Assembly: GCA_951406725.2 (NCBI GenBank) | Contig: OX597814.1 | Location: forward strand, 169,218,001 to 169,280,000 | DNA: 62,000 bases | Origin: Octopus vulgaris | Taxonomy: Eukaryota | Direction of reading: 5' to 3' | Shown here: piece by piece, positions 1 to 62,000 of the stretch | How positions within the stretch are numbered: the first letter of the stretch is position 1 | Layout of the letters: each line of letters opens with the position of its first letter | Notes under the pieces: model-generated | Told to the model about the DNA's origin: nothing | Databases searched by the model: none | The model's input: the letters and a program-made list of their open reading frames with translations, nothing else | Position numbers and translations under genes: made by a program

Positions 1-240
1 GTAAATAACGTTCCGCTGGGCTGGACATGCCAAAAGGTTCACAGACAACAGGTGGACCCATGCAGTTGTCAAATGATATCCAAAAAATCAGTAAAGGCCA
101 TTCGGAAGGCCTCTACAACAATGGGAAGACAGTTTAATCAAGCTGGAAAAGAATGGCGCAGTTAAAACAGAATTGGAAGCGCATTGTGACCAGCAGTGTA
201 TAACAGAAGTTGATGGTGTGGTCGATACTGTGATAGTGTG
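1..240 (+). mobile_element. RTE-clade LINE, C-terminal remnant
   Basis: From 11 reads FRWAGHAKRFTDNRWTHAVVK*YPKNQ*RPFGRPLQQWED, matching the RTE C-terminal WAGH...DNRWT...RPxGRP..W.D pattern; in-frame stops. Confidence 0.75.
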
Positions 241-374
241 ATATGTGATGGAAACCTGGTAAATCTCTGGCCTTATGAGTCCCAAGGCTCATAATATATC
301 TAAATCTATTTACAGAATAAATATGTTATAAGACCTGTTAGGGCAAGTGAAATCGAAATTGAACCAAATTCAAT

Positions 375-830
375 GACTGGCACCCGTGCCAGTGGAGCGC
401 TAACAGCTCCATCCAAGCGGTATCACTGTCAGAGCAGCTGTTTGGCTTCCGTGCCGGTGACACATAAAAAGCACCATTTCTGTGTGATTGTTACCAGCGT
501 CGCCTTACTGGCACTTGTGCCAATGGCACGTGAACAAAATATTCGAGCGAGTTCATTGCCAGTGCCACTGGACTGACTCCTGTGCAGGTGGCATGTAAAA
601 AATACCATTTGAGTGTGGCCATTACCAGTACCGCCAGACTGGCCCTCGTGCCAGTGGCACGTAAAAGCACCCACTACACGCTCGGAGTGGTTGGGGTTAG
701 GAAGGGCATCCAGCTGTAGAAACACTGCCAGATCAGATTGGAGCCTGGTGCAGCCATCTGGTTCGCCAGTCCGCAGTCAAATCGTCCAACCCATGCTAGC
801 ATGGAAAGTGGACATTAAATGATGATGATG
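375..830 (+). mobile_element. SINE-like repeat family S2 ((GAT)n tail)
   Basis: Modular gccagtggcac/aaaagcacc units, then ggaagggcatccagctgtagaaa and ccaacccatgctagcatggaaa...gatgatgatg; many copies in the window. Confidence 0.7.
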
Positions 831-2263
831 ATGGAAAAGAAATTCAAAGAGAAAAATCTCACATTTAGTCAAAATATATATAAGAAAATCACATTAGGGT
901 TACTTTTAAAAACGGAATCATATATTATTGTCACTGTTTTAATGTCCGTCTTTCCGTACTTGCTTTAGTCTGATGGAATTTGTTGAATCAGCTTTTTTAG
1001 GGCTAGATGTCCTTGTCACCAAACCACACCTGTTTCCAAGCTAGTAAATATTTCCCTATGACCAGATACATTGTCATGAAATAAATGATATTGCTTGTGT
1101 GACAGTGATACTCATTCACAACTATCATGTGATGTCTTTCAATTTCTGTCTACCATATCAACTCACAAGGCTTTTGCTGGCTGAGGGCTATAGCAGAAGA
1201 CACTCGTTCAATGTGTCATGTAGTGAGATTGAACCTGAAACCACATGGTTTGGAAACAAATTCTTCACCACACAGCCATGCTTGAACTTTTCACACACAC
1301 ACACACACATGCGCGCACACACACACGCACACACACACACACACACACACATTTACAGGCAACACCAGTTTAAATTGGAAGAAAGAAGAAGCATTCTAAA
1401 ATGACAAATTGTAATGCATTTCAAATACTCAAGAACTGCAATTTCAGTTGCCTTTTTGCTGCACTATCTTTATATTTCTTTACACACTGTGGAATTTCTG
1501 CAGCAGTGATGTACTTTTTTTTACTTTTTGATCATTTCTTTATTTTCTGAATGTTCTTTTTCAAAGATTTCTGAGAATTTTTAAAACAGTTACCTGAAAT
1601 TTTTTGATTTTGGATTTCCTTTAATGAAATGCCACATATTTAATTTACTCTGCGGATAAAAAGCATGGTGATAAATTTACCGATGATATATTAGCTCAGA
1701 ATGAAATTACAGGTGATCTGTTTACTGCTAGTGTAATTAGCTCCGTTGAATTTACCATAAACTCTTTCATCAATCCAACTGCCTAATTATTATGTTGATT
1801 GCATTCAGTGCACACTTAATTTGTATCAGTTAATGCATGTTGTAGATATGCCTTTGTGATTGAGGAAGTTTGTTTCTGAAGCAGATGGTTTTGGGTTCAG
1901 TCCCACTGCATGACACCTTGGGCAAGTATCTTCTATCATAGACACAGGCTCACCAATACACTGTGATTAAATATGGTAAACAGGAATTCTGTGGAAGTCA
2001 AACATCTCCACCATCATCATTGTTTTAACATCTACTATTCTGTGCTTGCATGGGTCAGATGAAAGTATGTTGGGGTGGCAGAGTTTTCTATAATTGGATG
2101 CCCTATCTATTATCAGCCTGCACATTTTTCCAGACTAGGTTATAATCTCTTAATCTATTGAACAATGACCAGGTCAGACATATTTACATGAACTAGAAAC
2201 AAATGCCACCAAAACAAGTGGTTTTTGCCTACAAAGTTTATACAGTATGTCAAGACTTATCAA

Positions 2264-2264
<1 letters not shown>

Positions 2265-2344
<80 letters not shown>
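2265..2344. repeat. (CA)n microsatellite
   Basis: Direct reading. Confidence 0.95.
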
Positions 2345-2345
<1 letters not shown>

Positions 2346-2679
2346 TATCTAGCTTTACATAGAACTAAGCCCTAATGATTTGAGGATCTGGGGGGAAAAC
2401 TTTCCCTGAGGAACAGAGAAAATATTAATTCATTGAACAATAATGCTTGTATAATAGGACCTGTGTAGGAAACCTCTCCCTACAAGTGAATAGCTAATGT
2501 TTGCAAAAATTTTCTTTCCAGATATCAAAAGCTGTCCCTCAGCTATTCATATATTCTTATTGTGCAGTCCATAATCCTAGAGCTGTTGCAGTCAATGTGG
2601 ATACGATAGAAGATAAGTTTGGTGAGTTGTTGAAATGCAAGAATGGAGGTTTGAGGATGTGTGCTGCATGCAAGAGGCA

Positions 2680-3960
2680 AGCTGGAGGTGAGCCTCAGCC
2701 ATATTTCCTATGGGCTAATGACAAAGGAATAGATTCTTCTGTGTATGCAATAATGCTGATATGAGGTGGTGTGGGCATACTGTTGGCAGAGAAGTGGGTA
2801 CATAAAATGATCAAGGCATTTAGAAAATGTGATACAGTAATTCATCTTTGGCTAGTCTTGGACAACACAATAATGACATTTTTCTCTATATATGCTCCTC
2901 AACTGAGATTAGCAGATGTAGAAAAGAACCTATTTTATGAAGTCTTTTTGCAGATTACATTGATGATGAATGATAATCCCTTCTCTTCATGGTTGTTGTC
3001 TTTAATGGACATGTTGAGCAGTACTATGATAGATTTTATGGCATAGAAATGAGGAGTGAACAAAGCTGTTGGATGTATGTGATGTAAATGGCCTGATGAT
3101 CCACATCACTAACTTCAGGAAACTAGCCAACCACTTGATCATTTACCAGATTGACTACATTTTTTTTTAATGTAAAGTCCTCTGGGAAAAATGTATAACT
3201 CAAGTTAGTGACTTCAGAATTAAAGCTAAAAAGATTTTGAAAAATAAAGCAGTCTCTAAAAGGAAAATATGGATACTTAGAGATTCATTGAAGAGTCAAA
3301 AATGTAGAGAAGTACTAGTTGAAGCATAGGATGCAATGGAAGAGATCAAGACACACAAAATAGGATACGATTGGAGGTTCTTTCAGGCCAACATACTGAG
3401 AGCTATAAACTAAATCTGTGGCTAGTGTAATGTTCCAGCAAGACCAATGGGGACATAGTGGTGGAACAGTGAGAGAGTCATAAAAGCAAAGAGACAGGCT
3501 TGAACAAAAACTAGATGACATATTTAATAATGGGAGAAGCAGAAAGTAAGAGTTTTACCATCATGAGGTTCTACAGCATGAGGAACAGGTTTTCCAGATT
3601 GCAAGGCAATGTATCAGATGAAAATTTTTTTCTACTATAGGCACAAGGCCAGAAATTTTGCAGGAGGGGCTGGTCAATTACATTGACACAAGTGTTCAAC
3701 TGGTACTTATTTTATCGACTCTGAAAGGATGAAAGGCAAAGTCAACCTTGGCAGAATTTGAACTCAGAATGTAAAGACTGACAAAATGCCTCTAAGCATT
3801 CTGTTTGGCATGCTGACAACTCTGCCAGTTCACCACCTTTGCATCAGAGAAAATTGAGACATTGTGGGAGAGAAGTGTGTATGGATTGATAATGACACAC
3901 CTGCACTTAGTGGTTCTGAAAAGAGAGAGGCAAAGAAGTGCTCCTATGAAAGGTTATAAA
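2680..3960 (+). mobile_element. RTE-clade LINE endonuclease/linker remnant, interrupted by a SINE
   Basis: GVGILLAEKWV...SIYAPQ...FNGHV...KLLDVCDVNGLMI...QIDYI (APE endonuclease), later DIVGEKCV...YERL; frameshifted. Confidence 0.7.
3630..3840 (-). mobile_element. SINE family S3, partial
   Basis: Matches S3 (gaaaggatgaaaggcaaagtcaacc, gaatttgaactcagaa). Confidence 0.75.
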
Positions 3961-4029
3961 ATATGGAAAATGCATGGTAGGAAGAGTGTTTATCCAACAA
4001 TGGCCACCATCCATTCTAATAGACAGCAA

Positions 4030-4260
4030 TATTATTTCTTTATTGCCCACAAGGGGCTACACATAGAGGGGACAAACAAGGACAGACAAACGGATTAAGT
4101 TGATTATATCAACCCCAGTGCATAACTGGTACTTATCTAAATGACCCAGAAAAGAATGAAAGGTAAAGTCAACCTTGGCAAAATATGAACTCGGAATGTA
4201 GTGGCAGACAAAATACTGCTAAGCATTCTGCCCGGCGTGCTAATGTTTCTACCAGCTCAT
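4030..4260 (-). mobile_element. SINE family S3
   Basis: Reverse of tail agccccttgtgggcaataaagaaata plus S3 body and head. Confidence 0.8.
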
Positions 4261-4608
4261 GATAGATAAAACGATTATGGATATGCTTCTTTTATATGTA
4301 CTTATCTGACCATACTAGTATGGAAAAATGAGTATAAAATTAACACACTCAGTAGAAATGTATATCCATGAAGGTAAATCAAGTAACCGATGACATGCTG
4401 TTTGATGTACTTATGATATTCAAAACACCAACAATCAGCTTGATCTACATTAATCTATTCTAATAAGTGCATCTGAATTATTCCCCTTAGTTTATTTTGC
4501 TTAATACTCTCAGACCTGCCCCCCTGTGTCTAATTTTACTCTTTGTCTGGACTCCTGAGCAAAAACATAAATAGTTGCATATACTGCTAAAGAGTGATGA
4601 TTGCAGGT

Positions 4609-4770
4609 AAACTAATGGACAGAATCAAAAAAAAAAATTTAGACGAATAACAAAAATAGGCCTTTCTCTCAACAACTGTATTTGTTAGGCAAACTAATGG
4701 ACAAAATCATAAAAAAAATTCAGGAAAATAACAGTAATAGGGATTTCTCTCAACTACTGTATTTGTTTAC
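4609..4770. repeat. Two-copy ~82-bp tandem duplication
   Basis: aaactaatggac...ctctcaac..ctgtatttgtt repeated at 4609 and 4691. Confidence 0.75.
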
Positions 4771-4899
4771 CTGAATCACTACTTTCATCATCCCTTTCAC
4801 CTGTCTGATTGTCTGAATCACTCTCATTGCTAGTGTGAGTGTAAAATCTTTATCTGAAGAATAAATATCATCAATAATTTTCTCAGTTGCAAAGAGTTT

Positions 4900-5122
4900 C
4901 TTTTACTCTTTAAACTTGTTTCAGTCATTTGACTCCGGCCATGCTGGAGAACCGCCTTTAGTCAAGCAAATCGACCCCAGGACTTATTCTTTGTAAGCCT
5001 AGAACTTATTCTATTGGTCTCTTTTTGCCAAACCACTATGTTATGGGGACATAAACACACCAGCATCGGTTGTCAAGCGATGTTTGGCAGAACAAACACA
5101 GACACACAAACACACACACACA

Positions 5123-5158
<36 letters not shown>

Positions 5159-5305
5159 GCTTCTTTCAGTTTCTGTCTACCAAATCCACTCACAAGGCTT
5201 TGGTCGGCCCGAGGCTATAGTAGAAGACACTTGCCACGCAGTGGGACTGAACCTGGAACCATGTGGTTGGTAAGCAAGATACTTACCACACAGCCACTCC
5301 TGCAT
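4900..5305 (-). mobile_element. SINE family S1 (tRNA head, CORE-like cttgggcaagt region), near full length
   Basis: Reverse of ggctgtgtggtaag...ggttcagtcccactg...gcaagtgtcttctactatagcc...gaaactgaaagaagccc and tail ...gactgaaacaagt. Confidence 0.85.
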
Positions 5306-5629
5306 CAAGACTACACCTTGCTCGTTTATAAGATGAAGTGCTGGGTTCATAACATGCTGGTTTAATTGCAATTTTTTTTTTCTTTTTTGATTAAAAACAA
5401 CAGTAGCAGCAGCTATGGGATCACAATTAACAATAAATCATAAACAAATTTGGGTGCAAAGCTGCAATATGTGATCGGTTATCTAATTTTGATATTTTAT
5501 CTTCTTTATTTTTTTATGTATATTATTCATTACTGCTTTAGTGGGAATGTGATAGAGATGACATTTAAGCTATTTCTGCTATATCAAGAACATAGTATGA
5601 CAGGGTTAAAATTATTCTTGGTCTATGTT

Positions 5630-5950
5630 TAGGTCTCCCATCAGTTTGCTTGGCTTGAAGAATCCATCTTGCAATATGTTCCTGCAACATTCTAATTACA
5701 TGTTTGTAGTACAAGAGGTATGACTTCTCATTGCAGAGAAATAGCAGCTTGACCTGGAGAACCTCTCTGTCTCCTAGCTATGCTCCCTGTTGAGTAACAT
5801 TACTCCAGAGATCATTCTGAACCCCATTTGAGCTGTTTGTATATGTGAGTATACTTTTTGGTCATTACACAGCATTCACAACCTTGGTGAGGAAAGGCTT
5901 GAAAACTGAACTGAAGATACCAAGTTTGGCCTTTTTTTACCAACCTCCTT
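5630..5950 (-). mobile_element. Old RTE-like LINE C-terminal fragment
   Basis: Minus strand QTAQMGFRMISGVMLLNREH...YYKHVIRM...DGRPK resembles the RTE C-terminus; degenerate. Confidence 0.4.
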
Positions 5951-6180
5951 TTTTCAGAGAATCAATCACTGGAACTAGTGCACTACTTTGCTGGCATCTG
6001 CAATTAAAAAATCAAAACTAGTATAGTAGATTTGATCTAAGGTGTGGTTTTAGGGATACCTGGCCGTTATTTCTGATAAATATCCTTCAATTTATATCTT
6101 ACTGCTTCAGAAAAGGAAGAATGCATTGGTAAATCTAATCTCGTCCTATGGATATGCAAAAAAAAAAGAAAAAAAGGGAT

Positions 6181-6900
6181 TGGCGCAAGAGTGGCTGTGT
6201 GGTAAGTAGCTTGCTTACGAACCACATGGTTCCAGGTTCAGTCCCACTGTGTGGCATCTTGGGCAAGTGTCTTCTACTATAGCCTTGGGCTGACCAAAGC
6301 CTTGTGAGTGGATTTGGTAGACGGAAACTGAAAGAAGCCCATCGTAGTCCAACCCATGCTAGCATGGAAAACGGACGCTAAACGATGATGATGATGATGA
6401 TGATATAACGGGAAAGTTTACGAAAATAAACAAAAGACGAAGGCAGGTGGAGTACAAACAAACAAATGTATTAGTATAGCGCTCAGGAATAGAAATAGAA
6501 AAAGTCTTTTACATTTCAAGCCTACGCTCTTCGACAGAAAGATACACAGAAAAATACAAGGAGAGAAACAAGGAGAGAAAAAAAATGCGTGTAGGAGCTA
6601 ACGATCTATCATGGCGTCCTGACTTCGGACAGTGGTCAGACGCGAGAGGGACAGTAGGGGAGATAACAGGGTCAAGTGACTTCCAATATACCCCCCCCCC
6701 CCCGCCCCAAAAAAACATTGCTTGACAATCGATGCTGGTGTGCTTATGTCCCCATAACTTAGTGGTTCAGCAAAAGAGACTGATAGAATAAGTACTAGGC
6801 TTACAAAGAATAAGTCCTGGGGTTGATTTGCTCGACTAAAGGCGGTGCTCCAGCATGGCCACAGTCACATGACTGAAACAAGTAAAAGAGTAAGAGTATA
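6181..6900 (+). mobile_element. SINE S1 with an S2 tail and a Penelope-like fragment in its central linker
   Basis: S1 head 6181-6345, S2 tail 6346-6405, insert 6405-6695, S1 tail 6700-6900. Confidence 0.8.
6405..6695 (-). mobile_element. Putative Penelope-like terminal fragment with minimal hammerhead-like motif
   Basis: Same sequence as 10375-10580; hammerhead geometry at 6505-6542 on the minus strand. Confidence 0.5.
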
Positions 6901-7411
6901 GTCATTGCTAAAATACCTTCCATTATAAGGTCTGTTTAACCAATACTGACCTGGGGTTAAAAAAACCAATAACAACCTTCTACTTTATGAGTCAATGATA
7001 GCAAAAAATTTGTTGTATTTTAACTAATTATATCTCTTCACAACAAATGTGTGGCCTTGAATTAAAGTTACAAAATCATTATTATTAGAATTTTTCTCTC
7101 TCCTTCTTTTTCTATATGAAGGAGAAACAATGTTGAGAGTGAGGAATACAAATCACTTTAACCAACCAACTAGCTAGCCAACCAACTAACCAGCCAACCA
7201 GTCCAGCCAGCCAACCAGCCAGCCAACCAGTCACACTAGCTTGTTCAGAACTGCAAATTGTTAAACTCACAACACTCCCTGAATCTTGCTGTTTTGAATG
7301 AAAAATCATAAAACTCAGCAGCTCTTAATACTTCCATTATTTGCTAATCAAGCAAAGAAAAATTGTAAAATTGCCATTCATTCTAGCTCACATTCAGAGT
7401 TCAGTATTCAT

Positions 7412-8046
7412 GGCATTATAAAACCTAGAGGGTATGAAAAAAAAAAAAAAAAAGGAAATTTTTAATGGTCTTTTCTGACATGGCTAAATATTGATTGGTA
7501 ACATAGGCATAGGATCATAAATTCTACAAAAGGTAACTCTGAATAAGATTCTTAAATTATTCCTAGTATTTGACTGGTGCTATGTTTTAATGACACTGGA
7601 AGGACAACTAGTACATCCAGCCCCAGTGAGATTTCTGCTGCAATGTAAAAAGGACACATCTTAATAAAATACCCAAAGGTATGGCTGTGCGATTTTGCAA
7701 CTACACGTTTTGAGGTTCAGTTCCGGCATTATAAAACCTAGAGGGTATGAAAAAAAAAAAAAAAAGAAAAAGAAAATTTTTAATGGTCTTTTCTGACATG
7801 GCTAAATATTGATTGGTAACATAGGCATAGGATCATAAATTCTACAAAAGGTAACTCTGAATAAGATTCTTAAATTATTCCTAGTATTTGACTGGTGTTA
7901 TATTTTAATGACACCGGAAGGACAACTAGTACATCCAGCCCCAGTGAGATTTCTGCTGCAATGTAAAAGGGACATATCTTAATAAGATACCCAAAGGTAT
8001 GGCTGTGCGATTTTGCAACCACACGTTTTGAGGTTCAGCTCCATGG
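7412..8046. repeat. 313-bp near-perfect tandem duplication
   Basis: ggcattataaaacctagagg at 7412 and 7725; units nearly identical. Confidence 0.95.
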
Positions 8047-8589
8047 AGCGACACCTTGGGCAAATGTCTTCTCCTATGTTAGCCCAGGCCAGTCAACACT
8101 TTGTGAGTGAGGCTGGTTGACGGAATCTGTCTGGAAGTTCATACTGTCATTGACTTTGTCCTCCTCCTCCTCCTCCTCCTCCTGCTTTTTACTTGCTTTA
8201 GTCTTTAGACAGTGGCCATGCTGAGCATCGCCTCGAAGAGTTCTTCGTAGAATGAATTGACCCCCAGTAAACTCTTTTACTCTTTTAACTTATATGTACA
8301 CACACATACACAAACACAGGGTTCCTCACAGTTTCCACCAACCAAATTCACTTACAAGGCAGTGGTCAACCCAGGACTGCTGTAGAAGACACTCGACCAT
8401 AGTGCCATACGGTGGGACTGAACCCAAAACCATGTGGTTGCAAAGTGAGCTTCTTAACCACCTTTAGTCGAGCACCTAGTACATTCTGTTAAGTAGTTGG
8501 TGTTAGGAGGGACATGAAGCCATATAAGCCATGTGAAAGCAGACATTGGAGCTTGGTACAGTCTCCCTGCTCACTAGTTCTTGTTGAGC

Positions 8590-8967
8590 CATCCAACCCA
8601 TGCCAGCATGAAAAACAGATGCTTACTGATGATGATGATGATGATGATGATGATTATGATGATAAGGGTTGGTGACAGGAAGAGCATTTGGCCATAAAAT
8701 TCTGCCTCAGATAAATCCTCATCTAACCCATGTAAGCATGGAAAACAGATGCTAAATGATGATGATGATGGTGATGATGATGATGATGATGACGACGACG
8801 ACGACGATGACGATGATGATGATGATGAGGAAGATGATGATGATGATGGTGATGATGATGATGATGATGATGATGATGACGACGATGACGACGACGACGA
8901 CTATGATGATGATGATGAGGAAGATGATGATGATGATAGTGATGATGACGACGACGACGACGACGAC

Positions 8968-9012
<45 letters not shown>

Positions 9013-9161
9013 ATGGGTCAGTGGCAGGAAGAGTATTTGGCCATAAAATTCCGCCAGCATGGAAAACAGATGCTAAATGATGATGACGATGGTGATGATG
9101 ATGATGGTGATGGTGATGATGATGATGATGATGATGATGAGGAAGATGATGATGATGATGG

Positions 9162-9193
<32 letters not shown>

Positions 9194-9300
9194 GTAACGA
9201 TGATGTTAAGAGTTGGTTTACAGGAAGAGTAATTGGCCATAAAATTCTGCCTCAAATAAGTCTTCATACAACCCATGCCAGCATGGAAAAGTGGATATTA
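8590..9300 (+). repeat. Serial S2-type tails with long (GAT/GAC)n arrays
   Basis: Repeated ggaagag..ttggccataaaatt....gcatggaaaa units separated by (GAT)n tracts sharing gaggaagat interruptions. Confidence 0.85.
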
Positions 9301-9439
9301 TTATTGAATGAAAGATCAAAAGGTAAGCCATCTGTTGCTCTGTTGATCCTGTTGCTCACTGCCCTCAACTTGGCTGAATATCAAAATGGCACCTCAAAGC
9401 AGAAGTAGAATATTTCTTGAAGACTTGAAAGAATTATTT

Positions 9440-9770
9440 ATAGCTATGTGGTTAAGAAGCTCACTTTGCAACCACATGGTTTTGGGTTCAGTCCCACCGT
9501 ATGGCACTTTGGTCGAGTGTCTTCTACAACAGTCCTGGGTTGACCACTGCCTTGTAAGTGAATTTGGTTGGTGGAAACTGTGAGGAACCCTGTGTTTGTG
9601 TATGTGTGTGTGTACATATAAGTATATATGTATGTGGGTATATATGCATGTATGTATATATGTGTGTGTATTTGTGTTGTTTGTTCTCCATCACGGCTTG
9701 ATAACAGGTTTGTTTATGTTCCTGTGACTTAGTGGTTTGGTGAAAGAGACTAACAGAATAAGTAACAGAC
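9440..9770 (+). mobile_element. SINE S1, degenerate
   Basis: S1 head and tail motifs. Confidence 0.7.
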
Positions 9771-9809
9771 TTAAGAGATGAATAAATAAATAAATAAATA
9801 AATAATTAG

Positions 9810-10195
9810 GCACAGAAGTGGCTGTGTGGTAAGAAGCTTGCTTCCCAACCACATGGTTCCAGGTTCAGTCCTATGGTGTGGCACCTTGGGCAAGTGTTTC
9901 CTAATATAACTTTGGGTTGACCAAGCCCTTGTGAGTGGACTTAGTAGACAGAAACTGAAAGATGCCCATCAATGTATATATGTATCTGTGTGTGTGTGTT
10001 TGTCCCTCCGCTATCGTTTGACAATTGATGTTAGTGTGTTTACGTCTCCCTGTATCTTAGCGGGTCAGCAAAAGAACCTGATAGACTATAAAGAATAAGT
10101 CCTGGGCTCGATTTGTTCGACTAAAGGAGTTGCTCCAGCATGGCAGCAGTCAAATGACTGAAACAAGTAAAAGAATAAAATAAAAAAGATAAATA
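9810..10195 (+). mobile_element. SINE S1
   Basis: S1 head and tail motifs. Confidence 0.85.
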
Positions 10196-10209
10196 CTGGG
10201 CGTAGGATA

Positions 10210-10795
10210 GGCGTAGGAGTGGCTGTGTGGTAAGTAGCTTGTTTACGAACCACATGGGTCCAGGTTCAGTCCCACTGCGTGGCACCTTGGGCAAGTGTCT
10301 TCTACTATAGCCTCGGGCCGACCAAAGCCTTGTAAGTGGATTTGGTAGACGGAAACTGAAAGAAGCCCATCGTATATATAACGGGAAGCTTTATGAAAAT
10401 AAACAAAAGACGAAGGCAGGTGGAATACAAACGAACAATTGTATTTGTATGGCGCTCAGGAATATAAATAAAACAAGTCTTTTACGTTTCGAGCCTATGC
10501 TCTTTAACAGAAAGATACACAGAAAAGAAACACAGAAAGAAACAAGGAGAGAAAAAAATGCGTGCAGAGGCTAGCGATGTTTGTGTGTCTGTGTTCCCCC
10601 CTCCCCAACATCACTTGACAACTGATGCTGGTGTGTTTACGTCCCCGTAACTTAGCGGTTCGGCAAAAGAGACCGATAGAATAAGTACTAGGCTTACAAA
10701 GAATAAGTCCTGGGGTCGATTTGCTCGACTAAAGGCGATGCTCCACTCCAGCGTGACCACAGTCAAATTAACTGAAACAAGTAAAAGATATAAAA
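10210..10795 (+). mobile_element. SINE S1 with a Penelope-like fragment in its central (TA) linker
   Basis: S1 head 10210-10375, insert 10375-10580, S1 tail to 10795. Confidence 0.85.
10375..10580 (-). mobile_element. Putative Penelope-like terminal fragment with minimal hammerhead-like motif
   Basis: Homologous to 6405-6600; motif at 10478-10515 on the minus strand. Confidence 0.5.
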
Positions 10796-10929
10796 GCTAA
10801 AAAAAGAAAAGCAGTTTCAGTTTCACAAAATTCAAGATAGAAAGAGAAAATGAGAGGAAAAATGATAATAAATGACAGAAATAAATCAAATTTGAATCAA
10901 TAACAGAACCAAAGAAAGGATTTTTCCCC

Positions 10930-11665
10930 TTACTTTCTCTTTCTCTTCTCCTCACTTTCTCTTACCTGCCTGCTTGTTTGACAGTCTCTTTCTCTCACTC
11001 ATTCCCTCTTTCTCCCCTCTCCTTCTCACTTGTCAGCTTATTTGACACTTTCTCTTACTAGTTCTCTGTCTGCGACTCTTTTTCTCTCTCTCTCTCTCTC
11101 AGTTACTTTGTGGGTCTCTTAATCACTTCCTCCCCCGCTGTCTCTTGTTTTTCTCACTTTCCTTTGCTCACACCACAGTTTTTACTTCTTTCTTTTCCCT
11201 CCTCCCACTACACCTTTCAATCTCTCTCTTCTCTCCCCTTCTTTCTTCCTTTCTCTTTCTCCTCTCTCCCTTCCTTCCCCCCTCTCTCTCCTCTTTCCCT
11301 TGCCCTCTCTCTCCCCTTCTCTCCTTTTCTCTCTTCCTCTCTCCCTTCCTTCCCCCTCTCTCTCCTCTTTCCCTTGCCCTCCCTCTCCTTTTCTCTCTCG
11401 TTCGGTCTCCCCATATCTCTCTATCCTTCTCTCCTTTTCTCTCTTCCTTTTTCCCTTCCTTCCCCCTCTCTCTCCGCTTTCCCTTGCCCTCCCTCTCCTC
11501 TTCTCTCTTTCCTTCTGTCTTCATATCTCTCTCTATCATTCTCTCCTTTTCTCTCTTCCTTCCCCCTCTCTCTCCTCTTTCCCTTTCTCTCTCCTTCTGT
11601 CTCCCCGTCTCTCTGTCCTTCTCTCCTTTTCTCTCTTCCTCTCTCTTCTCCTTCCCCCTCTCTCC
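10930..11665. repeat. Polypyrimidine tract with degenerate tandem units
   Basis: Recurrent cttctctccttttctctcttcc / ttccttccccctctctctcctctttcccttgccctc blocks. Confidence 0.9.
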
Positions 11666-12714
11666 AACCGAAAGAAAATCTCTACTTCCTCTGAACATAA
11701 GGAATAGTTATGATACAAAAAATATACAAAAAAACGATAATAGATTTATTCCGCGTTTGACAAACTTCCAGTCTGTGTTCTTAATAAGCGATATTAATTA
11801 CAGAGCATTAAAAGCCAAAATAATAATTACTACATAAGAAAGCGTGGTTTACAAGCAGACAGGATAGTCATGGCAGGAATGCTTTTCCTCATAGGTCTGC
11901 TCAATTAAGCTTTGAACTGGTTGCAGGAACGGGTGGCTTAAACAACAACAACAACAAAAGCAGTAAATCACAGCCGGAACAACTTTGATCAATAAGCCTG
12001 CTCAATCAGGTCTGACCTGGGGCTACACAATAAGAACAACGTAAATTTTCCAAACAAAGGGGGTGAAAAACAAGCCAAAAAAAAAAAATAAAATAAAAAT
12101 AAAATAAACACAAATATAAAAAAAGTTGCAATAGAAAAAAAAAACGGAACAAAGAAATATTAAAATAAATAAATAATAATAAAAAAAAATTAATTATCGA
12201 AAAATATTGGAAGAATCCTGGCAATCCAATTCATTATAACCATTAGTTTTAGCATAGCTTTTATTTGACAAAGAATTTCTTTTCGTAGTGAGTGAAAATC
12301 CTGTTCAATCATTCTGGCTGTGTTTAAATATAAAAAACAAAACAAAAAAAGAAGTCTAACAGCTGCAACTGTCTAAGGTGGGGGTGGAGAAGTGATGTAG
12401 TTTATGTTTATGATACAATCTTTCATTCTTCCTTTCCTCCCTCCCACCACCGCCGTCCTTACCTCCCCCTCCGGCATCTCTTTGTTTATCTCCTTTATAT
12501 TTTCCTCCCACCCTCTCTTCCTCCTCCTCCACCTCCGCCTCGTTTTCGCTCTCGCTCTCTCTCTTTCTTTCTCTTTCTCTCTCGTTCTCTGTCTCTTTGT
12601 CTTTTGCTTTCTGTCCTTTTCTTTCCTGTCTTGTCATATACCCCTCCTTCCCCAACCGCTGCTGTTACTACTACTCTCTCCCTTTTCCTATTGCTACAGC
12701 TAAAATCAGAGCTA

Positions 12715-12735
12715 GAGTGAGAGAGAGAGATATAG

Positions 12736-12774
<39 letters not shown>

Positions 12775-12840
12775 CCGACAGATAGAAGAGATAGATAGAT
12801 AGATAGATAGACCGACAGATAGATAGATAGAGAGATAGAG

Positions 12841-12883
<43 letters not shown>

Positions 12884-12924
12884 CCGACAGATAGATAGAT
12901 AGATAGATAGACCGACAGATAGAG

Positions 12925-13020
<96 letters not shown>

Positions 13021-13025
13021 TGATT
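12715..13025. repeat. (GATA)n microsatellite with recurring accgac interruptions
   Basis: Direct reading. Confidence 0.95.
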
Positions 13026-14185
13026 GAGTGTGTGTGTGAGCCACAGTACTAATAATGTCTGGGGGTGGGGGAATGGCCAGGAGAGTCACTATCCTGTATT
13101 TTAAAAATATCGAATTATAGAAAACAAAATTCTACGTTATAAGTGAAAAGGATTAGATCGTGCGCGCACGTGTATATGTATGTTTTTTCTGTGTGCATAT
13201 GTATGTGTGTGGAGTTTGCCTGTGTGTATGTATATGTGTTTATTACAGTGAGTTATCTAATACACACGTATCAATGAAAAACAGCCTTCAACATTCCACG
13301 AGTTTTGTATTGTTAGTACTATATATAAATAATAAGACATAACGCATTCGTGTGCGTATTATTAATCCGCGCATGAATAGAAACACTCTTCAGCATTTAT
13401 TGAATTTCGTGTTATTATAATGATTACATTAACACAAATAATAGCACATGAATGAAATCAGTGAGTTGTGTTATTATTATGATTGTATTATTGGCTATAA
13501 TAATACAGTATTATTGTAGTCGGTACTATATTCGTAATAATAAAACAAGTCATTCTTGTGCATGTTAATACTACACACAAAAATAAAAAATTGCCTCCTA
13601 TAATCAGTGAGTCAACGCAAGTCATCACTATTAAAATGATAATAATCGCAAAGGGAATTGCCGTTCATCGTTTATCTAGATAATTCTTGTTTTGGAAATG
13701 TACCGTAATAAATCCGGATTTGGATGGGAAGAAAGAAAAGAAAAAAATTATGAAAGTATTTAGTGATCAGAGTTCATGTAAAGGACAACAGTGTAAAGTA
13801 CTATATGTATTGCTGAATTCAGGCTAAGTTATTCCATGCATATTTACTAGTGTTGATAAAATTAACCGTCATAGATTTTTACAATGACAGAAGGCATCTC
13901 TCAACCAGATGCCATTAACGAAGAGACAGTATATAAGCCAATTAAGCCAGTATATAAATAAGATAATAATATAAGCCAATTAAGTTTAGTCTGTTGCGAC
14001 AGATCATATGGCATTATCGGAATATTAGAAAGCGGGGTACATATTACCACTAAGGTTAATGGAGCTATAGAATAGGGAACACAAATGTTTCCAAAGGATC
14101 TTGTTTTGGGGCTTGTGTCTTTAATGCAACAAACTTGAAAATGGTGAAAAACTCTTGCTTAACTGGTTAGTATGGAGCAAATATA

Positions 14186-14623
14186 GGATCTTTTCAGTTT
14201 GAACGGCAGTTTTTTCTAGCGGTGTCATATGAAATTGTCACCCATAATTATGACCCTAGTATCGATCTATTGCATTTCAATCTGTTTTAGGGTTAGGATT
14301 AGTTAGGATTAATTAGGGTTAGGAGTGGGGGGAAGGGTATCTTTTTTCTTCAGAAAAGCAAATAAACCCAATCTGTTTCTTAAACGAGGGACATATTCAT
14401 ACGGCACAGAATGTTTTCACCTCAACAGACGTCATTGATTGGTTGAAATTGCAGAAATTGAAGAAAAAAACAACAACAAATATCTTACAAACTATAGAAT
14501 TTTCTCAATAAAGTCAAGAGAAAAAGATGTTTTATAAACACATTCTACCAGTATACAAAGTTTAAAAGTGTTTTAGTTACCTAGAAATTACGGTAAAAAC
14601 TGCCGTTCAAACCGAAAAGATCC
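14186..14623. mobile_element. MITE with ~28-bp terminal inverted repeats
   Basis: ggatcttttcagtttgaacggcagtttt ... aaaactgccgttcaaaccgaaaagatcc; internal ttagggttagg motifs. Confidence 0.8.
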
Positions 14624-15445
14624 GAACTCTTTAGTATGGAGCAAATGTAATTTTTTTTTTAAAAAAAGACTTTTTTTTTTTGTTTTCTAAGTTGTCTAAC
14701 GAAAATTTTTTCTTCATCAATTGTTTAGTTTCGATTTTGACAGATCTGAAGCTGTCTTGAAGCAGAGAGAGCATGTCTGTCATCAATAAGGTCACAAATA
14801 GTGACAAAAGGACAGACAAAACTATCTGATTAATTGACTAACTGACTGAACGAGTAATCAAACAATTGATTAGTTAATTGATTAAATGGTTAAATAATTC
14901 ACTAATAAATAATATTAAAAGAAGTGAAACAGAACCAGTCATTGTGTTTATTATTGGCATAATGACCCTCCCAAGATGCAAAAAAAAAAAATCACGTTGT
15001 TTCAGCTATTTTAGAAGTAAATAATAAAGTTGGGGAAGCTTAGTGAAAATCTATTAGAGCAAGAATAGTGCTCATTGCAAACTTTGTCAACTGGCAAAGC
15101 TTGAAATAATGATTATCACAAATTATCTGATGGTGGTGTATTGGTTCAAAGTATTTGAAACCAGACAATTCTTTTGGAAGAAATATTAACAACGTATATT
15201 GGATGTGACACTCATTTTTCAAGGTAGAAGTCACATTGATAACAAAAAAATATAATGGGAATTTCTCAGTAGTTTGGGAACAGGTGGCCATTATGATAAC
15301 ATACTGAATAATCATTTGGACATAGTTTAAGGCTTCTAAAATTGAAAAGGAACACATGCAAGCTTATTGCTTGATAGTCAAAATGAACCCATTAATTGTT
15401 TTGCTGATCAAGTTAAGAAAAGGCTATTGTAAATGAATGTGAATA

Positions 15446-15969
15446 CCGTAAATCTTCGAGTATAGTCCGCCCTTGAGTATAATACGCAGGGGATTTTTAG
15501 GGGGCTGTACTTCTGAAAAACCTAAAACCTTGTGTATAATACACACCCCTTCTCTAACTCGAGTCGTGCGTAATTAAGCCAGCAGCACCTAGTCGAACAA
15601 ACACTTCCGTGCATGCATAATACAATAATGGTGATGTTCTTAACTGTTATATGGGAATGTAAATATGTTTGCAAATTGTTTTTGTTGCATGTTATTCTGT
15701 GTTCTGAATACTTTTATTTTAATAACTGTTGCGTACTGCAAGTTATGGATGATTCTTTTATGACTTCATTGCTTTCAGGCTTAGCTTAAGGTATTTTCGC
15801 GCCCGACATCATAAAATACATCTGAATAAACATTGCCAGACAGCAAATAGAGATTTGGACATTGCTTAGAAAATATCTTTCATTTTTAACCTCGTGTATA
15901 GTACACACTAGGGATTTTGACCTTTAAATTTTTGGGGGAAAAATGCAGATTATACTCGAGGATTTACGG
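15446..15969. mobile_element. Tc1/mariner-superfamily (Tc2/pogo-like) MITE with TA target duplication
   Basis: ta|ccgtaaatcttcgagtata ... tatactcgaggatttacgg|ta. Confidence 0.85.
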
Positions 15970-17139
15970 TATACAAAATGTTACAGTATGGTTGTGAATG
16001 TAACTCTTGATTCAGCATATTGAGAACAAAATGTTTATCTAAACAAATTTACAAGCCAATATGGAGTAAAAGAAAAGCTTCTTGATTTTGTTAACTGTAA
16101 TCAAAAGGAAATCAATAATATAGTCGAACTGATACTTGATAGTGTTAAAAAAAAAAGAAGAAAACAAAATATCAATACAATACTTCATTCTCTACGTGTT
16201 ATGTTGAAGGTTTTGATAATGAGAGTAACATATCTGGACAGTATATAATGGATGTCAAGTAATTTCCAAACTGTTTCCGATCCATTGGTTGTATTTTCTC
16301 TTTGAACTTGTCACAGTCTCAATTTAGGCAGAGTTAGAGCTGCAAAATGTTGCATTGAATTTACTGCTGTTCAGAATCTCTACAATATATTTAGCAGTAT
16401 TCTTTCATAATGGCTCAATCTGAAAACATTACCTTAAAGTTTCACAGCATGGTTCCTGATACTCGATGGTTTACAATAAAGCAATTATGTTCTTGCTTTG
16501 TCTAAATCTAATTCTTGGAAACACTTTCAAACACAAGAAGTATTCAAACTTATTTAAATTCCTTTGAGTGCATTGTGAGGGGATCAATTTGGATAAAAAC
16601 TGTAACAGCAATTCACCATTGTAATGTTTCCTTGGAACCAGGAATGCTACAACTGATACGGAATTGAATTATTGGAAATCAAAATGAAACTGTTTTCTCA
16701 ATGAAGTTAAAGGAGGTTGCTGCAAACATTGGAAGCTCAAATGAATTTTCCAATAAAAGACAAAGGGAAAAAATTCTTAAAAACTTGACAGGTAAAATCG
16801 TCGAATATACTTATTCTACCACTGAAGACAGGTTTAAGGGAGATATATTTTATACTGTATTTGATTTGGTAATTTCAAATATTTCAAGATGTTTCAATGC
16901 TGTATCTTATTTCAATAAAGTGTTTGGATGCATTTTAGAAATATTCTGAAATAGAAACTGAAAAAAAAAAAAAAATTGAGCACCAAAGTTAATCAACTAT
17001 GTGATACAATATCGACTTAATATAAAAGATGAAATATTCCATTTAAAATAAATACATGAATCAAATATTTCTCCAAACTCAATTCCACCAATTGAATTAT
17101 TAAGCAAACTTAGTTGCATATTGAAGTAGCATTCTTCAA

Positions 17140-17495
17140 CTCTCAACTTGCTATATAACACAGTACTTCACAGGATTGCATTGGTCTGCTCGTTCTAAAA
17201 TGCATATCATGAGAAGTGTGCTGACTTTGTTTACATTCATTGCAAAGAAAGTAAGGAACCCTTTGATATAAGGGAGAAAAATTTAATTTTGTTTTTGGAT
17301 TTAGTTTGCAAGATTCTTTATATGAGTTCTGTTGTGTCTGAGGAGAGTTATTTTCTTTTTGTGCCTTATAATGTAACACACTCACCAGTAAAAATTCCAC
17401 TTATTTCTTATTTTACCAGTGACTGTGTTACATTATAAGGCACAAAAAGAAAATGACTCTCCACAGACACAACAGAAAAATTTAATCTTTTCCTC
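17140..17495. repeat. Asymmetric fold-back repeat (same family as 17745-17995)
   Basis: ctgttgtgtctg.ggagagt.attttctttttgtgccttataat and its reverse complement. Confidence 0.75.
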
Positions 17496-17744
17496 TATTG
17501 TTCATTTCTCTTCTGTAAGACGATCATTACAAGACTGAGCTTTTGACTGGAGTTTAAGTAGTTATAAAACTTTGAATAGTTTGTTTCCTATAGGTCATAA
17601 AAGATTTTTCAGTGGTTTAGCTTGTATTAAGAATGTTATGAGATCAGCAGTGTGTCAAGATAAATTATCTAGTCTGAGGATCTTTACTGTTAAATCAACT
17701 TTCACATGTGAATTATGATTGTCTTTACTTATCATAAATTATAA

Positions 17745-17995
17745 GTCTTTATTTCGTTTTGGATTTTGTTTGCAAGATTCTCTATGTGAGTTTGTGTGTT
17801 GAAGCATATTCTGTTGTATCTGGGGAGAGTCATTTTCTTTTTGTGCCTTATAATTTAAATGCAACTTTTCAATAGTCTTGACTTGCAAGATGCAACGAAA
17901 ATTTTAGGAAAATAAAATAAGTGGAATTTTACTGATGAGTGTGTTAAATTATAAGGCACAAAAAGAAAATAACTCTCCCCAGACACAACAGTATA
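17745..17995. repeat. Fold-back repeat (same family as 17140-17495)
   Basis: ctggggagagtcattttctttttgtgccttataatttaa ... ttaaattataaggcacaaaaagaaaataactctccccag. Confidence 0.75.
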
Positions 17996-18794
17996 AGTCA
18001 TTACGTATCATAAAACTAGAACAGTTCCTTTTGATTCATTTTTACATCCATCTTTCCATGCTAGCATGGGTTAGATGAATATATTATTGACAAATTGTTT
18101 TACAGTCACTGTCCCTTACCTGTTTTTCGAATTGGGGATCTTTCGTTCTACTGCATTATGTAGTCATGGATACATTGAGAAATCAACATGATGGCCATGG
18201 CTGAAAAACTTTTGATCAAAAGTCTGCATGATCTAGTCTGACCAATATGTTATAGAATTGGCCAACAGTGATTCAAAGTTCAGAATCTAACAACAATGCA
18301 TAACAGATTTAGTCTGAAGAACAGAAATGGCTAAAAGTGATTCAGAATTCAGAATCTAACCAAATTTGGGACTTTAAAAATTTCTAATCCCTCAGAAAGA
18401 AAACAACAGCTGTTCAAATAAGTATTTACAACTATACTCTACCTTTTCAATGGTTAATAACTATGCTCCTTTAGGTTGTAAAGTCTAAATACTGTGACAT
18501 CATTAGGTCAGTACATAGCTTCAAACACAACAACACATGAACCAGGGTCGGAGCTTCTATATTCTTATCCATTGTAGTTCAAATCTCCCTCAAGCCACAC
18601 GTTTCAAAATTATTAATATTAATATTATTTGTGCCTTGCAACCATATGGCTCTGGTTTCAATCCCAGTTTGGGACACTTTTAGTGTTGTCTCAGGTTGAC
18701 CAATATCTTTTCGATAAAATTTACTAAGAAGCCTATTGCGTGCATGCATGTGTGTGTGTGTATGTGCGTGAGTGTGTGCATGTCTGTTTGCATT

Positions 18795-19030
18795 TATTTC
18801 TTATTTCTTTACTGCCCACAAGGGGCTACACACAGAGGAAACAAACAAGGACAAACAAACGGATTAAGTCGATTATATTGACCCCAATGCGTAACTGGTA
18901 CTTATTTAATCGACCCCGAAAGGATGAAAGGCAAAGTCAACCTCGGCGAAATTTGAACTCAGAACGTAGCGGCAGATGAAATACCGCTAAGCATTTCGCC
19001 CAGCGTGCTAATGTTTCTGCCAGCTTCCAT
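18795..19030 (-). mobile_element. SINE S3, near full length
   Basis: S3 head, body and tail. Confidence 0.85.
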
Positions 19031-19659
19031 TTATGAATACATAAGACTGATGTCTGTTTTGTATTTAGGCCATTGCCACAATTGATAATTCTGAAAATAC
19101 GAAGAGGAAAAATTACAATAATGCAACAGTATAAACGTAAAACTAGAACACAATACAGAATCAAACACAAAATTCTCTATGCTCATCCCTGCCACTAGTA
19201 GTATTTCTGATAAAGTGAATTTAAATAAAAGCAATGACTTGAAAATTATTATCACCATCATCATCATTGCTTTAATGTCTCCCTTTCCACGATTGCATGG
19301 ATTAGATGAAGATTATTGGGGCAGATTTTTCTATGATTGGATACCCTTCCTGTCACAAACCCTCACCTATTTCCAAGCAAACTAATGTTTCCTTGTGGCC
19401 AGACCTGTTTTCACAAAATATTAGAAATGAATGGATATTGCTTGTATGACAGTGATGCTCATTTACAATGATTATGTGATGTCAAGACAAGGAGATACAC
19501 ATTCAGACACAATCTTGGGGTTAATTTGTTCGACTGAAACCCTTCAAGGCAGTGCTCCAGTATGGCCATAGTCAAATGACTGGAACAAGTAAAGAATAAA
19601 GGAATGCATGCAAATAATGATAAAGATATATTTATATATGGTGATGAAATGAGGATATA

Positions 19660-20000
19660 TCATCATCATCATCATTTAACGTCGGTCTTCCATGCTAGCA
19701 TGGGTGGGATGGTACCACAAGAGCCAGCCAAGCCAAAGCCTGCACCTGCCTTCTGTGTCTGTTTTGGCAGGATTTTTACAGTTGGATGCCCTGCCTAACA
19801 CTGACCACTCAGCAGAGTGGACTTGGTGCATATTATGTGGCACAAGCACAGGTGAGGTGAGTAGTGCTTTTTATGTGGTACAAGCACAGGTAAGATCTAT
19901 TTTGGCAAGGTTTTTACAGCTGGATGCCCTTCTGAAAACCAACCACTTTACAGTATGGATTGGCTGCTTTTAAGTGGCACCTGCACTGACAGACTCACCA
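19660..20000 (-). mobile_element. SINE-like S2
   Basis: catcatcat...ttccatgctagcatggg...ggatgccct motifs. Confidence 0.7.
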
Positions 20001-20739
20001 AGTATTTGCAAGACATTAAAAATTTTAAAAAATTCTAAGAGGGGAGGAGGCATTGCAGGTGGTGATGATGAAAAGGTTATAGTGAGACTGATATAGGTGT
20101 CTTGCTGTAGAGTAAGTACACGGTTACCCAGCCAGAGAGGGGGGGAGGGAGAGAGAGAGAGAGAGAGAGATCTGGAATGAAGACAGAAACAGGTGTGCTA
20201 CCGCAAAGAAACTATAGAGTTGCCCAACCAGAGGGTGGTGCAGGAGGAGAGAGAGTGGGAGATAGCAGGATAGAGATGGTGGCAAAATGCTGGACATACA
20301 AGGAATGGTGATTAGAATATAAATGGCCAGCGGTCACGTGAGAAGGAAGAGAAGAGAGAGAAAAAGAGGAGCAAAGGAATTAAGGAGGGGGAGAAGAGAG
20401 AGGAAAAGAGAAACAAAGGAATTAAGGGGGAGAGAAGAGAGAGAAAAAGAGGAACAAGGAATTAAGGAGGGGGAGAAAAGGAGGATTGGCAAGAAAAAAG
20501 AAAGACAGGGACAGTGAAGTGCAGAGTAAGAAAGGCAAAGGAATGTGAGAGAGTGGGGGAGAGAGTGTGTTGAAGCCACAAAGTTTAGTGAAATGTGTAC
20601 TTATATAAAAGAACAAAATGTACATACGCTGCTATATATATATGAAATATAAAATGGGGCAGAGAGAGAGAGAGAGAAAACAAGCCTCTTTCAGTTTCTT
20701 TCTATCAAATCCACTTGTGTGAATAGCCTGGGGCTATAT

Positions 20740-20930
20740 TATGAGTGGATGCTGAAAAGTTCCTGGCTTTAGGGGTATTGCAAAAGGCCTATTTGGTGGT
20801 CCAACTTTCAAGGACCCCTGCAATAATTGTGTGAATCTGAGAGGGAAATATGTTGAATAAAATCATAATTAACTGATTCTCCTGTATTTTCTTATACCGA
20901 AAGCTAGGAACTTTTCAGCACTCCCTTGTG
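20740..20930. mobile_element. mariner-derived MITE
   Basis: TIR core gctgaaaagttcctggcttt / aaagctaggaacttttcagc; internal CVNLRGKYVE* mariner C-terminus. Confidence 0.7.
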
Positions 20931-21389
20931 GAAGACACCCAAGATTTATACTTAGAAAGAATCCTATCAGGTAGGGTTTTTTTTTATCATAATAGTAGAA
21001 AGTTGCTTCTAGTAATGTTTGTACTGGTTCATTTTGAGGAAGAGTACACTTGGCTTAGAGTGCTCACTGTTGAACAGCAGATAGTTCTCGACTGTCTTCA
21101 TGAATTTGCTGATTTTGATATTAGTCAGCACTTGTTCTATTAATTATGACAGAATTCTCTAAGGTGTTTGAGTCACAACAAGAATGGAATTTAAGAACAT
21201 TGCTGAATTGTTAAAGTAAAGTTTTATTCTGACTTTGTATATTTGATTTCAACAGGCAGTAGTCTAGACCAGTCTTTATATACTTAAGATTAGAGCCTAA
21301 AGAGAATTGCATTGTTTAGTAAAATTGAGAGAGGATGTAAAACTCTGCTGTCTCTCTTTAATTTCTCCCCTCACCATGACCTGTTGCTG

Positions 21390-22025
21390 TAACATTAAAA
21401 CATGAATCGACCTTGCTTGCCAAGCCTTCAACTGACTCAATGCACAACTCTGGTCAAGATCTGAGATCCAACGCACCACCAAAGTACGGATCTACTAAGC
21501 AAGAGTGCGAATGATTCTCCTTTACGGCAGCAAGTCATGGCCAATGAGGGTGGAAGATATTAAGCGACTAGAATCCTTCAATCACCTCTGTCTATGCTGC
21601 ATCCTTCAGGTCCGATGGCATCACTTTGTCTCCAACAATTCAGTGCGACACCAGTGCAAAATCACTGCCCTCTAACACGTCATCCTAATGAGACGTCTGC
21701 ATTGGCTGGGTCATGCCCTCTGTTGTCAACCAGGAGAGTTCCTCTATGAAGCAATTGCCCCAGCTCCCCTTCAAGGTTGGCGAAACCGATGTGGTGGACA
21801 ACGAAAAACCTGACTGATGACAGTCAAGGCTGATCTGGAACCCAACCTAGGCCCCCATATCTACAGCATTCACCGCTGGAATAAGGAGTGGCTGGAGATC
21901 ACGCGGTTGTTAGTCTCAAATCGCCAGGTCTGGTTGGTGTTTGTGAGAGATGCAGCATTGAGGATGAATGAAGCCAGCTCAACCCATCCTGGGTGAATGC
22001 TGTCTCAAGACAAGAAAAGAAGAAT
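21390..22025 (+). mobile_element. RTE-clade LINE 3' end (pseudogenised)
   Basis: TKVRIY*ARVRMILLYGSKSWP...RLESFNHLCL..IL.VRW...RRLHWLGHAL; ends in a caagacaagaaaagaa tail. Confidence 0.85.
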
Positions 22026-22184
22026 TTCTCCCCTCTCAATTTTTTCCTGTGGATTTTTCCTTTTCTCATGGCAAGTTTTTTGCAGTATTTTCTTCTGGTA
22101 CATAGGAATATGAACGTGCCATCACAACAACTACCATGTTCTGTGTGGGGGTCAAGGTGTGTGGCGGCTTCATGTCAAGTGAAG

Positions 22185-22455
22185 GCATATGGCCTAGTGG
22201 TTAGGTTGTTGCACTCACAATCACTAGATCGTGAGTTCAATTCCCAGACCAGACAACACATTGTGTTCTTGAGCAAAACATTTCATTTCATGTTGCTCTA
22301 GTCCTCCTTTCAATCAGGGGGAATGTCACCTTTTTTGCTTGTTCACCTTGCCAGTGAGGTGGCATCATTTGAAAACTAAAACCCATGAAAATGTGCATTG
22401 TGACCAGGAATGTGTAACATCTGATAGCCTGGTCAGTCATATGATCATGTGACAT
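22185..22455 (+). mobile_element. SINE with S4 head and tail X
   Basis: tRNA-like head tggcctagtggttagg...gagttcaattcc; CORE-like gtgttcttgagcaaaaca; tail gcattgtgaccag...ctgatagcctggtc shared with 51486-51810. Confidence 0.7.
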
Positions 22456-22904
22456 AGAAATATACTTTTCTAATAATTTCCAGTTATTTAATTAATTCTT
22501 TCAGAGCTGGCATGATAGTTAGTGTTGGACAAAACGCATAGCAGAATTTCTTTCGGCTCCTTACGTTCCAAGCTCATCATTTTGGTGTTGACAAAATAAT
22601 TACCATTTGAGCATGTAATCAGCTTGCCCACTACCCTCAAAATTGCTGGTCTTGTGCCAAAATATGAATTATATTAATCAAATCAATTTATCCTAGGATC
22701 TATCTATTGATTTTGTTATCTGTTATCTCTAATAAATAGGGGTTGTTTAATATCTACCAAAAGTTGTTAAGCTATTTTTCAAGTGCCACTTGCAGAGAGC
22801 TTCTTCCTTTGAAGAAAGTATTTCTTGCTATATTTTATGAGATGTGTGTTTGCCAAGCTATATAGACCTGAAATCCTTTATTATGTCCATATATGCTCTC
22901 CACT

Positions 22905-23175
22905 AGTAACATTTTGGTGGCATGTAAAAAGCACCAACCGATTGTGGCCATTGCCAGCCTTGCCTGGCACCTGTGCCGGTGGCGTGCAAAAAGCACCCAT
23001 TACACTCACGGAGTGGTTGGCATTAGGAAGGGCATCCAGCTGTAGAAACACTGCCAGATTAGACTGGGCCTGGCGCAGCCTCCTGGCTTCCCAGACCCCG
23101 GTCAAACCGTCTAACCCATGCTAGCATGGAAAGCAGACGTTAAACGATGATGATGATGATGATGATAATGATGAT
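22905..23175 (+). mobile_element. SINE-like S2
   Basis: S2 motifs and (GAT)n tail. Confidence 0.8.
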
Positions 23176-23454
23176 GTATTGCAATATTAAAGCGTATTTA
23201 TTTGGAAGGCATATGTATCTGATTCACAACTTGGTCTGTTGTTATCTGTGATAAAATATTTTAATTTCTCCACCTTACTTCAGCCTGGTAGTTGCTGTGT
23301 GGAAAAGAAAGTGAGAAAAAGTGTAGATGAACAGCCTAAAATTTAAAGAAATCTGTTGTTGATGAGATTGAACTCAGCTTCATTATCAGATAATATTTCA
23401 TTACATATTCCATTTATGACAAAGGTTCAATATAAATTTTTAATTAGGCTTTTG

Positions 23455-23714
23455 GCACCATCTTTTATCTTGTTTCAGTCAATAGACTGTGGCCATGCTG
23501 GGGCACTGTCTCGAAGAATTTTAGTTAAAGGAATTGACCCCAATAATTATTTTTTAAAAGCTGGTACTTATTCTATCAGTAACTTTTGCTGAACTACTAT
23601 GTTACATAGCTGTAAAGACACCAACACTGGTTGTCTAGTATTGGGCTGAGCAAGAGGGGGTTGGGGCAAATGCAGACACACACACACTCACAAACACAGA
23701 CAGACAGACAGACA

Positions 23715-23758
<44 letters not shown>

Positions 23759-24215
23759 ATGGGCTTCTTTCATATTCCATCTACCAGATCCACTCACAAG
23801 ACTTTGGTTGGTTCAAGGCTATAGTGTAAGGCACTTACCCAAGTTGTCACACAGTGGGATTGTGGAGGCACATGGCCTAGTGGTTAGAGCAGCAGACTTG
23901 TGGTTGAGGGATCACGGGATCGAATCTCAGACCGGGCGATGTGTGTGTTTATGAGCGAAACACCTAAGCTCCACGCAGCTCTGGCAGAAGGTAATGGCGA
24001 ACTTCTGCTGGCTCTTTTCTCTCACTCTTTCCTCCTGTATCTTGCAGCTCATCTGTGACGGACCGGTGTCCCATCCAGGTGGGGAACCTATACACTGAGG
24101 AAACCAGGAAACCGGCCCTTATGAGCCAGGGATGGCTTGAGAAGGAACAACAACACAGTGGGAGCGAACCCAGTGGCATGTAGATTGGAAGCGATCTTCT
24201 GACCACACAGCCACA
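23455..24215 (-). mobile_element. SINE S1 interrupted by a V-like SINE
   Basis: S1 tail to head, split at 23860-24152. Confidence 0.75.
23860..24152 (+). mobile_element. tRNA-headed SINE with V-domain-like segment, 11-bp TSD
   Basis: Head tggcctagtggttagagc...gggatcgaatctcagacc; ctgtgacggaccggtgtcccatccagg resembles the V domain; TSD acacagtggga at 23849-23859 and 24153-24163. Confidence 0.8.
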
Positions 24216-24689
24216 CTTGATTTTTTTTTTCTATGACTGTCAATGAAGACTAGGCATAATGAAACTATTCCTAGACATGTCTTTATTTTGTGAGACTAAT
24301 TTGCTTGAACAGATGCAGGCATGGTTGTGTGATTAAGACGCTTGCTTTGCCACCATGTGCAAAGAAGCAATATTTACCCAAAACAGTGGAACTGAATTCA
24401 AAACTACACGGTTGCAAAGTGAGATTCTTAATCACACAGCAATGCCTGACTTATTTAAAAAGACGTATCTTAACTCATATCTTAACTAACTAGAATTTGT
24501 ATAGCAGCTGTTGTAAAAAGAGATTTGTCTGCCAATTTTACAACAACAAGATTGTTTCAAAATAATAATAATGATGATGGACTCACCTGTCAAAGACAAC
24601 ATATGAGTGATCACCTTTTGTTTTGCCAAATGACCTGCACAAATGATTTGTTTATAGTGATCAAATGTATGTGCCATATATTAGCTTAC

Positions 24690-24870
24690 TCTCTCCATTG
24701 GCTGAACAGGTGCAAGGTGTACCTTGTGTCAGGTGTCAAAGTGATTGCAGAGCAATATGAGATGAAATGTTTTGCTCAAAAACACAACACACTACCCAGT
24801 ATAGGAACTGAAACTATAATCTCATGATTGCGAGTGCAACACCCTAACCACGAGACCATGCATACTCACT
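24690..24870 (-). mobile_element. SINE S4 head fragment
   Basis: Homologous to 22185-22300 and 40590-40712. Confidence 0.6.
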
Positions 24871-24874
24871 CATA

Positions 24875-24900
24875 ATGATAATAATAATATTAATAATAAT

Positions 24901-24957
<57 letters not shown>
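24875..24957. repeat. (TAA)n microsatellite
   Basis: Direct reading. Confidence 0.95.
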
Positions 24958-24958
<1 letters not shown>

Positions 24959-25361
24959 TGGAATAACAACAGAAAAAAGATGGTATAGGCACACACCAGA
25001 AAAGGTTACAGAAAATGAGAAAGCAACCATACTGTGGGATATGCCAATACACACAGATAGAGAAATTAAGGCCAACAGGCCAGATATAGTTGTCAGAGAT
25101 CATGAAGAAAAAAATGCTTTCTAATTGATGTATCAATACGAGCAGATGACAATGTGTCTCTAAAAGAAATGGAGAAACTTTCAAAATACAAAGACCTGGA
25201 AATAGAGATAACTTGAATGTGGAATCTAAAAACAGAAACAATTCCTATCAAAGTAGGCATATTAGGTATGATAAAAAATATTCAGACAAATACATAACAA
25301 AAACACCAGGACTCATAAACACATATAACATACAGAAAATTGCACTACTGGGCACTGCACT
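24958..25361 (+). mobile_element. R4/Dong-type non-LTR retrotransposon, restriction-like endonuclease remnant
   Basis: WYRHTPEKVTENEKATILWDMPIHTDREIKANRPDIVV...FLIDVSI...EKLSKYKDL...IQKIALLGTA (RPD...D...KY motif); one frameshift, one stop. Confidence 0.85.
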
Positions 25362-25505
25362 TAGCGGTTCGGCAAAAGAGACTGATAGAATAAGTACTAG
25401 GCTTACAAAAAATAAGTCCTGGGGTCGATTTGCTCAACTAAAGGTGGTGCTCCAGCATGGCCACAGTCACATGACTGAAACAAGTAAAAGAGTATAAGAG
25501 TAAAA
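25361..25505 (+). mobile_element. SINE S1 tail fused to the R4-type fragment
   Basis: cttagcggttcggcaaaagag...gactgaaacaagtaaaagag. Confidence 0.8.
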
Positions 25506-26149
25506 GAGGTGTTTTATAATCCATCATTTTAATAAATGGCTGAGTCTGATTTAAGCAGTCTTTGGAATGGTTGAATATTACAGACCACATTAAATGCATA
25601 TGAAACGTAGCGAACATGTTCAAATTATGAGCATATGTCAGTAACAGTTATGGTAATTCTACTTGTAATTGCTAAATGACGGACATTATTTGGTGCTGCT
25701 TCAAAACCCATAAACTTCCTGACTTCAGGAAATATAAACTTTGCAGGATCAAGTGTTATGCAGTGTTTGCTGTTTAGATGAAGCCATTTGGAGACTCAGA
25801 AAATGTATTTTTCTCCAACTTGGTCAATGAATCCACATGAAAACTTCTGTCACACTACACTACAAGGAAACCTCTATAAAATATCTAGGCCTGCTAGGAA
25901 TAGCCCCTGACTCTCTTACAAATTGCACTTTGTTGTCTTAAGAAAAATAAAAGAAAACATTTCTTTAAAAATGTAGTTCAAAGAAAGCATTGAACTACAG
26001 TGTCCTGGATATACAAAAAAGACAGGCTGCTCACAGTTAAGATATCTTTGATCATAGATCTGTTTGACCAAGCTTGATTTAGAATTGAATAACAATTTAG
26101 TCTGTGGAGAATTAAGCAGCATACTGCTTACAAAATAAGAATATGGTTG

Positions 26150-26985
26150 ATTCTTTGATTGTAGGTTCATTTGTTTATAGATTAAATTTGTTGATTGGTG
26201 GTTCATTTGTTTATAGATTAAATCTTTTGATTGGTGGTCCATTTGTTTATAGATTAAATTTTTTGATTGGTGGTCCATTTGTTTATAGATTAAATTTTTT
26301 TTTATTGGTGGCCCATTTGTTTATAGATTAAATTTTTTGATTGGTGGTCCATTTGTTTATAGATTAAATTTGTTGATTGGTGGTTCATTTGTTTATAGAT
26401 TAAATTTTTTGATTGGTGGTCCATTTGTTTATAGATTAAATTTTCTGATTGGTGGTCCATTTGTTTATAGATTAAATTTTTTGATTGGTGGTCCATTTGT
26501 TTATAGATTAAATTTGTTGATTGGTGGTTCATTTGTTTATAGATTAAATTTTTTGATTGGTGGCCCATTTGTTTATAGATTAAATTTTTTGATTGGTGGT
26601 CCATTTGTTTATAGATTAAATTTGTTGATTGGTGGTTCATTTGTTTATAGATAAATTTTTTTGGATTGGTGGCCCATTTGTTTATAGATTAAATTTTTTG
26701 ATTGGTGGTCCATTTGTTTATAGATTAAATTTTTTGATTGGTGGTCCATTTGTTTATAGATAAATTTTTTTGGATTGGTGGCCCATTTGTTTATAGATTA
26801 AATTTTCTGATTGGTGGTCCATTTGTTTATAGATTAAATTTGTTGATTGGTGGTCTATTTGTTTATAGATTAAATTTTCTGATTGGTGGTCCATTTGTTT
26901 ATAGATTAAATTTTTTGATTGGTGGTCCATTTGTTTATAGATTAAATTTTTTGATTGGGGGTCCATTTGTTTATAGATTAAATTA
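26150..26985. repeat. 36-bp minisatellite, about 23 copies
   Basis: Unit gattggtggtccatttgtttatagattaaatttttt with few variants. Confidence 0.95.
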
Positions 26986-27374
26986 TTCACATTCTCATAC
27001 AACATTATATTTCTGGTTAAAGGATAAATGATGCTCAAAAAATCTGACAGTCCACAGTACCCATGTGAGGAATATAGCTGAGGAATACAAAGAGGTTACC
27101 CAACACTTCAACAGTTTCTTCATCTTTGGAAGTGTTTCCAAATTGGTAGGCTAGTGATAGTCTGTAAGGATAGTCACTTGAACTGGAAAATCAATGGTGA
27201 TTTATATAGGATTGAATTGGATTCGAAAGTCAGTTCAAATAATTAAACCAACCTATGATCAAAAGTATTGCAATCATGACCATTGTTTTTTTTGTTCTTT
27301 TTGTTTCTGGAATAGTGTGCTGTGGAGTACATTATTCAGCGCATCCTTTTCTAAGATGATTGGGTGCAGTTTAA

Positions 27375-27818
27375 CCCTTTTGATACCAACCCACCGGAAA
27401 CCACCTCTGACTCTGTAGTACAAATGTCTTGTTTTCAAAAGTTCAGAGTTAAAATCTTCTGCCAAACCATAGTCTTTTATGTTCCTAACACTAACTTAAC
27501 CCTTTTGTTACTGTATTTATTTTGAGATGCTCTGTGTTTCTTTCAATTACTTTAAATATAACAAAGAATATAATAAAAGAACTTGGTTTTCATTCAGCTA
27601 GTGTTAGGAACATAAATTGTGACTGAGGTTTGGTGAAAGATTCTAATTAAAAATTTATGAAAACAAGACATTTGTACTCAGGGCCAGAGCCGGTTTCAGC
27701 TGGGTTGGTAATGAAAGGGTTGATGATAACTAAGTTATCTTACTCAATTCTTTGTTATATTTAAAAATTCATTGAAAGAAACACAGATTATGTCAAAAGA
27801 AATATGGTGACAAAAGGG
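27375..27818. mobile_element. piggyBac-like MITE (outer copy), TTAA-flanked
   Basis: ttaa|cccttttg ... caaaaggg|ttaa. Confidence 0.75.
27500..27719 (-). mobile_element. piggyBac-like MITE, same family, inserted inverted into the outer copy
   Basis: ttaa|cccttttg ... gaaaggg|ttga; its halves are reverse complements of the outer halves. Confidence 0.7.
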
Positions 27819-28900
27819 TTAAGGGAGATTTGGTTGCTGTTTCTTACCAGTTGAACAACGACATAGGTGTATGTTGTAGTGGTGTGAGATGATGTGGAAG
27901 TTAACATTTGGAAAATGATTCCTCATCTGTATTTCATATCATGATGCTTCGTTTTTATTTTTATTTCTTCGTCTATGCAATCACATTGCTAAAGATAGTT
28001 GTGACAAAGATTACCTCATTCGCCCATACAGAAACCTTGACAACCAGGTGCAGTTTATAGTCACAGAGAAAGCAACTAGGTGCAGACATATATAAACATG
28101 TACGCTGACATGCAGACACACGTATACACATACATACTTAAGTGCCTCCAAGCTATCATGTTGTGTAGGAAATGTCAGTTATGTGAAGAAGATATTTTGC
28201 TGTGTAGAATGCATGCAAGAAATTACAATGCCATGAGACATGATGTCAATGAAATGCACACACACACACACACACATACACACATGCATACACATACACA
28301 CACATATGTAGTAACAAAAATGCTAAAAACTGCTCAATTAAACTATAGTTCATTTTATTAGTTACTCAGTTATTTTCCTTATTGGATATTTTATTTTTAA
28401 TGTTATAAATCATATATTATGGATTGTTAATCATATTTTGCTGATAACTAACTATTAAAAGATTTGATTATCAATAATCTTTTAATATGATTGTTAATGA
28501 TAAACTAAAACTACCAAAGCTAATTCAACATTCATCTTTACACAAAGTGAGATAAGCTACACGTTTATGGAGTGGTTTAATTTAAAGTTTCTAGATTTAA
28601 TAATTAAGCAATCTTTTCTGTTAATTTGATTATTAATAATAAAACTAAAACTACCACAGCATTTTTAACGTTTATCTCTGTAAAATACGATAAAACTACA
28701 GTGTGTTGATAGAATGGTTTAAATTAGTTAATAGATGTTAGGCTCAGGGAAAGGCTGTGTAGTAAGAAGTTTGCTTTCCAACAAAATGGCTCTTGGCTCA
28801 GTCCCACTGCATGACATGTTGGGTAAGTGTCTTCTACTATAGCCTCAGGCCAATCAAAGCATTATGACTGAATTTTGTAAAAGGAAGCTGTCAGAAGTCC

Positions 28901-28935
<35 letters not shown>

Positions 28936-29030
28936 CTTGACATTGCATAATAAACAAGTGTCCCTGACATGTGAGCAGTGTCTGTTTCCAGTATCCTTTG
29001 AAATCATCCCTGCCTGGTCATGGGGAAATA

Positions 29031-29593
29031 TTGGGTTGTCCGGAAAGTTTATGCCGATTTATAGCAGCTTACCTTTCGACTATTTTAGAACATGGTTGAG
29101 TCCATAAAATAGGATTTGCCTACTCTTCCATTTAGAGCACAGTTTAAGCTATCTTTTCACGGAAGAAGGTTTATGTTCCTATAACCTGTGTTAATTCTGT
29201 AACCCTAAAATGGAAGATAAGAAAGTTCATTTTCGGCACTTGATGCTTTGGGAACCAGACAAAAATTGCTGCAGCTTGGCTGGGATGTGTTACCTTACCC
29301 TCCATATTCACCAGATATTGCTCCTTCAGATTTCCACTTATTCAGGTCTCTGTAGTATAATCTTAATGGTAAAAATTTCAATTCCTTGGATGATGTAAAA
29401 AGATATCTTGATGAATTCTTTGCCATGAAACCACCTCAATTCTGGGGAGAGGGTATTTTCAAGTTAAAGGAAAGATGGAGACACAAAGTGCAACAAAATG
29501 GTTCATATTTGGTTGATTAAAAATGTAATGGCAAGTATTTCTTGACCTTTTTCTTTCCTTTAAAAATCGGCACGAACTTTCTGGACAACCCAA
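29031..29593 (+). mobile_element. Internally deleted mariner, TA TSD
   Basis: TIR ttgggttgtccggaaagtt.tgccgattt at both ends; MEDKKVHFRHLMLWE joined to TRQKLLQLGWDVLPYPPYSPDIAPSDFHLFRSL...QNGSYLVD*. Confidence 0.9.
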
Positions 29594-30629
29594 TATTACA
29601 TTACTAGGAAACAGGTAAGTGTTGGCAAGAGGAAGAACATTCAGCTGTAGAAAATCAGCCTCAACAAATTCTCTCTGACACATGCTAGCATGGAAAAAGT
29701 GGACATTAAAATGATGATGATGATTTAATAATTGAACAGAGAGGAGTGGTGAGTTTCTAAATTTGTAGAGCAGGGAATAAAACGCCATGTGATAAGTTGT
29801 TAATTTCCCATTAAGTTGTAATTTCAAATGCCTCTGACTTCAGCTTTGACTTTTAGTTTTTCTAAAAGGAGTGAAAAAAGAAATAAAATTAAGTATTGAC
29901 TTGATTTAAGCAGCTTCTCCCAAAATTGTAAGCATGCTTTTATATATGCATGTGAGTGTATGTAATAAATATAGAATGATATCGTTTTATTCATGTGGCA
30001 TGTAATAAATATAGAATGATATTTTATTCATGTGGTTCCTTCTAGTTATGGTCATTGTACAAGGGAGATAGCCATCCCCTCACAGCACAAGGTTGGATTA
30101 GACATTTCAATTTGAAATTAAAGAATACATGGAAAAAGGTGCATAGATTTCATATATTTAAATTTTTTTTTATCTATCATGAAGTTTTTATAATTTCAAA
30201 TTTGCAACAATCATGTATATCTCTATTTTGTTCTTTTTAGAAATCTTCATCATAATTTAGTCTGTAACATACTAATTAGATATATTGCAGAGAGAGACAT
30301 TTCATTAAAATTAAAGATGAAATTAATTACAATCTGGAAGAAATTCATGGAATATATATATACTTTTATTTCATTGAACATAAGTAGTTTAAGAATGGAG
30401 AGAAAGAGAAAGACATTTTTAGTGTCTGATTCTTTTCCAACTCATGAATTCCTTAAAAATCAAAGGCTACATTTGATTTCTATAGTAGATGAAAGTGTAA
30501 ATCCATACTATGTGTAAGTCTGTAATTCTTACAGTTCTATATTTAAAAGATGAGGAATTATGTACATTATTTACATTATTTACATTCGACGGATATTTGT
30601 CCTCATCTTGTTTATTGTTAACACATATG

Positions 30630-30713
30630 GGCATTTGGCATAGTGGTTAAGAGCGTGAGCTACTAACCCCAAGATTCCGAGCTCGATTCCAAGCAGTGAC
30701 CTGAACAATAATG

Positions 30714-30744
<31 letters not shown>

Positions 30745-30745
30745 C
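30630..30745 (+). mobile_element. Short tRNA-head SINE with (TAA)n tail
   Basis: tggcatagtggttaagagc (A box)...gagctcgattcc (B-box-like), then taa repeats. Confidence 0.65.
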
Positions 30746-30975
30746 TATTTCTTTACTACCCACAAGGGGCTAAACATAGAGAGAACAAACAAGGACAGAC
30801 AAATGGATTAAGTCGATTATATCGACCCCAGTGCATAACTGGTACTTAATTTATCGACCCCGAAAGGATGAAAGGCAAAGTTAACCTCGGCGGAATTTGA
30901 ACTCAGAATGTAACGGCAGACGAAATAGGCTACACATTTCACCTGGCGTGCTAACGGTTCTGCCAGCTTGCTACC
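30745..30975 (-). mobile_element. SINE S3
   Basis: S3 head, body and tail. Confidence 0.85.
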
Positions 30976-30981
30976 TATTAC

Positions 30982-31030
<49 letters not shown>

Positions 31031-31690
31031 TTGAAGAATACCTTAGGAATGAGAACCCAGGTTTGAAATTTCCACAAGACACCTGGAGAAGGCTGGAGGG
31101 TATATCAGCCGTAAAGTTGTATTAACAACAAACAAGATAAGGACAAATATCCGTAGAATGTAAATAATGTAAATAATGTCTGTAATTCTTAATGCAGAAA
31201 AATTTCAATCTAGTACTTGCCAATTGTACAGGGCAGCCACTGCTTATTGCAGGGGACTATATTTCCCATTATACCTTAGTACAAGGTAGTAAGCATGGAA
31301 AAGCAAGGTGTTTGATTCCATTCTTTTACTTTACAAAAATACTTAGCAATATGAAGCAACACAAAGCCCTGTCCAGTAATCTATCTGTTAGGCTTACAAG
31401 TCTCTGAAGAATACTTCCAGAATCTGTAGTTTCCAAAATGAAGTACCACAGACAAACATTCATACCCATTTTTTTCAACCAATACCCATTAACCTTATCA
31501 CACTGCCTCAAAACATACAGACAGCCTCACATGCAGGACATCACATTCCCATCCACCTAGTATTTTCCAGATTCTGGTGCACATCAACTCTGACTTCTTA
31601 AATGCCAGAGAAACCTGTCTCCAAAATACTAGTATTAAAGTAGACCTATGAAATCCAGTGTTGGATTAACCTAATAGCATGTTTAGCATA

Positions 31691-31993
31691 GTGGAGGCAC
31701 ATGACCTAGTAGTTAGAGCAGCAGACTCGCGGTCAAGGGATCGCAGGTTCAAATCTCAGACCAGGCAATGTGTGTGTTTATGAGCGAAACACCTAAGCTC
31801 CACGTGGCTCCAGCAGAAGGTAATGGCAAAATTCTGCTGACTCTTTCGCCAAAACTTTCTCTCACTCTTTCCTCCTGCATCTTGCAGCTCATCTTTGACA
31901 GACTGGTGTCCCATCCAGGTGGGGAACCTATACGCTAAAGAAACCGGGAAACCAGCCCTTATGAGCCAGGCATGGCTCAAGAAGGAACAAACT
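31691..31993 (+). mobile_element. V-like SINE with 11-bp TSD
   Basis: Homologous to 23860-24152; TSD tgtttagcata at 31680-31690 and 31994-32004. Confidence 0.85.
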
Positions 31994-32253
31994 TGTTTAG
32001 CATATACAACACGTTCTGCATTGTTAGGCATTCTGTATCAAATACATTGAGCTGACAGAATCACTAGAGAACTGAACAAAATACTTTGTGGTATTTCTTT
32101 TAGTTCTTTATGTTCTGAGTTCAAATCCCACTGAGGTTAGCTTTACTTCTCATCCTTTGATAAAATAAAGTAACGGTCAAGTACTAGGGTTGATATAATT
32201 AACTTGTTCCTCTCCTAAAATCTCTGGCTTTGTGCCAAAATTAGAAAGAATTA

Positions 32254-32285
<32 letters not shown>

Positions 32286-33231
32286 CATCATCATCATCAT
32301 CATCATCATTATTATTAATATTATTAGTAGTAGTATTAGTATTATTATTATTAGTATTATTATTATTATCATCATCATCATCATCATCATCATCATTATT
32401 ATTATTATTATTATAGTATTTCTATTGTCTTCAAATTTTATATATAACTGAGTTTTTAAAGTTGATCCAGTATTTAGAATACTTCTAAAATTCAGTTCAG
32501 TTTGAATGTGACAAATTTCAATAATAAAATTGAATAGTGATAATTAAATGGGCAGATTTAATTTGTTTTTATCAGATGCTAATTCATATACAAAATAAAG
32601 AACTTCTAGTTCTCTATTTTGGCACATTAAACTCATCATACAGTAATTGAAATTATTATTTTTCTCATAAATAAGATCAGCTGAATGAATCAGATTATTA
32701 TTAATATATTATTGACACCTTAATGCTAACCATTCCCATTAAATCAAATCAGAATTTTTAAACAGGAAAAGAAATATTTTATAATGTATAGTTTTTATTT
32801 ATTTAACCTTCTGCTATTAAGGAAAACTCTAGTAGGAAAAAAAAAAAAGGGAAAATACAAGTTTAAATAATTAATATAGTCTCATTTTCAACCATATACT
32901 ATGAAAGCAAATTTACATTATATTAGAGATCTGCATCAGGAGAGAATATATTTAACATTTTGCATTTTAGTTGCTTAAAGTAACACTGATATTAGTGAAT
33001 TCACACAATGTTGTTGCATTTAAGCTTTATGGTTTTAGGTTTGGAAGAAGGATCCAGCTATTCAAAATCATTTTTTAATCTATCACGTCTAAGCTGCATT
33101 TTTCTTAGGTTTAACCTTCTAAATGTCACAACTCAACTAGCAAGCAGATATCAAGTTTTAGATCAAAATGATAAATAGTGGAAGACTTGCATTAAATTTG
33201 GTTACATTACACTCCTTTGCAAATTAGCCTG

Positions 33232-33650
33232 TAGGTACAGGAGTGGCTGTTGTGGTAAGAACCTTACTTCCCAACCACATGGTTCCGGGTTCAGTTCCAC
33301 TGTGTGGCACTTTGGGCAAATGTCTTCTTCTATAGCCTCAGACTGACCAAAGCTTTGTGAGAGGATTTCATAGATGGAAACTGAAAGAAGCCTGTTGTAT
33401 ATATATCTATGTGTGTGTGTGTGTGTATTTGTATGTCTGTGTTTGCCCCCACCCCACCATCGCTTGACAACCGATGCTGGTGTGTTTATGTCCCCATAAC
33501 TTAGCAGTTCAGTAAAAGAGACCGATAGAATAAGTACTAGGCTTACAAAGAATAAATCCTGGGGTTGATTTATTCCACCAAAGGCAGTGCTCCAGCATGG
33601 CCACAGTCAAAATAACTGAAACAAGTAAAAAGAGTAAAAAAAAGAATACT
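33232..33650 (+). mobile_element. SINE S1, full length
   Basis: S1 head and tail motifs. Confidence 0.85.
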
Positions 33651-33954
33651 CTCTTGCACTTTTACTCTTTTACTTGTTTCAATCATTTTGATTGTGGCCA
33701 TGCTGGTGCACTGCCTTTAGTGAAACAAATCGACCCCAAGACTTATTCTTTGTAAGCCTAGTACTTATTCTATCAGTCTCTTTTGCCGAACTGCTAAGTT
33801 ACGGGGATGTAAACATACCAACATCGGTTGTCAAGCAATGGTGGGTGGGGACAAACACAGAAACGCAGACTATACACACAAATATATACATATATAGATA
33901 CATAGATACATACTCACATACATACATACATACATACATAGATACATACATTGG

Positions 33955-34295
33955 TATTGGTATTGGCATCCTTTCTGTCTCGGGAGACAATTGAGTTGCG
34001 CATGTTTTTTTTGTTTTTTTTGTAGTCTAGTCCGGCTTTTATATTTCATGTCCTGATACATTTTCTGCTGTGTCTGTGTAGTCCTATCCTGGACAAACAC
34101 TCCCTCTGGCAGGTACTGCAAATGTAGCGAAGACTGTTCCTGGCTGGTTGTAGTGCCATAGTCTCTTGTTTACATCTCTTCCTTTCTTTCCATTTCTCCT
34201 CTCTCTCTCTGTCACTCTTTTGTATTCCCTCTTTTACTGTACGTTGCCATTCTCCACGGTTGCCGGCAACTGCCTCCCAACCGCTAATATTGATA
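33955..34295 (-). mobile_element. RTE (BovB-like) LINE 3' end, inside a minus-strand S1 copy
   Basis: WEAVAGNRGEWQRTVKEG...CSTCQRECLSRIGLHRHSRKC (terminal C2H2-like motif), tail ttgtctcccgagacagaaaggatgccaataccaat. Confidence 0.85.
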
Positions 34296-35270
34296 TTGAT
34301 ACATACATACATACATACATATATACGACGGGCTTCTTTCAGTTTCAATCCACCAAATCCACTCACAAGGCTTTGGTTGGCATAAAGCTAAAGTAGAAGA
34401 CACTTGCTTGACAACCGATGTTGGCTGTTATTTCTACATGGGTGGGTGAACCATATACAAAACTTCCTCCTTGGGGCTTAATACTGCAGTTTTTGAAAGC
34501 AGTAGAATATATGATGTTACAGCAAGAAAATTATTTAATTGATGAGCATTTCGTTAACTTTTATTAGTGAACTTGATTCTGAAATCCTCCCATGGGTTTG
34601 ATGAAGGCAAAAAAAAAAAATAAATAAAAGATAAAACATCAGTGTGTGTAACTTTAATTTAATCTCAAAGTCTTCAGTTGTTCTGCTGTGACATGATAAT
34701 GCTGTAGTGTAAGTATACTACGATGACAAGAATTATTGGAAATGGAAATTTAATTCATCTGATTCAATCCTATAAACCATCTCTTCCCTTACATTTTATT
34801 TAGAGCTATCTTTCCTCTACTTACTGTCAGAAAGCCAATGCCAATGATTTCAAACAGCTAAGTATAGACTAGCACGAGACTCATGCTTTAAATGTCAGAT
34901 TTATACAATTGGTGACTAGCGTTAAATTTGTTGAAATTTCTCAAGAAGAAAAGAAAAAAAAATTGCTTTCCTAAGTTAAGTATGTTTATCAAAGATCTAC
35001 ATTGTGAGAACATGATAATATAGTTTGTTATCCTTTTATTCTTTTACTTGTTTCAGTCGTTTGACTGCGGCCATGCTGGAGCACTGCCGTAAAGGGGTTT
35101 TTTTAGTTGAAGAAATCTATCCCATGACTTATTCTTTGTAAGCCTAGTACTTATTCTATCAGTCTCTTTTGCCGAAGTGGTAAGTTACGGGGGATGTAAA
35201 CACGCCAACACAAAGACACACTCATGCCAGCATGAAAGGCGAATGTTAAATGATGATGATGATATATATG

Positions 35271-35307
<37 letters not shown>

Positions 35308-35342
35308 AAAAAAATTTTTTTCACAATTATAATTTATTAAAT

Positions 35343-35453
35343 TCTCTGAAGAGGCCGTGGGGCATCCTTGTTAATGTCTCATTTATACCTGCCTTATATG
35401 GCTTATAGGTTAAATGAGGCATGATTGCCCTTACTGCCGAAACAGCTGTCAGA
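35343..35453 (+). ncRNA. Type I hammerhead ribozyme motif with long stem II
   Basis: tct CTGAAGA (35346) G...long stem...C GAAA C agct GTC (35450) aga; palindromic stem III acagctgt. Confidence 0.65.
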
Positions 35454-35663
35454 TATGATATAATTACATATTATATTTTATATTTTATATTTCTATTTCC
35501 TTGTCTAATTATATTTACAATATATTTTGTATAATGCCTTTACTGTTATGTAATGGTGTAATAAAGTATTGATTGGGTATCATCTGTTGGTTGATGTTTG
35601 ATTGATTTAAGTATGTTTCTCCATTTTCTAATTTTGTATATATATATATATATATATGTATAT

Positions 35664-35995
35664 GTATATATATAAATATAAGAGAGTAACCACTATGTGG
35701 TCGACTCTAGCACTAAAAATAGATCCGCTAGGTTTCAGCCACAAAGAATTGTTTCTGATGAAAGTTAGCACGACTACTAGCGCAAACGAACAGGGCAAAT
35801 AAAAATAACAAAAATGCAGAAAACCTAGCGGATCTATTTTTAGTGCTAGAGTTGACCACATAGTGGTTACTCTCTTATATTTATGTATAAAATTTATCGT
35901 AATCCAGGTTTTTATGCACTAAGCCACTTGGTGTTAAATGGATGTACTATTAAATTAGTATCCAATTTTCTCACCCTTATTAGTTTATATGTATA
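35664..35995. mobile_element. Palindrome A, short relative of palindrome B, (TA)n-flanked
   Basis: Arms about 35664-35735 and 35820-35884; same 3' tail as 39518-39626. Confidence 0.8.
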
Positions 35996-36639
35996 TATAT
36001 ATAATAATGGCCTTCTTTCAGTTTCCATCTACCAAATCCACTCACAAGGTTTTGGTCAACCTGAGGCTATAATTGAAGACACTTGCTGAAGGTGCCATAC
36101 AGTGGGACTGAACCCAGAACCATGTGTTGGAAACAAGCTTCTTACCACACAACCATGCCTGTGCCTATATTGGTTGTTTTACTTTTGCACTTTTTTCTTT
36201 TAAAATGATAGAAAAGTTGATTTAAAAGAGGGAAAGATGATATGGGGTGGGGTTGGGTGATAATGTGAAACCCACCATATTTGTGTATATAAAATTAATG
36301 TTGTTAGTTAACTTTTGCAATTCATCTCCATGATGATCATTAAGCAAGTACCAATAATATACTGAAGGATAGTTGGCTGTATGCTTCTGTCAAAACCTAT
36401 AGCTTTATGCCTATATTTAAAATCATTATTTTCTTTAGCTCATTTCACTGATGAATTCTAACATTCCTAGGGACAATTTTTAATTGCCATTTGTCTTGGG
36501 TGTTGACAAAATAGGTACCAAGTGAATAAATACTTAGGTCAACTTGACAAATTAAACCTGTCTTTATGAATTTGTATCCCTGAAAGTGCAAGTATGTCTG
36601 AGTAGATGCAGAGTTCCTTCTACAGTTAAGGAGTGACTC

Positions 36640-37045
36640 TTCCTCACACAGCTGTCTTCATTCATACATAACACATGGTTATACCAGTGCAGCCGCTTCT
36701 CTTGCACACCACATTTGATGCTTCTCATGCCCAACTTTTCTCTCAGGGCGCTTACACTCTGTCATGTATGCACACTGACATTACACATCCAGGGGATCAT
36801 ACTAGCTTCATTTCTTTCATTTCTACGCATGTCCTCAGCATTCAAGGCCCATGTTTCAGTGCTGTGTAGCATGGCAGTTTGCACACATGCATCATACAGT
36901 TTACCTTTCACCCTGAGTGAGAAGCCCTTAGTTGCCAGCAGAAGTAGGAGCTCCCTGCACTTTGCCCAAGCTATTCTTACTCTAGTCACTACACTCTCAG
37001 AGCAACTGCCCCTAATACAGACTTGGTTGCCTAGGTAGCAGAAGC
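36640..37045 (-). mobile_element. RTE-clade LINE RT C-terminal remnant
   Basis: RVRIAWAKCRELLLLLATKGFSLRVKGKLYDACVQTAMLHSTETWA...RLHWYNHV. Confidence 0.85.
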
Positions 37046-37629
37046 TATTAACTGCTTATAGTTTCTCCCCGTGGCATGTAATGGAATCTGTTTTCTATAC
37101 ATCTTCAGTGTTTATTGCCCCAGTGCATCTGCCATACGTAAAAACTATTCACCGTTTTCTATTTGTCTGTCTGTCTCCCTCTTCCACTTTTACTCTCTCT
37201 CATTGCTCACACGTGACCATCGTCCATCTTTCCTTTCCTCATGTGATCATCTTTCTTTTCCTTCAGTCTGTCATACAGACCAGACGCATTCTTATCTGTC
37301 TCCTTTTCTATCTTTTCTCTTGTCAAAGAATATTCCTCCAGTGTTTGTTACCTTACCTCGTCTGGCCCTCCATGTTTGTTTTCATTTGGTTTGTCATATG
37401 TCTCCACTGTCCTGTTTTTGTTACCAACTTTGACCCTCCGCAAATCCCAAATTTTATTTTGCTTTGCGAGAGCAACTGTTTTATGAAGCCTCATATTGTC
37501 GTTAATTGCTCGAAATCTTTCTTTATGTTACTTGTTTTGTTTTCCATTTATTTCTCTCATTGTTCTAATTCCCAAGTTTGCCTTCGTATTTCATGTTGTT
37601 TACGTTTTGTGACGTCCTGTATCCATATA

Positions 37630-37698
<69 letters not shown>

Positions 37699-37865
37699 AA
37701 AAACGGTAAGATAACAAAAGAAAGAAAGAGACCTCAATATTATGTAAATAGAGGAAATTTATCCGTAAAATAACCGAAGAGATGGTATTGTGGATTTCCA
37801 CCTCGGCATCCAAATCTCAGAGTTTTATCTTGGCTATTGAATAATTGTCACATATTATTTTACAG

Positions 37866-37896
<31 letters not shown>

Positions 37897-37955
37897 TGTA
37901 AGTATGTACATATATGTATGCAAATATGTATATATATTTATTTATATAATTATAT

Positions 37956-38068
<113 letters not shown>

Positions 38069-38699
38069 ATATATTTGTATCATCATCATCATCATCGTTT
38101 ATAGATATATATGTGTATGTATATGTGTATAAATTTGTGTGTGTATATGTGTATACATTTGTGTCTGTATGTATATGTGTACACGTTTGTGTATGTGTGT
38201 GTGTATATATATGTATAAATATACAAACACACACGCACACACACATATATATGTTTGTGTATGTGTCTACATGTGTGTGTGTCTGCGTGTGTATGTATAC
38301 ACACACACACACACTTACACGAGGGCTTCAGGTCCTAGACCAGCTGATGCATTGTGTTCAGCTCACGTTGCTTTGCAATTACTTTTGACGTGTGACATAT
38401 CGTATACTGTGCACCTGGTCAGGTAACATAGAATTGATGGAGGGAGTGAATTCCATCAAATACACTGCACATGTAAGTCAAGGAACCAGCTTTATTGCAC
38501 GTTGTGTTAAATTAAATCTGTGCATAATATTGAGTATCACATTCAGTACAAACATTTTATCACTATAAACAAAATTGTTTGTGTAGTTTGTTCAGCAAGA
38601 AATTGTAGAATCATATGTCTTGGATCACTAGAAACTCTAGTACTTATGCATAATATATTCTATATATATCCTAGATTTGTGTGTGTGTATATGTATATT

Positions 38700-38815
<116 letters not shown>

Positions 38816-38958
38816 CAAGAGAGTGACCATGTGGTCTACTCTAGCACTAAAAATAGATCCGCAAGGTTTCAGCCCCAAAAGAAATTGTTTCCGATGAAAG
38901 TTAGCACTACTACCAGCACAAATAAACAGGGCAAATAAACATAGCAAAATGTAGATTA

Positions 38959-39036
38959 GTTCGAGACAATTGTTTCACTATTAATAAATTATGTAATTTT
39001 ACTTACATAAATTCATCTGTAGCTCCTCGGTCGAAC
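38959..39036 (-). ncRNA. Mirror hammerhead motif in the left arm of palindrome B
   Basis: Reverse complement of 39292-39369 with a G-U pair at the base of stem II. Confidence 0.6.
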
Positions 39037-39291
39037 CCGTCCAGAATACAATTTACCCAATCGCACGCTAGACTTCACCATAACGATAAACGCACGTGCG
39101 GTCGAGTCGATTGTACTCACTGTTATAATTTAAGTGCCCCTGTTAATTTTGGATGTAGTATCTGTTTCCGTGAATTTTGGTGGGCGATACACACTTAAAT
39201 TATAACAGCGAGTACAATCGACTCGACCGCACGTGCGTTTATCGTTATGGTGAAGTCTAGCGTGCGATTGGGTAAATTGTATTCTGGACGG

Positions 39292-39369
39292 GTTCGACCG
39301 AGGAGCTACAGATGAATTTATGTAAGTAAGATTACATAATTTATTAATAGCGAAACAATTGTCTCGAAC
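39292..39369 (+). ncRNA. Type I hammerhead motif (U4C core variant)
   Basis: gttcga CCGAGGA gcta...tagc GAAA c aatt GTC tcgaac: 6-bp stem I, G-C closed stem II, palindromic stem III. Confidence 0.65.
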
Positions 39370-39621
39370 TAATCTACATTTTGTTATGTTTATTTGCCCT
39401 GTTCATTTGTGCTGGTAGTAGTGCTAACTTTCATCGGAAACAATTTCTTTTGTGGCTGAAACCTTGCGGATCTATTTTTAGTGCTAGAGTAGACCACATG
39501 GTCACTCTCTTACATTTATGTATAAAATGTATCATAATCCGGGTCTTTTATGCACTAAGCCACTTGGTGGTAAATGGATGTACTATTAAATTAGTATCCA
39601 ATTTTATCACCCTTATCGGTT

Positions 39622-39662
<41 letters not shown>

Positions 39663-39704
39663 TACATATACACACACACACACACATATATATATATACA
39701 TATC

Positions 39705-40360
39705 ATCATCATCATCATCATCGTTTAGCATCTGCTTCCCATGCTAGCATGGGTTGGACGGTTCAACTGGGGTCTGGGAAGCCAGAAGGCTGCACCAGGC
39801 CCAGTCTGATCTGTCAATGTTTCTACGGCTGGATGCCCTTCCTAACGCCAACCACTCCGTGAGTGTAGTGGGTGCTTTTTACGTGCCAGACGAGGCTGGC
39901 AAACGGCCACAATCGGATGGTGCTCTTTATGTGCCACCAGCACGGGGGCCAGGCGAGACTGGCAACGGCCACGAATGGATGGTGCTTTTTACGTGCCATA
40001 TATATGTATATATGTATCATCATCATCATCATCATTATCCTCGTTTAACATCCGTTTTCCATGCTAGCATGGGTTGGACGGTTCGACCGGGGTCTGGAAA
40101 GCCAGGAGGCTGCTCCAGGCTCGAGTCTGTTCTGGCAGAGTTTCTACAGCTGGATGCCCTTCCCAACACCAACCACTCCATGAGTGTAGTGGGTGCTTTT
40201 TACGTACCACCAGCACAGATACCAGGCGAGGCTGGCAATGGCCACGATTGGTTGGTGCTTTTTACGTGCCACCGGCACGGAAGCCAATCAAAGGCAGCAC
40301 TGGCATCAGCCATGTTCGGATGGTGCTTCTTATGTGCCACCGGCACAGGTATCGCAGCTA
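39705..40360 (-). mobile_element. Two tandem S2 copies
   Basis: S2 motifs at 39705-40005 and 40020-40360. Confidence 0.8.
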
Positions 40361-40395
40361 CAATTTCCATATATATATATTTATATATATATATT

Positions 40396-40712
40396 TGAGA
40401 CCCACCTTCGGTCGTGATTGACCATGGGATTACACTTAGAAAGTTACCCTCCCAGGCACAAGTCTGGGCATGCAGTCACCCATGCATACCAGACTCCCCT
40501 CTCCACGCCACCAGTGTTATCCAGAGGAAAGGCAACAGCAGATACAGCTTGGCACCTGTGACGTCACAACTCATTTCAACAGCTGAGTGAACTGGAGCAA
40601 CATGAAATAAAGTGTCTTGCTCAAGAACACAACACGCAGCCTGGTCTGTGATTTGAATTCACAACCTCACAATCGTAAACTTGATGCTCTAACCACTGAG
40701 CCATGTGCCTTC
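40396..40712 (-). mobile_element. SINE S4 (tRNA head, CORE-like domain)
   Basis: Minus strand ggcacatggctcagtggttagagc...gtgttcttgagcaagacactttatttcatgttgctccag. Confidence 0.75.
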
Positions 40713-41268
40713 ACACACATATATATCATCATCATCATCATCATCATTTAACGTAAGTTTTCCATGTTGGTATGGGTTGAATGGTTTGACATGGAGCTGC
40801 CTAGCAAGGAGCTGTCCAGGTTCAAACTGTCTCTTGTGGCATGGTTTCTATGGCTTAACATCGTGACTTAACAGTGCAATGGATACTTTTCACATGTCAC
40901 CATGCCACTGGCAGGGGTGCGTTTATGCAGCACTGGCACAGGTGCATTAATGCAGTACTGACATGGGTGCTTTTTAAGTGCCACAGCTTGACATGTCTTA
41001 TCAAGTACAGCAGATTGCCTCATCTCCCGGTCCCTTGTCCTGTAAGTCCCTTATCTGGGCCTCAGTGAGGCCCAGCATCTGAAGATTCTTTCTCATCACT
41101 TCATTCCATATTTTCTTGGGTTTTACGAAGCCTCATATTCTCATTAATTGCTCGAAATCTTTCTTTATGTTACTTGTTTTGTTTTCCATTTATTTCTCTC
41201 ATTAGCATACCCAAGTTTGCCTTCATATTTCATGCTGTTTATGCTTTGTGACGTCCTGTACCCATATA

Positions 41269-41308
<40 letters not shown>

Positions 41309-41382
41309 TACATATACATGTAAGTATGTACATATATGTATGTATATATGCATATATATATATTTTATTTATTATTTATATC

Positions 41383-41427
<45 letters not shown>

Positions 41428-42259
41428 ATGTAGATAGACCACCCCGTACACAGGTACCCTCCACAATTAGAGCTCAGCATTCTTTTACACAGCTGTCCTC
41501 ATCCATGCGCACACTTCTTTATGCGCATAGATGAGGACAGCTAGTCCTCGTCCATATGCATATTTATGTATGGTGATGCAAACAGGAAAAATAGAGCTCA
41601 AAATATGAATATATGTATATTTTTATTAATATTCAACATAGGTAACAGAGCAACTGAAAGCCCGTGAATTTTATGTTGGCACTAGTGCCAATGTATGAAA
41701 CTCTCAGACCTTAAGTCGTACAGCAGAAATCCTTGTTTTACTGGCTATACATGTGTAAACCAACTAATATCTGCAGAATTCATTATCGTCACTATTGATT
41801 AACGTCTGTTTCCATGCTGGCATGGGTTGGGCAGTTTGACTGAGGTCTGGAAAGCCAGGGGCTGCACCAGGCTCCATCTGATCTGGCAACGTGTCTGCAG
41901 CTGGATGTCCTTCCTAACACTTATCACTCTGAGGGTGTAGTGGGTGTTTTTTTACGTGCCACTGGCACAGGAGTCAGTCAGGTAGGCCTGGCATTGATCA
42001 CGTTTGGAGTGCTTTTTTCATGTTACTAGCATGGGAGCCAGTCAGAGGGCACTGACATTGGCCATGTTCAGATGGTGCTTTTTACGTACCACTGGCATGG
42101 GAGGCTTTAAGACATGCAGGTACACAGTTATTGTTGATTCATATTAATGCAATAATGTGCATAATATGTGAAACACTCAGCAATTATCAGAGACATTTGT
42201 AGTGATTTGGCTTAAAGCCTGTTCATTCTATCATCTTGTATCCTAATTATATATACATA

Positions 42260-43094
42260 CAGGGAGCAATGGGTAAATTGTTGCCATTATATATTTTTAA
42301 TTTCGAGCATGTGCATTTTTTGTTTTTGATTTTACCGACTACACAGTATAGTAGAAAAACGTAATTCACTCTGCCAGAAATTTGGAAATGACATGCTGTA
42401 CTGCTTCACATTTGTGTCAGAAGCTCAAATTCAAACACTTCAGTATGTTGGGTGTCAATCTGAGTGACCAGAACATGTACTGAGATGGATAAAAATCAAA
42501 CATCCAGCCAACATCATGGTGTTAGGTGTGATCACTAGTGATGGCAACATTATACCTCCATTCATCTTCCCACACAGCCTCAGACCCAATACAGAGGCCT
42601 GCATTAAGTGCCTGGAGGAAGTAGTGCTGCCCTGGGTCAAGAGGGTGGTTGCTAGAAGACCCTATGTCTGGCAACAGGACTCTGCACCATGCCGCACAAG
42701 CTGGAGAACCCATTCATGGATGTCACACTATCTCTGCAACTACATCGCCCTTAACATCTGGCCAGCTAACTACCCAGACTGCTACCTACTTGATTATTAT
42801 GCGTGGGGCACAGTTGAGCAAGAGATCAACAAAACTCTTTATAACACCAAAGTTGAACTGAATGCAAGGATTATGGCAGCATTTACCAACTCAAACGAGG
42901 AAACTGTCCAGAACAGTTGCAGGAGATTCCAAAGTCATCTGGAGGCTATCAATGGCAATTTTATTGACTAAATTTACTCTTTAGTATTTCAAGATATTCT
43001 TATGTAATTTTGGTAAATATATCTGTTAAAATGAGATGTCAGTATTATTTTCATTTTTGCATAATTTAGATGACAATTCATTCACCACACCCAG
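42260..43094 (+). mobile_element. Tc1/mariner maT-type (DD37D) remnant
   Basis: ORF 42516-42971: WQQDSAPC...WPANYPDCYLLDYYAWG, 37 residues between the last two Asp; degenerate TIRs flanked by TA. Confidence 0.8.
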
Positions 43095-43109
43095 TATATA
43101 TATATTATT

Positions 43110-43500
43110 TTATTCTTTTATTTGTTTCAGTCATTTGACTGCAGCCATGCTGGAGCACCACCTTGAAGGAATTTAGTTGAACAAATCGACCCAGGACTAA
43201 TTTTTTTAAAGCTTAGTACTTATTCTATCGATATCTTTTGTTGAACTGCTAAGTTACAGGGATGTAAACACAGCAACACTAGGTATCAAGCGATGATGGG
43301 GAGACAAACACAGACCCAAAGATACACACACACACATATGATGGGCTTTTTTCAGTTTCCATTTACCAAATCCACTTACAAGGCTTTGGTCAGCCCGAGG
43401 CAATAGTAGAAGGCACTTGCCCAAGATGCTACGCAGTGGGACTGAACCTGGAACCACGTGGTTGGGAAGCAAGCTTCTTACCACACAGCCATGCCTGCAC
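43110..43500 (-). mobile_element. SINE S1, full length
   Basis: S1 head and tail motifs. Confidence 0.85.
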
Positions 43501-43719
43501 CTATATTCATGTATATATAGTAAGTCAGTAGAGTATAATTTGAGGGAGATTCGGTTGCTGTTTCTTCAAGGGTGAGCAACTGTGAGGCTCCCTCAGTAGC
43601 TCATTTTAATTCATATTTTCCCAGTAGTTATTAAATTGCAGCCGTTTAAACAAAATAAACATCAGGCCTATCATTCTATCCTCACCAGACTGGTAGGACC
43701 AGCAATGTATGCTAAGCCT

Positions 43720-44150
43720 CTCATTTTCCCCCTCCACCCCTCTCCTCCTCCTTCTTTGTCTTCTGCTTTCATTCTTCTTTACTTCTTTTTCAATCTTCTT
43801 TCAATCTCCTTTTAATCTTCTCTCTATCTTCTTTTAATCTTCTTCCATTCTTCTTCTTCTTCTTCTTCTTCTTCTTCTTCTTCTTCTTTTTCTCCTCCTC
43901 CTCCTTCTCTTCTTCTTCTTCTTTCATTCTTCTTCTTCTTCTTCTTCTTCCTTCATTCTTTCTTCTTCTCCTCCTCCTCCTCCTTTTCTTCTTCTTCTTC
44001 TTCTTCTTCTTCTTCTTCTTCTTCTTCTTCTTCTTCTTCTTCTTTCATTCTTTCATTCTTCTTTCATTCTTCTTTCTTCTTTCTTCTTTCTTTGATTCTT
44101 CTTTCTTCTTTCTTCCTTCAGTCTTCGCTTCTTTCATCCTTCTTTCGTTC
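43720..44150. repeat. (TTC)n/(TCC)n low-complexity tract
   Basis: Direct reading. Confidence 0.95.
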
Positions 44151-45573
44151 ATTCAATCTGACACTCGGGTCCAATTAAACAACAGACGAAAAGCATTAAA
44201 ATTTCCCCCTTTCATGTTGCAATGTTTTTTTTTTATTCACATATCAGTTTTTATACCTATGCACATGCTGATCACACACACGCATACGCACACACACACA
44301 CACAAACACACACACACAGCACACACACACATGTATACATGCTCATGCATTCATGCATATATATATATATATATATATAAAACAATCTAAGACTTAGGGA
44401 GATACCTCAGTAAAAGAGAAGAAAATTGATTTTCACAGAGGAGTTTTTCTCACCGAAGCAAGAGTTGTATGTAAAGTGCATATGGTAGTCTGTGTAACGG
44501 AAGCACAATTATCTGTGACTGAAGAGAAAATTATCGTTTTATAAGCCAGACTGACATACAGTAAGGACTAGATGGAATAAGGGTGGGAGTCATTGTTTTA
44601 CTATAGATATTTGTAAGTATAATGGATATTTAAGCTCAACATGTTGAAGAAATTGAGAGAAAGAAGAAGGGGAAATATAGAGGAGGGAGATAGAGATAGA
44701 GATAGAGAGAGAGACAGACAGAGATAGAGGAAAAGGAAAAGGAAAGATCTATGGTTGTTTTGTACAAGAACCATGTCAAAGAGGAAGCGGGAGAGAAGAG
44801 TAAAGTGAGAGCGAGGGAGAGGGAGGAGAGATGGAGAGTCAGACAAAAGGAAGTCAAGATTAAAGCTTTCAGTGTTTTTATTATACTTTGAAAATTTGAT
44901 ATCAGTATTAAGATAAATAAATAATTCCTGTTGAGATTATGGCATCAATGAAGTAAAACTAAATAAAACAAGATTACGAGACATGAAAGAACACACAAAC
45001 ACACACACGTGTGCATGTGCGCACATATGCACAATAATCACACTTAAGTTTAGAAGGTAATTACAGCACATTTCTTGTATATTTTTCTAAAAGTAACAAT
45101 GTTTATTTTCCAGTTGCTTCTTTCAAGTAAACAAATGAGCAGTGGGATAGCTAGACTGTGTGCCTCTCAGAGCAGCACTTGAGTATTTTCCCTACCCACA
45201 ACTGTGCCAATATAGCCTATACAGGCTTAGACAGCAGGCCTAAAAGTATTGCTTGAGGTGAAAGACCTTTGCTCCACAACTATATATAAGCCTTACAGGA
45301 GTGGCTGTGTGGTAAGTAGTTTGCTTACTAACCACATGGTTCTGAGTTCAGTTCCACTGTGTGGCATGGTGGGTAAGTGTCTTCTACTATAGCCTTGGGC
45401 TCTGTGAGTGGATTTGGTATATAGAAACTGAAAGAAGCCCGTAATATATATATATATATACATATATATATACCAGAGTAAGCACATAAATGCAAAACAA
45501 GGTGGAAAAAATGAAACTGGAATACCAGAGGTAGAGTAATATGCTTTATTGAAAAGCACCAGAAATATTACAA

Positions 45574-45617
45574 AAACTGTTACTCAGAGTTTCATGTTCC
45601 CGTTCGTCAGACAGTTT
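45574..45617 (-). ncRNA. Minimal type I hammerhead ribozyme motif
   Basis: Minus strand aaactgt CTGACGA acg ggaa cat GAAA ctc t gaGTA acagttt: 7-bp stem I, GNRA-capped stem II with one C-A mismatch. Confidence 0.7.
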
Positions 45618-45682
45618 ATCTCTCTCTCTATCTCTCTCTCTCTCCTCTACATTTCCCCTCTTCTTTCTCTCTATTTCTTCAA

Positions 45683-45888
45683 CATATTTGGTACTACCTC
45701 CGAGATCTGCACCCGCAGTTGGCTTCACCTGGGCTCGTGCTCGCAGCTTGCATGCACGCCACGGTGCCCTCCTACTTGACCGGGCATCGGAAAGTCGCCT
45801 TGCCAGCGATCGCGCAACCTGTTGCCTGGCCGGTCCGGCATCGGTTGCTCGCTCCAGCGCCATCCACTTTCGTGGCCAGTCGATTCGG
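45683..45888 (-). pseudogene. 28S rRNA fragment
   Basis: Minus strand ccgaatcgactggcc.cgaaagtggatggcgctggagcg ... gggtgcagatctcggaggtagtaccaaatat matches two conserved LSU rRNA blocks (gaaaatggatggcgctggagcg; gtgcagatcttggtggtagtagcaaata); about 200 bp only. Confidence 0.85.
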
Positions 45889-46129
45889 TACACTGCACAT
45901 GTAGTTCAAGAAATAAACTTTAGTGCACATTGTGTCAAATTAAATCTGCTTGAATATCATGAAGGGCTATGTGGTTAAGAAACTTGTGGCTTTGTGGTTA
46001 AGACACCAGTATGGCCACAGTCTAATGACTGAAACAAGTAAAAGATGAAAATAGAAAAATTAAACCGGATACAAGATTCATCATGTGTGTGTGTGGGGGG
46101 GTGTAATTTCAGTCATTTTAATCTTCTTT

Positions 46130-46550
46130 CATTCTTCTTCTTCTTCTTCTTCTTCTTCTTCTCCTCCTCCTTCTTCTTCTTCTCCTCCTCCTCCTTCCCC
46201 TTCCCCTTTTCTTCTTCTTCTTCTTCTTCTTCTTCTTCTTCTTCCCCTTCCCCCTTTTCTTCTTCTTCTCCCTTTTCTCCCTTTTCTCCTCCTCCTCCTT
46301 CTCCCTTTCTTCTTCTTCTTCTTCTTCTTCTTCTTCTTCTTCTTCTCCTCCGCCTCCTCCTCCTCCTCCTCCTCCTCATTCTTCTTCTTTTTCTTCCTCC
46401 TCCTCCTCCTCCTCTCCCCCTCCCCTCCCTCCCCCTTCCCCTCCCCTCCCCTCCCCCTGCCCCTCCCCCTGCCCCTGCCCCTCCCCCCTTCTTCTTCTTC
46501 TTCTTCTTCTTCTTCTTCTTCTTCTTCTTCTTCTTCCTCCTCCTCTTCCT
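46130..46550. repeat. (TTC/CTC)n low-complexity tract
   Basis: Direct reading. Confidence 0.95.
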
Positions 46551-46884
46551 TTGAATTTGCTGCAGAAAGTTGGTCTATGTTTGTGGTGATGGGGAATGGT
46601 GGTGGTGGTGGTGGTAGGGAGTGCTAGGAGTGCTCAAAGCCATTACCAGCTCTTCATGACTGATGAGGTTCATGCAGGTAATGTTTAACTCGAACATCTA
46701 TAAATTGATGATGCCTGCAGGAAAGAAATATGTGAACGAAGAAAAGGAATCCAGGGGAAAACTCTTTTAGATGTGGGGAGGTCTAAGTGTCAGGAGGATG
46801 TTGTGAGGATGTGACAGGAAGACGAAAGACAGATGGAGCTAGTGGTGCACGACTTTCTACTTCAGGAGAATAGTAAGTTTTATA

Positions 46885-47373
46885 TATTTCTTTACTACCC
46901 ACAAGGGGCTAAACACAGAAGGGATAAACAAAGACAGACAAATGGATTAAGTTGATTATATCGACCCCAGTGTATAGGGTGGCGAGCTGGCAGAAACGTT
47001 AGCGCACTGGGTGAAATGCTTAGCGGTATTTCGTCTGTCGTTACCTTCTGAGTTCAAATTCCGCCGAGGTCAACTTTGCCTTTCATCCTTTCGGGGTCGA
47101 TAAATAAAGTACCAGTTTCGCACTGGGGTCGATGTAATTGACTTAATCCCTTTGTCTGTCCTTGTTTGTCCCCTCTATGTTTAGCCCCTTGTGGGTAGTA
47201 AAGAAATATATATCGACCCCAGTGTGTAACTGGTACTTATTTGATCGACCCCGAAAGTATGGAAGGCAAACCTCAACCTCGGCGGAACTTGAACTCAGAA
47301 TGTAGCGGCAGACGAAATACTGCTGAATATTTCGCCCGGCATGCTAACGTTTCTGCTAGCTCACCGCCCTTAT
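46885..47373 (-). mobile_element. SINE S3 (outer), 20-bp TSD
   Basis: ggagaatagtaagttttata at 46865-46884 and 47374-47393. Confidence 0.9.
46974..47208 (+). mobile_element. SINE S3 (inner, full length), 17-bp TSD
   Basis: tatatcgaccccagtgt at 46957-46973 and 47209-47225; A box tggcgagctgg, B box gagttcaaattcc. Confidence 0.9.
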
Positions 47374-47669
47374 GGAGAATAGTAAGTTTTATAGTAATGG
47401 TAGAAGAGACAAAGGCACGGACCAGTCTGTTGAGGTTGGAGGTTTATGAATCTATGGTCAGTCTTTCCTTTGCCTTGATGTTGTTTATCCCCAGGCCAGC
47501 TCTTATCTAAGGAATTTATTGCCAAAGATGTTCCATCTACGACTATCATATCTTTTATTATAATACACTATATCCAGAGCTACATTACTCATTTGGTCCC
47601 ATTTTTTTGTTTGTTTTTGTAATCTAATAGGGATGATTAAGGTGGTGAGCTGACAGAGTCGTTAGTATA

Positions 47670-48400
47670 CTCTTTACTCTTTTACTCTTTTATTTGTTTC
47701 AGTCATGTGACTGTGGCCATGCTGGAGCACCACCTTTGGTCGAGCAAATTGACCCCAGGACTTATTATTTGTAAACCTAGTACTTATTCTATCGATCTCT
47801 TTTTTGCCAAACTGCTAAGTTACAGGGACATAAACACACCAGCATCGGTTGTCAAGCGATGTTGGGGGGACAAACACAGACCCGGTGCCAGTGACATGTA
47901 AAAAGCACCATCCGAACGTGGCAGATGCCAGCGCCGCCTGACTGGCATCTGTGTCGGTGACATGTAAAAGCACCAACCGATTGTGGCCGTTTGCCAGCTT
48001 CCTCTGGCTCCTGTGCCGGTGGCACGTAAAAATCACCCACTACACTCACAGAGTGGTTGGCATTAGGAAGGGCATCCATCTGTAGAAACACTGGCAGATC
48101 AGACTGGAGCCTGGTGCAGCCTCCTGGCTTCCCAGACCCTGGTCGAACCATCCAACTCATGCTAGCATGGAAAACGGACGTTAAACGATGATGATGATGA
48201 CAATGATGATGATACACATATATATATATACATATATACGATGGGCTTCTTTCAGTTTCCGTTTACCAAATCCACTCACAAGGCTTTGGTCGGTCCAAGG
48301 ATATAGTAGAAAACACTTGCCCAAGGTGCCACGCAGTGGGACCAAACCCGGAACCATGTGGTTCATAAGCAAGCTACTTACCACAAAACCACTCCTACGC
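47670..48400 (-). mobile_element. SINE S1 with an S2 copy (47881-48205, +) in its centre
   Basis: S1 tail 47670-47880, S1 head 48235-48400. Confidence 0.8.
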
Positions 48401-49519
48401 CTGCTTAGCGACATTTCATCTGTCTTCACATTCTGAGTTCAAATTCTGCTGTGGCTGACTTTGCTCTTCATCTTTTGGAGACAATAAAATAAATACCAGC
48501 TGAGCACTGGGGTCAGTTTAAGACTTACCCCTTGCAACTGCTGGCTCTGTACCAACATTTGAAGCCAGTATAATGGGAATGATTTAGAATTGATTGCTAT
48601 TTTTATCAGGATGAATGATCATACAGTTCTTGGCTTGTTTTAGCCTTATATTATGGTGTAGGTGAGTTAATGCAACTTAGAATCTTTGTGACATGAGCAG
48701 CTGTGTTCTGAATAAAATATATGAACTTTTCTTTATCCTATAACAATGATAGCTACTAATTTCTCTGTTAGAAAGGAAATAGCATGTTGATAGCAATAAA
48801 TTGATCCTATCTAGATAGAGAGAATAAATATACAAGCACAAAAATAACAAACAACAAATATTATCATAAAAAAGATAGCATCAGTTTTCTATAAGTAATT
48901 TTTAGAAAGAATTTTGGAATTTATTTCATATATGTTTGTGTGTGTGTGCTTGTGTGCAAGCACAAGCATGGCTTTGTGGTGAGAAGTTTGCTTCCCAACC
49001 ACATGGTTTCAAGTTCATTCCTACTGTGTGGCACCTTGTGCATGGGTCTTCTATTATGTCCTTGAGCTGGCCAAGCCGTGTGAATTTGGTAGATGGAAAC
49101 TGAAAGAAGCTTGTCATGTATATATTTTTATGGTTATATACTGTTAAGAACATAGCATACAGTATAAAGCTTGTCTACCTTCAGAGTTCACACTGTGCTA
49201 TCCGGTAGTAGTATTATATGTACTTCTAGATATGTATTTGGGCTTCTGTCCAACCATACTCCTTCTTGTTGACTCCATCTTATTCAATTATATATATATA
49301 ATATAATATATATAATAATATTATATATATATAATATAATTAGGGCTTAGTAAAATAAATTACTTCGCCACATACTGAACTTAATAGAAATAGCAGCCAA
49401 AAAAATTTTTTTAGCCATTTCTACTACTTAAAGAAAATTTCTCTCAGATAATGTTTACTCAAGATAACTCACGAAGGTATGGAGGTAAATACAGAAAAAT
49501 ATCACAAGTACAAAGATCG

Positions 49520-49582
49520 TTTGAGAACGTCAACGTTTCTAGATTAGCCAAATAAAATCAGCATTTCTTTCGTCAGCTCAAA
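49520..49582 (-). ncRNA. Mirror hammerhead motif in the left arm of palindrome C
   Basis: Reverse complement of 49851-49913. Confidence 0.6.
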
Positions 49583-49850
49583 ATTTCTTAATTTGGATTT
49601 GGAAACACTAAAAAGAAAGAACTTTACCTCTCGGTAATTCATTTCTCTCTGTCATACTGCCTCGGTTCTCGCGGTTAAAATATAATGTTTGCTAGATAGA
49701 CCACGTGGGTGGAAGAGGAGTGCAGGAATTTACGCTTGCGCATTTTGAATTTGTTAGCACTGGCAGTTTGAGCTGGTTCATCTGAGGTGATAAGTTCGCC
49801 GAGAGGTAAAGTTCTTTCTTTTTAGTGTTTCCAAATCCAAATTAAGAAAT

Positions 49851-49913
49851 TTTGAGCTGACGAAAGAAATGCTGATTTTATTTGGCTAATCTAGAAACGT
49901 TGACGTTCTCAAA
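49851..49913 (+). ncRNA. Type I hammerhead motif
   Basis: tttgag CTGACGA a aga...tct a GAAA cgttgac GTT ctcaaa: 6-bp stem I, quasi-palindromic stem III. Confidence 0.6.
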
Positions 49914-50316
49914 CGATCTTTGTACTTGTGATATTTTTCTGTATTTACCTCCATACCTTCGTGAGTTATCTTGAGTAAACATTATCTGAGAGAAATTTTC
50001 TTTAAGTAGTAGAAATGGCTAAAAAATTTTTTTTGGCTGCTATTTCTATTAAGTTCAGTATGTGGCAAAGTAATTTATTTTACTAAGCCCTAATTATATA
50101 ATGTAATATTTTGAATTCGCCTTAAATGGTCCTTTTACATACTGAACACTTGGTGAAATTGATTAATTAATTTTACCCTCAATTGTTGATATATATATAT
50201 ATATATATAGAAATTCGGGGTGAGTACTTGATAATTATAAGCACCTGTGTATACCGTTTGGTGGTGTAGGTGGTGGAGTAAATTGATCAAAATAAAAACA
50301 TGATGCCAAGGATTCA

Positions 50317-50394
50317 GCGGTACATATGTTTCGGGCCTTTATTAGACAGATTTATAACAATGCATAATGTATGTCTGTGGCCTTCTTCAGCCGC
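50317..50394 (-). ncRNA. Mirror hammerhead motif in the left arm of palindrome D
   Basis: Exact reverse complement of 50436-50513. Confidence 0.7.
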
Positions 50395-50435
50395 GCACAA
50401 CAGCGTAACACATGTCCTTGTGGAAGCTGTTGTGC

Positions 50436-50513
50436 GCGGCTGAAGAAGGCCACAGACATACATTATGCATTGTTATAAATCTGTCTAATAAAGGCCCGAA
50501 ACATATGTACCGC
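50436..50513 (+). ncRNA. Type I hammerhead motif
   Basis: gcgg CTGAAGA a ggcc...ggccc GAAA c atat GTA ccgc; palindromic stem III acatatgt. Confidence 0.7.
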
Positions 50514-50544
50514 TGAATCCTTGGCATCATGTTTTTATTTTGAT

Positions 50545-50573
<29 letters not shown>

Positions 50574-50582
<9 letters not shown>

Positions 50583-50915
50583 TAAAACTTAGGGTATCTA
50601 CAAGACACTGTCATGCTGAAAATAGCAGCCAGGATCTGACTCTAAAATCACATTAAGTGTTCATATAGCACAAAGAGAGAAGACAAAAAGACAAAATAAA
50701 AGTAGTAAAAAATTAATGGATAATTCCAGATCTTGGATTTCTGACTTTGCATTTAGAAATGCTTTTTTTACTAGTAATTTTTTATTAGATTTATTTAGTC
50801 TTTTTGTCTTCTCTCTTTGTACTATATGAACACTTAATGTGGTTTTAGAGTCAGATCCTGACTGCTATTTTCAGCATGGTGGTATCTCGTAGATACCCTA
50901 AATTATAATTTTAAT
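50574..50915. repeat. Palindrome E: ~126-bp arms, ~90-bp spacer
   Basis: 50574-50700 versus 50790-50915, about 90% identical by eye. Confidence 0.85.
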
Positions 50916-51064
50916 AATAATTATTACCTTTGAAGGTTTTTATTTCCATGCTGGCTACTTGATAAGATCATTATTTAACTTAAATTAACGATCTTAGAAA
51001 ATAGGTTTCAAAGAAGAAAGACCACACGTAGTATAAATAGGGGAAAAGTAAAAAGGATGCAAAG

Positions 51065-51392
51065 AAAATGCACATTAGGTACAAAAAAATAAAGGCATTT
51101 TTAAGAAAAGCAAAGATATATGCATACTATTAGATGATTTGAAGTGGAATTTTGAAATATAAAAATCATAATTATGAATCGTTATAAAGATTCAAAGTCA
51201 TATCTGTCATATCTTTCATTTGAAAGTCAGTGATCAGCTCTGACGATACCAAAATGACTTTGAATCTCTATAATGATTCATAATAAGGATTTTTATACTT
51301 CATAATTCCACCTCAAATCATCTAATTGTATGTATATATATCTTTGCTTTTCTTAAAAAAGGCCTTTATTTTTTATATCTAATGTGCATTTT
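51065..51392. repeat. Palindrome F: ~137-bp arms, 52-bp spacer
   Basis: 51065-51201 versus 51254-51392, more diverged than B-E. Confidence 0.85.
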
Positions 51393-51485
51393 TTGTTTTA
51401 TTTTTATTTTTCCCCTACATATATATAATATAAACCATTGGTCACTCATTGGCTGGACATAAACTTAATTACTTATATATATATA

Positions 51486-51810
51486 TGATCATGGTGATAT
51501 ATATATATATCACTGTGATCACCGTGACCGACCAGGCTATCAGATGTTGCTACACATCGCTGGTCACAATGCGCTTCGCATTGTTTTAGCCTACAAATGA
51601 CGCCACCCTGCTGGCTAAGTGAGAAGGCCAACAGAAGAAAGAGCGAGGGAAAGTTGCGGCGAAAGAGTACAGCAGGGATTGCCACCCCACCCCCTGCCGG
51701 AGCCTCGTGGATCTTTAGGTGTTTTCGCTCAATAAACACTCACACTGCCTGGTCTGGGAATCGAAACCGCGAGTCCGCTGCCCTAATTGCTGGGCCATTG
51801 CACTTCCACA
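51486..51810 (-). mobile_element. SINE with V-like-family head and tail X
   Basis: Head shared with 23860 and 31691 (gagcgaaaacacctaaag.tccacg.ggctccggcag); tail shared with 22340-22455. Confidence 0.75.
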
Positions 51811-52406
51811 AGCAGTAAAGGGTACAAGAATCCGGGCATTTCTAGGAAAGTTCTTCATTAGAGAGAGAATAATTTTTTTATGTTAATGGTGCTACTAAGA
51901 ACACAAGAATGATGCTCTCTTAATTGTTTCTAATTTTTCACCTCCTTGCTTAGCATGGCTTAGAATAAGTTTTCATAGCTTCTTTTGTAATTTTAATTTA
52001 TCCATCACATTTGAAAAGGAATAAAATCTATCTGTCACAAGGGGTGTGGTGTTTCATGGGAAAGGTGTTGAAAAGGACATTCATCATTGATAAGGACCAA
52101 AGCTGTGACAGATGAACTTTGACAAACTAATTAATCAATTAGTTAATTAGCAATTATTTAATTAATTGATAATAAAGCTGAAATAAAATACAACTAATGA
52201 ATGCATTTTAATTGATAGCTTAACCTCCACCATAAAGTGCAACAATATTCGTTTCAGTGCTGGAATTCACATTCAGAATCTTCTAAAATAGATAATCGTT
52301 ATTGGCCCAACCATACAGAAAATATATTCCTTAATACTATCTTTGCAATAAATGTTTTCTGCTATAATTGCTGAAATAACTGAAATAATATTTTTTTGAA
52401 TAATGA

Positions 52407-52467
<61 letters not shown>

Positions 52468-52519
52468 GTGTGTGTATATATATATATATATATACATATA
52501 TACATATTCCGTGATTGTT

Positions 52520-52860
52520 ACCTACATCACCTCACTGGCACTTGTGCTGGTGGCACGTGAAAAAACATTCAAATGAGGTCGTTGCCAGTGCCGCTGGACT
52601 GGCTCCTGTGCAGGTGGCACATAAAAAGCACTATTTGACCGTGGCCACTGCCAGTACTGCCTGACTGGCCCTCATGCCGTGCCGGTGGCACGTAAAAGCA
52701 CCCACTACACTCTCGGAGTGGTTGGTGTTAGGAAGGGCATCCAGCCGTAGGAACTCTGCCAGATCAGATTGGAGTCTAGTGCAGCCATCTGGTTTGCCAG
52801 GCTTCAGTCAAATCATCCAACCCATGCTAGTATGGAAAACAGACGTTAAACAATGATGAT
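52520..52860 (+). mobile_element. SINE-like S2
   Basis: S2 motifs and (GAT)n tail. Confidence 0.8.
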
Positions 52861-54378
52861 GATATATATATATATATATATATATATAGGCGAGTTAAAT
52901 TAGAGGTTATAAAAACCGTCTAAGGGATACTTGTATCCAATGAATTAACTGGTGTTTTACCTAAAGGTTTTCAGAGGGATAGCATGTAACATATTGGAAT
53001 ATCCTTACTTTTTTTCTTTCTTTTTCTTTACTTTTCTGCTCTGATGAACTTCCACTATTTAAGTTGGCTTAATTAATTATTTACAATAATAATAATTATT
53101 ATTATTGTAGTAATTAGGCCTGATTATGCCCTAAATAGCCTCAACAAAAACAGCTGTTAGATGAGATAATGTGTCTTTTTTATAATCAATAAATAATAAT
53201 TGATGTTTGTCAATTATCAATTTTATCTCCACTTTCTTATTTTCCTTATGTGTGTGTATGTGTGTGTATTACTTATTTAGGACTAAATCAGCAAATGTGG
53301 ATAATTTGAAGGAATTTAGGTACTAGTTCTTGCAGATCAGGTGATCATATAAAAGCTTTTCCATTGGCTTCTATGAATTACACCCACCATTTTAAAAAGG
53401 TAGGAAGGACATCTTGGATATTGTCGTGCCAGTAGATACACTGTATTTGAAATTAAAAAGATTGGAAAATTATACCTGAAAAATCTTTAATCATTGGACA
53501 ATATAATGATAGATGGAAAGTCTTTTACCATTCTTTCATACTGTGTTCAGTGCCTGCAAGGAGTCTTTACACTGTTATTTGATATTCAAGAAATAACTAC
53601 CAAATCTCTCTTCAACCAGAAAGCTGAAGTTGTATCTTATTGGCACACTGGTTTTCTCCCCATTTTCTTAGTGCCGTTGTAGTAACCAACTGCAAAGGCA
53701 GCATGACTTCCAGTGTCTGAACACTGGATTAGGAAATTATAAACTGCCTCAAGAAAGCCATGTGTAACCTTTGGAAGACACACAAAAATTTTTTTCAAGT
53801 AACTATTTCTCCCTCCATTCCAAGATCCTTGTCTATCAGACAAGTCTATGCTTCTATTTCTTTGTATTGGTGCAAAACACGAATCATACTCTACAGCTGG
53901 ATGCCCTTCATAATACTAGTGCTATACAGTGTGTACTAGGTGCTGTTTTTCATGCCTCTGGCACTAGCATGGTGAACAAGTAACTTGCAAGAGAGGAAGA
54001 GAACAAAGGAAAAGAAAAGCCCACTTTACAAAGTGATTGACTATTTGAGAAAGGGGAGGTAGCTTTATGCAAAGTATTGGGAGGTAAAAGTATGAGAGAT
54101 GGACGAGCATGCATATCTTACTCTAGAGGAGATGCGTGACGACTCCACATTATATAAAGGTGGGTAAGAGGAGCTGTGAAGAAGTAATGATGGGGTGCTG
54201 GAAAAAAAAAAAAAACTTTAAGGAGCAAGGAAAGTGAAGCTTCTTGAAGTATAACTTTCAGTCGCACATTACTGATTATTCAAATGATTGAATAAATTAA
54301 ATGGTATTTTGAAATTAAGAAACTCAAGAGCTATAATTCAAGAAGGTTCAGCTTATACATGTGTGTGCACACACGTGT

Positions 54379-54418
<40 letters not shown>

Positions 54419-54754
54419 TCATGCGTGTGTGTATGTGCGTTCATGTGTGTGTGTGTATGTAAATACACACACACGTACAGACAGACAGATACACACACAC
54501 TGATATATATATATATATATATATATGTAATCTTTTATCACAGCATATTCCATAATGGATTCACAGCATCATGCATAATGAACAGCATAATTAATCACCA
54601 CTGCTGCTGTTCTTGCTTATGTTCAATATATTGATCTTCCCTAGTGGTTTGCTATTATTCCTGGTGAACAAACTTACGAACTATCTATCTACCTTGTGTG
54701 CATGTCTCTCTGTTTGTTGGTTTACCTGCCTCTCTGTATGTCTGTCCATTCATC

Positions 54755-54755
54755 C

Positions 54756-54845
<90 letters not shown>

Positions 54846-54857
54846 TTATCTATCTAC

Positions 54858-54914
<57 letters not shown>

Positions 54915-54916
54915 CA

Positions 54917-54947
<31 letters not shown>

Positions 54948-54948
54948 C
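54755..54948. repeat. (TCTA)n microsatellite
   Basis: Direct reading. Confidence 0.95.
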
Positions 54949-55098
54949 TGGACAGACAGACGCAAGTCAAATGGGCTCCAAGTAAGTTGGTCATTTTGTA
55001 CGTTCAAAAGTGTTTATTGTTAAATATTTTGTGTTTAAAAGTTGTGCAACAACATCCACTGCAAACCTTGACTAATATCTACACAAAATTTCGCAAAA

Positions 55099-57128
55099 AT
55101 GGCTACTGGTCACCACGAGGCTGAGGCGCAACTGAAGCGTGACGCCAAAACAAAAAAGCAAGATTTCCTGTCACCATGCGCTGAACTTGACTGTGTAAAC
55201 ACTACTTACTCCAACACCACCACCATCAGCATCGACAACAGCAACAAATACAAAACAAAGGTCGTAAGACCAAGCACCGTCACCGCCACCAGTGATTCCA
55301 CCATCAACACCAACACCACCACCATGGCAGCATCTGCTACTACAACTGCTATCTCTGCTAACGACACCACTACCAGCAACAATAACAATACCAACATCAC
55401 CATCACCGCCACCAAAGACCGTGCCGTCAATGCCTCCCTTGCTACTAATACCTATTTCTTTATTACCCACAAGGGGCTAAACATAGAGGGGACAAGCAAG
55501 GACAGGCATAGGTATTAAGTCGATTACATCGACCCCAGTGCATAACTGGTACTTAATTTATCGACCCCGAAAGGATGAAAGGCAAAGTCAACCTCGGCGG
55601 AATTTGAACTCACAACGTAACGACAGACCTAATACCACCGCCGTCACCAAGAACGACAATAACAACAACAACAATTCCCTTCAGCCACTGTTCACTCCAT
55701 CACCAACAAGTGAAGGTGAGAAAAAAATAACAGCGACAATCAAACGAGGTGCCGAAATTTGCGCTAATGCAGGACCAAATTACGCAGACAATTTTCCACC
55801 CCTTGCCAGTTGCATAATCAGCAACCACAAACCTAATATACCCACAACCCACACCCCTGCCACCAACACCAACACCACCGGCAGTAACAACAATAACAAA
55901 ACAACAACAAACTTCGCCGAGGCGATAAAAGAAAAAATAACAAGAGTACCGTTTACTGCACAGCAAATAAAAGACTGCAGAGCCCTAATCACCAAAGAAA
56001 ACGGCAAAATACAATTACACATACCACAACACATACTGAATGAGGAAAAAAAGAGAACAATTGTATATAAAATAACAAACAACACAACTAAAAGTCCAGA
56101 AAAAGCAAGCACGGACAAAATAGAAAAGTGCCTACGCCCCATCTGGGGACACAAGGAGTATGTGACTTGGTCGAACAAGTTCGCCCACGTACAGGTGGTT
56201 TTTTCAGAATGAAGAGTTGGCAAAGCAATTCCCAACGCTAACTCTTCATTCAGATGAGCTAACAATGACACCCAGTTACCTTGGCCAGAAGGTGACAAAG
56301 GTCATTATCAATAATGTCCCGCAAATAACAACCACACTATGGATAACATCCGCCATAACATCCGAAATGGAGGACATTAACATCCTGGATATCACTGTTT
56401 CGAAACACAAGGACTGGGTGGGAAAGAGAATGGAGATTCTCTTCCACATAAGCCAAGACGACATTAACAAAATTCCCACCCACGTACATCTTGCGAATGA
56501 CCGCAAGTTGTATGTAGTAGTCGAGGGCAGAAGGCCACGCTGCTATACATGTGGCAGTGAGGCACACCTCAAAAAGGAGTGCAAATCTGCCGCGAAACAA
56601 CAACAACAACAGCCACAGGAAAAACCACAAAAGCCAGCATTATTGTCCACACCACAATATGGACGGCTAATCAAGAAGCTGTATGCAGAAATGCATGAAA
56701 AACAACAAAGAACGGACCAACCCAACCAAACAACACCACCACCTGCGCCAAGAACAGAATCATCACCACTAACAACAACTAAACCAATTCCAACACCGAG
56801 AACAACAACGAAGAAGACAAGCACCAAGGATGTAGGAGAGAAATCACCACACCAAACCCCCCAGCAACACACCCCACACCACAACAATATCTACAACCGC
56901 ACAAACAGACCCAGATGCTTTACCCTTACCCCCGGCTAATTCGTCAGGCTTTTCATCTAACGATGAAAGTTCGACAGAATGGCAAATAGCCACCGGGGGT
57001 AAAAGAAAAGATTAAAAAAAAAACAAACAAGAAAACGCAACCAAAGCAGGGAGATACCTGAACCCTGAAAGCTCCATACACAACCAAACAGGAACGAGGA
57101 AGCCAAAACTTTCGACACAAGTAAGTAA
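55099..57128 (+). pseudogene. ORF1 (gag-like) of LINE copy 1, disrupted
   Basis: MATGHH start; SINE insertion; +1 frameshift in the T run at 56199-56204; RCYTCGSEAHLKKEC zinc knuckle. Confidence 0.8.
55453..55628 (-). mobile_element. 5'-truncated SINE S3 in ORF1, 8-bp TSD
   Basis: ctaatacc at 55445-55452 and 55629-55636. Confidence 0.9.
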
Positions 57129-57173
57129 CTCTCTGTACTTTCCTTTCTGTGTTTTAAAGCACACAATAGAATC

Positions 57174-58216
57174 ATGGTCAAGATTGGTTGTGTGAATGCG
57201 CGTGGCTTGGGGTCTCCTTGGAAACAAGGATACCTCCTAAATGACATGAAGTCACACGATTTGGGAATCAGCCATAAGTGAGACCAGACTCCACGAGCCA
57301 CGGGCCCTAAAGTCCATGTTTGGCGGACAGTTTAACATTTATTTTGCTCCCTGTCTGCCGAGGATGGGCGGTAGTGGCACCGCGGTACTTTTTCACTAGA
57401 GCCTGGATCTCGAAGTCAAGAAGATATTCGTAGACCCGGAGGGTAGACTGGTCGTTCTGGATGTCAACGGTAGCAGTGGGTGTGCTTTTCGACTCGTATC
57501 AGTCTACGCACCGCCTTTAACAGGTCGGCCGGATTTCTTTCAACGTCTAGAAGTATTCCTGGGAACGTCTCGTCCTTTACTTTTAGTGGGGGATTGGAAT
57601 GCTACCTTGGACACGCATCTAGACTATGTGGTGAGAGACAAAAACAGAAGGGGATGCAAATGCTTCAGAGACCTGCTCAGACAATTCCAACTGTCTGACA
57701 GGTACCGACTCGACCACCCAAATGCACCAACGTGGACATGGAGTAACCGCAGTGGGTCGTCGAGATCGTATCTAGATAGGATACTGTGTAGGACAGTAGA
57801 CAAGGATAACTTAGGATGTCCACAATTCCACACAGTCAGCTACACAGATCACAAATTCGTGACATGTACGCTAGACTTAGATAAGGCACATAGACAGGGT
57901 CCTGGTTACTGGAAACTGAACGTATCATTCCCGTCCAGACAAGATTTCAGAGACAGAATCAACACGTTTGTAAAAAGGGCTTTAACGGGAGCCATTGTCA
58001 ACAACAAATGGTGGTTCGCCCTCAAGAGAGCAGTAAAAGCGGAAGCAATTAGATATAGCAAGGCGCTAGCCGTAGATAGAAATAGAGTATCACTTGAAGA
58101 GGAAAGTGAGAGTAGAGAGGTAAGTTTTGTCTAGTGAATGTTTTAAAAAAAGATGGGTGAATGTAGCAAGGATGGCGCGTATGAATGACGAAGCCACCTT
58201 GACTATGATTCTATGA
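57174..58216 (+). pseudogene. ORF2 of LINE copy 1: APE endonuclease fused to extreme C-terminus
   Basis: MVKIGCVNARGLGSPWKQ...GDWNATLD...SYLDRILC...TDHKFV...PGYWKLN; after 58090 HLKRKVRVER*VLSSECFKKRW...MIL*. Confidence 0.85.
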
Positions 58217-58587
58217 ACCGTAAAAATTAATACAGAGAGTTGCTTATTTGCAAAAAAAAAAATAAAAGAAAGTAATATAACATGTGACTTCATTGACCGA
58301 GGTTACCGTGGTCTTTTCCGTAGGCTTTTCTTTCCACGGGTAAACCTCACCTGTCCTCCCCTTTGCACTTCATATTGACATTTCTGTGATAACGATCCCT
58401 ATTGATCAATTCCCCCCCTTTTTTTTTAAATTTTATTTTATCTCCCCCTTTTTTTGTCCTCTTTCTTTCCATTTACGATCTCTTTTGATCGAAAATCAAA
58501 CCCCCTTCTTTTACTCCCAAAAGAAAAGCTCTACCTTGTAATTTTGTTCTGTCTGTGTGCAGCCCTGTGTGGCTAATAAAGAAACAT

Positions 58588-58614
58588 ATCTATCTATCTA
58601 CATATGTATGTATG

Positions 58615-58665
<51 letters not shown>

Positions 58666-58678
58666 ATCTACCTATCTC
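58588..58678. repeat. (TCTA)n microsatellite between the two LINEs
   Basis: Direct reading. Confidence 0.95.
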
Positions 58679-58897
58679 GACATGGACGGACGCTAGTAAA
58701 ATCGGCTCCACGTAAGTTGGCCACTTTTACATGTTTAAAACTCCTTGTTGTCAAATATTTTGTTTTAATCGTTGTGCAAGTTAATTCACTAAAAAAACTG
58801 AGAATTATTCACGTAGAATTCCGCCCCTGTATGGGCGAAATTACCAAAAACTTTCAAAACTTTCGTGGGTTCCTTTTAGCCATTTTTCATTTTGAAA

Positions 58898-60807
58898 ATG
58901 GCAACTAGAAACCACGTGGCTAGCCCGCCAGCCATGCGGAACGGTAGCGAAACACTATTGCTACCACTAGCTGCTAAACCTCGCAGCTTGAACACCGCTG
59001 TCACCACCACCAACCAACAACAACAACAAAACTAACGTCGCAAGACCATTCACCATCGCCGCGACCAAAGACATTAACTTAGATTTCCCCCCACTCCCTA
59101 CACTACTTGTCGATGATAAAAGGATGGAGAAAGGGATTTCAAAGACGAATACAGACGAAAACATGAATGCCAGCACCACCACCACACCACCAACAACAAC
59201 AACAACGAAATCAACACAAAGCCGCCTACCAAAGACAACACCGCCAACACCAACACCACTACCATGACTTCAACTGCTACAACTAACCCTTCTGCTGCTA
59301 ACACCGCTAAAATTAAAACGAATTTCGCGGATGCGACAAAATAAAAACGAACAATCGTAAAATTCACCACACAGGAAATAAACCTCACAAAAGCACTCTT
59401 CACCAAAGAAGGAGATAAATTGCATCTTCACATTCCACAGCACATCGTGGAAAACACACAAAAAATACAATAATCTACAAAGTAATAAACAAGAAAACAA
59501 GACGACCAGAAAATGCACCGCAGGAAAAAATTGAAAAATGCCTTCGTCCTGCATGGGACTCCAAGGAGTATATCAGTTGGGGAAATAAATTTGGTACAGT
59601 CCAAGTACGTTTCCTCAACGAAAATTTAGCAAAACGATTTTCCACATTGGAGCTGCATTCAGACGACTTGGTAATGATACCAATCTATTTAAACCAGAGA
59701 GTGACGAAAGTCCAAATAAAAAATGTACCCCCTGAAGTCGAAACACAATGGTTAGTCTCTGCCATCTGCTTTGAAATGGCAGAGACAAACATCCTTGAAA
59801 TCGCTGTTCTAGGACAGAAAGACTATGTGGGAAAATCAATCCAATTCCTTCTTCAATTGGATGAAACAGCAAGAGAAAAAATACCCACACTATAGAACTG
59901 CCAGGAGGCTACAAACTTTATGTAGTGGTAGAGGGCAGGCGACCACGTTGCTATTTGTGTGGAAGCGAAACACACTTGAAAAAGACGTGCCCAACCACTG
60001 CACACCAAGAGCAACAACAACAACCACTACCACAACCAAAACACTCCGGAAAAAAGCTCTACTACCCACACCACCATCAACACAGAAGACGACAAGAGAA
60101 GCACACCAAGCTAATCCGTCAACAACCAAAAATTACTCAACACCTGAGAAAATACCAACACCACCAACAACAGCAAGAACCAAAGGAACAGAAAAACAAA
60201 GAAAATACACAAAAACTGATTCCCCATCCCTTATACCGCACTCACCACACACAAACACTCAACAAACAACAGCACAACCACTTACACAGACATACATAGA
60301 AGCCTACAACATACCCCTACCCACTACTGATTCCTCAGAAAATTCGTCGGAAGACGAAACCAGTGAGGAATGGCAAATAGCTAGAAAAAGAAGGAAAATA
60401 AAGATCAGAAACACAACCAAACCAAATGCAAACACTAACAAAGCAGGGGGAAATACATCTCCCGAAGACATTTCAAAACCCAACACAAACAACAGCCACA
60501 CCAACACCACAAAAATATATACAGCAAACATGCTCACAGCTATAGACACCAAAAACACAAATTTGATGGAATACATCCAAAAAAAACAAACATAACAGAA
60601 GATGACATAAAAGCAAACAATCACCCATACACAACACCACCAGACCACATCAAAATATTACACATCTCCAAAAGTCTGCACCACACACTCAAAGGCATTT
60701 TCCCCAGTGCGGTTGGTAAATGCCAAAAATATCTCACAAAGAAACTGTACTGGGATCTCCTCGAGGACAAACCAAAGGAGGAGAAAGCAAAACCTTTCGA
60801 GCAGTAA
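58898..60807 (+). pseudogene. ORF1 of LINE copy 2, frameshifted
   Basis: MATRNH start; homologous blocks (LHIPQHI, VEGRRPRCYLCGSETHLKKTC); several stops and frameshifts. Confidence 0.8.
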
Positions 60808-60851
60808 GTAACCCTCTGTTCCTTTCACTTGTATTCTAATTCATTAGGATT

Positions 60852-62000
60852 ATGATCAAGATTGGTTGTGTAAATGCGCGTGGCTTGGGGTCCCCTTGGA
60901 AACAAGGGTACCTCTTAAATGACATAAAGTCACATAAGTTAGAAATCATAGCCATAAGTGAGACCAGACTCCACAATCCACGGGCCCTAAAGACCATGTT
61001 TGGCGGACAGTTCAACATTTATTTTCCCCCTGTCTGCCGAGAATGGGCGGTAGTGGCACCGCGGTACTTTTTCGCAAGAGTCTGGATCTCAAAGTAAAGA
61101 CAATATTCATAGACAATATCCAGGACGACCAGTCTACCCTCCGGAGGGTAGACTGGATGTCGACAGCAGCAATGGGTGCATTTTCGACTCGTATCAGTCT
61201 ATGCACCGCCCTTAACAGGTCAGGCAGATTTCTTTCAACGTCTAGAAATATTCTTGGGAACATCTCGTCCTTTACTCTTAGTGGGGGATTGGAATGCTAC
61301 CTTGGACACGCATGTAGACTACGTGGGTAGAGATAGGAATAGACGGGGATGCAAATGCCTCAGAGACCTGCTCAGACGCTTTCAACTGTCTGACAGGTTC
61401 CGACTAGACCACCTGAATGCGCCAACGTGGACATGGAGCAACCGCATTGGGTCGTCGAGATTGTATCTAGATAGGATACTGTGTAGGACAGTAGATAGAG
61501 ATAGCATAGGATGTCCACAATTCCACATAGTCAGCTGCACGGATCACAAACTTGTGACATGTACGCTAGACTTAGATAAGACACTTAGGCAGGGTTCCGG
61601 ATACTGGAAACTAAACGCGTCTTTCCCATCGAGACAGGTTTTCAGAGACCGGATTAGCACACTAATAAAGAGGGCTTTGAGGGGAGCCATTGTCAACAAC
61701 AAATGGTGGTTTGCCCTCAAGAGAGCAGTAAACGCAGAAGCAATTAGGTACAGCAAAGCACTAGCCATAGATAGAAATAGAGTAGAGGGTGAGCTAGTTA
61801 AGAAGCTAGAAGAGGCAATTAGAAGCGGCATCACATTCGACGTTTTGGTGGCGAGGTTTGCCCTCGACCAACACTTCAACGCCAAACACGAAGGGTGTGC
61901 TGTCAGGGCTAGGATGCGTGCTCTAAGGAACGAAGGTGTTGGAGCCGCGAGAGAGGCCCGGGTGGCAGAGGCGCAACAGGGCAACAAAGCCACCATTCGG
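60852..62000 (+). pseudogene. ORF2 (APE endonuclease and linker) of LINE copy 2, partial
   Basis: MIKIGCVNARGLG...AISETRL...GDWNATLD...YLDRILC...TDHKLV...GYWKLN...RARMR; frameshifts in the 5' part, open from about 61280 to the window end. Confidence 0.85.

What the first reader, a model, noticed from the sequence alone, without database searches (positions are those of the whole stretch)
54755..58720. L1/Tx1-clade LINE family apparently targeting (TCTA)n microsatellites
Seen: the 5' end of copy 1 (54950), the 3' end of copy 1 (58587) and the 5' end of copy 2 (58679) all abut (TCTA)n in the same orientation, and both 5' junctions read ctatctc followed shortly by ggac(a/g)gacgc. The two copies are clearly diverged, especially in ORF1, so this is not a simple tandem duplication. 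Established: several Tx1-group families are sequence-specific, some for microsatellites. I do not know of one described for TCTA/TAGA, but I cannot check this.
Basis: partly seen in the sequence, partly recalled or inferred. Interest (0 to 1): 0.8.

Follow-up and report, generated by a model that had tools for sequence, protein, structure and literature searches.

The report
LINE family that inserts into (TCTA)n microsatellites
Two dead copies of an abundant, recently active L1/Tx1-type jumping gene sit in one (TCTA)n microsatellite, and across the genome this family inserts almost only into (TCTA)n repeats in one orientation, a target not reported for such elements in the literature I could search.

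Summary
Copy 1 (54950-58587) and copy 2 (58679 to beyond the window) are diverged, broken copies of a non-LTR retrotransposon. It has ORF1 with a CCHC knuckle and ORF2 with an APE endonuclease, a reverse transcriptase and zf-RVT. Both copies lie in one (TCTA)n array.

Genome-wide, at least 3 TCTA units adjoin:
- 25/30 and 17/20 full-length 5' ends of two lineages;
- 22/30 3' ends;
- 12/19 5' junctions of 5'-truncated copies;
- 14/14 5' ends and 18/19 3' ends of copies chosen by ORF2 alone.

Random sequence gives 0.2-0.6%. The opposite orientation was never seen. The 5'-truncated copies rule out a repeat carried only by the element.

Many copies have intact ORFs, and the young copies compared are 98-99% identical, so the family was active recently. 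Its ORF2 groups with elements that I found inserted at fixed sites in U2 and U5 snRNA genes and in a dispersed repeat. It groups apart from human L1, which fits the Tx1 clade, though no named Tx1 reference was available.

Microsatellite-specific Tx1 elements are known for (TC)n, (TTC)n and (TTCC)n. I found none for TCTA/GATA. This is a new member of a known kind. Endonuclease specificity is inferred, not tested.

The parts
54752..54947 (+). (TCTA)n array of about 50 units with a few variant units. It is the upstream part of the target microsatellite and abuts the 5' end of copy 1 through the extra bases CT (54948-54949).
   Evidence: TRF; sequence. Upstream of 54750 is unique sequence, not another element's 3' end.
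54950..58587 (+). Copy 1: a 3638-bp dead, internally deleted copy of the 'GGACAGACAGACGC-head' lineage. A full-length copy is 6.1-6.2 kb.
   Evidence: BLAST against full-length genomic copies. Window 54950-55094 matches reference 1-145 and 58116-58587 matches reference 5681-6138. There are deletions of reference 146-211, 2042-2316 and 3322-5680. Every reading frame has multiple stops.
54950..55098 (+). 5' UTR of copy 1. It contains a splice-donor-like motif, ctccaaGTAAGT, at 54976-54987.
   Evidence: The first 145 nt are 94-100% identical to 39 other genomic 5' ends.
55099..57020 (+). ORF1 remnant of copy 1. The ATG is at 55099 and the CCHC zinc knuckle C-x2-C-x4-H-x4-C is encoded at 56541-56582. 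The frame is broken by frameshifts, a 275-bp deletion and a SINE insertion.
   Evidence: The intact homologue in L064 is 697 aa with a zf-CCHC hit (E 0.004, below the Pfam cut-off) and no Transposase_22 hit.
55453..55628 (-). Secondary insertion of a 176-bp SINE into copy 1's ORF1. It is flanked by the 8-bp target duplication CTAATACC (55445-55452 and 55629-55636).
   Evidence: The same SINE occurs at 30736-30927, 47025-47208, 18802-18985 and 4033-4216. The minus strand is inferred only from the T-rich run at the left end.
57174..58089 (+). N-terminal part of ORF2 of copy 1, the APE-type endonuclease region. It is frameshifted and ends at the large internal deletion, which removes the whole reverse transcriptase.
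   Evidence: The intact homologue matches Exo_endo_phos at 5e-15. The catalytic N, E, Y, D-x-N, D and D-H residues align with human L1 EN.
58116..58587 (+). 3' UTR of copy 1. The last 62 nt (58526-58587, AAGCTCTACC...GGCTAATAAAGAAACAT, including AATAAA) are nearly invariant across all lineages. There is no poly(A).
   Evidence: Alignment of six copies from three lineages. The 488-nt 3' query gave 1966 first-look candidates. The fold z-score is only -0.57.
58588..58678 (+). Remainder of the (TCTA)n array between the 3' end of copy 1 and the 5' end of copy 2.
   Evidence: TRF 58587-58677; sequence.
58679..62000 (+). Copy 2: a member of a second lineage with the 'GACATGGACGGACGC' head. ORF1 ATG is at 58898 and ORF2 ATG at 60852. 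Both ORFs are broken and the copy is internally deleted. It runs on to about window position 63630, where (ATCT)n follows again.
   Evidence: using locus L063. In 17 of 20 other genomic copies of this head, at least 3 TCTA units precede the 5' end.

Best explanation
The region holds two independent, now dead insertions of a target-specific non-LTR retrotransposon family of the L1 group, most likely the Tx1 clade. Both went into one pre-existing (TCTA)n microsatellite.

An intact element is about 6.2 kb. It has a 5' UTR, ORF1 (697 aa, with an RRM-like region and a CCHC knuckle), ORF2 (1145-1152 aa, APE endonuclease, then RT, then zf-RVT) and a 3' UTR. The 3' UTR ends in a conserved 62-nt module carrying AATAAA, followed directly by ATCT units and no poly(A).

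Shown here:
- Copies on all chromosomes are flanked on both sides by (TCTA)n.
- The repeat always reads TCTA on the element's sense strand.
- The same holds at the 5' junction of 5'-truncated copies.
- Tandem head-to-tail pairs like the one in the window are common.

Inferred by analogy with the Tx1L, R1 and TRAS/SART endonucleases:
- The APE endonuclease nicks the (TAGA)n bottom strand.
- The transcript reads a few units into the downstream repeat, and its AUCU 3' end anneals to the nicked strand, so reverse transcription starts in register just after ...AAACAU.
- The top strand is cut after ...ATCT, and the cDNA is joined there, often with 1-3 extra bases (CT or TC).

Each insertion recreates a target array on both sides, which explains the tandem pairs.
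For: Anatomy and domains: (Exo_endo_phos 5e-15, RVT_1 4e-32, zf-RVT 2e-7, CCHC knuckle). Catalytic endonuclease residues are conserved. The best solved relatives are human L1 ORF2p at 4e-55.

Targeting, scored as at least 3 TCTA units within 60 nt of the junction:
- 25/30 full-length 5' ends, 22/30 3' ends, 12/19 5'-truncated junctions and 17/20 copy-2-lineage 5' ends.
- Among 20 copies chosen only by ORF2 similarity, 14/14 identifiable 5' ends and 18/19 3' ends.
- Five further whole copies chosen by ORF2 were flanked on both sides, two of them 5'-truncated.
- The opposite orientation occurred 0 times in every set.
- Background is 0.2-0.6%, giving binomial p from 1e-22 to 4e-51.

Arrays exist without the element: an unoccupied (TCTA)76 array lies at 12720-13024.

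Recent activity: dozens of copies have open ORF2 frames of 1152 aa, and the young copies compared are 98-99% identical.

A clade of site-specific elements: in the tree, octopod elements are sister (support 100) to relatives at about 41% identity. Those relatives insert at one fixed site of a dispersed repeat with a target duplication of about 17 bp. Both groups lie in a support-100 clade with a U2-snRNA-gene inserter and a U5-snRNA-gene inserter, apart from human L1.

The 3'-terminal 62 nt are nearly invariant between lineages whose ORF1 is only 65% identical.
Against: About 10-35% of junctions, depending on the set, have fewer than 3 perfect units or none. Examples are L005, L013 and L014 (no repeat at the 5' junction) and L056. 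Specificity is therefore not absolute, or these copies were rearranged later.

No empty allele was available, so the pre-insertion state and the target duplication or deletion length are unknown.

The nick site cannot be read from junctions inside a periodic repeat.

Endonuclease specificity is untested. Tail annealing alone could give much of the pattern.

The tree contains no named Tx1 sequence, a single L1 and no outgroup, so it was rooted on L1 by choice.

The one Argonauta copy I retrieved is degraded and uninformative.

Repbase could not be searched, so an existing deposit with this target cannot be excluded.
Confidence: 0.87

Rival explanations
1. The family is targeted to (TCTA)n, but the specificity comes mainly from base pairing. 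The transcript's (AUCU)n 3' tail anneals to single-stranded or nicked (TAGA)n DNA, and the endonuclease itself is relaxed and L1-like. This is a rival for the mechanism, not for the targeting.
For: Every 3' end carries at least one ATCT unit even outside arrays. Examples are L006 (ATCT then unique sequence), L003 with three units and L008. The RNA therefore ends in repeat units.

No sequence-specific contacts can be deduced from the endonuclease alignment.

Known L1-type elements use tail annealing (established knowledge).
Against: The nearest relatives insert at unique, non-repetitive fixed sites in U2, U5 and a dispersed repeat. In the Tx1 and R1 clades that behaviour is attributed to endonuclease specificity (PMC4494074, citing Takahashi and Fujiwara 2002).

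The 5' junction also falls at a constant phase...ATCT or ...ATCTCT. Tail annealing does not explain that.
Confidence: 0.25
2. The repeat belongs to the element. Either it is a simple-repeat 3' tail, as in CR1 or I-factor elements, or it is carried at both ends by upstream initiation and read-through transcription. Integration would then be essentially random.
For: The 3' end always continues with ATCT units and has no poly(A). Some copies have only 1-4 units next to unique DNA, for example L003, L006, L034, L045 and L049.
Against: In 12 of 19 5'-truncated copies, (TCTA)n sits directly at the truncation point, where no element-borne repeat can exist. Six of these have at least 10 units. L065 and L066 show the same.

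Arrays flanking young copies are long, reaching more than 30 units in the flanks read. They contain old variant units (GTCT, CCAT, ACCT).

An identical array exists unoccupied at 12720-13024.
Confidence: 0.03
3. The pattern is passive. Either the elements accumulate or survive preferentially in microsatellite-rich, low-recombination DNA, or the window pair arose by local tandem duplication.
For: The genome is very rich in microsatellites. Waldo-A and Waldo-B in Drosophila have been explained this way (PMC3812793).
Against: Junctions are exact to the base, in one motif and one orientation. The opposite orientation was seen 0 times in 132 scored junctions, while other microsatellites abound nearby.

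The background within 600-1500 nt of the same copies is only 0.6%.

The two window copies differ by 16-35% and belong to lineages that each have many dispersed copies (first-look candidates: 402 and 584).
Confidence: 0.02

Closest known systems
Kibi and Koshi (Tx1 clade, teleost fish) and the crocodilian Tx1 families that insert into (TTCC)n/(TTTC)n
   Same: All are APE-type, two-ORF LINEs of the L1/Tx1 group. Copies are flanked on both sides by one microsatellite motif (PMC4494074, PMC3812793). By Kojima's criterion, a given sequence in more than 20% of flanks, this family is target-specific with 63-100%.
   Different: The target motif is a mixed purine/pyrimidine tetranucleotide, (TCTA)n, which is the same repeat as (GATA)n. 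It is not a homopyrimidine repeat such as (TC)n, (TTC)n or (TTCC)n. The host is an octopod mollusc, not a vertebrate. In my tree the nearest relatives are not microsatellite inserters but elements specific for a dispersed repeat. No named Kibi or Koshi sequence was available for comparison.
Keno (U2 snRNA gene-specific Tx1 element) and U5-specific Tx1 families
   Same: ORF2 architecture and length (1120-1163 aa) match, and they fall in the same support-100 clade. I confirmed a fish relative (P0113) interrupting U2 after ...CTGTTCTTATCA, and another relative (P0168) interrupting U5 after ...CCTTTTACTAAA.
   Different: ORF2 identity is only 28-29%. ORF1 is not detectably similar except for the knuckle. 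Their targets are single sites in genes rather than a repeat array. That P0113 is 'Keno' is my inference from its target, not from a named sequence.
Tx1L of Xenopus laevis (type element of the clade)
   Same: It is a site-specific L1-group LINE that inserts into another repeated sequence, and its endonuclease is reported to determine the target (cited in PMC4494074). The 41%-identity relatives found here behave in the same way.
   Different: The target differs: the Tx1D transposon rather than a microsatellite.
Waldo (ACAY)n and Mino (AC)n (R1 clade), Dong (TAA)n (R4) and Togen (TG)n (NeSL-related)
   Same: All are microsatellite-specific non-LTR retrotransposons (PMC3812793, PMC4640811).
   Different: They belong to different clades. 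Dong and Togen use a restriction-like endonuclease, not an APE endonuclease. The motifs also differ.
Human L1
   Same: It is the best solved-structure match over the endonuclease and RT (E 4e-55). The catalytic endonuclease residues are the same. Both show frequent 5' truncation.
   Different: L1 has a poly(A) tail, a Transposase_22 ORF1 and only a loose TTTT/AA target. This family has none of these features.

Membership tests
Non-LTR retrotransposon, L1 group | ORF2 with an N-terminal APE-type endonuclease that has intact catalytic residues | tested here: met
   Exo_endo_phos at 5e-15. The N, E, Y, D-x-N, D and D-H residues align with human L1 EN.
Non-LTR retrotransposon, L1 group | LINE-type reverse transcriptase followed by a C-terminal zinc-binding domain, with L1 as the closest relative | tested here: met
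   RVT_1 at 4e-32 and zf-RVT at 2e-7. Human L1 ORF2p scores E 4e-55, against 3e-21 for R2.
Non-LTR retrotransposon, L1 group | No terminal repeats, a constant 3' end and variable 5' truncation | tested here: met
   19 of 30 3'-end loci are truncated at different points within 2 kb of the 3' end.
Tx1 clade | RT-domain phylogeny places the element with named Tx1 references (Tx1L, Keno, Kibi, Koshi) and not with L1 proper | tested here: inconclusive
   No named Tx1 sequence could be obtained. In an ORF2 tree the family lies in a support-100 clade with elements that I showed to be U2- and U5-snRNA-gene inserters. Human L1 and five longer proteins fall outside it. The tree has a single L1, no independent outgroup and quick-search support only.
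Tx1 clade | Type I ORF1 (RRM plus CCHC knuckle) rather than Transposase_22 | tested here: inconclusive
   A canonical C-x2-C-x4-H-x4-C motif is present, but zf-CCHC scores 17.6 bits against a cut-off of 20.8. There is no Transposase_22 hit. About 230 aa before the knuckle are homologous to ORF1 of the 41% relatives (E 4e-13). An RRM fold was not demonstrated.
Tx1 clade | Target-sequence preference, defined as one sequence type in more than 20% of flanks (criterion of PMC4494074) | tested here: met
   63-100% of junctions, depending on the set.
Microsatellite-specific LINE (Kibi/Koshi kind) | The same microsatellite motif on both flanks, in a fixed orientation | tested here: met
   The opposite orientation occurred 0 times.
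Microsatellite-specific LINE (Kibi/Koshi kind) | The repeat is target DNA and not element-borne, so 5'-truncated copies also abut it | tested here: met
   12 of 19 5'-truncated copies, plus L065 and L066.
Microsatellite-specific LINE (Kibi/Koshi kind) | Identity with a described family, meaning a target of (TC)n, (TTC)n or (TTCC)n | tested here: not met
   The target is (TCTA)n. It is therefore not Kibi or Koshi themselves but a further member of the kind.
Microsatellite-specific LINE (Kibi/Koshi kind) | The endonuclease cleaves the target repeat specifically | not testable with these tools
   This needs a biochemical nicking assay.

The most novel reading that the evidence does not exclude
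This is an undescribed, currently active Tx1-type lineage whose endonuclease itself reads the asymmetric (TCTA)n/(TAGA)n duplex in one orientation. Its ancestors would have switched to this target from a dispersed-repeat or snRNA-gene target.

Every copy carries ATCT units at its 3' end and recreates arrays on both sides. The element would then also seed and spread (TCTA)n arrays, so that LINE and microsatellite amplify each other in octopod genomes.

A conserved splice-donor-like motif in the 5' UTR and an acceptor-like tract just before ORF2 might additionally give a spliced ORF2 mRNA.
Probability: 0.3. Interest if true: 0.65.

Novelty: new member of a known kind. Interest (0 to 1): 0.5.

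Why it matters
It adds a new target class, the common tetranucleotide repeat (TCTA)n, which is the same repeat as (GATA)n, and a new phylum to the short list of microsatellite-specific LINEs. The family has many intact, nearly identical copies, so its targeting can be tested experimentally.

It sits next to relatives that hit a dispersed repeat and U2 and U5 genes. That gives a natural series for asking how an APE endonuclease changes its target.

For octopus genomics, it explains part of the 'recently active L1-Tx1' fraction reported for a 2.8-Gb Octopus vulgaris assembly (PMC13282606), where no targeting is mentioned.

It predicts insertion polymorphisms and null alleles at tetranucleotide microsatellites with this motif, should such loci be used as population markers.

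Site-specific LINEs are also of interest as tools for gene insertion.

Tried and rejected
I worked with five whole copies and with 140-300-nt junction windows that the same tool did allow.

2. Cross-species test in Argonauta hians. The only copy reachable (L089) is a degraded RT fragment with no adjacent array, so it is uninformative.

3. Naming the clade through database names. The homologues are almost all unnamed metagenome or assembly proteins. The supplement of the Tx1 paper is not held.

4. An outgroup RT from the window. None is present.

5. A 3'-terminal RNA structure. The fold is not better than shuffles (z -0.57), so I make no structural claim.

6. Target duplications in imperfect arrays such as L030 and L064 could not be resolved.

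7. Literature searches for TCTA, TAGA, GATA or AGAT together with non-LTR retrotransposons found nothing relevant.

8. Copy 1's large deletion is not shared by the other 29 3'-end loci. It is therefore not an amplified non-autonomous derivative.
Full report
OBSERVATION

The window (G000:C1:169218001-169280000) comes from a 2.8-Gb genome in 227 contigs that is rich in microsatellites. TRF finds (ATCT)50 at 54752-54947 and (TATC)23 at 58587-58677. The first G of GGACAGACAGACGC is at 54950. The last T of GGCTAATAAAGAAACAT is at 58587. The first G of GACATGGACGGACGC is at 58679.

A self-BLAST shows that the two elements are related but diverged. They are 84% identical over the endonuclease region, 65% over ORF1 and 80% over the first 95 nt. 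Only the quoted motif is approximate.

WHAT THE TWO COPIES ARE

I compared both copies with full-length genomic copies: L061 (6138 bp) and L064 (6229 bp).

Copy 1 is 3638 bp long and dead:
- It lacks reference positions 146-211 and 2042-2316.
- It lacks positions 3322-5680, which is the whole reverse transcriptase. The junction is at window 58089/58116.
- It carries a 176-bp SINE at 55453-55628, flanked by the duplication CTAATACC.
- It has many stops.
- Its large deletion is not shared by the 29 other 3'-end loci.

Copy 2 starts at 58679 and runs to about window position 63630, where (ATCT)n follows again (L063). It is 74% identical to the copy-1 lineage, is internally deleted, and is also broken.

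An intact copy (L064) has the following parts:
- a 5' UTR of 220 nt;
- ORF1 of 697 aa, with a canonical C-x2-C-x4-H-x4-C knuckle and no Transposase_22 domain;
- ORF2 of 1145 aa, with Exo_endo_phos (5e-15), RVT_1 (4e-32) and zf-RVT (2e-7);
- a 3' UTR of about 430 nt.

The endonuclease's catalytic residues align with those of human L1 EN. The best solved relatives are human L1 ORF2p (E 4e-55), far ahead of R2.

The last 62 nt, which include AATAAA, are nearly invariant among lineages whose other parts are strongly diverged. They show no unusual folding energy. No copy has a poly(A) tail.

IS THE (TCTA)n ASSOCIATION REAL ACROSS THE GENOME?

The 3' end found 1966 first-look candidates. The two kinds of 5' head found 402 and 584. 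I oriented the best loci and scored junctions for at least 3 perfect TCTA units within 60 nt:
- 25/30 full-length 5' ends of the copy-1 lineage;
- 22/30 3' ends;
- 17/20 5' ends of the copy-2 lineage;
- 12/19 5' junctions of 5'-truncated copies, six of them with at least 10 units.

To avoid any bias from searching with terminal sequence, I also chose copies by ORF2 protein similarity alone. Five whole copies were all flanked on both sides, and two of them are 5'-truncated. For 20 further copies I read only the predicted junction windows. All 14 identifiable 5' ends and 18 of 19 3' ends adjoin the repeat.

The reverse orientation, (TAGA)n on the sense strand, was never seen. Controls give 0.2% for random 63-nt segments of the window. 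They give 0.6% for sequence 600-1500 nt upstream of the same copies. Binomial p-values run from 1e-22 to 4e-51.

Six of 30 5' flanks contain the 3' end of another copy within 130 nt. Head-to-tail pairs like the one in the window are therefore common.

An unoccupied (TCTA)76 array with unique flanks lies at 12720-13024 on the minus strand. The arrays therefore exist independently of the element.

WHAT THIS EXCLUDES

A repeat that is only an element-encoded tail, or one carried at both ends by read-through, cannot explain arrays at the break point of 5'-truncated copies.

Passive accumulation cannot explain base-exact junctions in one motif and one orientation.

Tandem duplication is excluded by the divergence between the copies and by the dispersed copies of each lineage.

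What remains open is how the target is read.

MECHANISM

This part is inferred. In the Tx1 and R1 clades the target is attributed mainly to the endonuclease (PMC4494074, citing Takahashi and Fujiwara 2002).

Three features are relevant here:
- All 3' junctions read ...AAAC(A/T)T then ATCT..., and even copies outside arrays keep one to three ATCT units (L003, L006, L008). The template RNA therefore ends in AUCU units. The probable cause is that AATAAA lies 7 nt before the element's end, so transcripts run into the downstream array.
- The 5' junctions end in ...ATCT or ...ATCTCT before the first element base.
- There is no poly(A).

I propose the following sequence of events. The endonuclease nicks the (TAGA)n strand. 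The AUCU end anneals to the nicked strand. Reverse transcription starts in register. The top strand is cut after ATCT.

The main rival for this step is a relaxed endonuclease with specificity supplied by annealing alone. I give that 0.25.

RELATIVES AND CLADE

The closest named homologue is a hypothetical protein of Argonauta hians at 65% identity. The host is therefore probably an octopod.

The next relatives are about 41% identical and come from an unnamed assembly, ERZ21867824. They insert at one fixed site of a dispersed repeat with a duplication of about 17 bp (TTAAGTCAACCCCAGCC), and they often form tandems.

Relatives at 28-29% identity include two site-specific elements:
- One sits in a fish snRNA gene cluster and interrupts U2 after ...CTGTTCTTATCA. 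It fits the published description of Keno.
- One interrupts U5 after ...CCTTTTACTAAA within a tandem U5 unit.

In an ORF2 tree the octopod pair is sister to the 41% group (support 100). All of these lie in a support-100 clade of 32 sequences. Human L1 and five longer proteins fall outside it.

This fits the Tx1 clade, 'many of which show target sequence preference' (PMC4494074). It is not a formal placement, because the tree has no named Tx1 reference, a single L1 and no independent outgroup.

ORF1 is homologous to ORF1 of the 41% relatives over about 230 aa up to the knuckle (E 4e-13). Apart from the knuckle, it is not detectably similar to the fish element's ORF1.

ACTIVITY AND EVOLUTION

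Dozens of copies have open ORF2 frames of 1152 aa, and the young copies compared are 98-99% identical. The family was therefore active recently.

Near-identical ORF2s are joined to three different 5' heads: GGACAGACAGACGC, CGACATGGACGGACGC and GACTGACGGATGTGATG. All three heads are preceded by (TCTA)n. The 5' UTR has thus been exchanged while the target was kept.

COMPARISON WITH WHAT IS KNOWN

Microsatellite-specific LINEs are already described (PMC3812793, PMC4494074, PMC4640811):
- Waldo targets (ACAY)n.
- Mino targets (AC)n.
- Kibi targets (TC)n.
- Koshi targets (TTC)n.
- Dong targets (TAA)n.
- Crocodilian Tx1 families target (TTCC)n and (TTTC)n.
- Togen targets (TG)n.

My full-text searches found no LINE specific for TCTA, TAGA or GATA and no report of targeting by octopus Tx1 elements. 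Repbase could not be consulted.

VERDICT

The family is a new member, with a new motif and a new host phylum, of a known kind. Interest is moderate at 0.5. It would be higher if the endonuclease proves to read the tetranucleotide repeat itself.

Noticed in passing
window 54976-54987, 57118-57160 and 57174; 58706-58717 and 60801-60852; L064 893-960 and 3180-3270; L099 about 1265-1280: Splice-site-like motifs are conserved across diverged lineages. A donor-like (A/C)(A/G)GTAAGT lies 25-35 nt from the 5' end, and the 41% relatives of another organism have it too. The ORF1 stop codon lies inside caaGTAAGTaac. A polypyrimidine tract plus AG sits just before the ORF2 ATG. This could give a spliced ORF2 mRNA, or the motifs could be U1-binding sites.
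   Followed up: partly
window 12720-13024 (minus strand reads TCTA): An unoccupied (TCTA)76 array with unique flanks. It is interrupted about every 60 nt by CTGTCGGT, which gives it a higher-order period. No element end lies nearby (one search finds the 3' motif only at 58571).
   Followed up: partly
window 55453-55628; also 30736-30927, 47025-47208 (-), 18802-18985, 4033-4216 and 3673-3790: A SINE of about 180 bp occurs at least six times in the window at 83-92% identity. One copy is inserted into copy 1's ORF1 with the 8-bp duplication CTAATACC. That insertion therefore postdates copy 1.
   Followed up: partly
L104-L122: Near-identical ORF2 sequences with 1152-aa open frames are joined to three unrelated-looking 5' heads. 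All three heads are preceded by (TCTA)n. This indicates 5' UTR (promoter) exchange within the family.
   Followed up: partly
L098-L103 (ENA ERZ21867824), junctions near 1235-1250 and 7665-7690: Relatives with 41% ORF2 identity, in an unnamed organism, insert at one fixed site of a dispersed repeat. The duplication is about 17 bp (TTAAGTCAACCCCAGCC), and they often form direct tandems. Their 3' end (...GGCCTCGTGCC...AAAGAAATAAAG) resembles the octopod 3' module.
   Followed up: partly
L092 1950-2031 (U2), 1692-1808 (U5), 446-551 (U6); L096 2149 and 10060-10179 (U5): Two relatives at 28-29% identity are snRNA-gene inserters. One interrupts U2 at about nucleotide 50 in a fish U6-U5-U2 cluster, and its ORF1 carries RBD_ZCCHC3 domains. 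The other interrupts U5 at about nucleotide 49 in a 7.9-kb tandem unit.
   Followed up: partly
L037 and L043, just upstream of the 5' end: An inverted internal fragment of the same element abuts the full-length 5' end, with only ATCT between them. This head-to-head structure is reminiscent of twin priming or template switching.
   Followed up: no
window 26150-26984; 7412-8042; 8756-9205; 11221-11665: Other repeats are present: a 36-bp satellite of 23 copies at 92% identity, a 318-bp tandem duplication, an (ATG)148 tract and a long CT-rich low-complexity block.
   Followed up: no
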